Shown here piece after piece: positions 1-33,954 of a DNA stretch of 33,954 nucleotides. Origin of the DNA: an uncultured Candidatus Saccharibacteria bacterium (GTDB lineage: Bacteria > Patescibacteriota > WWE3 > UBA101185 > UBA10185). Numbering within the stretch: the stretch's first letter is position 1; each line of letters begins with the position of its first letter. Below the pieces are notes generated by a model. That model searched no databases. It had not been told where the DNA came from and saw only the letters and a list, made by a program, of their open reading frames with translations. The translations under genes and the position numbers were made by a program. The stretch lies in NCBI GenBank assembly GCA_964480825.1, contig CAYZRJ010000003.1:1-33954 (forward strand), written 5' to 3'.

Positions 1-1
1 A

Positions 2-1477
2 GCCACAGACGTAAACGGTAGTCTGGATGTTATCAAAAAACAACAGAGTGATCAGACAAACCTGGATATAAAATTAAACTCTTTTACAATCGGGGAGGGA
101 CGGCAAAATAGTATAACAATACTTTATAAATCTAAATTTGTCGCAAATAAAACTGGCGAGATTTGGAATATTAATATTCCCCGTTCACAAATCGCAACGT
201 CAACGACAACGTATCATATAACCCTGGTGGTTCCAAAGACGTTTGGGCCAAAAATATTTGTGTCCCCTACCCCATCGATCGAAAAGTCAGACGACAATGT
301 AACCACATACTCGTTTGCAGCTGAAATAACAAATGGTCAAAATATCGCCGCATCGTTTGGTGAATATCAAGTTTTAAATTACAGAATCAGGTATCAAATA
401 ACAAATCCTAATTTTTTTACATCAAACTACGAAATAGCACTACCGCCAACGATAAACGAAACACAGGTTGTCGCGTATGAAAATCTTAACCCAAAACCGA
501 ATCGCACATATACAGACAGCGACGGAAATTATATGGCGGTATACAAAATAAGACCAAAACAAGCTTTGGAAGTTGAACTCAAAGGCAGTTCAAAATTAAC
601 AAGTAAACAGATAGACCCGCTACTGGGCGGTAAGTTTTCGGATTTACCAAAAAATTCGGTCAGAAAATACACTGAAAAAAAAGAATTTTGGGAAACAGAC
701 AATTTTCAAATAAAACAAATAGCCAAAGATCTGCGCAACCCCAATCTTACTGTGGCGGAAAACGCGAATAAAATTTATAACTATATTGTTGATAATTACT
801 CGTATGACTTTGGAATCGCTAAAAAAGATTTTGTTGACCGCAAGGGCGCTATTAAAGCCTTAAACGATAAAGCCGGGTGGGGCTGCATGGAATTCACTGA
901 TTCATTTATCGCTATTGCGCGTGCGATGGGAATTCCGACGCGCGAAATTAACGGTTATGCTATTACGACCACCGAATCTCAAAAACCAATTTCGGTAACC
1001 TTAAAAAACGGAGATTTATTACACGCATGGCCGGAGTTTTACGATCCAAAACTGGGGTGGATTCAAATCGATCCGACTTGGGGAGACACTTCGAATACTG
1101 ATTACTTTACCAAGCTGGACACCAACCACTTTGCATTTGTTATTAAAGGCGATAAGTCTGATTACCCGCTACCAGCTGGAACCTATCGAACGTCCAATTT
1201 AGAAAAATTAGTCGAGGTTGGTTTTTCTCAAGTAGATAAGACATCGCAGTTTAAAGGTAATTTTCAAACAAAAAAGCTTTTTACTTGGAATATTTTTGAA
1301 ATCATGGCAGGTAAACGAACATTTAAAATTACAAACACAGGAAAAGTCGCTCTATACTACGGCGTGGATAACGTGCTTATGCCCGAGAAAAGTGCAAACA
1401 TCTACGTTCCGAAAAATTCAAAAAGCTTGATGCTCAAAGACGCGTTTGGAGATGAGGTTACAAAACCGCTTCTTTAG
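2..1477 (+). CDS. transglutaminase-like domain protein (5' end lies outside the window)
   Basis: The frame of the listed ORF 227..1477 stays open back to nt 2 (ATDVNGSLDVIKKQQSDQTNLDIK...). The GTG at 227 is therefore internal and the gene is truncated by the window edge. Cys-His-Asp transglutaminase-like core: GWGCMEFTDSFIAIARAMGIPTR ... HAWPEFY ... IDPTWGD. Confidence 0.8.
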   Translation, partial: ATDVNGSLDVIKKQQSDQTNLDIKLNSFTIGEGRQNSITILYKSKFVANKTGEIWNINIPRSQIATSTTTYHITLVVPKTFGPKIFVSPTPSIEKSDDNVTTYSFAAEITNGQNIAASFGEYQVLNYRIRYQITNPNFFTSNYEIALPPTINETQVVAYENLNPKPNRTYTDSDGNYMAVYKIRPKQALEVELKGSSKLTSKQIDPLLGGKFSDLPKNSVRKYTEKKEFWETDNFQIKQIAKDLRNPNLTVAENANKIYNYIVDNYSYDFGIAKKDFVDRKGAIKALNDKAGWGCMEFTDSFIAIARAMGIPTREINGYAITTTESQKPISVTLKNGDLLHAWPEFYDPKLGWIQIDPTWGDTSNTDYFTKLDTNHFAFVIKGDKSDYPLPAGTYRTSNLEKLVEVGFSQVDKTSQFKGNFQTKKLFTWNIFEIMAGKRTFKITNTGKVALYYGVDNVLMPEKSANIYVPKNSKSLMLKDAFGDEVTKPLL

Positions 1478-4032
1478 TTCTCACTTAAACTTTTTAGGTG
1501 ATTTCTTAATGCTTCCGCGGTGTACGAAACCTTATTCCTTTTTAAATCCTCAATACTTCCGTTAAATAAAATTTCGCCGCCCTTATCACCACCATCTGGT
1601 CCAAGATCGATAACCCAGTCTGCATTGGCTATAACATCTAAGTTGTGCTCTATGACTAAAACAGTGTTTCCGCGAGCGGTAAAACGTTTAAGAATGGTGA
1701 TTAAATTTTCGAGGTCAGCAAAGTGCAAACCTGTTGTCGGCTCGTCTAAAATGTACAAACTGCTTCCCGTAGAACGTTTTGATAGCTCTAGTGCTAACTT
1801 AACTCTTTGCGCCTCACCGCCGGATAAAGTTGTAGCCGGTTGACCTAGTTTAATATAGCCCAAACCAACATCGTCCAGCGTCTGAATTTTTCTACTTATC
1901 TGCGGGATATGCTCAAAAAAAGTTAATGCCTCAGAAACATTCATGTCCAAAACATCGGCTATGTTTTTTCCTTTATACATTATTTCCAGCGCTTCACGGT
2001 TGTATCTTTTTCCGCCGCAGACCTCACATGTAACATACACATCCGGCATAAATTGCATTTCTATTTTTATCTGACCATCGCCTGAACACGCTTCGCAACG
2101 ACCGCCCTTTACATTAAAACTAAAACGTCCTGCAGCATAACCACGCACGCGGGATTCCTGAGTCATTGCAAATAACTCACGTATAAAATCAAAAACTTTG
2201 GTGTAAGTTGCCGGATTTGATTTTGGAGTTCTACCGATTGGAGTCTGCTCGATTGCAATTACGTTTGAAATATTCTCAAAACCTTCTATATCTTTAAAGT
2301 CTTCGGGCATTTCTTCGATTTTAAGACCAAATCTTTGGCGTAATGCTCTATACAAAGTATCCATAACTATAGTTGATTTACCCGAACCCGAAACTCCTGT
2401 GATACAGATAAATTTACCCAACGGTAAGTCAAGATTTACGTTCTTTAAATTTCTTCCCGAAGCACCTTTTAATATTAAATTTCTACCTTTGGTACTCTTT
2501 TTAGAAATATTTTGCTCCTCGTTATCCAAAAGTTGTTGCAAGTTTTCTTTTGCTTTTCCGCTATGTTTACCAACAACTAGTTTTCCTGATAAGTATTGAC
2601 CGGTTATAGAATTTTTATTTACCATGATTTCTTTTGGGGTTCCCTCCGCGATTATATTTCCACCGTGTTCACCGGCTCCCGGTCCAAAATCGAAAATATA
2701 ATCGGATTTGAGCATGGTTTCAGCGTCATGTTCAACCACCAAGACTGTATTGCCTAAATCGCGTAAGTGAAACAATGTATTTATCAAACGTGATTGGTCT
2801 TTTTGATGCAATCCGATAGATGGCTCGTCTAAAACATATAAAACTCCTGACAGTCCGGAACCAATTTGCGAGGCCAATCTTATTCTTTGGGCTTCCCCTC
2901 CCGACAATTGAGCCGAAGATCTTTCGATAGTTAAATAATCCAAACCGACGTCAACCAAAAATTTTAAGCGGTAAGTTATTTCTTTTAAGATGTTTTCACC
3001 GATCTTATTTTCCCTTTTGTTGAAAATATCGGGTAAATCGGCCACCCATTTGCGCGCATTTGTGATAGAGCCCCGACTAATTTCCCATATATTTTTACCG
3101 TCTATTGTAATGGATAAAGATTCTTTTTTAAGTCTCGATCCGTTGCAAACAGGACATATCTCCAAAACCATGAATTTTTCTATTTCGCTTCGAATAAAAT
3201 CTGATTCGGTTTCTTTGTGGCGTCTCTCTAAGTTTGGAATTACACCCTCGAAATTTGCGTCATAAGTATGCTCTCTGCCCTCTTTGGTTATGTACGTAAC
3301 TTTAAATCTTTTGCCCTCGACACCATATAAGATTATTTTTTGGTGTTCTCGCGACAATTTACCAAAAGGTATTTTTAAATTTATTCCGTACTCCTTAGAA
3401 ACTTCGTCTACTACCTTTTGGGTCCAGCTATAATGTTCAAACAGTCTAACCCACGGTAAAACTCCGCCTTCAGCAATCGAAAATGATTTATTTATTACTA
3501 AAGACTCATCAACGTGCAGTTGGGTTCCTAAGCCGTCGCATGCCGAACATGCTCCGTGAGGCGAGTTAAACGAAAATGTTCTCGGCTCGATGTCGGCTAG
3601 TGAAATATTGCACACAGGACACGCAAAATTTTCGCTAAACAAATAATCCTGTGTGTCTTTTGGGTTTTCAGGAAAATCCATAGATTTGTCTCTTACAAAA
3701 GTTATAACGGCACTTCCGTTTCCTAAATGCAACGCGGTTTCAATTGATTGAGTCATGGCTCTCGAAATGTCTTCGTTTTTAAAAGTTTTATGTGAAACAA
3801 CGTGGCGCGAAATCATTCCGTCAATTGAATGTTTGTTGGTTTTAATCAAATCAAAGTTGTCACTCAAGTCCCTTATAACACCGTCTATTCTTGCTCTAAT
3901 GATTCCTTGTTTTTTGAGATTTTCGAAAAGTGTAGAGTATTCGCCCTTTCGATCGCGAACGATAGGCGAAAAAACTATGAAGCGCGCGCCACGTTCCGAT
4001 TTAAAATACGCATCTTCCTGAAGTATATTCAT
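1474..4032 (-). CDS. uvrA: excinuclease ABC subunit UvrA, C-terminal ~88% (this frame stays open upstream to the frameshift at about 4114)
   Basis: Motifs: ABC signatures LSGGEAQRIRLA and LSGGEAQRVKLA; second Walker [10 protein letters not shown]; zinc modules CPVCNGSRL and CEACSGDG. Collinear with E. coli UvrA from the ...RARIDG region onward. The listed M at 4032 is internal: in the same frame upstream I read [33 protein letters not shown]. Confidence 0.93.
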   Translation of the reverse strand: MNILQEDAYFKSERGARFIVFSPIVRDRKGEYSTLFENLKKQGIIRARIDGVIRDLSDNFDLIKTNKHSIDGMISRHVVSHKTFKNEDISRAMTQSIETALHLGNGSAVITFVRDKSMDFPENPKDTQDYLFSENFACPVCNISLADIEPRTFSFNSPHGACSACDGLGTQLHVDESLVINKSFSIAEGGVLPWVRLFEHYSWTQKVVDEVSKEYGINLKIPFGKLSREHQKIILYGVEGKRFKVTYITKEGREHTYDANFEGVIPNLERRHKETESDFIRSEIEKFMVLEICPVCNGSRLKKESLSITIDGKNIWEISRGSITNARKWVADLPDIFNKRENKIGENILKEITYRLKFLVDVGLDYLTIERSSAQLSGGEAQRIRLASQIGSGLSGVLYVLDEPSIGLHQKDQSRLINTLFHLRDLGNTVLVVEHDAETMLKSDYIFDFGPGAGEHGGNIIAEGTPKEIMVNKNSITGQYLSGKLVVGKHSGKAKENLQQLLDNEEQNISKKSTKGRNLILKGASGRNLKNVNLDLPLGKFICITGVSGSGKSTIVMDTLYRALRQRFGLKIEEMPEDFKDIEGFENISNVIAIEQTPIGRTPKSNPATYTKVFDFIRELFAMTQESRVRGYAAGRFSFNVKGGRCEACSGDGQIKIEMQFMPDVYVTCEVCGGKRYNREALEIMYKGKNIADVLDMNVSEALTFFEHIPQISRKIQTLDDVGLGYIKLGQPATTLSGGEAQRVKLALELSKRSTGSSLYILDEPTTGLHFADLENLITILKRFTARGNTVLVIEHNLDVIANADWVIDLGPDGGDKGGEILFNGSIEDLKRNKVSYTAEALRNHLKSLSEN

Positions 4033-4052
4033 TATGCCATTAACTATCTCGT

Positions 4053-4457
4053 CTATGCTTTGACGTTGGATTTCACGACCACAATTCGGACAGTGAGGAT
4101 GACCGACTCGAGCAAAAGTCGCATATAGTCGTAAATTTCGGTAATTGTTCCAACTGTAGACCGCGGATTTCGAGAAGTTGTTTTTTGATCAATGGCAATT
4201 GCCGGCGATAACCCGTCAATTTTATCAACTTCGGGTTTATCCATTATGCCTAAAAACTGTCTTGCATAAGCAGACAGACTTTCGACATAGCGACGTTGAC
4301 CTTCGGCATAAATTGTATCCATCGCCAAAGAAGATTTACCCGAACCCGACACACCTGTAAAGATTACAAGTTTATTTTTTGGTATCTGAAGATCAATGTT
4401 TTTGAGGTTATGTTGGCGAGCGCCTGTAACAACAATGTGATTTAATGCATTTTTCAC
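4053..4457 (-). CDS. uvrA: UvrA N-terminal fragment, out of frame with the rest of the gene
   Basis: Reads (V/M)[69 protein letters not shown]...[12 protein letters not shown], the canonical UvrA N-terminus. After 4114-4117 it runs into 17 nonsense codons and a stop at 4053. The likely start is GTG at 4457 (in frame; it matches MDKIEVRGARTHNLKNI of E. coli). The listed ORF extension to 4622 lies in the upstream RNA unit. Confidence 0.85.
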
Positions 4458-4464
4458 AGAAAGT

Positions 4465-4493
4465 ATTCTACGGTATTTTTTCGGGTTTGTGAA
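4465..4493 (-). promoter_or_regulatory. uvrA promoter, leaderless type
   Basis: Minus strand: TTCACA (4493-4488), 17 nt, TAGAAT (4470-4465), 7 nt, GTG (4457). Confidence 0.55.
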
Positions 4494-4504
4494 GATGTAT
4501 TGCT

Positions 4505-4553
4505 GGCAGAAATGAAACGAGCCGACACCTTTAATTAAATAGGTTGTCGGCTC
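4505..4553 (-). terminator. intrinsic terminator of the RNA unit upstream of uvrA
   Basis: Minus-strand hairpin GAGCCGACAACCU / AGGUGUCGGCUC (4553-4541 / 4530-4519, one bulged A) with a 10-nt AU loop, followed by GUUUCAUUUCU. Confidence 0.6.
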
Positions 4554-4872
4554 TCGTAACAAGGGGTTTAGCCTTGGAATTTGCGAAACTAGTTGCGTGA
4601 TTGAAATGTACAAAACTCGCAACTAGCTCTTCTTAGCATTTGGCAATGCCTCTGTTTATTCTGATGGTTTTTACTGACCAAGGTCTGAAGCCTTGCGTTA
4701 AATCCATAGGCGCTGTTTGGCAACCTGGGTAGAGGCATTCCCTGGGATCGGTTGGGTCTAGGCTGGCACGTCTTAGTGTGTCTTTGCGACCCGTAGCTCT
4801 CGCTGGTTGGCGAGATTACTTTGGAGAGGTCAGGATAAATTGAGTCCATTTTTCCTCTTGGTTTGGGAATGT
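4508..4872 (-). ncRNA. unclassified structured RNA candidate of about 365 nt (class unknown)
   Basis: It is bounded by a perfect consensus promoter and the hairpin/U-tract terminator. The core is 52-58% GC (hand count of rows 4681-4800) in an AT-rich genome. Several helices can be drawn by hand, including a 9-bp long-range helix and a 12-bp helix whose G-U pairs work only on the minus strand. No Rfam-type signature motif is recognisable by eye. Confidence 0.55.
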
Positions 4873-4878
4873 AGAGAT

Positions 4879-4907
4879 ATTATAGGGTATATAGTCAAAA
4901 CTGTCAA
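4879..4907 (-). promoter_or_regulatory. perfect sigma70-consensus promoter
   Basis: Minus strand: TTGACA (4907-4902), exactly 17 nt, TATAAT (4884-4879). It starts 15 nt after the uvrB stop codon. Predicted TSS is about 4872-4870. Confidence 0.75.
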
Positions 4908-4922
4908 TAGTCTCGCATAGCA

Positions 4923-6908
4923 TTAAATGGTGCGCTTAATCTCCCGCACCTTATCCCTTAGCACCGCCGCTTTCTCAAAGTTAAGCATTTCAGCCTCATA
5001 AATCATCTCTTTTTGCAGGTCTTTTACAACTTTTTTGAGCTCTTGTGGAGGTAGTTGTTGGTAATCTACGTCCGTTAGACTCTTTTTGCCTTTACTGTCA
5101 ATGTCTTCTTCGATTTCTTCGTCAACTAGACGCTCTCTAAACGGTTTTGAAATATTTTCCGGTGTAATATCGTGAGCAATATTGTATTTTTCCTGAATCT
5201 TACGTCTGCGATCTACCTCGGCAACAGCTCGTTTCATACTGTCTGTGACACGATCAGCGTACATAACAACTTCACCTAAAATGTGTCTGGCGGCGCGTCC
5301 CATGGTTTGTATCAAAGAAGTATCCGAGCGCAAAAAACCCTCCTTGTCCGCGTCCAAAATAGCAACTAATGAAACTTCCGGCAAATCCAATCCCTCGCGC
5401 AATAAATTAATTCCGACTAAAACATCGTAGTTACCTCTACGCAAATCGTCTAAAATCTCGGTTCGCTCTAAAGTATCAACATCTGAATGCAAATATGTAA
5501 CTTTAATATTTTGCTCCAACAAATAGTTAGACAGCTCTTCGGCCATTCTTTTTGTTAATGTTGTTACCAATACTCTTTCGTGGCGAGCAACTCTTTCTTG
5601 AATTCGGACCAATAAATCTTTAACCTGATCTTTGATAGGCAAAATAGTAACTTTTGGATCCAAAATTCCTGTTGGTCTGACTAACAACTCTGTAACTTTA
5701 CCTTTTGATCGTTCAATTTCCCACTCGTTTGGTGTTGCGCTTACATAAATTGTTTGATCGACTTTACCCAAAAACTCATCAAAGTTTAATGGACGATTAT
5801 CTAAGGCTGATGGAAGTCTAAACCCATATTCGATTAAAGTTTTTTTGCGGGCCTGATCACCGTTATACATACCTCGAACCTGCGGAATAGTGATGTGCGA
5901 CTCGTCTATAACCAACAAGTAATCTTTTGGAAAGAAATCCATCAATGTGTAAGGAGTAGACCCCGGATCTCGGTCGTCGAAATAACGTGAATAATTTTCG
6001 ATACCTTTGCAGTAGCCAATCTCTTGCATCATCTCTAAATCGTAGTTGGTTCGCTGCTCAAGACGGTAAGCTTCCAGATTTTTTCCCTGCGATTTAAATT
6101 CCTTTAGTCTTAGTGCTAAATCGGTTTTTATTTGTTCACGCACCCCCTGAACGCGGTCTGCCGGCGTAACGTAGTGCTTAGCAGGAAATATATCTACACT
6201 CTGAATTCTATCTTCAATGCTTGAAGCAGTTATCGGATCAAACGAGGATACACGTACAATCCTGTTATCTAAAAATTCTACTCTAATCGCGTAATCTAAA
6301 TAAGCTAAAAATACGTCAACTACATCGCCCATGACACGATAAGTTCCACGTTTAAAATCTATATCCGAACGCTCGTAGTTTATTTGGGTCAAACGCGTAA
6401 TAAAATCCAGCGCTCTTATTTTCATACCCGCCCGCAATTCTATCGCCATTTTTGAATAGGTTTCAGGCGAACCTAAGTTATAAATACACGAAACAGATGA
6501 AATAACAATCACGTCTTTTCTGGTCATCAAAGCTGTAGTTGCCGCTAAACGTAGTTTCTCTATTTTTTCGTTTATTGCCGAGTCTTTTTCTATATAAGTA
6601 TCAGTTGAAGGCAGGTAACTTTCGGGTTGGAAGTAATCGTAATAACTAACAAAGTATTCAACTGCGTTTTTTGGGAAAAAATTGCGAAACTCTTGAAATA
6701 ATTGTGCCGCTAAAGTCTTGTTGTGCGAAATTATTAAGGTCGGACGTTGAACTTTCTGAATAATTTCTGAGATTACAAATGTTTTTCCGGAACCTGTAAC
6801 TCCCAACAAAACCTGATTTTTGTCACCTTTAATTAAACCTTTTGAAAGTTTTTCTATTCCTTCGGGTTGATCGCCTGCGGGTTTGTAAGATGAAATTAGC
6901 TCAAACAC
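4923..6908 (-). CDS. uvrB: excinuclease ABC subunit UvrB
   Basis: Motifs: SSYKPAGDQPEGI N-terminus, Walker A GVTGSGKTF, DESH box (VIDESHITIPQ), C-terminal UVR domain (EMLNFEKAAVLRDKVREIK). The start is set at GTG 6908 (MFELISSYKPAGDQP, compare B. subtilis ..FELVSKYQPQGDQP) because TATACT sits 6 nt upstream. The maximal ORF starts at ATG 6929, which would lie upstream of that -10. Confidence 0.93.
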   Translation of the reverse strand: MFELISSYKPAGDQPEGIEKLSKGLIKGDKNQVLLGVTGSGKTFVISEIIQKVQRPTLIISHNKTLAAQLFQEFRNFFPKNAVEYFVSYYDYFQPESYLPSTDTYIEKDSAINEKIEKLRLAATTALMTRKDVIVISSVSCIYNLGSPETYSKMAIELRAGMKIRALDFITRLTQINYERSDIDFKRGTYRVMGDVVDVFLAYLDYAIRVEFLDNRIVRVSSFDPITASSIEDRIQSVDIFPAKHYVTPADRVQGVREQIKTDLALRLKEFKSQGKNLEAYRLEQRTNYDLEMMQEIGYCKGIENYSRYFDDRDPGSTPYTLMDFFPKDYLLVIDESHITIPQVRGMYNGDQARKKTLIEYGFRLPSALDNRPLNFDEFLGKVDQTIYVSATPNEWEIERSKGKVTELLVRPTGILDPKVTILPIKDQVKDLLVRIQERVARHERVLVTTLTKRMAEELSNYLLEQNIKVTYLHSDVDTLERTEILDDLRRGNYDVLVGINLLREGLDLPEVSLVAILDADKEGFLRSDTSLIQTMGRAARHILGEVVMYADRVTDSMKRAVAEVDRRRKIQEKYNIAHDITPENISKPFRERLVDEEIEEDIDSKGKKSLTDVDYQQLPPQELKKVVKDLQKEMIYEAEMLNFEKAAVLRDKVREIKRTI

Positions 6909-6923
6909 AAAAATAGTATAGCA

Positions 6924-6937
6924 TCGCAATATTGCGA
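6924..6937. promoter_or_regulatory. perfect 14-bp palindrome TCGCAATATTGCGA, candidate operator in the divergent uvrB / orf196 promoter region
   Basis: TCGCAAT | ATTGCGA is an exact inverted repeat. It lies in the spacer next to the uvrB -10 (TATACT, 6920-6915). Its right half is the -35 (TTGCGA, 6932-6937) of a plus-strand promoter TTGCGA-N17-TGcTATAAG (6952-6960). Confidence 0.5.
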
Positions 6938-6987
6938 GTATTAAGTATCTGTGCTATAAGGTATATACAAAAAGTAAAGGAGAAAAT

Positions 6988-7578
6988 ATGTCAGAATACA
7001 ACTGGAAGCCTGTTCTTCTGCATACTGCAGAGCTGGAATGCACTATAACTTTTGAAGGGCTCGCAAAATATCAGGAGCAAGGAGCGACACTCACTTTTCA
7101 TGTACTACCTAATTTAGGCTTTGCGGCTCCCAAAACTGACGTCAGCGAAAAAGCGTGGGAACGAGAGGTTGTAAGATTCGTTAAGGAAAAGGCCGCTGAG
7201 CTTACTGGGCTTGAACCAAGTGACTTCATGCTGAACGGATGGTGGGGAGTCGGACCAAGCTTAACGGTTGCAACATTGAAAAAACCCCTAAAACTTACCG
7301 AAGATCTGATTGTTCGCATGAGTGTGGACGGCACCGAAATAGCGGAATCACTTCGCGAAGCTCGAAAAGGTTGCGTTCACATCAAAGGAACTCTCGTCTC
7401 AGGGCATCGCGCAGTCGGAGAAGACGTTGAATTCTGGCTACCGTTTGATGTCCACGAAGTCCGTCTATCTTTTGTAGCTCCTCACGGTTACGTACTGCGC
7501 GAGGAGAAAAATGGACAACTTGGAGTTCGCGCGTGGCTTGAAGGAGTTGAACCGCCAAAAAATATGGTGAGTTTCTAA
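6988..7578 (+). CDS. hypothetical protein, 196 aa, compositionally atypical
   Basis: Strong Shine-Dalgarno AAGGAG (6977-6982) 5 nt before the ATG, and its own terminator downstream. About 47-52% GC in sampled rows, against 28-37% in uvrB and lexA rows. No family motif that I recognise. Confidence 0.7.
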   Translation: MSEYNWKPVLLHTAELECTITFEGLAKYQEQGATLTFHVLPNLGFAAPKTDVSEKAWEREVVRFVKEKAAELTGLEPSDFMLNGWWGVGPSLTVATLKKPLKLTEDLIVRMSVDGTEIAESLREARKGCVHIKGTLVSGHRAVGEDVEFWLPFDVHEVRLSFVAPHGYVLREEKNGQLGVRAWLEGVEPPKNMVSF

Positions 7579-7584
7579 GTATCT

Positions 7585-7625
7585 AGCCTTGTGAATCAAA
7601 AATGATTTTACAAGGCTATTTTATT
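7585..7625 (+). terminator. intrinsic terminator after orf196
   Basis: AGCCUUGU (7585-7592) pairs with ACAAGGCU (7610-7617); the hairpin is followed by AUUUUAUU. Confidence 0.7.
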
Positions 7626-7627
7626 GC

Positions 7628-7657
7628 TTGACATGTTCGGGTTTGTTTTGGTAATAT
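7628..7657 (+). promoter_or_regulatory. lexA promoter
   Basis: TTGACA (7628-7633), 18 nt, TAATAT (7652-7657). This gives a leader of about 50 nt before ATG 7714. Confidence 0.55.
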
Positions 7658-7713
7658 TTTACTAACCGAAAGAAACGCGTAAATAATTTGCATTCGCTAA
7701 GAAAGTTTTAAAA

Positions 7714-8343
7714 ATGAGTCCCATAACCTTATATAGAAAACAAAGACAAATTTTAGATTTTATTTCGCAGTATATTCAAAAGAATAATTACTCCCCCACA
7801 CTACAAGAGATAGCTGCCGCTATGAATTTATCTTCACTTGCCACTGTTTTCGAGCATCTGCAAGCTTTAGAAAAAAAAGGTGTAATTAGACGCTTCGAAG
7901 GTACCGTCAGAGGCATTGAAGTTGTTGATCAAGGTTTCAACTCCTCTCTATCCGGAATAGAATTACCGATCATCGGATTTATTGCGGCCGGTGAACCAAT
8001 CGACGCGATTGAAAATCCTATTGACACCGTTATGGTTGCCCCGGACATGGTTTCAAAGTCTAAACGATGCTATGTATTGCAGGTTCGCGGTGACTCGATG
8101 ATCCAAGAAGGAATTTTCGACGGAGATTATGTTGTTTTACAAAGCCAAGAGGTAGCAAACGACGGCGAGATTATTGTTGCTTTGATAGATGATATGTTTG
8201 CAACCTTAAAAAAGTATTATCACGAAAAAGATGGCCGAATTAGACTACAACCTGCAAATGACAAAATGGATCCTATTTATGTAAACGCAAGTCAATTAAA
8301 GATTCAGGGTAAAGTGACGGGTGTAATTAGAAGATTTAATTAA
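7714..8343 (+). CDS. lexA: LexA repressor (S24 self-cleaving peptidase)
   Basis: N-terminal winged HTH (YSPTLQEIAAAMNLSSLATVFEHLQALEKKGVIRR). Ala-Gly cleavage site in IAAGEP. Catalytic Ser in RGDSM and Lys in ATLKKY. Confidence 0.95.
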   Translation: MSPITLYRKQRQILDFISQYIQKNNYSPTLQEIAAAMNLSSLATVFEHLQALEKKGVIRRFEGTVRGIEVVDQGFNSSLSGIELPIIGFIAAGEPIDAIENPIDTVMVAPDMVSKSKRCYVLQVRGDSMIQEGIFDGDYVVLQSQEVANDGEIIVALIDDMFATLKKYYHEKDGRIRLQPANDKMDPIYVNASQLKIQGKVTGVIRRFN

Positions 8344-8959
8344 GCTTTTTCTCTTTGTATAAATGTAATAAAGGTGGCAAAACGGAAGCTACGATGATTA
8401 TTAAAACAATAGGTAAAATATATTTATCAACATCCGGGATAATCGAGCCTAAAAAATAACCCAAAAACGCCATTCCCCAAACCCAAAGGGTTCCGCCCAT
8501 AATGTTAAAAAATAAAAATCTTCCGTAGTGCATGGTTCCGATTCCGGCGACTATTGGCGCGAATGTTCTAATCACGGGCATAAAACGAGCTAAAACAATC
8601 GCCTTCCCACCATGCTTTTCATAAAAGTTTTGCGCCTTTATTAAGTTTTCAGGATGAAATAAGAGAGAATTTTCGCGTTTGAATAAAGCCTTTCCTGCTT
8701 TTTTGCCAAACATATAACCAACAGAATCTCCAAATATAGCGGCAAACCAGCAACCAAGAACTAATGCCCAAATATTAAAGAATTCAAAAGCCGGAGAAGC
8801 TAGCAAACCGGCAGTAAATAGCAGACTATCGCCGGGCAAAAAAAATCCGACAAGCAAGCCTGATTCTGCAAAAACTACTAAATAAACTCCGAATAGCCCG
8901 ATACTCTCTATAAAAGCTCTTAGATCATGGTTTAAAAATGATGAAATTATCTCCTGCAC
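8336..8959 (-). CDS. DedA/VTT-family membrane protein
   Basis: DedA signature FAESGLLVGFFLPGDSLLFTAG, multi-pass membrane protein. The start is set at in-frame GTG 8959 (208 aa, typical length; TATCAT sits 6 nt upstream). The listed extension to 9103 would overlap the divergent gene by 118 nt. Confidence 0.85.
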   Translation of the reverse strand: MQEIISSFLNHDLRAFIESIGLFGVYLVVFAESGLLVGFFLPGDSLLFTAGLLASPAFEFFNIWALVLGCWFAAIFGDSVGYMFGKKAGKALFKRENSLLFHPENLIKAQNFYEKHGGKAIVLARFMPVIRTFAPIVAGIGTMHYGRFLFFNIMGGTLWVWGMAFLGYFLGSIIPDVDKYILPIVLIIIVASVLPPLLHLYKEKKLN

Positions 8960-8985
8960 TGAACCATGATAACATATAATCAGAG

Positions 8986-9672
8986 ATGATTGACCCAGCC
9001 ATATTACAAAAATATCCAAAAGAAAAAGTTGATGAAGCAATTGCGTTTTTAACCTACAAAAATAACGCAGTAATGCCAAAAGAAGAATTACAGGGAGTAC
9101 CAACTTTATATGTTTTCAGACACGGCCAGACTACTGACAACGCAGAAATGATTTTTAGCGGTTGGCGGGATGTGGGTTTAACTGAAAAAGGTGTCGGACA
9201 AGCCGAAGAATTAGCAGAGAAACTAAAAGACAAAAAAATAGACGTGTTAGTTACTTCCGACATGAAACGCGCACTGCACACCATGGAAATCGCCGTTTCA
9301 AAAAACGAACAAGCGAGAAAACTACAAATATTAAGCGACCCAAGAATTAAAGAGCGCCGCTATGGTGACTTACAAGGAACAAGCAAACTTCTATTACAAT
9401 TGGAAAACCCAGCACTATCGCACAGCTACAGAAGAAGTTACGATGTGATACCTCCAAACGGCGAGAGTATAGAAATGGTCGTAAAACGTGTGCAAGAGTT
9501 TATAGATGAGATTATTCCAAAAATGAAAACATTTAAAATCAATGTGGCGGTGTCTTGTCACGGTAATTCGATACGCGGGTTTAGACAACATTTTGAACAT
9601 TTATCTAACGAGCAAACAGCAACTATTGAAAGTCCACTTGGACAGGATTATTTGGCTTACGCGATAAAGTAG
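8986..9672 (+). CDS. gpmA: histidine phosphatase, 2,3-bisphosphoglycerate-dependent phosphoglycerate mutase-like
   Basis: Motifs FRHGQTTDN, FSGWRDVGLTEKG, ERRYGDLQG, RRSYDVIPPNGES and CHGNSIRG are collinear with dPGM (GpmA). The gene ends 1 nt from eno, convergently. The start is uncertain. ATG 8986 has TATAAT 5 nt upstream but leaves about 44 aa before the RHG motif. ATG 9073 would give a more typical N-terminus. Confidence 0.8.
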   Translation: MIDPAILQKYPKEKVDEAIAFLTYKNNAVMPKEELQGVPTLYVFRHGQTTDNAEMIFSGWRDVGLTEKGVGQAEELAEKLKDKKIDVLVTSDMKRALHTMEIAVSKNEQARKLQILSDPRIKERRYGDLQGTSKLLLQLENPALSHSYRRSYDVIPPNGESIEMVVKRVQEFIDEIIPKMKTFKINVAVSCHGNSIRGFRQHFEHLSNEQTATIESPLGQDYLAYAIK

Positions 9673-9673
9673 C

Positions 9674-10891
9674 TTACTCTGAAAAAATCTCCAAAAGCCT
9701 ATTATACTTAGCTACTCTTTCGCCTCTTGCGGGGGCACCTGCTTTCATAAAATCCGCATCAACAGCAACAGCCAGATCAGCGATAAAAGTATCCTCAGCA
9801 GTGTCTCCGCTTCGGTGGGAAATTATTGTAGACATTTTTGCTTCTTTTGCGATGCGAATAAATTCTAAGGTTTCTGTAACTGTACCGATTTGATTGGGTT
9901 TAACTATTACCGCGTTAGCTAACTGCTGTGAAATTACGTTTTTTAATATTTTGGGATTTGTCACACACAGATCATCTCCAACAACCATAAAAGACGATCC
10001 GGCGGTAAATTTTTTCCAAGCGGCAATATCTTTTTCATAGAACGGATCTTCGATATAGATTAGCTCAAATTCTTTTACTAATTTTTGATAGTACGATTGA
10101 AGTTGGTCGCTGGTCAGAACCAAAGTTTCTTCGGCAATGTTGTAGCTATTTTTTGTGTAAAATGATTCGGTGGCTACATCTATTCCGAAAAATAAATCTA
10201 TACCGGGTTTGTAATGTATAGACGCGGCCTCTCTAATCAAACCTAATGCCATTTCAACAGTTAAGCCGTTAGGAGCAAAGCCCCCCTCATCTCCGACACC
10301 AACGTCCAGTTTTTTTGAAAGTAATAATTTTTGTAAGTCATTGTAAACCGTTGCACCGATCTCAATGGATTCAATAACTTTTATATTTTTTGCCGGAATA
10401 ACCATAAACTCCTGAAAAGATAAATTGTTGTGCGCGTGTTTTCCTCCGTTAATGATATTGAAAATCGGAATTGGTAAAAGTAGCTCACCGCGGGTTTTTT
10501 GTTGGCCATGATACAAAAATGATAAATGTTCCCATAGCTCGATTTTTTTTGACATTGCCGCCGCTTTAGCAACAGCTTGAGAAACAGACAAAATACTGTT
10601 TGCACCAAGTAGGCTTTTATTTTCTGTGCCGTCTAATTTTATTAGTGTCTCATCGATATTTTTTTGATTTAATGAGTCCTTGCCGACGAGCGCGTCCTTT
10701 ATAATAGTTGTAACAATCTTTATAGCTTTATCCACAGGTACAGCTAACGCCTCTTTTTCTCCTTTCGAAGCTCCATCGGGAATTGTTTGCGCGCCGACAG
10801 AACCGTCATCTAGTATAACTTGTGTTTCTATTGTCCAGTCGGCTCGCGAGTTTAATATTTTATGACAGGTTATTGATGATATTTTTGGCAT
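9674..10891 (-). CDS. eno: enolase (405 aa, on the short side)
   Basis: N-terminus ITCHKILNSRADWTIETQV..DGS.G....PDGASKGEKEA; SHRSGDTAEDTFIADLAVA; GERVAKYNRLLEI. Confidence 0.93.
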   Translation of the reverse strand: MPKISSITCHKILNSRADWTIETQVILDDGSVGAQTIPDGASKGEKEALAVPVDKAIKIVTTIIKDALVGKDSLNQKNIDETLIKLDGTENKSLLGANSILSVSQAVAKAAAMSKKIELWEHLSFLYHGQQKTRGELLLPIPIFNIINGGKHAHNNLSFQEFMVIPAKNIKVIESIEIGATVYNDLQKLLLSKKLDVGVGDEGGFAPNGLTVEMALGLIREAASIHYKPGIDLFFGIDVATESFYTKNSYNIAEETLVLTSDQLQSYYQKLVKEFELIYIEDPFYEKDIAAWKKFTAGSSFMVVGDDLCVTNPKILKNVISQQLANAVIVKPNQIGTVTETLEFIRIAKEAKMSTIISHRSGDTAEDTFIADLAVAVDADFMKAGAPARGERVAKYNRLLEIFSE

Positions 10892-10916
10892 AAGTAAATC
10901 TGCGAAGAAAATTTAA

Positions 10917-13193
10917 TCACTTCTTCTTGCTTCGGGAACCAAGAAGTTTTTTCTCAGCTTCATAAACAATGTATCTGGTTTTATCAATTACATCCGGGCT
11001 CACCGAAACAGATGTACAACCCCATTTAACCAGCATTTCTACTAATTCCGGAAAAACGGATGGAGCTTGGCCACAAACAGAGCAGGTAACTTTTCGTTTG
11101 TGGCAGGTGGTAACAATTTTTTCCAATGATCTTAATACTGCCTCGTTCATTTCGCTGTATGAATCGGCAACTCGGTCGTTATCTCTGTCAACCCCCAAAG
11201 TTAACATTGTTAAATCATTAGTTCCTATTGATACACCGTCAACTCCCTCGTCTAAAAATTCATCCAGTAAAATAACGTTAGAGGGAATCTCAACCATCAT
11301 CCAAAACTTAAACATTCCGCTTCGGCGCAAGCCGCCTGCCGATAGTAGTTTTTTAACTTCTCGTAGTTGTTCGACCGTACGAACAAAAGGCATCATGACC
11401 CACAAATTTTTGTATCCGAGTTTGTTTCGAACTATTTTTATAGCTTCGACTTCCATCTCAAAAACTTCAGGTTCTTTTAGATAACGTGAAACTCCGCGGT
11501 AGCCGATCATTGGGTTTGGTTCTTCTTTTTCAAATTCTTTGCCTCCCTTTAGATTTGCGTATTCATTTGACTTAAAGTCGTTAAATCTATAAACAACCGG
11601 TCGCGGACTAAAAGCTTTGGCAAATTCTTCCAGACCTTCGGCCAGCTTATGAATAAATTCCTTTTGTTTTTTCTCTTTTACAAAAGCCATCGGATGTTTA
11701 CCGATGTTTGCGATTATAAATTCTGCGCGCAATAAGCCTATTCCATCAACATTTCTTTTTGACATGTCCCCTGCCAATTCCGGCTCGGCCAGATTCATAT
11801 AAACTTTGGTCGCAGTTTTTAGTTTCGATACGTCTACTTCATCGTAGATCGTACTCACAGCTTCTATTTTTGCTATATCCCCTTCGTAAACTTTTCCCGC
11901 GGCACCATCTACGGTAATTGTCTCACCCGTTTTTAGTATCTTAGTGGCGTGCTCTGTTCCTACAATCGCAGGAACTCCAAGCTCCCGGCTAACAATTGCG
12001 GCGTGACTGGTACGACCGCCAAGATCAGTAACAATTGCCGCCGCTCTTTTCATAGCCGGTACATAATCAGGATTTGTCATCTCAGCAACTAAAATATCGC
12101 CTTGTTTGACCTTGTTTATTTCCGAAGGATTTTTAATGATTATAACTTTTCCTGTTGCAACTCCCGGAGATGCCGCTAAACCCTCGAGTATGGCTTTTCC
12201 TGATTTTGACAAATCAATAGCTACAGCGTGTGAATGATCTTTATTTAAAGTTGTAACCGGCCGCGATTGAACAATATTAACTTTACCGTCTTCAATGCCC
12301 CACTCTATATCCTGCGGACGGCCGTAATGCTTTTCAATTTTCATACCGATGTGCGCCAACTCTAAAACGTATTTATTAGGTATTTTCTGAACCTCTTGGT
12401 ATTTTTTTGAAACAGGAGTATTTCCTGCCAAAGTTAATTGCCACGTTTGTTTTGAAACAAATTTATATGTAATTTTGCCTGATTTTTTATTTATTAAGTA
12501 TTGATCCGGCGTAACCTCGCCCGATACAACCGGCTGTCCAAGTCCATACGCGGCTTCTACGGACAACTCGTCCATGTTGTTTGTAACCGGATTCACCGTA
12601 AACATAATTCCTGAAAAATCAGATTGAACCATCAGTTGAATAGGAACAGCTATTCCTATTTTTAAATGAGAGTAATGGTTGGTTTCACGATAAAAAATCG
12701 CTCGCGCTTCAAAAAGAGACGCCCAACATTCCTGAACTTTTTTTACAACGTCTTTCCAACCTAAAATATTTAAATAGGTTTCTTGCTGCCCTGCAAATGA
12801 AGCATCAGGTAAGTCTTCGGCTGTGGCAGAAGAACGCACAGCGACATATCGGTCTTTATTAGCACACAACTGAAGGTAATGCTCTTTAATCTGCTCCTCC
12901 AACTCTTTTGGCATATTTGCGGCTCTAATCGCGATCTTTATGTTTTTGGAAGTGTCTTGAAGCTTTTGCGAGTCATTAACATCAAGACCCGCCAATTCGG
13001 TCATTATTTTGTTTTTAAGTGAGGTTGTAGCCAAAAAATCGTAATAAGCTTTTGCGGTGACAACAAATCCGTTCGGTACCGGAATTCCGGCATTTACCAT
13101 CTCTCCTAAGTTTGCTCCTTTACCTCCTACAAGCGGAATGTCTGCTTTATGAATATCCTTAAACCACAATAGATGGGCAGTCTTTTTGTTCAT
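10917..13193 (-). CDS. ppsA: phosphoenolpyruvate synthase (pyruvate, water dikinase)
   Basis: ATP-grasp N-terminal domain (VGGKGANLGEM), phosphohistidine domain GGRTSHAAIVSRELGVPAIVG, PEP-utilizer C domain SIGTNDLTMLTLGVDRDN and CGQAPS. The start is set at ATG 13193 (MNKKTAHLLWF), because ATG 13229 falls inside the predicted -35. Confidence 0.92.
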   Translation of the reverse strand: MNKKTAHLLWFKDIHKADIPLVGGKGANLGEMVNAGIPVPNGFVVTAKAYYDFLATTSLKNKIMTELAGLDVNDSQKLQDTSKNIKIAIRAANMPKELEEQIKEHYLQLCANKDRYVAVRSSATAEDLPDASFAGQQETYLNILGWKDVVKKVQECWASLFEARAIFYRETNHYSHLKIGIAVPIQLMVQSDFSGIMFTVNPVTNNMDELSVEAAYGLGQPVVSGEVTPDQYLINKKSGKITYKFVSKQTWQLTLAGNTPVSKKYQEVQKIPNKYVLELAHIGMKIEKHYGRPQDIEWGIEDGKVNIVQSRPVTTLNKDHSHAVAIDLSKSGKAILEGLAASPGVATGKVIIIKNPSEINKVKQGDILVAEMTNPDYVPAMKRAAAIVTDLGGRTSHAAIVSRELGVPAIVGTEHATKILKTGETITVDGAAGKVYEGDIAKIEAVSTIYDEVDVSKLKTATKVYMNLAEPELAGDMSKRNVDGIGLLRAEFIIANIGKHPMAFVKEKKQKEFIHKLAEGLEEFAKAFSPRPVVYRFNDFKSNEYANLKGGKEFEKEEPNPMIGYRGVSRYLKEPEVFEMEVEAIKIVRNKLGYKNLWVMMPFVRTVEQLREVKKLLSAGGLRRSGMFKFWMMVEIPSNVILLDEFLDEGVDGVSIGTNDLTMLTLGVDRDNDRVADSYSEMNEAVLRSLEKIVTTCHKRKVTCSVCGQAPSVFPELVEMLVKWGCTSVSVSPDVIDKTRYIVYEAEKKLLGSRSKKK

Positions 13194-13199
13194 AATAAT

Positions 13200-13229
13200 A
13201 GTGTAACAGCTAATTGATGCTAAATTCAA
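13200..13229 (-). promoter_or_regulatory. ppsA promoter, leaderless type
   Basis: Minus strand: TTGAAT (13229-13224), 18 nt, TACACT (13205-13200), 6 nt, ATG (13193). Confidence 0.5.
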
Positions 13230-13240
13230 TAAATAGCTAT

Positions 13241-14620
13241 TTAGATAAAAAGCCCATGTTTCGCTAAAAGCTTGGTCGTTTTTTCTAATATGCTTTCTAC
13301 TTCTGCCGCGTCTTTGCCTTCTGCGCGAAGACTAAGATAAGGTGAAGTATTTGAAGCTCTGATCAAAAACCACCCTGTTTGCGAAACTTTTACACGCGCA
13401 CCATCCGTTTCGTTAATATCGTCAAAACTTTTGTCGGCTCTAATTTCCTCAACTATTTTGGCGACAATATTAAATTTCTCTTTGTCGGAGCAGGTTACTT
13501 TTATTTCCGGCGTTGAAACCATTTTTGGAAATTCTGACATCAATACGGATAAGCTCAAACCTGTTTCATCCGCTATTTTTAACAACCTGCACGCCGCATA
13601 AATTCCGTCGTCATAACCTAAATAGTAATCTTTAAAATAAATGTGGCCCGATAACTCGCCGCCCAACAAAGCTCTGCCGCTATACATCTCGTCTAAAAAG
13701 AAAGATCTTCCCGTTCTCATCATCTTTGGAATTCCTCCCAATTCTTTTATATAGCTTTCAAGAATTTGCGAACTTTTTACGTCAAAAATGATCGTAGCCT
13801 TGGGGTTTTTGGACAAAACATCTTTAGCAAATAACAGCATCGTTTCGTCGGTCTTATATTGATTACCTTTTTCATCCATCCACCCCATCCTGTCGCCATC
13901 TCCGTCAAAACCTACTCCGATATCAGCGTTACTTTCAGTTACCTGTTCGATTAACTCAGAATAAAAATTACCCGATTCGGGATCAGAAACGCCCGCAGGA
14001 AAATCACTGTCTAAGTAACATCTCAAAGGAACTACCTCTGCTCCAATGTTTTCTAGTATTACGGGATAAATCTCACTTGTTGCTCCGTTGCCGCAATAAA
14101 CAACAATCTTTATTCTGCGTTTTAACCTAAACTTTGAGCTTACAAAATCGATATATTTTTGATTCAGACTTTCCTCTTTGTAACTTCCTTTTCCTATTTT
14201 AAAATCACCTTTTTTAACAATATCGTATAAACCGGTCAACTCGTCTCCGAAACAAGGAACGCCGTTTTTAAAATCTATTTTAATGCCGTTAAATTGGCTA
14301 GGATTGTGGCTCGCGGTGATATTTACAGAAGCATCTATGTTTTTCAGGAAAGTAAAATAGTGACACGCCGGCTCTACAGTTATTCCGTTGTTAACAACTG
14401 AAATTCCGGTAGAAAGCAACCCCGCCATTAGTCTATTAGCCAAAAACGCGGAACTTTCGCGGTTGTCTCTACCCACAACAACTCTTTTCAAACCTTTTTT
14501 ATGCAGTAACGTACCCAACGCTTTGCCGATTAATTCAGATCCCCGTTCATTTAACTCGTCAGGATACAGCCCCCGTATGTCGTAGGCCCTAAATATTTCT
14601 CGAAGCAGTTCTATGTTCAT
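13241..14620 (-). CDS. phosphomannomutase/phosphoglucomutase (alpha-D-phosphohexomutase)
   Basis: Active-site loop TASHNPSQFNGIK and metal-binding loop GFDGDGDR; 459 aa. Confidence 0.9.
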   Translation of the reverse strand: MNIELLREIFRAYDIRGLYPDELNERGSELIGKALGTLLHKKGLKRVVVGRDNRESSAFLANRLMAGLLSTGISVVNNGITVEPACHYFTFLKNIDASVNITASHNPSQFNGIKIDFKNGVPCFGDELTGLYDIVKKGDFKIGKGSYKEESLNQKYIDFVSSKFRLKRRIKIVVYCGNGATSEIYPVILENIGAEVVPLRCYLDSDFPAGVSDPESGNFYSELIEQVTESNADIGVGFDGDGDRMGWMDEKGNQYKTDETMLLFAKDVLSKNPKATIIFDVKSSQILESYIKELGGIPKMMRTGRSFFLDEMYSGRALLGGELSGHIYFKDYYLGYDDGIYAACRLLKIADETGLSLSVLMSEFPKMVSTPEIKVTCSDKEKFNIVAKIVEEIRADKSFDDINETDGARVKVSQTGWFLIRASNTSPYLSLRAEGKDAAEVESILEKTTKLLAKHGLFI

Positions 14621-14631
14621 AGTAACTGCTG

Positions 14632-15033
14632 TTAATTTACAACTTTTATACCTGATTCCGGAGTTATTCCCAACAACGATGCGATCTTATCCGGCAATTC
14701 AGAAGGTACGACGTTGTATTTCATTAAATAATCGTCGGAACCAAGTTCTGTGGCGCGCCTGACATTTTCATCCGTACCAAAGTTGGTTAACATAACAATC
14801 TTTATATTTTTGGTATCTTCTGATTCTTTTAGTTCTTTTAAGATGTCCAATCCGCTCATTCCGGGCAGAATGATATCGAGTAAAATCAGGTCAGGTTTTT
14901 CGAGTTTAGCTTTTTCAACAGCTAACGAACCGTCGGCCACGTGAATTATATTATACCCACGCATACTCAAAGCCGCTGAAAATAAATTAAAAAACCCCTC
15001 GTCATCTTCAACAAATAATATCTTTTTGCTCAT
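14632..15033 (-). CDS. stand-alone response-regulator receiver protein (CheY-like)
   Basis: MSKKILFVEDD, phospho-acceptor region LILLDIILPGMSG, IVMLTNFG, no output domain. The start is set at ATG 15033. The listed extension to 15105 overlaps yraN and has no receiver-domain similarity. Confidence 0.88.
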   Translation of the reverse strand: MSKKILFVEDDEGFFNLFSAALSMRGYNIIHVADGSLAVEKAKLEKPDLILLDIILPGMSGLDILKELKESEDTKNIKIVMLTNFGTDENVRRATELGSDDYLMKYNVVPSELPDKIASLLGITPESGIKVVN

Positions 15034-15039
15034 ACATTG

Positions 15040-15069
15040 ATGATACATTACGACAAAGTTAAAAAGCAA
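15040..15069 (-). promoter_or_regulatory. promoter of the receiver gene, leaderless type, inside the yraN 3' end
   Basis: Minus strand: TTGCTT (15069-15064), 18 nt, TATCAT (15045-15040), 6 nt, ATG (15033). Confidence 0.45.
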
Positions 15070-15421
15070 GAACGTTTTTGTAGTGCTCAATCCAAACCTG
15101 CGCACCGTCTTGAGTAATGCACACCAGATCCAACTGCCATCGTTTTACCTTATATTTTGATAGAAAAAAGTATATCGCGCGCAAAAGTTTCCTCTGCTTA
15201 TTTTTACTAAAAAGCTCGACCGGATTACAATAAGATGTGTTATTTACCGACTTTACTTCAATAAATACCAATTTACCGTCTAATCCCGCGACTAAATCTA
15301 TTTCACCCCAATTGCAATACCAATTTTTGCATAAAATTTTGTAACTCTGCTTTTTAAGATATTCGGAGCATACGGCCTCTCCCAGCTTTCCTTTTTGATA
15401 ATTATTTCTTTGTTCGTACAC
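15059..15421 (-). CDS. yraN: YraN-family (UPF0102) endonuclease-like protein
   Basis: GKLGEAVCSEYLKKQSYKIL.KN......GEIDLVA......FIEVK pattern typical of UPF0102. GTG start at 15421. Confidence 0.8.
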   Translation of the reverse strand: MYEQRNNYQKGKLGEAVCSEYLKKQSYKILCKNWYCNWGEIDLVAGLDGKLVFIEVKSVNNTSYCNPVELFSKNKQRKLLRAIYFFLSKYKVKRWQLDLVCITQDGAQVWIEHYKNVLAF

Positions 15422-15462
15422 AAGTTATGAAAACAATAATTTCGTTAAGAATAAAGGGAGTA

Positions 15463-17253
15463 CTATCTAGTAGGAATAGACGGATCTTTATCGGGGGGCA
15501 GGTTATAAAATTTAACTAAATCGGTTGCAATATCCATCCACATGGGAGCCGCGGTCTCTGAGGCAAAAACACTGGCACTTGGTTCTTGAAGCTTAATGAT
15601 CATCGTAAATTTCTTGCTACCGACCAAAAAACCGACAAAACTGGCGTTTGTTTTATTGAGATCATATTTGCCGTCAATCGGTATTTGCGCGGTTCCTGTT
15701 TTTCCCGCCACTTTATAATTTTTTAATATGAAAAATTGGGCTTCTCCGCCTTCAGCGGCTTTTTGCAACATCCCAACCATTATGTCAGAAGTTTCTTTAG
15801 TAATTACGCGGCGAACTACTCTTGTCGGCATATCTATAAACTTACCGTTGTCCACGATTCTTGAAACAATTTTCGGTTGGAGCAAAAAGCCTCCGTTTGC
15901 CAAAACGTTGAACGCGTTTAACATCTGTAAAGGTGTAGCTGATATTCCCTGCCCAAATGAGATGTTTGCTAAATCAATGTCTGTCCAACTGTCATAATTT
16001 CTTAAAATACCGGAATCCTCTCCTTCAAGTTCAATGTTTGTACGAACACCTAAACCAAAATCCGAAAAATACTTGTAAATATTTTTACTGCCGACCTGAT
16101 GACCTACCCAAGCCGCGCCGATATTATTAGATTTTTGCAAAAGCTGAACAATATTTAACACTCCGTAGTGTTTTCCGTCCCAATTGTCTATCCACGCGCC
16201 CGAGTAATTTACCGGCCCGCCGTCCAAATAAGTCGTTTCTGCAGTTACTACTCCTAAATCAATCGCTGTCGCTACGGTTAACGGTTTTACTATAGAGCCC
16301 GGCTCGTAAGTTTCGGCAATAGCTACGTTTCTTCTTTCAATTGTTTTTCGTTGGTCATTAAATAACGAAGGTGAAAAGGTAGGATAATTCGCCATCGCAA
16401 TGACACTGCCCGTAAAAGGATCCATGATTATTACCGAACCGGATTTTGCATCGTATTTTTCGACTCCGGCTTTTAGTTTTTGTTCAACCATGTACTGAAC
16501 TGCTCTGTCTATTGTCAAATATATCGTACTGCCCTCAATCGCCTCGGTCTTTTTTGATCCGCCGATTAATATAGGGATTCCCCGAGCGTCAATTTCCTCT
16601 AATAAACGACCTTTTCGTCCGCGCAAATCTTCGTTAAAACTTCCTTCAATGCCAAAATAACCTTTGTTTTCTCCCTTATCATCGCTGGCTACAAATCCAA
16701 GGATATGCGCGGCCAAAGTATTTTCGGGATAAAATCTAATCGGTTCAACTTCAAAACCGATTCCGACAAGATTTAATTTAACAAGTTCATCTCTTTGTTC
16801 CGGACTTACCCGGCGTTCTAGCGATACCCATAATAAATCTTTGGATAATAATTCAAAATATTTTGCCCGAAGTTTTTCTTTTATCGCCTCTATACTTTCA
16901 GCGCTATCGCTGCTCTCTTGAACAAGTTCCCAATGTTTAATTTTTGAAAAATACTCAGCCAAATCGAGTGCGAGCTTTGAAGCGTCCTTAGTTTTTTGAG
17001 GGTCGCCGTAAAGTAAATAGTAACTCTGTGTACCTGCAAGCAAATGACTGTCTGACGTATAAATATCTCCGCGCATAGCAGGAATCTCATACTGCCCCCA
17101 ATGCTGATCATTTGCCGCAAATGCATATTTAGCATGCTCTATAACCTGAATTTGAAAAAGTCTCAAAACAACAATTCCAAACGCAAAGCAAAAAAATATT
17201 TTTATTACTTCGATGGCCACATCCCGCGGTGCTTTTTTTAGCCTGGAGTTCAT
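15463..17253 (-). CDS. ftsI: penicillin-binding protein 2/3-type transpeptidase (FtsI-like)
   Basis: N-terminal TM anchor. SxxK motif (GSIVKP), SxN motif (KSNN) and KTG motif (KTGTA). Positioned after rsmH-ftsL. Confidence 0.9.
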   Translation of the reverse strand: MNSRLKKAPRDVAIEVIKIFFCFAFGIVVLRLFQIQVIEHAKYAFAANDQHWGQYEIPAMRGDIYTSDSHLLAGTQSYYLLYGDPQKTKDASKLALDLAEYFSKIKHWELVQESSDSAESIEAIKEKLRAKYFELLSKDLLWVSLERRVSPEQRDELVKLNLVGIGFEVEPIRFYPENTLAAHILGFVASDDKGENKGYFGIEGSFNEDLRGRKGRLLEEIDARGIPILIGGSKKTEAIEGSTIYLTIDRAVQYMVEQKLKAGVEKYDAKSGSVIIMDPFTGSVIAMANYPTFSPSLFNDQRKTIERRNVAIAETYEPGSIVKPLTVATAIDLGVVTAETTYLDGGPVNYSGAWIDNWDGKHYGVLNIVQLLQKSNNIGAAWVGHQVGSKNIYKYFSDFGLGVRTNIELEGEDSGILRNYDSWTDIDLANISFGQGISATPLQMLNAFNVLANGGFLLQPKIVSRIVDNGKFIDMPTRVVRRVITKETSDIMVGMLQKAAEGGEAQFFILKNYKVAGKTGTAQIPIDGKYDLNKTNASFVGFLVGSKKFTMIIKLQEPSASVFASETAAPMWMDIATDLVKFYNLPPDKDPSIPTR

Positions 17254-17264
17254 ATTAAATTAAC

Positions 17265-17603
17265 TTACCTTGTAAGAGTGGTGAAAGCAAGAGGAGGTGA
17301 GATCGTTACATCCAGGGATAATAAAAACCCACTCATTGGCGCAAATCCCTGTTGTTTTGCTACTTCTTCTACATAAGCGATAGAAGAAATTTGTAAATCG
17401 TCGTATTTTAAGCGCGAAACTTGTTGTTGAAGATCCTGCTTGATTACAAATAAATCCTGCAACTCCACGTTTTTTGCGGCAGACTGTCCGGCAAAAAATA
17501 GCCGAGCTAAAAAGCTTATGACAAAAAGGGAAGCGGTTATAGTTAAAAGGGTTTTTTCGCGGCTGTTTACTTTATTGGCAGTTAGTATTTTTCTTTTTAC
17601 CAT
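17265..17603 (-). CDS. ftsL: FtsL-like small bitopic cell-division protein
   Basis: Single TM segment (LLTITASLFVISFLARLFF) followed by a short coiled-coil-like segment; conserved position between rsmH and ftsI. ATG 17603 sits 1 nt after the rsmH stop (TAAaATG). The ORF could extend to 17627. Confidence 0.6.
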   Translation of the reverse strand: MVKRKILTANKVNSREKTLLTITASLFVISFLARLFFAGQSAAKNVELQDLFVIKQDLQQQVSRLKYDDLQISSIAYVEEVAKQQGFAPMSGFLLSLDVTISPPLAFTTLTR

Positions 17604-17604
17604 T

Positions 17605-18492
17605 TTATTTCTCAAAAACTTTTTCAAAAACCCTTAGTTTTGCGCTACGTGCTCTCACGTTTTCTTTTATCTCGTCGTTCGAAGGTGTAAGCGGTTTTTT
17701 CGTAACGAACTTTATTGTGGACTGCGCGCTGTGGCCAAATTTCTTGACCAGCTCATCTTCTTTAGAATGGAAACTTATTACAACCATTCTTGATCCAGGC
17801 AGCAAAAGGCGCGCAGCCCGAGGCAATGACTCTGTCAGATTAACAAGCTCGTCGTTTACAGCGATTCTTAACGCCTGAAACGTTCTTGTTGCAGGATGTA
17901 TCCTGCCGTGCTCGTAACCTGAAGGAGATGCAGACGCTAGAATTTTAGCCAGCTGTTTAGACGTCTGAATCTTCTTCAAATTGCGATTTTCAATGATTGC
18001 TTTGGCAAACCTACGCGCTAATTTCTCGTCCGAGTAATCAAAAATGAGCTTTGTAAGTTGATCTTCGTTTAGAAACGCTATCAAATCCGCGGCGCTTACT
18101 CCCATTGTTGAGTCAAGCCGCATGTCCAAAGGTTCATCAGATAAAAAACTTAATCCTTTTTCATCTTTGTCCAACTGGGTCGAGCTATATCCAAGGTCAT
18201 ACACAATCCCATGAACTTTTGAAAAGCCGTTTTTCTGAGCAATCTCATCTATATTTTTAAAGTTCCCAAGTACACCGACAAAATTATCTTCAAGGTTAAG
18301 GTCTTTAATTCGCTGCGAGGCTCTTATTAAAGTTTTTTCATCGTAATCGATGCCTAAAACTTTTCCGCCATTTTGTAAAATACCCACACTGTGTCCCCCA
18401 TCACCTGTCGTTGTGTCAATGTATAAATTGTCTTTTTCTATATTTAAATGTGCAATTGTCTCTGCCAACATGACGGATTTGTGAAACGTCAT
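17605..18492 (-). CDS. rsmH: 16S rRNA (cytosine1402-N4)-methyltransferase RsmH (MraW)
   Basis: SAM-binding DTTTGDGGHS, DLGYSSTQLD, FHSKEDELVK. 4-nt ATGA overlap with mraZ. Confidence 0.93.
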   Translation of the reverse strand: MTFHKSVMLAETIAHLNIEKDNLYIDTTTGDGGHSVGILQNGGKVLGIDYDEKTLIRASQRIKDLNLEDNFVGVLGNFKNIDEIAQKNGFSKVHGIVYDLGYSSTQLDKDEKGLSFLSDEPLDMRLDSTMGVSAADLIAFLNEDQLTKLIFDYSDEKLARRFAKAIIENRNLKKIQTSKQLAKILASASPSGYEHGRIHPATRTFQALRIAVNDELVNLTESLPRAARLLLPGSRMVVISFHSKEDELVKKFGHSAQSTIKFVTKKPLTPSNDEIKENVRARSAKLRVFEKVFEK

Positions 18493-18893
18493 TTGGACAA
18501 TTCGGCAGAAATTTTATCCAAATGCGTCTGCCAAAAATCTAAATCCCAAATTTCGATGTGGTCACCTGCACCAATTACTGCGGTTTTTTTATCTATTCCC
18601 GCGTAGTCTTTAAGGTTATTTGGCAGTACTAAACGCCCCTGAGTGTCTATACCGGTTTCGGTAGCACTTGCGTACATGTAACGCTTAATATCCCTTGTTT
18701 TGAGGTCTGTGATGGGGCTTTCAACCTGCTTTTCGGCCTCTATTACCCAATCTTCTTTTGCGTAAACAAAGATACATTTTTCAAAACCTCTGGAGATGAT
18801 AACCTCATCTCCCGCTATTTGATCGCGAAGCTTCTTGGGCAATGCTATGCGTGACCCTTCGGTCATATTCGGCTGGTACTCGCCCAGAAACAT
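18489..18893 (-). CDS. mraZ: transcriptional regulator MraZ
   Basis: Two SpoVT/AbrB-like halves: MFLGEYQPNMTEGSRIALPKKLR and DTQGRLVLPNNLKDYAGI. Start is ATG 18893 (MFLGEY, compare E. coli MFRGAT); ATG 18899 is possible. Confidence 0.9.
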   Translation of the reverse strand: MFLGEYQPNMTEGSRIALPKKLRDQIAGDEVIISRGFEKCIFVYAKEDWVIEAEKQVESPITDLKTRDIKRYMYASATETGIDTQGRLVLPNNLKDYAGIDKKTAVIGAGDHIEIWDLDFWQTHLDKISAELSK

Positions 18894-18922
18894 TCTCATA
18901 TAGTTTTATCTTTATAGTGTTT

Positions 18923-18958
18923 CACCATTCGTCACCACTATGTATCCAATATCCACCA
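18923..18958 (-). promoter_or_regulatory. four direct TGGTG/TGGAT repeats with 10-11 bp phasing, candidate MraZ operator
   Basis: Minus strand: TGGTG (18958-18954) gatat TGGAT (18948-18944) acatag TGGTG (18937-18933) acgaa TGGTG (18927-18923). They lie between or over the candidate mraZ promoter elements. Confidence 0.55.
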
Positions 18959-18976
18959 TTAAATCTCCAGTGTCAA
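18948..18976 (-). promoter_or_regulatory. candidate dcw/mraZ promoter
   Basis: Minus strand: TTGACA (18976-18971), 17 nt, GATATT (18953-18948). A second -10-like TATAAA (18916-18911) lies 11-17 nt before the mraZ ATGs. Confidence 0.45.
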
Positions 18977-19005
18977 CACAAAAAATACCCGAAAGTTCGG
19001 GTATT
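18977..19005 (-). terminator. intrinsic terminator after glyQS
   Basis: Perfect 10-bp stem AAUACCCGAA / UUCGGGUAUU (19005-18996 / 18993-18984) with a 2-nt loop. On the minus strand the stem runs into UUUGUGUU. Confidence 0.75.
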
Positions 19006-19029
19006 ACCTAGATATCTGGATATTTTGCG

Positions 19030-20376
19030 CTATTTGATGGTTTTAATAAGATCGCTGATGTTTACGCGCATTTGTACCGCCGTATCGCGATTCCTAATGG
19101 TTACTGTATCGTCTTCGAGCGTTTGGTAATCAATTGTTATACAACTTGGAGTACCGATCTCATCTTGGGCATAATATCTTTTACCAATGTTTCCTCTGTC
19201 ATCCCAGGCAGTGTACAGGCCCGCTTTAACCAACATTTCGTAAACTTCCCGAGCTTTTGTGGTTATTTCTTCTTTGTTTCGTACTAACGGAAACACTGCA
19301 GCTTTAAACGGAGCAATTCGTTTGTCTAATTTTAGTATTACTCTATCGCCGTCTTCAACATAAGAATCAATTAATAAAACAAACAGTAAGCGCGATAATC
19401 CAATTGAGTACTCAACGACATGCGGGATGTAAGCTTCGTTAGTTTCTTCATCTTTGTAGGTAAAATCTGTGTTCGAAAACTCCCCATGTCTTTTTAAATC
19501 CCAGTCGCCTCGGTAGTGAATACCTTGAAATTCTTTCCAACCCCAAGGGAAATCGTATTCTAAATCGGTTGCAACTTTATTGTAGTGAGCTCTTTCTTTA
19601 AATTCTTGATCGCGTAATCTTATTTTATCTTTATTTATGCCCAGCCCCAGTAACCAATCAACCGTCCAGGTTTTAAACTTTTCAAATTGAGAGGTGGCCT
19701 CGTTTGGTCCTAAAAATACCTCTAATTCCATCTGCTCAAATTCACGGGTGCGGTAAAAAAACGGACCCACTTTAATTTCGTTTCTAAAAGCTTTACCGAT
19801 TTGAGCAATGCCAAAAGGCAGTTTCATTCTCATCGAGTCTTTAACTAATTTGTAATTGTAAAAAATCGGTTGACAGGTTTCACCTCGCAAATAAGCGGTA
19901 ACTTTTTCGTTTTCAAGAGTACCTACTTGAACTTCAACCAAGTTATTAAATCTTTTTGCTTTCGAAAATTTATTTCCATCCACACTTTTTATTTTATTTT
20001 TTGTGATTATTTCGTCAATTTCTTCCGGAGTTGATCCGTCAACATTTGTACCAATCGCTTCTTCTATAACGTGGTCTGCACGATATCTTTTGCGCGTAAC
20101 TAAATCCTCAATCATTACATCGGCAAATGACGCAACATGGCCGCTTGCTTCCCATACTCGGGGGTGCGAAATTATTGCTCCGTCTAGCCCAACTATATTG
20201 GTTTGGCGGTGAACAAATTCTTCCCACCATAGGTTTCGTAAGTTTTTGAGCATCTCCGCACCCAAAGGACCGAAATCGTAAGTTGCTTCCCAACCACCGT
20301 AAATCTCGGACGACGGAAAAACAAATCCCCGTCTTTTGCAAAGTGAAATTAGCTTTTGAATGTCTATATTTGCCAT
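19030..20376 (-). CDS. glyQS: glycine--tRNA ligase, homodimeric (GlyQS) type
   Basis: N-terminus LCKRRGFVFPSSEIYGGWEATYDFGPLG, class II core, C-terminal anticodon-binding domain; 448 aa. Confidence 0.93.
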   Translation of the reverse strand: MANIDIQKLISLCKRRGFVFPSSEIYGGWEATYDFGPLGAEMLKNLRNLWWEEFVHRQTNIVGLDGAIISHPRVWEASGHVASFADVMIEDLVTRKRYRADHVIEEAIGTNVDGSTPEEIDEIITKNKIKSVDGNKFSKAKRFNNLVEVQVGTLENEKVTAYLRGETCQPIFYNYKLVKDSMRMKLPFGIAQIGKAFRNEIKVGPFFYRTREFEQMELEVFLGPNEATSQFEKFKTWTVDWLLGLGINKDKIRLRDQEFKERAHYNKVATDLEYDFPWGWKEFQGIHYRGDWDLKRHGEFSNTDFTYKDEETNEAYIPHVVEYSIGLSRLLFVLLIDSYVEDGDRVILKLDKRIAPFKAAVFPLVRNKEEITTKAREVYEMLVKAGLYTAWDDRGNIGKRYYAQDEIGTPSCITIDYQTLEDDTVTIRNRDTAVQMRVNISDLIKTIK

Positions 20377-20393
20377 ACTTTATACAGTATATC

Positions 20394-21149
20394 TCACTCA
20401 ACGGATTTGACCAAAAAAGAATTAAGCTTGGGAAATCGCGCGTTGGCCTCAACCATATGCTTAAGATGCAACTTTAATATCTTGTCCACCTGTTTAACGT
20501 ATTTTTCTTCATACTCAAATATTTTTGCCAAATCTTTTTCGTATTTTAAATCGTAAAATAATTGTCCGGCTTTAATTTGTATCTCAACTCCACTGCCACT
20601 GCAGTTATTACAAATAAATCCGCCGTAATCTGAGTTAACTTTTACCGATTCCCAAGTTTTATCAAACTTGCGTTCACAAATTACACACTTATCAACCGTC
20701 AAACCAAATCCTAGTTTATCCAGCAGTCGGAACTCAAAAACATTTACAACAAGTTTGGCTTTACTCGGGTTTTTGGATAGTACTGTTAGTCCGGATTTTA
20801 ATAATGTAAAGATTTCTCCGGATTCGTGACCTGGTTCTAAAAAAATATCCACCAGTTCGCAAAAGTACATTCCTGCAAAAATAAAATCCAACGAATTTTT
20901 TAACTTAGAAAACGAGTTTATAACTTTAACCTCGTTTATTGAATAGTAGCCGCTTTTATCCTCGGTGAGGTTTAAAGATACTTGATTTAAAGTGTCCAGA
21001 CTTCCCGATCGTCTTGATGAAATCTTTCGCACGCCACGCGCAATTGCAGATGTCTTGCCTTTTTCTCGCGTGAGTAATGTATATATTCGATGCGAGTCTT
21101 TATAGTTTACGTTTTTAAGAACTATTGCCTCGATGTTAAAACGTTTCAT
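20394..21149 (-). CDS. recO: DNA repair protein RecO
   Basis: N-terminal OB fold (IEAIVLKNVNYKDSHRIYTLLTREKGK) and C-terminal Cys4 zinc motif (CVICERK ... CNNC). Start is ATG 21149; the listed 21152 is a TTG one codon upstream. Confidence 0.88.
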   Translation of the reverse strand: MKRFNIEAIVLKNVNYKDSHRIYTLLTREKGKTSAIARGVRKISSRRSGSLDTLNQVSLNLTEDKSGYYSINEVKVINSFSKLKNSLDFIFAGMYFCELVDIFLEPGHESGEIFTLLKSGLTVLSKNPSKAKLVVNVFEFRLLDKLGFGLTVDKCVICERKFDKTWESVKVNSDYGGFICNNCSGSGVEIQIKAGQLFYDLKYEKDLAKIFEYEEKYVKQVDKILKLHLKHMVEANARFPKLNSFLVKSVE

Positions 21150-21160
21150 CAAAACCGCAC

Positions 21161-23104
21161 TTACCTAAGTTTAAAGTTAACAACAGTGTCTTTATCAAGT
21201 AGTATCTCTTGTTTTTTACCTGCAACATCAACGATATGGATTTCAGAGTCTATGCCTGCCTGTTTTTGAATTGTAAGAGAGTAGTTATCTCCGTTTACTT
21301 TTCCTGCCGGTAAGTAATATTTAAACTTGAGAGTTTTTGTTTCTCCCGGTGCGAGCTCAACATAGCCGGTGAAGTAAGTTTTGTTTAACTCCTGATCACT
21401 TGTTGTACCGTCTTCCGAACCGTCAACTGAAATAAATTGTGATCCCAACGGCGCATAGACACGGACCCAGTCTCTAAATCTTGCGGCAAACGGTGCAAAT
21501 TCCTCGGCCGGTTGGGTGTAGGTGTAATCAATTTGAACCGTTCGCACCCACTTGTCACCTTCTTTAACTAATACGTGTGTAACTTTTTTAGCGGTAAACC
21601 AATTGGTTTTATCTCCGCCAAGATTTGTCGAAATAACGGTTGAATAATCCCCGGGGGTATCGGCAATTATGCGCCCGGCAAAGTTATACTTTTCGACCAA
21701 AGCTTGTCCTTCTGCATCAAAAAGATAAACCAAAACATGTTTTCTTAAGGCTAAGTTAACGCTCTTATCAATTATCTTTGACCAAAGGTTTTTATCTGAT
21801 TGAAATACATTGATTAACATTGCTTCCATCAAATCTCCCAATACTTTTTTTCGATTTACTTGTTCTTTAAGCGCCAGTGACGCTATTTTCTCAAGTTCTA
21901 AAACGACATTATCTTTTGTGTAAGTAACACCGCTAATAGTGACCGAACCGGTTACTTCTAACAACTCTTTTACGACATTAGTATTTATGGCAATAATTCC
22001 GTCCACCGCTTTGATTTCATAAGGATCCAGCCTGCTCGCCAGATTATAAAACTTTAAGAACTGATCCATTGAAGTGATAAAGTCGGGCGATGCGTTCATG
22101 TCACGCGCATACCAACGTTCGACTTTTAAATATCTTGCGTATGCCGCCGGAGGATCCGGAAAGTCATAGGTGGCGTCAATAATATCCAAGGTGCGGTCTA
22201 TGCTATACATGTCTTTAGAAGAAAAATCAGATTGAAGTAAAGCATCACGAATCTTAAAGGTTGCGTAGTTGGTCATAAAACCTCCGGTAGGCCGCAATTC
22301 TTTATCGTTTTGCATAATTATCATATATCGTTTTTCCGGAGTACCTATACCCAATATTCTTGGGAATATTGTTAAAGCTTGTTTAATGTCAGGACCATAA
22401 CTGCCGACGTTAGATAAAGCACCCTTTACAAATTCTAAATTTTCTCTCAAAGGGTAACCTGCTAGTTTTTCAGGATATTTAGCGGTGTTAATTTGTTCAA
22501 ATTCTTTTCCGACTTTTGCTACTTTTTCTATAACCCCGTCCATTTGTCCCGCCACTTGAGGCATTAGTCTTACCCAGGATTGAAAAGCTTCCATTAAACC
22601 TTGTTCTTGCGGCAACTCTTGGGTTTCAGAAACTTTTAAACCTGCCGCATCCGCGAACGGCCTAACAATTTTGTCTATCTCGCGTAATGCGTCGCTGGTA
22701 TAATATCCAGCGTTTGCAAAATGGTCAGAGTCAGAATAAAATTCGCTCAGCTTAAACATTTTTATGTTCTTTGTCCAACCAAATCTTCTGTCTCTTTCTT
22801 CAATCAATGACTTAAGATCTTTGTCAAATTTGGTGAGGCTTTTATCTAAAGCGACTAAATCCCGATCGCCCAAATCCTTTGCTATTTTGGCACCATCTTC
22901 TTTAACAATGTTTACCGAAGACATCAATGCAAGAGCCGGATTTATAAAAACAACATACGTAAAAATTCCCAGTGCCAACACAAACAATAAAACTACTAAA
23001 CCGGTTGGTCCTAGTTTTTTTATGTTCTTAAAATCAAACTTAGTAAAAACTTTTGCGATCTTTGGAGACGTCGAATCCGAATTCCAAAATTTTGAATTAT
23101 TCAT
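21161..23104 (-). CDS. DUF4012-domain membrane-anchored protein
   Basis: N-terminal TM (GLVVLLFVLALGIFTYVVFI), large extracytoplasmic domain, and the MQNDKELRPTGGFMTNYATF motif that I recognise as characteristic of DUF4012. Adjacent to glycan-synthesis genes. Confidence 0.7.
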   Translation of the reverse strand: MNNSKFWNSDSTSPKIAKVFTKFDFKNIKKLGPTGLVVLLFVLALGIFTYVVFINPALALMSSVNIVKEDGAKIAKDLGDRDLVALDKSLTKFDKDLKSLIEERDRRFGWTKNIKMFKLSEFYSDSDHFANAGYYTSDALREIDKIVRPFADAAGLKVSETQELPQEQGLMEAFQSWVRLMPQVAGQMDGVIEKVAKVGKEFEQINTAKYPEKLAGYPLRENLEFVKGALSNVGSYGPDIKQALTIFPRILGIGTPEKRYMIIMQNDKELRPTGGFMTNYATFKIRDALLQSDFSSKDMYSIDRTLDIIDATYDFPDPPAAYARYLKVERWYARDMNASPDFITSMDQFLKFYNLASRLDPYEIKAVDGIIAINTNVVKELLEVTGSVTISGVTYTKDNVVLELEKIASLALKEQVNRKKVLGDLMEAMLINVFQSDKNLWSKIIDKSVNLALRKHVLVYLFDAEGQALVEKYNFAGRIIADTPGDYSTVISTNLGGDKTNWFTAKKVTHVLVKEGDKWVRTVQIDYTYTQPAEEFAPFAARFRDWVRVYAPLGSQFISVDGSEDGTTSDQELNKTYFTGYVELAPGETKTLKFKYYLPAGKVNGDNYSLTIQKQAGIDSEIHIVDVAGKKQEILLDKDTVVNFKLR

Positions 23105-23147
23105 ATTTTTTCACTTCAACTCTGTGACACATGGCCACGAATAAATA

Positions 23148-23783
23148 CTAAAACGCCCCTTTACCGGACAGAACTGCAAAAGGTGTTTTTAAGATGATTA
23201 GTAAATCATACAGTACAGACTTCTTTTTTGCATATGAAGCATCGAGCTTGACTCTATCTAAAAATCCGACTGAAGATCTACCCTCAGTCTGCCAAACACC
23301 GGTTATACCCGGTTTTACTGTGAGAGCAATGTCTAAATACTGCTTTGCTTCCGGAAATCTTACGACCTGCTCCTTTAACTCGAAACCGTAATAAGCTCTG
23401 TAACCGACCAAACTCATGTTTCCTAAAAGTACGTTAAAAAACTGAGGCATTTCATCAATGCTAAACTTTCTCATAAATTCAGCCCCTCTTATCCATCGGG
23501 GGTCGGGATCCAGCTTATAACCGTTTTCTTGATATTTTTGGTAGAGCTCGGGGTGATTTTTTAGCCATTCTTGAGCGTGTGGAATCATGGATCTGAATTT
23601 GTACATAGGAAACTCTTTACCGTCTTTTCCAACTCTTTCTATGGCTTCAAGAAAAATGGGCCCGCCCGGCGAAACAAGTTTGATCCATACAGCAGTAGCA
23701 AGCATTAACGGAGAAAATAAAATTACTCCCACCAGCCCGCCTAAAATGTCCAACGCTCTTTTTGTAAATGAATAAAAGTTCAT
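23148..23783 (-). CDS. small monotopic phosphoglycosyl transferase (bacterial sugar transferase, PglC/WbaP-C type), priming enzyme
   Basis: KRALDILGGLVGVILFSPLMLATAVWIKL re-entrant helix, YKFRSM, DEMPQFFNVLLGNMSLVG; 211 aa. Confidence 0.9.
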   Translation of the reverse strand: MNFYSFTKRALDILGGLVGVILFSPLMLATAVWIKLVSPGGPIFLEAIERVGKDGKEFPMYKFRSMIPHAQEWLKNHPELYQKYQENGYKLDPDPRWIRGAEFMRKFSIDEMPQFFNVLLGNMSLVGYRAYYGFELKEQVVRFPEAKQYLDIALTVKPGITGVWQTEGRSSVGFLDRVKLDASYAKKKSVLYDLLIILKTPFAVLSGKGAF

Positions 23784-23798
23784 ATGCAGCGAGTTTCA

Positions 23799-24893
23799 TT
23801 ATACTATAGTCTCTTTATGTCTGTCATAGACAAAAGTTAGTAGCCTGTTTTTAAATATCTCAACACCGAATTGTTTAGCACGATCGATACAATCTTGTTG
23901 AGAAAATTTCGTAACGTCAAACTTTGAAAGTAGCTTCATTAAGCTCTCTGCAGTTTGTTCGTAAAAAAACTCTCCTGTAATACCTTCTTGAACGGTTTCT
24001 AAAACTCCTCCTGCTCCGTATGCAATAACCGGTTTGCCACACGCCATTGCCTCGACAGGAACTATTCCGAAATCCTCTGCTTGAGTTTGGATTAAAGCAG
24101 TACAGTTTTGCAAGATTTGCTTCTTCTCTGATTCTGCGTACCCCAAAAATTCAACGGTAGGTCCGGCGATTTTTTTAAGTCGCTGTGTAGCAGACCCTAC
24201 TCCAATTATTTTTAGCTTAATTCCAAGTTTAGTACATGCTACAACTGCGGTATCTACTCTTTTCCACGCCGCGAGTCGCGTAATTAAAACAAAATATCCG
24301 CCGTTTTGGCCAACGTCAAACTGACTGATGTTTGCAAACGGATAAATTACCGTAGATTTGCGACGATAGTATTTTGAGATCCGTCTTTGAGAATTTACAG
24401 AATTAGCAACTATGCAGTCTATTTTTTGGGAAGCTACATAATCGTTCGCGCGCAAATAAGCTAAAGGCCAAGCCAAAACGGATCTTAAAGATTTAAACTT
24501 TTCATTTGAAAAATAATCGTGCGGTTCCCAAAACATTCTTCCGGGTGAGTTCATATAACAAATGTGCAAACTTGTAGGTTTGCATACTACAAAATGCGCG
24601 TAACGGGATGAAACACTTAAAACTACATCGTATGCCGATAAATCAAATCGCTCAAAGGCTAAAATGTGTGCTAAAAACGGCGAGTAGTGTCGATTTAATT
24701 CTTGGGCAAAGGGAAGTCTTTGCATAAATGATGTTACCAACTTAACTCCACGTTTCTTGTAAAATTCTTTCCAAAATTCTGACGTCTGTGAAGTATAAAT
24801 TGGTGCGTTTGGCCAAATTTCTGATATGGCGGCTAAAACGTCTTCTTGCCCCCCACGCTGAATTAAATCATCGACAATAATAGCAATGTTCAT
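23799..24893 (-). CDS. glycosyltransferase, GT4 family (GT-B fold)
   Basis: EX7E-type region EDFGIVPVEAMACGKPVIA; 364 aa. Confidence 0.88.
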   Translation of the reverse strand: MNIAIIVDDLIQRGGQEDVLAAISEIWPNAPIYTSQTSEFWKEFYKKRGVKLVTSFMQRLPFAQELNRHYSPFLAHILAFERFDLSAYDVVLSVSSRYAHFVVCKPTSLHICYMNSPGRMFWEPHDYFSNEKFKSLRSVLAWPLAYLRANDYVASQKIDCIVANSVNSQRRISKYYRRKSTVIYPFANISQFDVGQNGGYFVLITRLAAWKRVDTAVVACTKLGIKLKIIGVGSATQRLKKIAGPTVEFLGYAESEKKQILQNCTALIQTQAEDFGIVPVEAMACGKPVIAYGAGGVLETVQEGITGEFFYEQTAESLMKLLSKFDVTKFSQQDCIDRAKQFGVEIFKNRLLTFVYDRHKETIV

Positions 24894-24927
24894 ATTTTTT
24901 TGAATAATACACTATAATGATACTGTA

Positions 24928-26046
24928 ATGAAAATCGGTCTTAATTGCCAATACATACTAATAGATAACCCCGCCGGCCCAGAGAGGTTTACCTTAAATC
25001 TATACAGGTATTTAGCCCGCAATGACAACAAAAATACCTATGTGCTTTATTTTAACTCACAGCCTAGCGAGCAACTATTAAAAGAACTTACAAACGATAA
25101 TTCTAATTTTAGTTATAAAGTTTTAAAAAGTCCTATATTATGGACTCAATTTAGACTCGCGTTTGAGCTTTTAATAAACCCGGTAGATGTATTTTTTACC
25201 CCAATTCATACTTTACCTTTTGTACGAAATTACAAAACTAAGTTTGTAGCCATGATTCACGGACTTGAATATAAAACCAACAATAAGTTAGGTGGTTTTT
25301 CATTTAAAAAAGTTATTCATCCGACTTTATTAAAAGCAGTTATCAAGTCGGCTGATAAAATTGCTGTGCCATCACAGGCAACAAAAAATGCAATTATTAA
25401 CCAAAAAATGACTAACGAAATTGAGAAAATTACTATTATAAACGAGGGTGTAGGTGAAGAGTTTTATTCCAGATCCCAAGAACAGATCGAAAAAGTTTTA
25501 AATAAATATGATTTGGGATTTAAAAAATATTTACTTTTTGTTTCGACTATTCAGCCCAGAAAAAATATTGTTAATTTAATTCATGCGTTTTCGATTGCAC
25601 ATAATGAATATAAAAATATAGATTTAGTTTTAGTTGGAAAGCTGGGTTGGAAATACGACGAAATACTTACGGCGCCCAAAAAGTTTGGTGTTGAAAAGAA
25701 TGTACGTTTTCTAAACTGGGTTTCACAAGCTGATCTACCATACTTATTTTCAGGATCGTTGGGCTATGTGAACATGTCTTACGATGAAGGCTTTGGCCTC
25801 ACGGTACTTGAAGCAATGGCATCAGAAATTCCGGTTGTTGTTTCGGATATTCCTGCACATAAAGAAGTAGGAGCTGATCTTATAAAATACGTGAATGCTA
25901 ACGACGTAAAAGACATTGCAAATGGTATTTCTACACTGTTAAAAGGTGAGGTACAAAGTTTTGCAAAAGAACGCGCGAAAAAGTTTACGTGGGATGAAAC
26001 TGCGAAAAAGTTTATTGAGCTATACGTTTCGCTAAAACCTCGTTAA
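24928..26046 (+). CDS. glycosyltransferase, GT4 family
   Basis: DEGFGLTVLEAMASEIPVVVSD. TATAAT (24913-24918) lies 9 nt before the ATG. Confidence 0.88.
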   Translation: MKIGLNCQYILIDNPAGPERFTLNLYRYLARNDNKNTYVLYFNSQPSEQLLKELTNDNSNFSYKVLKSPILWTQFRLAFELLINPVDVFFTPIHTLPFVRNYKTKFVAMIHGLEYKTNNKLGGFSFKKVIHPTLLKAVIKSADKIAVPSQATKNAIINQKMTNEIEKITIINEGVGEEFYSRSQEQIEKVLNKYDLGFKKYLLFVSTIQPRKNIVNLIHAFSIAHNEYKNIDLVLVGKLGWKYDEILTAPKKFGVEKNVRFLNWVSQADLPYLFSGSLGYVNMSYDEGFGLTVLEAMASEIPVVVSDIPAHKEVGADLIKYVNANDVKDIANGISTLLKGEVQSFAKERAKKFTWDETAKKFIELYVSLKPR

Positions 26047-27166
26047 ATACCTGCAAAGTAATTTTTGCCGTGTTTAACCAATCATATTTTTTAACCTGCT
26101 GGTATCCTCTATCCCTCAACTGCTCCTTTAACTCGTTATCGGATAAAACTTTGTTAATTTTATCTGCCATGTCGCTTGCAGAATGCGGATCAAAATATAC
26201 TACTGAATTTTCAAAAACCTCTCGGTGGCAAGATATATCTGAGATCACGCACGGTAAACCAATAGCTTGTGCTTCAAGGGGAGTCAAACTAAAACCCTCT
26301 TTTAGAGATGGGAAAACATAAAGCTGGGCGTTTTTTCGTAAGGTTATTATCTCCTCGTCAGTCACGTAGGTTGTCATCCCGGGGACCAGCACACTTTGCT
26401 TTAAATTCTTCTCGATAAGAATAGTGTTTAATCTTTCAAGAAATTTATCTCTCTTGCCGACTAAAACAAGCTTTCCTCTATAGTTATAGTTTTTCTGCAA
26501 AATTTCAAAAGCCTCTACTAATCTATCTACGTTTTTATGTTCGTACATACTGCTGACGTACAAAAGATACTGTTGGGGTTGAATACCGTATTTTTGCAAT
26601 ACTTGTGCGGCATCGGCACCTTGTGAAATAAAAATAGGGTCAACTCCCTCGTATGCAACGACAAATTTATCTTTTGAAACGTTTGGATAATATTTTGTTA
26701 TATCGTTATATACATCGTATGTAGGAACAATAATTTTTAATGATTTTTTCAAAGCAACCTGCAAAACTTTTCTATATACTAACTTTTTTAGTGCAAAATA
26801 AGGTTTGGGTAAAGTTGTTCCTCTTTCGGTGCTGTAGGTATGCATAATAATATCGGGAATGGCGGTCACAAGTTTTCCTGTATACAAAACCGGAATATTA
26901 AAATGTGGAACGTAAAATAAGTCCAGACGTTGTCTTAACACTTGATATAAAAATTGAGTTTGCTCGGCCCAAGAATACCATTTGACTTCGGTCAAGCTTT
27001 TTTTAAAGTTTTGTGAGGTTGTTATGTATTCCTTCATTCCGCGCGATCGTAAAAAAATAACGTATTCATTGACTTGGTCTATCTTCTCTAAATGCTCGAT
27101 TATATTTTTAATGTATCTGCCGGGACCTGCTTCGGCATAAAAACGCGCGTCTATACCAATCTTCAT
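26012..27166 (-). CDS. glycosyltransferase, GT4 family
   Basis: KEGFSLTPLEAQAIGLPCVISD. The 3' end overlaps the convergent GT gene by 35 nt. Confidence 0.88.
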   Translation of the reverse strand: MKIGIDARFYAEAGPGRYIKNIIEHLEKIDQVNEYVIFLRSRGMKEYITTSQNFKKSLTEVKWYSWAEQTQFLYQVLRQRLDLFYVPHFNIPVLYTGKLVTAIPDIIMHTYSTERGTTLPKPYFALKKLVYRKVLQVALKKSLKIIVPTYDVYNDITKYYPNVSKDKFVVAYEGVDPIFISQGADAAQVLQKYGIQPQQYLLYVSSMYEHKNVDRLVEAFEILQKNYNYRGKLVLVGKRDKFLERLNTILIEKNLKQSVLVPGMTTYVTDEEIITLRKNAQLYVFPSLKEGFSLTPLEAQAIGLPCVISDISCHREVFENSVVYFDPHSASDMADKINKVLSDNELKEQLRDRGYQQVKKYDWLNTAKITLQVFNEVLAKRIAQ

Positions 27167-27173
27167 AGCTCTG

Positions 27174-27202
27174 ATTGTAAGTTGACACTAAGCACAATGC
27201 AA
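27174..27202 (-). promoter_or_regulatory. promoter of the GT gene at 27166, leaderless type
   Basis: Minus strand: TTGCAT (27202-27197), 17 nt, TACAAT (27179-27174), 7 nt, ATG (27166). Confidence 0.5.
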
Positions 27203-27218
27203 CAGAAAATGTATAAGT

Positions 27219-28430
27219 ATGTTGATAAAAGAAAAAGTACTCCTTAAAGTTTCGATGGTAAGTGCCGGTAATATAGCCAACGCGGTCATGGGATTTGTAT
27301 TCTTAACAGCAGTAGCAAAATCATTGAGCTTAGATTCTTTTGGTAAGTATGCACTTTTAACAAGTCTTTTAACCTTGATTGCACGAATCATGGACTTTGG
27401 AACTAATTCACTTTTTGTGTCTGATCACGGAGAAAAGGATAAACGAGCAACTTTTTTGTTTTCTAAATTACTGCTTTTTTGTGTAGCTCTACCGTTATCG
27501 ATTATCACTTTGTCAGCTTTTCATTTAAACGCGATTACAACTCTTGTTATTTTTACCGCCGGTTTAATTGCTTACACAATTAACTTTACTCTATATGCCT
27601 ACTATCAAAAATCTCAAAGATATCTTGAGGCCGTTCTTTTAAATACCATTCCCTCTATAATTAAGGTTTTTTACACAGTTTTTATTTTTTTAAATTACGT
27701 TAAATTAGATCTTAATATTTCGTTTGCTATTTTTACTTTCTCAATTTTTGGAAGCTTGCTTGTCTATATTTTGTTTCCAATAAAGATTATTAACAAAAAC
27801 GATGCCTCGTTTTCGGAGGCTATACACTTATTAAAAAGGGCAATTTCACCCGGCGTGTCGCAGTTAATTTACGAAAGCTGGTCAACCGTAAATAACGCGT
27901 TAACAAAGTTTTACAATACTTTTTCTGACGTTGGAATCTTTTCGATGGCAAACAAAATATCAAATATTTTTTATTTAATATCATTTTCCATTTTCACAGT
28001 CTTATTACCAAAAAATACCGAAAGAAAAACAGACAAAAAAAGTTACGATTTTCATGAAACCGGTATCTTATCCCTAGCTGTGTTTGTAATGTCGCTTGCG
28101 GCAATTGTAATATCTGAAATATTTTTAACCCGTGTTTTTGGAGATAAATTTAAAGAATCAATGAAGTTTTTAGTGTTATTGATTTTTGCTAACGCGATTA
28201 CAGCAGTTCAAAACTTTGTTGAAAATTATTTTTACGTTGAAAAGTATACTAACTATCTGGTTACGATAAATGTAACCAAGCTGGTGTTATTAATTGCCAT
28301 AGCCACTGTAACCATTCCTATATACGGTCTGACAAGTCTGGCTGTAGCAAATCTTATTGCTGCATTTGTTGGTATAACAATAACTTTCGTACTCATTCGT
28401 AGAATCGAAAAATCTAAAGCGTTGTTATAA
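27219..28430 (+). CDS. Wzx-like oligosaccharide flippase (MOP/polysaccharide biosynthesis protein family)
   Basis: 403 aa and hydrophobic throughout, with about 12 predicted TM segments. The N-terminus SAGNIANAVMGFVFLTAVAKSLSLDSFG is typical of Wzx-type proteins. The call also rests on its context in a glycan locus. Confidence 0.7.
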   Translation: MLIKEKVLLKVSMVSAGNIANAVMGFVFLTAVAKSLSLDSFGKYALLTSLLTLIARIMDFGTNSLFVSDHGEKDKRATFLFSKLLLFCVALPLSIITLSAFHLNAITTLVIFTAGLIAYTINFTLYAYYQKSQRYLEAVLLNTIPSIIKVFYTVFIFLNYVKLDLNISFAIFTFSIFGSLLVYILFPIKIINKNDASFSEAIHLLKRAISPGVSQLIYESWSTVNNALTKFYNTFSDVGIFSMANKISNIFYLISFSIFTVLLPKNTERKTDKKSYDFHETGILSLAVFVMSLAAIVISEIFLTRVFGDKFKESMKFLVLLIFANAITAVQNFVENYFYVEKYTNYLVTINVTKLVLLIAIATVTIPIYGLTSLAVANLIAAFVGITITFVLIRRIEKSKALL

Positions 28431-31259
28431 GCTTTTCATAGAGTTTCGTGGCTGTAGGTACCATAGTATCCAGTCGCCGTCTTCGGCAACAACGGTAGGC
28501 GGATACAAGTAACCTGCAACCTGATTGCTGAATCTTCCTTTTTTAGTAACTAATATTAAGGGTTGATCTTTTGAAACATCGGGAACCCGATCAACACTCT
28601 TTGGCGAGAAATCAACAATTCCAAACGGGCTATTTAGATAAAATAAGGCCAAAGGCAACTCTACTCTGTCTAAATAAACCTTCGAATCGGGTCCGGTGAT
28701 TTTGGGATTCATTGTTTCTTTCATCTGCATGAGACGCGCCTGCGAACCGGTAAGATCAGATGTATAAACTAAATCTTTATTAATTATCAAATATGTCAAA
28801 GAAAATAAAACCAACACATACAAAGATAAAAACTTCAAAACTGTGCGCGAGCTCTCCGAAAAGTAACCCAAAACTTTATTTATTACCCAATCTAAAAAAT
28901 AGCCGTTTAGTATTGCAGCCGCGGGGTACAAAGGAATTATGTACCAAACAAGCTTTGATTTTGCTAAAGAAAATAATCCCAGAACAAAAACAAACCAAAT
29001 CAAAAACGGAAGTGCTCTTTTGTCTTTTTTTATCAACTGTATAGCCGCAAACGGAATTGCCCCCAGCAATGTTATAAACCAAATTCTTAAACTAACTTTC
29101 ATAACAATCAAATACCACCAAACGGGATTGCCTTTGTCTTCTATCGCGCTGGTTGCTCTATCTACTACGTGGTACCCGATGTAGGTGTTTAAAAACGGTT
29201 GACCAAAACGTCTGTACATTTCGATATGCCACGGTAACGCTATTAAGCTTAAGATGATTAACAAGTAGTTTGATATTTTAAATCTCCTTTTTGAGAAAAT
29301 CTCAAACATGAAAATTAAAGGAAAAGGAAGAAGTCCCACCACACCCTTGGTCATGGCGGCAAGGCCTATCGCTGCTCCAATGCATAAAAAGTGTGAAGTA
29401 CTGCTTCTATCTTTTGCTAAATGATAAAAATAAACTACTAAAGTTACAAAAAACGTGGCGGTGATATCCAGCATTCCCATGCGCGAGTAGTACAAAAAAT
29501 GAATCGTAGTTACCAGACTTAAAACAGATATAAAGGCTGTAGTGCGATTAAATAATTTTATAGCAAGTTTATAAACAATAAGTAACGTTAAAAACCCAAA
29601 AATAGCCGAGGGTAAGCGTACTGCAAACGATGTAAAACCAAGGATGGCCATAAAAAATGCCTCGATCCACATATAAAGAGGCGGTTTTTCGTACCAAACA
29701 GTAGCATTATGCCAGCGTTGCGACACATACTCTCCCGAAGTAACCATATTTTTAGCTATTTTTGCGTAAATAGCTTCGTCCCAAGGTATGAGATGGTTCG
29801 CGCCCAATGACCAAAATATCAATATTGCCCCGATACCTAAAATAATAATTTTTGAAAAACCATTAGAGTAAAAGAAATATTTTATGACCTCGCTATACGT
29901 TCGGTCCAACTTTGTAACTGCTGTTCCGTAACAAAAAAACAGCGCCCAAATGAGCCAAAAAAATTCGGAGTTATATGAGTAAAATATCCCTGCAACAAGC
30001 CAACCGATTAAAACAGAATACATAGCAGAAGACATCAAAAAAGTATTTTTGTTCTTTGAAGTATTCGCGGCGTAAAGTAATGTGCCAACTATTAAACCGA
30101 CAAAAAGTATAAAAAAACCTATTCCAAAAATACCGGAACCGGATAGCACTTCTCCCCAAATTGTGTGCGCCGGTACTCTGGTTGTAAAAGCGGCGGGATC
30201 GCGACCAAAAAACTCCGGACCAACTTCGGTTTTACTAAAGTGCTCAAAAAACCCTCCGTATCCGCCGCCTAAAATAGGATACTTTTGGAATATTTCAAAC
30301 GTGCCTCGAAGAAGTAACACATGGGAATCAAAAGAATCAATTCTGTAATGAAAATATTGTTTAACATAAAACCTGAATAAACCGTTTTTTTGAGAGTAAG
30401 CTACCGCTACGGTTGCTGACAACACTGCCAATGAAATAAACAGCAGTAGAATTCCTTTTTTGCCGAACCTTCTATATAAAAGCGCAAGCATAAAAATAAG
30501 AAAAGATACAAACAACATTATCCAAGCTGATCTGGAGTTTGTAAGAAGCACCCCTGCAAGCAAAGACAAAGAGATTATTAAATAAGCAATTTTAGAAGAT
30601 CGCTTTTTTTCGATCAAAACTAAAACACTTGATATAGGCAGTAGAGCCGCCAAAAAAGCCCCGTAGTGATTGATGTCCCAAAACAATGCTCCGATGCGGG
30701 GAATGTTATTTGGTACGTTCCACAAAGCACCAATTATTTTTCCGGATGTTCCATAAAGATAGGCTTGAAAATAGCCGAATAAAGTTAGCGCAAACGCAAT
30801 AAATACATAAGCTTTAATATATTTTAAAGTTGCATCTTCGTCGTTGTGTAGTCTGTCAAACACTAAAATAAATAAAGCAACAACACAGGTAAAAAATCCA
30901 AACAATAAAGCTGACGCTTTTAAGTTCAACGAAAAATATAAGGATAAGCCGTTTACTATCCATAAACCAAAAAGCAAAATTACCGGGATACTTTTTGAGT
31001 ATTTATTAAAAAGTTTTTCGCGGTCTCTTTTGCTTACCAGTTTTAAAGCTATATCTACGGCAAACGAACACAAAAGAGCAAACATGAATATTCGTACCGG
31101 TAATAAGTCCCATTTAAAAAAACTAAAAAGTTCTTTGTGCAAAAAAACCGAAAGTATCAACAATAAATATAGAGCCAAATTGAAGTTTTTTCGTACCAGT
31201 AGAAACGAAATAATAAAAATCGCTGTAATTGAAATCGGTTCTAATAAATTATAAATCAT
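28425..31259 (-). CDS. fusion membrane protein: N-terminal O-antigen ligase/polymerase-like (Wzy_C-type) domain plus C-terminal GT-C (ArnT/PMT-like, GT39/GT83-type) glycosyltransferase domain
   Basis: The N-terminal half carries TNSRSAWIML and HTIWGEVLSGSGIFG, typical of the O-antigen ligase family. From about residue 480: PWDEAIYAKIAKNM, YEKPPLYMW, AVRLPSAIFG, typical of the first periplasmic loop of ArnT/PMT_2 enzymes. A soluble C-terminal tail of about 100 aa follows. Confidence 0.75.
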   Translation of the reverse strand: MIYNLLEPISITAIFIISFLLVRKNFNLALYLLLILSVFLHKELFSFFKWDLLPVRIFMFALLCSFAVDIALKLVSKRDREKLFNKYSKSIPVILLFGLWIVNGLSLYFSLNLKASALLFGFFTCVVALFILVFDRLHNDEDATLKYIKAYVFIAFALTLFGYFQAYLYGTSGKIIGALWNVPNNIPRIGALFWDINHYGAFLAALLPISSVLVLIEKKRSSKIAYLIISLSLLAGVLLTNSRSAWIMLFVSFLIFMLALLYRRFGKKGILLLFISLAVLSATVAVAYSQKNGLFRFYVKQYFHYRIDSFDSHVLLLRGTFEIFQKYPILGGGYGGFFEHFSKTEVGPEFFGRDPAAFTTRVPAHTIWGEVLSGSGIFGIGFFILFVGLIVGTLLYAANTSKNKNTFLMSSAMYSVLIGWLVAGIFYSYNSEFFWLIWALFFCYGTAVTKLDRTYSEVIKYFFYSNGFSKIIILGIGAILIFWSLGANHLIPWDEAIYAKIAKNMVTSGEYVSQRWHNATVWYEKPPLYMWIEAFFMAILGFTSFAVRLPSAIFGFLTLLIVYKLAIKLFNRTTAFISVLSLVTTIHFLYYSRMGMLDITATFFVTLVVYFYHLAKDRSSTSHFLCIGAAIGLAAMTKGVVGLLPFPLIFMFEIFSKRRFKISNYLLIILSLIALPWHIEMYRRFGQPFLNTYIGYHVVDRATSAIEDKGNPVWWYLIVMKVSLRIWFITLLGAIPFAAIQLIKKDKRALPFLIWFVFVLGLFSLAKSKLVWYIIPLYPAAAILNGYFLDWVINKVLGYFSESSRTVLKFLSLYVLVLFSLTYLIINKDLVYTSDLTGSQARLMQMKETMNPKITGPDSKVYLDRVELPLALFYLNSPFGIVDFSPKSVDRVPDVSKDQPLILVTKKGRFSNQVAGYLYPPTVVAEDGDWILWYLQPRNSMKSL

Positions 31260-32394
31260 TTTTTAATTCCAACAGTTTATTATATATAGCAAATGTAGTT
31301 TTAGCGGTATTTTCCCAAGTATATTCATTTCGTAGATTGTCGTTAAGTTGTGGCCGCGGTGATATGTACTCTTTATAAATCGCGTCTTTAATTGATTTAA
31401 TGTTTCCCGGATCGCAATAGCTGGCGTAATCGCCCAAATATTCTTTTGCCCGATCTCCCGAAGCTACCGCGTTAGCACCGCAAAATAATGCCTCGATGCT
31501 TGTTAAACCGGTTGTTTCAAACCAGCTTGCGGAAACCCCAACTTTTGCAAAATGATAGTAAGAAGGCATTTGATCGTAAGAAACAACACTAATATGTTTA
31601 ATCCAGTTGCTAGTTTTTAAATAGCGATCAAATATAGAAATGTACTCAAAATGCTTGTTTTTAGCTTTTGATCCTATAAATACTAGGTTAAGGTCGGTTT
31701 TACTTTCTTTTCTAATCAAATCCACTGCTTTAATTACACTGAGCTGATTTTTTCTTGGCTCAATACGGCCCACACATAAAATGTAATCTTTAAAACTCAC
31801 CGGAGAGGAGATTTGGTCAAAATTATTGTCAGAAAAAGATTTGCTAACTCCGTTTTTAACAATCTCACAGGTTAAATTTAATCCAAAAGTCTTCCTTAAA
31901 TCTTCCGCTTCTTTGGCTGTTTGAACCAAAATTACATCCGAGTTTTTTAAAGCATCGATACTCATTTTTTTAACACCGTAAAAGGCCGCGAAAATTACAA
32001 TCCACAAACGAGAGGGTTTAAACAATGCGCGATAAAATTCTTTAAATAAATCTCTATGAAATTGGTCTTTAAATAAAATTCTGGAAATTCTTCTGAAATC
32101 AAATGCGTATTCGTCATCAAATCTTTTTAATTCCTCAAGGTTGTGGTGAATTGGAGAAAAAACTACTAATTTATTTTGCTTCTTGGCATTTTTAATTTGA
32201 AAAAAGCATTCTAAATTCCAATCCAGCTGGAAAACGTGAACAATATCGTACTCGCTCATATCTTTTATGATGCCGGTTTTTATTGTTACATCAACCCCAA
32301 GGTTCTTTAGGTTTTCTGCGGTTTGTTCTACCTGAACCCTATCTCCCGCCATTTGGTTAAATAATTCCGGTTTTCCTAGTAAAAGTACTTTCAT
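31249..32394 (-). CDS. glycosyltransferase, GT4-like
   Basis: FETTGLTSIEALFCGANAV. The 3' end overlaps the start of the fusion gene by 11 nt. Confidence 0.8.
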   Translation of the reverse strand: MKVLLLGKPELFNQMAGDRVQVEQTAENLKNLGVDVTIKTGIIKDMSEYDIVHVFQLDWNLECFFQIKNAKKQNKLVVFSPIHHNLEELKRFDDEYAFDFRRISRILFKDQFHRDLFKEFYRALFKPSRLWIVIFAAFYGVKKMSIDALKNSDVILVQTAKEAEDLRKTFGLNLTCEIVKNGVSKSFSDNNFDQISSPVSFKDYILCVGRIEPRKNQLSVIKAVDLIRKESKTDLNLVFIGSKAKNKHFEYISIFDRYLKTSNWIKHISVVSYDQMPSYYHFAKVGVSASWFETTGLTSIEALFCGANAVASGDRAKEYLGDYASYCDPGNIKSIKDAIYKEYISPRPQLNDNLRNEYTWENTAKTTFAIYNKLLELKNDL

Positions 32395-33506
32395 GAGTAA
32401 AGTTTGATGTAATTTTGTATAAAATTTTTCATCGAAAAGTTTTGGGAAACACGTTCTTGTAGTTTTAATCCGATTTCTTTTCTTTGCATCTCAGAAAGTT
32501 TTAACATTTCCTGAATTTTATTTTTTAAATCTTCAGAATCAGATGTTTTAAAATAAATTACATCGTTTCCGCCTACTTCTTTTAGAACATCAAGGTCTGA
32601 TGAGATCACGAGCAAGGCGCTAGACATTGCTTCGATTAAAACTATACCAAATCCCTCTGCTAAAGACGGAAAGATAAATAAGTCGATGGCGCTGTAATAT
32701 TTGTGTAAATCGTCGTTTTCAAAGATCCCCGTAATTCTTACTTTAGATTCAATTCCTAAATCTTTGCACGTTTGTCTGAGTGATTCTTCTAACGCGCCTC
32801 CACCCGCCAACAACAATATCAATGGTATGTCAGATGAAATTTTCGAGAACGCCTCAACTAAAACATTGTGTCCTTTTTCTACTGTCATCCTACCAACATT
32901 CCCGATCACTATAGAATCTAATGGAATATTATATTTTGCCAAAATTTGACGTCGAGATTCTTCGTCAAAAATAAACTTACTAGGATCTATACCATTTGGA
33001 ATAACCACTAATCTGTTGGTCAGCATACCTTCACCGATTTTTATCTTTTTTCGCGACTCAGTAAGTGCAATTTCGACATCAGAGAAAATATTCACAAACA
33101 TTGCGTAAAAATACGTTTCTATTTTAACTAAAATTCTTTTTAGAATGTTTTTAATTTGCCACTCACTCATCGGAGTATGTACGTGAGTAATTTTAATTTT
33201 TACTCCCGCTATATTTGCGGCAAGAATGGCGTTTACACCGGCTTTTAATTCGTGGGCGTGAACCACATCAATTGAATTATTTTTTATAAATTTAACTAGA
33301 CTGAAAATATAAAATGGATCAACTTCAAATAATATCCTTCTGGTGGTGATGTTTGCTCCTGCGGATTTGTACCATTCTACAATCGGTCCGTTTAAACACC
33401 AAACAAAAACTTTATTTCCGTTTGCAATCATACCTTTTGTTAGGTCTAAAACGTGCTGCTCTACTCCACCCGGATATCCGGAATTTACAACGTAAAGTAT
33501 ATTCAT
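32391..33506 (-). CDS. glycosyltransferase, GT4 family
   Basis: AEGFGIVLIEAMSSALLVISSD. ATGA-type 4-nt overlaps on both sides. Confidence 0.88.
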   Translation of the reverse strand: MNILYVVNSGYPGGVEQHVLDLTKGMIANGNKVFVWCLNGPIVEWYKSAGANITTRRILFEVDPFYIFSLVKFIKNNSIDVVHAHELKAGVNAILAANIAGVKIKITHVHTPMSEWQIKNILKRILVKIETYFYAMFVNIFSDVEIALTESRKKIKIGEGMLTNRLVVIPNGIDPSKFIFDEESRRQILAKYNIPLDSIVIGNVGRMTVEKGHNVLVEAFSKISSDIPLILLLAGGGALEESLRQTCKDLGIESKVRITGIFENDDLHKYYSAIDLFIFPSLAEGFGIVLIEAMSSALLVISSDLDVLKEVGGNDVIYFKTSDSEDLKNKIQEMLKLSEMQRKEIGLKLQERVSQNFSMKNFIQNYIKLYS

Positions 33507-33954
33507 AACGGCATTACCTCAGAATCTATCAAAAACAGCATTTTATCTACCTTGTCTTCCCAGTTATTTTCTTTCGCAACCAACATTCTTTCTTTTATTT
33601 TTTGGGCGTTGTCCTCTTCGAGCGCGCGCCTAATGTTTTGTGAAAAATCGTTATATCCCTTTGAAATGTAACAGACATCCGCAAAAGATTTATAAGCCGG
33701 TAAATCAGTGACTACCACAGGCAGTCCCGCGGCCAAAGCTTCATGAAATTTGACGGGAAAACATCCCCCAACCGTGTAATCATTTAATTGATACGGAATT
33801 ATAAAAACATCAGAACCGGCACAATATTTTGGCATTAGATCGTACGGTCTTGTACCCAAAAAATAGATGTTATCAATCCCTTCAAAACCTAATTCTCTGG
33901 CACTTGCTTCTCTGTCTTTTAATGCGGCGGGCCCTATGATGATAAAAGAATAAT
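33503..33954 (-). CDS. glycosyltransferase C-terminal part (5' end lies outside the window)
   Basis: CFPVKFHEALAAGLPVVVTD. The frame stays open upstream of the listed TTG at 33859 to the window end (..YSFIIIGPAALKDREASARELGFEGIDNIYFLGTRPY..). Confidence 0.8.
   Translation of the reverse strand, partial: YSFIIIGPAALKDREASARELGFEGIDNIYFLGTRPYDLMPKYCAGSDVFIIPYQLNDYTVGGCFPVKFHEALAAGLPVVVTDLPAYKSFADVCYISKGYNDFSQNIRRALEEDNAQKIKERMLVAKENNWEDKVDKMLFLIDSEVMPL

Follow-up and report, generated by a model that had tools for sequence, protein, structure and literature searches.

The window, that is, the whole 33,954-nucleotide stretch of DNA analysed here, is tightly packed. The unit described below, on the minus strand between uvrB and uvrA (Table 1), is the one noncoding gap in these 34 kb to exceed about 150 nt. 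The neighbourhood contains SOS genes, with lexA at 7714-8343, and the adjoining uvrA of the window has an apparent deletion of 4 nt at a TTTG repeat (4112), which shifts its frame and may be an assembly error. As the preliminary description of this DNA had proposed, uvrA has a separate promoter after the terminator hairpin of the unit; this promoter is kept in all related loci, including those without the element. The motif AAACCCGAA, a putative SOS operator, is embedded in the uvrA promoter, and was not found in the promoter of the unit.

The unit begins with a perfect consensus promoter. TTGACA-N16-18-TATAAT was found once in 33,954 bp against 0.06 expected, and this promoter is therefore indeed the sole one of its kind in the window. 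The terminator at the far end, also noted earlier, was read directly from the sequence, having been overlooked by the automatic scan, which has a loop limit of 8 nt. The sequence thus contains the elements of a sigma-70 unit, with -35 and -10 hexamers 17 nt apart and, at the far end, a GC-rich hairpin that leads into a U-tract. Transcription probably starts near A4872 and the predicted transcript is about 365 nt long. With its own promoter and terminator, and with the uvrA promoter downstream, the region 4907-4508 is supported as a predicted independent promoter-to-terminator unit, and the earlier view that it is not a uvrA leader agrees with this arrangement. The G + C content, in 100-nt intervals, is 0.56 at 4700-4799 and 0.52 at 4750-4849, as compared to about 0.30-0.45 in most flanking coding intervals. 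The GC enrichment reported earlier is real, but only modest, because some flanking coding intervals reach 0.50-0.52.

Table 1 Sequence features of the uvrB-uvrA spacer (positions in the window)
Feature	Position	Strand	Remarks
Sigma-70 consensus promoter TTGACA-17-TATAAT	4907-4879	minus	score 12/12
P0 5′ strand CAUUCCC	4871-4865	minus	extreme 5′ transcript end; inside island ACAUUCCCAAACC
SD-like AGAGGA	4858-4853	minus	upstream of ATG 4849-4847
86-aa ORF	4849-4589	minus	ATG 4849-4847
Hairpin UCUCGC/GCGAGA	4815-4810/4803-4798	minus	5′ domain; without L081 counterpart
Hairpin GGGUC/GACCC	4792-4788/4758-4754	minus	5′ domain; without L081 counterpart
P0 3′ strand GGGAAUG	4742-4736	minus	inside island CAGGGAAUG
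Helix P1 (9 bp), AAUGCCUCU (4739-4731)/AGAGGCAUU (4653-4645)	4739-4645	minus	closes central domain, encloses H1
H1 island UAACGCAAGG-CUUCAGA-CCUUGGU	4700-4677	minus	stem 4695-4691/4683-4679
12-bp hairpin with two G-U pairs	4629-4586	minus	window-specific; sequence and MFE fold
H2 hairpin AUUC-CAAGG (4576-4572)-CUAAACC-CCUUG (4564-4560)	4580-4560	minus	
Linker ACGA, terminator hairpin and U-rich tail	4557-4508	minus	read from sequence
Intrinsic terminator hairpin GAGCCGACA (4553-4545)/UGUCGGCUC (4527-4519) plus CCU/AGG	4553-4519	minus	read from sequence
U-rich terminator tail GUUUCAUUUCU	4518-4508	minus	read from sequence
uvrA promoter TTCACA-17-TAGAAT	4493-4465	minus	consensus scan; outside the RNA, marks downstream boundary
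uvrA GTG start codon	4457-4455	minus	

Related units in the uvrB-uvrA spot

Among relatives with a readable uvrB-uvrA spacer, a homologous unit was found in three distinct ones, the L081 type, L082 and L084; the spacer of L083 contains an unrelated small ORF, and that of L085/L088 contains nothing. Judged from the loci compared, the distribution of the unit is limited to a narrow clade, where it occupies a variable uvrB-uvrA spot in WWE3-related CPR bacteria. The L081 and L082 units are framed by the same 12/12 promoter and a terminator, and their predicted transcripts are about 520-530 nt long; the L081 version is 150 nt longer than that of the window. The L084 copy has a variant promoter (TTGAAA-17-TAATAT), a lower G + C content (0.38) and a broken ORF, and two other genes are located between it and uvrA. 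Small protein genes laid out likewise, with promoter, SD and terminator, were found at this spot in L083 and L084, and in L084 perfect or near-perfect promoters also precede ordinary small ORFs. Promoter strength alone is therefore no mark of an RNA gene.

Searches with the element by blastn and nhmmer against 80 GTDB uvrB loci and against the window revealed no second copy, and a composite-signature regular expression applied to 1.19 Mb of locus sequence returned the known copies only. A metagenome scan with a 20-mer of the uvrA promoter turned up a single relevant locus, without the element, and a single chance match; two pattern scans of viral contigs gave only chance matches within phage coding sequence; and blastn against plasmids and phages gave no match. 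Nothing specific to this element was found in the literature.

Predicted fold and conserved islands

The sense strand of the unit folds with z = -3.57 against dinucleotide shuffles (0 of 100 as good) and the antisense strand with z = -2.16; the corresponding values for two related versions are -4.21 and -2.76, and -5.59 and -3.01, the sense strand folding better than the antisense in all three of these independent versions. The folding energy below that of shuffles and the strand asymmetry are those of a generic structured non-coding RNA, and structure above chance, as claimed earlier, is borne out. All five helices listed in the preliminary description are present on the minus strand at the positions given there, and the two hairpins of the 5′ domain are specific to the window. 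Four of them occur in the MFE fold, from which the 9-bp helix P1 is missing, and the centroid contains 8 of the 9 pairs of P1. The predicted fold is multi-branched in the window (about 365 nt) as well as in L081 and L082 (up to about 530 nt), and in the MFE fold the SD-like AGAGG is paired with CCUCU (4825-4821).

In a test of P1 that looked for the best perfectly complementary match to the 13 nt beginning at the AA of CAGGGAA, 0.13% of shuffles did equally well or better (P = 0.0013). In the single-sequence MFE folds of L081 and L082, an imperfect helix of other sequence begins directly after GGGAA and encloses H1. When the central domain was aligned by MAFFT and folded with RNAalifold, H1 alone was recovered and P1 was not; as this alignment is unreliable, the result was discarded as evidence on P1.

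Two further pairings had been overlooked. CCAAGG at 4577-4572 has a partner of its own in the 3′ strand of H2, and the extreme 5′ end of the transcript is complementary to a segment in the interior, forming helix P0, whose strands are about 115-160 nt apart across versions. P0 is present as ACAUUCCC/GGGAAUGU in L081, as UUCCC/GGGAA in L082, where it has 5 bp only, and as CAUUCUCU/AGAGAAUG in L084, where it includes a C-G to U-A compensatory change. The MFE folds of the window and of L084 contain it, and in L082 and L081 it comes within 2.7-5.0 kcal/mol of the MFE. With 4-5 distinct sequences, P0 has two compensated pairs, and 34 of 500 shuffles were as good. Four nucleotides of its 3′ strand also belong to the 5′ strand of P1, and P0 and full P1 are therefore mutually alternative.

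Between the window and its closest relative, L081, the difference at fourfold sites of uvrB is 0.249. The interior of the unit aligns between these two no better than shuffles (z = 0.5), and the only colinear blocks that they have in common are islands, namely the 5′ end with its complement, H1, and H2 with the terminator; the unit DNA of L081 and L082 aligns with z = 3.8. Among the versions, the stretches separating the islands are either exchanged or not alignable. With the uvrB fourfold sites as reference, the islands are kept far above neutral expectation. Surrounded by sequence that cannot be aligned, the 5′-end island has a block of 13 nt in common with L081 and one of 8 nt with L082. 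The H1 island shares exact blocks of 16 and 10 nt with L082, and ACGCAAGG and GACCUUG with L081; the stem of the AACGCAAGG-N7-CCUUG hairpin (H1) is kept in the window, L081 and L082, and L084 has AACGCAA at this position, followed by a different hairpin. In H2, two of the five pairs have compensatory changes across L082 and L084, and the terminator has 97.7% of its cells paired and, in L084, a single compensatory change from G-C to A-U. Taken together, H2 and the terminator have 94% of cells paired and three compensated pairs, and 4 of 500 shuffles were as good (4-5 distinct sequences). These covariation statistics are weak because only four distinct versions were found. Among 11 groundwater contigs of the L081 type, no variable site was found in 496 nt covering the promoter and the RNA body. 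Contigs of this type occur in groundwater samples of PRJNA268031 and related ENA assemblies. In H2, one haplotype of the L081 population loses a base pair. When the rest of the window was searched for possible trans targets, complements to the conserved islands occurred at chance level.

Known RNA classes, coding potential and rival explanations

Size, strong promoter and raised G + C content had suggested a housekeeping RNA, and a divergent copy of RNase P RNA, tmRNA, SRP RNA or 6S RNA would account for all three. Rfam cmscan gave nothing at the gathering threshold in the window, nothing at E≤10 on 4400-5000 (601 nt, permissive filters), and no match on the loci L081-L084; the Rfam scans overall yielded only chance sub-threshold matches (sn1502, E = 0.94; a CRISPR repeat, E = 4.9), and ARAGORN found 0 tRNA or tmRNA genes in the window. 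The earlier statement that no known RNA class fits is thus supported, and the likeness to housekeeping RNAs does not hold: the unit is restricted to a narrow clade, is missing from the locus in L085/L088 and L083, and its interior cannot be aligned with that of L081. For RNase P RNA (RF00010/RF00011), no match to the covariance model, with its P4 core (CR-I/CR-V), was obtained in the window or the homologous loci, and neither the interior, which is not conserved at a fourfold difference of 0.25, nor the missing loci fit an essential RNA conserved among close relatives; tmRNA, with its tRNA-like ends and tag frame, was rejected on the ARAGORN and Rfam results. Rfam gave no match to SRP RNA or 6S RNA either, and the predicted fold is multi-branched and 365-530 nt long. 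6S RNA forms a rod of about 180 nt that has a bubble at its centre. A housekeeping identity is effectively refuted. Several other candidates, considered by eye, were dropped: a c-di-GMP-I riboswitch, suggested by CAGGGAA...ACGCAAGG (no cmscan match), an anticodon-loop-like H1 (misfit of the L081 loop, ARAGORN empty), a 16S fragment (no SSU match), and integron attC or IS200-type ends (misfit of the core sites).

The 86-aa ORF that had been offered as an alternative reading is present, with AGAGGA upstream. GAGG with ATG or GTG 5-7 nt downstream was found in all four versions (window, L081, L082 and L084), and the ORF from that start is the longest frame of the strand in the window (86 codons), L081 (65-67) and L082 (70). 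By rough estimate, the SD-like GAGG with a start and the 65-86-codon ORF would each have a chance of about 1-4% by composition, and the recurrence of SD, start and open frame therefore points to translation. In addition, a 65-aa ORF is annotated by some gene callers on 9 contigs, the L081 and L082 peptides have PNLIA in common, with third-position differences, and the small protein genes at the L083 and L084 spot have the same layout. The unit could thus be an mRNA that has a long structured 3′ UTR and encodes a small, basic protein of about 65-86 aa evolving very fast, the islands being secondary (stability elements, terminator). A ribosome-binding site, start and open frame are indeed found, the frame of 65-86 codons in three of the four versions, but a conserved peptide and host-like codon usage are not. 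The codon score is -0.08 in the window, 0.01 in L081 and -0.05 in L082 versus 0.244±0.057 in real genes, and GC3 is 0.54 in the window ORF and 0.47-0.54 across versions versus 0.345; the codon score does not fall within the spread of real genes. Between the peptides of L081 and L082 there is no significant similarity (E = 0.79), that of the window resembles neither, and the L084 ORF has only 18 codons. The islands are read in different frames: CAGGGAA as GCA GGG AAG in L082 but as CAG GGA A both in L081 and in the window, and ACGCAAGG as ACG CAA GG in L081 and L082 and AAC GCA AGG in the window. None of the candidate ORFs matched Pfam or PHROGs above curated thresholds; six-frame tblastn of the four versions and neighbouring small ORFs found no protein homology beyond the nucleotide islands; and among 1.84 billion representative sequences, the only matches were repeat-derived spurious ORFs. 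The AF2 model of the 86-aa ORF has low confidence (pLDDT 48.7), and the ORF region itself is highly structured. Of the earlier protein reading, the ORF and SD stand, whereas conservation, codon usage and a credible homolog fail it; the 86-aa ORF is probably not a conserved protein, and a protein-coding role for the unit appears rather unlikely.

The unit lies directly upstream of uvrA on the same strand, its terminator and H2 are its best-conserved part, and the nucleotides common to P0 and P1 allow a switch, all of which would suit a cis-acting leader or attenuator, whose strong promoter drives uvrA by conditional read-through of the terminator while the RNA or a leader ORF senses a signal. 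This is very unlikely, given that uvrA has its own promoter and putative operator after the terminator in every locus, even without the element, that two other genes intervene in L084, that the folds of the window and relatives contain no anti-terminator pairing with the terminator stem, and that Rfam gave no riboswitch or T-box match. Still less probable is a module resembling type I toxin-antitoxin systems, in which the toxin mRNA would be highly structured and its SD sequestered. A structured initiation region, a 5′ end paired into the RNA body, fast evolution, patchy distribution and nearby SOS genes such as lexA are in line with it; however, the hydrophobic peptide and antisense RNA gene of such modules were not found. 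The peptides are basic or polar, without a hydrophobic stretch of transmembrane length, no conserved antisense or divergent antitoxin promoter was found in the window, L081, L082 or L084, and the putative SOS motif is missing from the unit promoter. An unlikely explanation, if not so improbable as these two, is a decaying or selfish insert without cellular function, a remnant of an accessory cassette gained through hot-spot recombination and retained solely for supplying the uvrB terminator and insulating uvrA. It draws on the varying content of the spot, the shorter window version, the frameshifted uvrA, and the lower G + C content and broken ORF of the L084 copy. Against it stand the strongly negative folding z in three versions, the perfect consensus promoter kept in three lineages, the conservation of the islands and the lack of polymorphism in the 11 contigs. 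CPR genomes are compact, with scant space for non-functional DNA, and the unit is the sole large gap in 34 kb.

A possible narrowly distributed structured RNA

We consider the chances about even that the unit represents a new, narrowly distributed and fast-changing family of structured-RNA genes, independently transcribed, in the variable uvrB-uvrA spot of WWE3-related CPR bacteria. The RNA would be accessory rather than essential, and possibly dual-function. P0 and the terminator would cap both ends and give an abundant, stable RNA. P0 would close a 5′ domain of about three hairpins holding the SD and start codon, and P1 would close the central H1 domain; some nucleotides belong to both helices, and the RNA may therefore alternate between two conformers. 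Its action would most likely be in trans, the conserved islands acting on a protein or on a second RNA, and low-level translation could make it a dual-function RNA. More specifically, the window may hold one allele of a recombining, cassette-like ornate-RNA family, in which hairpin modules are swapped far faster than neutral drift allows, on a fixed scaffold that may consist of the promoter and terminator, the clamp between the 5′ end and GGGAAUG, H2 and the AACGCAAGG hairpin. This proposal is doubtful; such a pattern would fit an RNA of conflict or partner recognition (immunity, addiction, episymbiont-host) rather than of ordinary gene regulation.

Several known systems share part of this architecture. 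RNAIII of Staphylococcus is a dual-function, multi-hairpin regulatory RNA with the small ORF hld. Like RNAIII, the unit spans several hundred nt, is bounded by a strong promoter and a terminator of its own, and contains many hairpins, a small ORF inside the structure and long-range pairing of the 5′ end, with ends conserved and a middle divergent among relatives. Unlike RNAIII, to which it has no sequence or Rfam relation, its ORF is much longer than hld and not conserved, its host is a CPR bacterium, and the examined part of the window offers no quorum-sensing context. With OLE, GOLLD, ROOL and raiA it has in common that it is a GC-enriched, long, highly structured intergenic RNA in a compact AT-rich genome, but it matches no Rfam model, is smaller and narrow in clade, and its interior turns over. 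The type I toxin mRNAs hok, tisB, dinQ and aapA1 resemble it in being mRNA-like, with the SD in a helix, 5′-end pairing, patchy distribution and an SOS-gene neighbourhood; the unit differs in lacking a hydrophobic peptide, an antitoxin promoter and an SOS operator in its promoter. Similar to the decoy RNAs CsrB/RsmZ, CrcZ and 6S, it is abundant-looking and modular, with a varying number of hairpins (365 versus about 520 nt), and has two similar hairpins, H1 and H2, of the form CAAGG-N7-CCUUG; in contrast to them, there are only these two, with no repeated GGA or A-rich loop motif and no Rfam match.

To our knowledge, very few non-coding RNAs have been described for bacteria of the candidate phyla radiation. 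Should the unit be no more than a small-protein gene that evolves fast, or an insert in decay, its interest would be local. If the structured-RNA reading is true, the unit would represent a new family of accessory RNAs, strongly promoted, stable and multi-domain, which is retained at a DNA-repair locus although close relatives have it replaced, and would provide a handle on small-gene exchange among CPR bacteria.

A predicted transcription unit between uvrB and uvrA and its surroundings

The UvrB of the window is 65-70% identical to those of candidate division WWE3 MAGs, which places the source of the window among the CPR/Patescibacteria, in the WWE3 group. Between uvrB and uvrA lies a unit with its own promoter and terminator, followed by a separate promoter for uvrA. 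Scanning of the window found a single perfect TTGACA-17-TATAAT in 33,954 bp (0.06 expected), as the preliminary description had stated. The terminator hairpin, read from the sequence about 365 nt 3' of this promoter, has a CCU/AGG extension and is then followed by GUUUCAUUUCU. The GC content is 0.52-0.56 at 4700-4849 versus about 0.30-0.45 in most neighbouring windows, and the genome is compact around the unit. We conclude that this is a real promoter-to-terminator unit.

Features of the uvrB-uvrA region in the window and in related loci
Feature	Position	Strand	Remark
uvrB end	4923	minus	
Unit promoter	4907-4879	minus	TTGACA-17-TATAAT, follows uvrB end
P0 helix	4871-4865/4742-4736	minus	CAUUCCC (extreme 5' end)/GGGAAUG, complementary
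86-aa ORF	4849-4589	minus	
Terminator hairpin	4553-4545/4527-4519	minus	GAGCCGACA/UGUCGGCUC
uvrA promoter	4493-4465	minus	TTCACA-17-TAGAAT, downstream of unit terminator
9-mer AAACCCGAA	4480-4488	minus	between -35 and -10 of uvrA promoter
uvrA start codon	4457	minus	GTG
uvrA deletion	~4112	minus	4 nt in TTTGTTTG repeat; ORFs 4053-4622 and 1474-4032
Palindrome TCGCAATATTGCGA	~6925-6938		perfect, 14 bp
196-aa ORF	6988-7578	plus	immediately 5' of lexA; diverges from uvrB
9-mer AAACCCGAA	7636-7644		lexA promoter, opposite orientation
9-mer AAACCCGAA	L083:4970; L084:4971		upstream of uvrB
Spacer ORFs	L083:7115-7432; L084:7613-7921, 8017-8361		
uvrA, two genes	L085:3738-6753		592 aa and 419 aa
H2 region	L081:3054-3065		two haplotypes

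Compared with the intact 995-aa uvrA of the relative L081, uvrA of the window is split by a 4-nt deletion; the gene is a slippage pseudogene, or else the assembly is wrong here. Since uvrA of L085 is also called as two genes, the gene may be broken, or wrongly assembled, in at least two lineages of the clade. The 9-mer AAACCCGAA was found in the uvrA promoter of every locus but is absent from the unit's own promoter; it is a candidate SOS/LexA operator of this WWE3 clade, differing from the classical boxes. The palindrome in the divergent promoter region of uvrB and the 196-aa ORF may be a second operator. This ORF had no Pfam or PHROG match. Several relatives have, at the same place, ORFs of 101-139 aa for which no Pfam match is on record.

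Distribution and conservation of the unit

Rfam 15 gave no match in the whole window at gathering thresholds or in region 4400-5000 at E ≤ 10, and only chance sub-threshold matches on the homologous loci. ARAGORN found no tRNA or tmRNA. No known RNA class fits, as had been judged by eye. A similarity search with the unit found no plasmid or phage relative, and pattern matches in viral contigs were rejected as chance matches within coding sequence.

Contigs around closer UvrB relatives were taken for comparison. Homologous units are present in the spacer of L081, together with ten groundwater contigs nearly identical to it (L089, L100-L108; UvrB 95%), and of L082 (83%); in L084 (76%) there is a unit built in the same way, with two unrelated small ORFs after it. 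The spacer holds an unrelated 105-aa ORF in L083 (77%) and a 114-aa ORF in the P0004 contig (77%; left out of the DNA comparison), and is empty in L085/L088 (72% for L085), with the uvrA promoter directly after the uvrB stop. More distant relatives (L001-L003, L090-L092) have no uvrA at that place. The unit therefore occupies an insertion spot of variable content and is confined to a narrow clade, which rules out the housekeeping RNA that its appearance had suggested.

Small accessory genes have a hot spot here. The small ORFs of the spacer in L083, L084 and P0004 are 102-114 aa long. The three in L083 and L084 show no relation to one another and had no Pfam or PHROG match, and each has a consensus promoter, an SD and a terminator to itself; that of P0004 has no Pfam match on record.

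At fourfold-degenerate sites of uvrB, the window and L081 differ by 24.9%, so neutral DNA should still align at about 75% identity. The unit interiors align no better than shuffles (z = 0.5, 5' half), and the unit lengths are about 365 and 520 nt, respectively. L081 and L082 can be aligned in their 5' halves (z = 3.8), even with a difference of 0.60 at fourfold sites. The window has few colinear blocks in common with its relatives: ACAUUCCCAAACC at the 5' end, CAGGGAAUG, UAACGCAAGG-N7-CCUUGGUCAGU (exact 16-nt and 10-nt blocks in L082, a weaker match in L081), and AAUUCCAAGG...CCCCUUGUUACGAGAGCCGAC with the terminator. By sequence comparison, the unit is a mosaic of conserved islands amid exchanged sequence and not a product of gradual drift, from which we infer that diverged alleles of a single family have recombined.

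Among the 11 contigs of the L081 population, 9 of which were retrieved via the exact 65-aa ORF so that the counts carry some ascertainment bias, there were no variable sites in 496 nt of promoter and RNA body and 5 in 72 nt of hairpin H2 and terminator; uvrB had about 9 SNPs over 1145 nt (26 positions flagged, 17 of them one contiguous block). Variation of the L081 type clusters at the unit's 3' boundary, the RNA body being invariant. The two H2 haplotypes (L081, L089, L100-L108) differ in the loop (U/C) and the closing pair, where G restores a window-like CAAGG/CCUUG and A gives a C.A mismatch.

Coding potential and RNA structure

The 86-aa ORF had been offered as an alternative reading. In favour of translation, GAGG is followed 5-7 nt downstream by ATG or GTG in 4/4 versions, opening frames of 86 (window), 65-67 (L081) and 70 codons (L082), each with an estimated chance of about 1-4% from base composition. 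Against a conserved protein, the L084 frame has only 18 codons, the L081 and L082 peptides show no similarity (BLASTP E = 0.79) although their DNA is homologous, and the window ORF is unrelated to both. CAGGGAA and ACGCAAGG each occur in two different reading frames among the three ORFs. Codon-usage scores were -0.08 (window), 0.01 (L081) and -0.05 (L082) versus 0.244±0.057 for window genes, and GC3 was 0.47-0.54 versus 0.345; genuine small ORFs of L083/L084 scored 0.05-0.18 with GC3 of 0.22-0.27. The exact L081 ORF was the sole match of a profile search in 5.8 billion proteins, Pfam and PHROGs gave nothing usable, and the AlphaFold pLDDT of the 86-aa ORF was 48.7. Two phmmer matches among 1.84 billion representatives were rejected as repeat-derived spurious ORFs. 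Judged on these comparisons, the ORF is not a conserved protein; some peptide or leader may be translated from the unit.

All five helices drawn in the preliminary description exist in the sequence. The MFE fold contains four of these, and the centroid of the same prediction has 8/9 pairs of the 9-bp helix. The window folds with z = -3.57 (sense) versus -2.16 (antisense) against dinucleotide shuffles, and the sense strand is favoured in all three long versions (window, L081, L082). Promoter, terminator, GC content, helices and folding z-scores bear that description out; its hint at a housekeeping RNA was wrong.

P0, which pairs the extreme 5' end with GGGAAUG, reads ACAUUCCC/GGGAAUGU in L081, UUCCC/GGGAA in L082 and CAUUCUCU/AGAGAAUG in L084, where both strands have changed together. 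The MFE structures of the window (pair probability 0.31) and L084 (~0.7) include it, and imposing it on L081 and L082 has a cost of 5.0 and 2.7 kcal/mol, respectively. Once P0 is in place, every version is predicted to have as its 5' domain a closed junction of about three hairpins (three or four in L084, by eye), with SD and start codon inside. P1 starts right after GGGAA and encloses hairpin H1, its sequence differing by version: the 9-bp AAUGCCUCU/AGAGGCAUU in the window (P = 0.0013) and, from single-sequence folds, an imperfect helix in L081 and L082. RNAalifold on the MAFFT alignment did not recover P1. Because the P0 3' strand and the P1 5' strand share nucleotides, the two helices exclude each other at least in part, and we infer that they might form a conformational switch. 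Paired cells make up 94% of H2 plus terminator (slid controls, 35-47%). Of three compensated pairs, H2 has two and the terminator one; only 4/500 shuffles were as good.

Possible roles of the unit

Most likely, the unit yields a stable, multi-domain structured RNA. An mRNA for a fast-evolving small protein, a main rival that would account for the recurrent start sites, is improbable. The other main rival, a non-functional insert in decay, is less likely again: the frameshifting 4-nt deletion in uvrA of the window speaks for it, and the compact genome, the folding z-scores, the conserved islands and a consensus promoter that has been kept speak against it. A uvrA leader or attenuator is unlikely, since uvrA keeps its own promoter everywhere and two genes intervene in L084. 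A type I toxin-antitoxin system was rejected, as the peptides are not hydrophobic and there is no conserved antisense promoter.

The reading we favour, at about an even chance, is that the RNA would act in trans as a regulatory or protein-binding RNA and perhaps also be translated. The RNA family is new, lies outside Rfam, is restricted to a narrow lineage and is mosaic in its evolution.

Follow-up and report, generated by a model that had tools for sequence, protein, structure and literature searches.

Between the divergent genes uvrB and lexA, the window (the whole stretch of DNA that was analysed, 33,954 nt) carries an ATG-initiated open reading frame of 196 amino acids, named orf196 (pI 5.6). 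The host assembly comprises 713 kb in 66 contigs and is 94% complete; named homologues assign it to candidate division WWE3. The following features have been located in and around the gene.

6908–6920, minus strand: uvrB start (GTG at 6908) and its -10 element TATACT (6920–6915), from the 661-aa uvrB gene call of contig L001 mapped onto the window and a promoter scan; left edge of the insertion
6924–6937, no strand assigned: perfect 14-bp palindrome TCGCAATATTGCGA, its right half forming the orf196 -35 element and the whole lying within the uvrB promoter spacer; candidate operator
6932–6960, plus strand: putative sigma-70-type promoter of orf196, read from the sequence, with TTGCGA (6932–6937), a 17-nt spacer and the extended -10 element TGc-TATAAG (6952–6960)
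6977–6982, plus strand: Shine-Dalgarno site AAGGAG of orf196, 5 nt 5′ of the ATG
6988–7578, plus strand: orf196, 196 aa
6988–7299, plus strand: N-half module, residues 1–104; beta-hairpin, two helices and one strand (AlphaFold secondary structure)
7020–7630, no strand assigned: hyper-divergent segment, 62–68% identity to the sister lineage with sharp edges (60-column alignment bins)
7296–7311, plus strand: fusion junction, with a 56-column alignment gap after 7304 relative to the sister lineage
7300–7578, plus strand: C-half module, residues 105–196 and the stop codon; predicted all-beta, seven to eight antiparallel strands
7584–7626, plus strand: intrinsic terminator of orf196, a stem-loop (7584–7618) with 12-bp arms followed by a T-rich tail TTTTATTG
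7628–7657, plus strand: promoter TTGACA-18-TAATAT of lexA (gene at 7714–8343) with the conserved repeat TTCGGGTTTGTTTTGG (7636–7651) in its spacer; right edge of the insertion

Judged from these signals, orf196 forms a putative self-contained transcription unit of approximately 700 nt, made up of promoter, strong ribosome binding site, coding sequence and terminator. The promoter is absent from the list of a program promoter scan. The terminator stem-loop, which the original prediction had already described as the gene's own hairpin, folds with -18.7 kcal/mol (z = -5.2), a value equalled by none of 200 shuffles; a simple terminator scanner made no call at this position. Both arms are kept in the sister allele (AGCCTTGTGAA...TTCACAAGGC), while the loop differs. 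The Shine-Dalgarno site AAGGAG with its 5-nt spacing was found as predicted. The further claim that it is the only canonical site in the window holds for AAGGAG in front of ORFs of at least 60 aa, the single other AAGGAG match being located inside uvrB, but GGAGG sites precede other ORFs of the window. Genome-wide, 76 sites combine AAGGAG with a start codon.

orf196 is a real protein-coding gene under purifying selection. In comparison to the sister allele, represented by groundwater contigs (L001–L004, L066, L067), dN/dS is 0.18 for the N-half and 0.09 for the C-half. Five contigs, drawn from four data sources, carry the identical fused sequence, and both halves align with intact ORFs of other genomes. 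The gene product is soluble. A transmembrane segment is missing, in agreement with the initial reading; the highest 19-residue Kyte-Doolittle mean is 0.79. AlphaFold modelled the whole protein with a pLDDT of 87.3 and a pTM of 0.60, and the C-half alone with a pLDDT of 90.2 and a pTM of 0.81.

The uvrB-lexA gap as an insertion site

LexA was searched in 40 relatives, and 29 loci were retained; lexA is present in 38 of the 41 genomes searched. At 21 of these 29 loci, lexA is flanked by a divergently oriented uvrB. The start-to-start gap between the two genes measures 70–140 nt in ten genomes, 205–225 nt in two and 450–1160 nt in nine; in the window it measures 805 nt. At least ten relatives have the two genes directly adjacent, 70–140 nt apart, which bears out the original view of orf196 as an insertion. 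All nine long gaps hold ORFs unrelated to orf196 and mostly unrelated to each other: coiled-coil proteins, membrane peptides of 52–66 aa, proteins of 109–146 aa and, on the opposite strand, an ORF of 177 aa. Comparison with the empty site bounds the insert by the -10 region of uvrB (around 6921) and the -35 element of lexA (7628). At the borders, no integrase, no target-site duplication and no terminal repeat were detected, only matches of 8–9 nt at chance level. orf196 is absent at the orthologous site in most relatives, and its distribution is patchy. From these comparisons, orf196 is best described as an insertion in a probable recurrent hot spot between uvrB and lexA.

Two modules and their relatives

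Sequence comparisons indicate that orf196 is a fusion of two independent modules. The N-half is homologous to stand-alone WWE3 proteins of 104–111 aa (P0002, P0005, P0012, P0013; E = 1e-33 to 1e-42) and shares with its family the conserved motifs PNL, LTGL..DF and WGVGP. The C-half family occurs alone (P0003, P0011), behind membrane anchors (P0004, P0016, P0018, P0020) and behind a different N-terminal domain of 75 aa (P0015, P0017, P0019). The sister lineage has 56 extra nucleotides at the junction, which contain a stop codon, a Shine-Dalgarno site AAGGAG and a new ATG. Two adjacent ORFs of 111 and 99 aa result, separated by 11 nt and served by one promoter and one terminator; they match residues 1–108 and 105–194 of orf196 end to end. 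A deletion of 56 nt would have joined the two ORFs in the orf196 lineage. As in Rosetta-stone fusions, the separate ORFs of the sister correspond to one chain in orf196. The partners in this case are without assigned function, so the fusion predicts cooperation only. The fusion, as the one observation bearing on this point, suggests a physical cooperation of the N-half and the C-half in this lineage; the modules mostly occur apart, and the full-length model reaches a pTM of only 0.60.

Recognisable homologues are confined to WWE3 or to groundwater and metagenome contigs. A HMMER search of 1.8 billion representatives yielded ten matches; two of them, to long repeat proteins, were spurious, and the others cover either residues 1–104 or residues 100–195. 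Outside WWE3-type genomes, no homologue was detected among the 1.8 billion representatives and 5.8 billion clusters, and a scan of a species-representative genome collection with one alignment returned two WWE3 genomes only. JGI metagenome contigs gave no match to the exact 35-nt leader sequence or to the C-half alignment. Profile searches covering 134 class genomes detected each half in four of them, and both together only in the present genome; the N-half occurs in three further genomes and the C-half in three different ones. The relatives are metagenome-assembled genomes of 75–100% completeness, for which a gene not found is not equivalent to a gene absent.

The genomic contexts of the homologues vary. 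Three further C-half paralogues are located in a glycosylation gene cluster on another contig of the same genome (C1), and four N-half-like genes are arranged in tandem on contig L022. In three other WWE3 contexts (L013, L016, L018), N-half homologues are solitary, with an upstream spacer of 170–270 nt. These three genes have a common promoter layout, TTGCnn-17-TATAAGr followed after approximately 22 nt by AAAGGA and 7–8 nt later by ATG, and a stem-loop with a T-run follows each of them. In two N-half contexts, the gene lies 84–113 nt 3′ of a tRNA gene, tRNA-Val(CAC) or tRNA-Ala(CGC), and one homologue is located beside a methyltransferase. A repair context was not found for any homologue elsewhere. 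Units of the N-half type thus sit at unrelated sites across WWE3, which argues that the unit travels, and transfer of the orf196 unit appears to take place within WWE3. The suggestion of a single-gene cassette is sustained by the predicted promoter-gene-terminator organisation together with the homologous units that occupy unrelated positions elsewhere in WWE3. For homologues at other sites, a tie to lexA or uvrB, for which the original prediction had proposed to look, was not seen.

The description as an orphan was equally borne out. orf196 gave no match to Pfam, NCBIfam or PADLOC, and a single match to PHROGs, a PHROG of unassigned function (E = 0.055). Among 18 family members compared with Pfam and PHROGs, no family was common to more than two. 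Rfam had no match between 6800 and 7800. Sequence profiles of the PDB returned nothing for the N-half. For the C-half, the entry 8qkh_S from a study of the Staphylococcus phage 812 neck was retrieved (E = 0.07); this match was rejected as too weak, and Foldseek did not bear it out. Foldseek searches of the full model in the PDB listed as best matches norovirus proteases (TM 0.12) and the ribosomal protein eS24 (TM approximately 0.25–0.37), all at E ≥ 0.04, and in BFVD nothing below E = 0.1. For the C-half, the best PDB match reached E = 0.25, the matches being designs with curved sheets or of NTF2-like type. Neither the full model nor the C-half had a match at E ≤ 0.001 in PDB and BFVD. The structure check proposed initially thus gave a confident AlphaFold model without a neighbour in the two collections. 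A likeness of the N-half to the 128-aa partner proteins of the C1 paralogues or to tautomerase-like beta-alpha-beta units was considered and dropped at a profile comparison probability of 0.1%; the 128-aa partners themselves have no PDB match. Both modules lie outside the described families, with confidently predicted folds that have no neighbour among the solved and viral structures searched.

Base composition and divergence from the sister allele

The original prediction had called orf196 compositionally foreign. Its GC content is 47.9%; the genome averages 38.3% (sd 3.3%, windows of 591 nt). Only 0.8% of the windows have a GC content as high, and the gene ranks 14th of 671 ORFs. The high GC content is real, and it is located mainly at first codon positions: GC1 amounts to 63.8% (rank 1 of 671, z = +3.5), GC2 to 39.8% and GC3 to 40.8% (z = +1.0, rank 80 of 671). 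Among 205 ORFs of similar length, the gene takes rank 33 for deviation in synonymous codon usage. The protein is rich in E, V, G, A, W and H and poor in I, N and Y; FYMINK residues make up 19% of orf196 versus 32% of the proteome. Since the excess is mostly at first codon positions and both GC3 and codon usage are ordinary, it is attributed to the amino-acid content. N-half-type homologues elsewhere are 1–6 GC points above their own locus and track the host GC, e.g. 39% in a locus of 33%. The contig C1 paralogues of the C-half in this genome, in contrast, are atypical in GC3 (50–55%). The composition of orf196 does not indicate a recent import from outside, and with GC3 and codon usage near the genome norm, that part of the original claim was not supported. 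The composition could be inherent to the fold, or it could reflect a very old signal that has since been ameliorated; in the latter case, the high GC1 and the unusual amino acids could go back to an ancient import from a donor richer in GC.

Sequence identity to the sister lineage changes abruptly along the locus. As far as approximately 7019, uvrB and its control region are 87–100% identical, and 90–100% is reached again from 7635 onward, on either side of the hyper-divergent segment. Synonymous divergence is saturated in both orf196 halves (dS 1.7–2.8), compared to 0.14 in lexA, 0.52 in uvrB, 0.61 in dedA and 0.70 in the His_Phos gene. As synonymous sites are saturated too, the divergence cannot be put down solely to relaxed or positive selection acting on the protein. 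As simplest readings, the pattern suggests an allele replacement, in which the orf196 unit would have been swapped by homologous recombination via the conserved flanks, or the persistence of two old alleles. A locally raised mutation rate may be another cause.

Control region and interpretation

orf196 and uvrB have a common control region of 79 nt. The 12-nt core of its palindrome (CGCAATATTGCG) has a single copy in the window at up to two mismatches, and the palindrome is the sole genome match to TCGCA-N4-TGCGA. One mismatch separates it from the corresponding site in sister contig L002. A repressor bound to the candidate operator could control orf196 and uvrB together.

The lexA promoter of 19 relatives reads TTGACA-N2-TTCG-N7-TTCG-GTA...-10, with a direct repeat that fills the spacer between -35 and -10, a classic position for a repressor. 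Most relatives carry a similar element, TTyGGGTTTTrTTTGG, approximately 20 nt away from the start of uvrB; scored with a matrix derived from the lexA repeats of the 19 relatives, 17 of 21 uvrB-proximal regions reach 7–21. In the present genome, the repeat precedes lexA (7636–7651) and a SplB-like radical-SAM gene on contig C51. It is absent from the uvrB/orf196 region (6909–6987), where the best score is -3.5 (shuffle mean -1.2, 95th percentile 5.0); the matrix was trained on lexA promoters only and could miss a variant LexA site. A site at recA was not supported, the best extra match preceding an Ldh_2-type dehydrogenase. From these scans, the repeat is supported only at lexA, at uvrB of the relatives and at the SplB-like radical-SAM gene. 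It resembles the LexA site of Alphaproteobacteria, GTTC-N7-GTTC. We infer that TTCG-N7-TTCG is the LexA site of WWE3; a literature search found no paper on LexA in WWE3. On arrival, the orf196 unit may have pushed out the operator-like repeat found at uvrB in relatives, and the customary control element of uvrB may have disappeared in this lineage.

The palindrome itself scores -6 against the lexA-box matrix, below shuffled sequence, although it could be a variant LexA site. Of the proposed co-regulation with excision repair, the overlap of the palindrome with both promoters stands. Neither co-regulation through an SOS operator nor SOS control of orf196 is supported by the promoter comparisons. 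What survives is weaker, namely a possible influence on both promoters by a factor bound at the palindrome.

The structural and evolutionary description given above is held with high confidence. orf196 is probably, with some reserve, a dispensable accessory gene that is specific to WWE3, and not a repair gene. As to its role, a soluble cytoplasmic binding protein with a variable function of the conflict or interaction type, e.g. in phage or host interaction, is proposed tentatively. A variable accessory role towards phage, host or envelope is preferred over housekeeping or repair because of the strong expression signals, the rarity and the local paralogue expansions, and also because of the membrane-anchored relatives of the C-half, the movement between sites and the deep allelic divergence under purifying selection. 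The position between uvrB and lexA could nonetheless be meaningful.

Lineage-specific SOS genes next to lexA are represented by YneA, SosA, SidA and SulA. orf196 is likewise small, poorly conserved and lineage-restricted, adjoins lexA and has a control region in common with a SOS-type gene. The proposal of a DNA-damage-response effector, a division inhibitor or repair accessory factor co-regulated with uvrB, draws on this position, on the palindrome over both promoters in the 79-nt control region and on the gaps of several relatives, in which the 52–66-aa membrane peptides resemble SOS-induced division inhibitors. It is considered unlikely, since the lexA/uvrB repeat of the relatives is missing and the palindrome scores below shuffled sequence, while orf196 is soluble and without SulA or another known domain in Pfam and NCBIfam. 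Unlike the known SOS genes, orf196 has no membrane segment, is transcribed in the same direction as lexA, ends in its own terminator and lacks the operator-like repeat of its lineage. Homologues of its halves occur in unrelated contexts, i.e. after tRNA genes, beside a methyltransferase and in the glycosylation cluster, and each half is found in 4 of 134 class genomes while lexA is found in 38 of 41 searched. Nothing found points to a damage response, and homologues elsewhere lack a repair context; the original suggestion of a damage-response factor keeps a low probability.

The sister allele resembles a type II toxin-antitoxin operon, with two closely spaced genes of about 100 aa (111 and 99 aa) between one promoter and one terminator, a palindrome over the -35 element that is perfect in the window, and a patchy distribution at an intergenic hot spot. 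An antitoxin (N-half) and a toxin (C-half), autoregulated via the palindrome and by now fused and perhaps neutralised, would account for this arrangement but are quite unlikely. Models of toxins, antitoxins and defence proteins (Pfam, NCBIfam, PHROGs, PADLOC) were not matched, a DNA-binding domain was not detected in the acidic N-half, and N-half units elsewhere keep the promoter layout without the palindrome. Nor are the halves obligate partners: the N-half stands alone in at least three genomes and in the four-gene tandem of L022, the C-half alone or anchored. For a recent acquisition from a GC-richer organism outside WWE3, the GC content of 48% versus 38% (top 0.8% of windows), the low FYMINK share of 19% versus 32% and the lack of orf196 at the same site in most relatives can be cited. 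Such an import is very doubtful, as GC3 deviates by only +1 SD, codon usage is unremarkable, homologues follow the host GC and the 1.8 billion representatives, 5.8 billion clusters and species-representative genomes contain no homologue of non-WWE3 type. A decaying accidental fusion on its way to loss is least probable and can practically be set aside. Related genomes do without orf196, which is hence dispensable, and the neighbouring uvrA is frameshifted in this genome; yet dN/dS remains at 0.09–0.18 over both halves, frame, promoter, Shine-Dalgarno site and terminator are intact, the models are confident and the identical sequence recurs in several assemblies.

A more speculative extension combines several of these elements. 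The unit would have brought the palindromic operator and displaced the SOS-type repeat of uvrB, and a different repressor would co-control uvrB and orf196, the latter being a new effector of damage or stress response composed of two previously unseen folds. This chain of events is regarded as a long shot.

orf196 is of interest in several respects. A solved structure or a phenotype for either module would add new protein families. The locus represents a natural experiment in tiny-genome candidate-phyla bacteria: the shared control region of one conserved pair of repair genes has repeatedly taken up different small genes, one gene exists in a split and a fused state, an allele is several-fold more diverged than its flanks, and a repeat at uvrB has apparently been lost. 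Orphan genes without annotation abound in these genomes, however, and there is as yet no sign that orf196 does anything unusual.

The arrangement can be compared with the morons of phages, which are autonomous units of promoter, gene and terminator placed between genes that are otherwise neighbours. orf196 differs in its location at a chromosomal core locus with no nearby phage genes, in having no PHROG or BFVD match and in a composition shift that concerns amino-acid content and not codon usage. Like a moron, it is a putative single promoter-gene-terminator unit between otherwise adjacent genes, with a composition different from its surroundings, a patchy presence and units of its kind at different sites.

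The divergent gap between uvrB and lexA

Across the related WWE3 genomes (loci L026-L052), insertions recur in the divergent gap between uvrB and lexA, which spans 6909-7713 in the window. The two genes are only 70-140 nt apart in ten of these genomes. Nine others harbor ORFs inside the gap that are unrelated to the 196-aa gene orf196:

L033, L036 and L049: coiled-coil proteins with a C-terminal motif in common
L037, L039 and L042: membrane peptides of 52-66 aa
L037 and L044: proteins of 109-146 aa
L042, opposite strand: an ORF of 177 aa

In 19 relatives from the same set of loci, a TTCG-N7-TTCG direct repeat occupies the -35/-10 spacer of the lexA promoter. Most of them carry a related element adjoining the uvrB start, at a distance of approximately 20 nt. 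Two copies are located in the genome under study (assembly G000):

window 7636-7651: TTCG-N7-TTCG repeat at lexA
G000:C51:2477-2492: related repeat before a SplB-like radical-SAM gene

The repeat represents a candidate LexA operator of WWE3 and is similar to the alphaproteobacterial GTTC-N7-GTTC site. No operator-like repeat was found before uvrB (window 6909-6987) in this genome or in the sister lineage; the element of uvrB seems to have been displaced from this segment by the insertion.

Divergence of the flanking genes

In this genome uvrA (window 1474-4622) is broken up into ORFs of 852 and 189 aa, whereas it is a single 995-aa gene on the sister-lineage contig L001. The spacer between uvrA and uvrB (window 4581-4860) has 279 nt, compared with 436 nt on the sister contig, and did not align with its counterpart there. 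Variable segments are therefore present at both ends of uvrB. For lexA (window 7714-8343), dS against the sister lineage is 0.14, far lower than the 0.5-0.7 of the neighboring genes. This low divergence suggests a recent recombination and a mosaic locus.

Homologues of the two halves of orf196

Residues 105-196 (C-half) have paralogues in the same genome, on an island with a GC3 of ~50-55% within a glycosylation gene cluster on contig C1:

G000:C1:24300-29330 and 34130-34650 (L012 4308-9326 and 14132-14650): the island
two pairs, each combining a protein of 128-129 aa with one of 167-169 aa that contains a C-half
a third paralogue of the 128-129-aa proteins, 129 aa
two orphans, 161 aa and 282 aa
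a 172-aa C-half protein with a membrane anchor

At the corresponding position, the related contig L021 carries one C-half gene, which follows a B12-type radical-SAM gene.

Homologues of residues 1-104 (N-half) occur as stand-alone genes in other WWE3 genomes, 84-113 nt 3′ of tRNA-Val(CAC) or tRNA-Ala(CGC):

L013 4811-5315
L016 4841-5315
L055 1311-1809

Metagenome contig L022 (241-1683) contains a tandem array of four successive small genes of 144, 118, 112 and 110 aa, all of which look like N-half paralogues.
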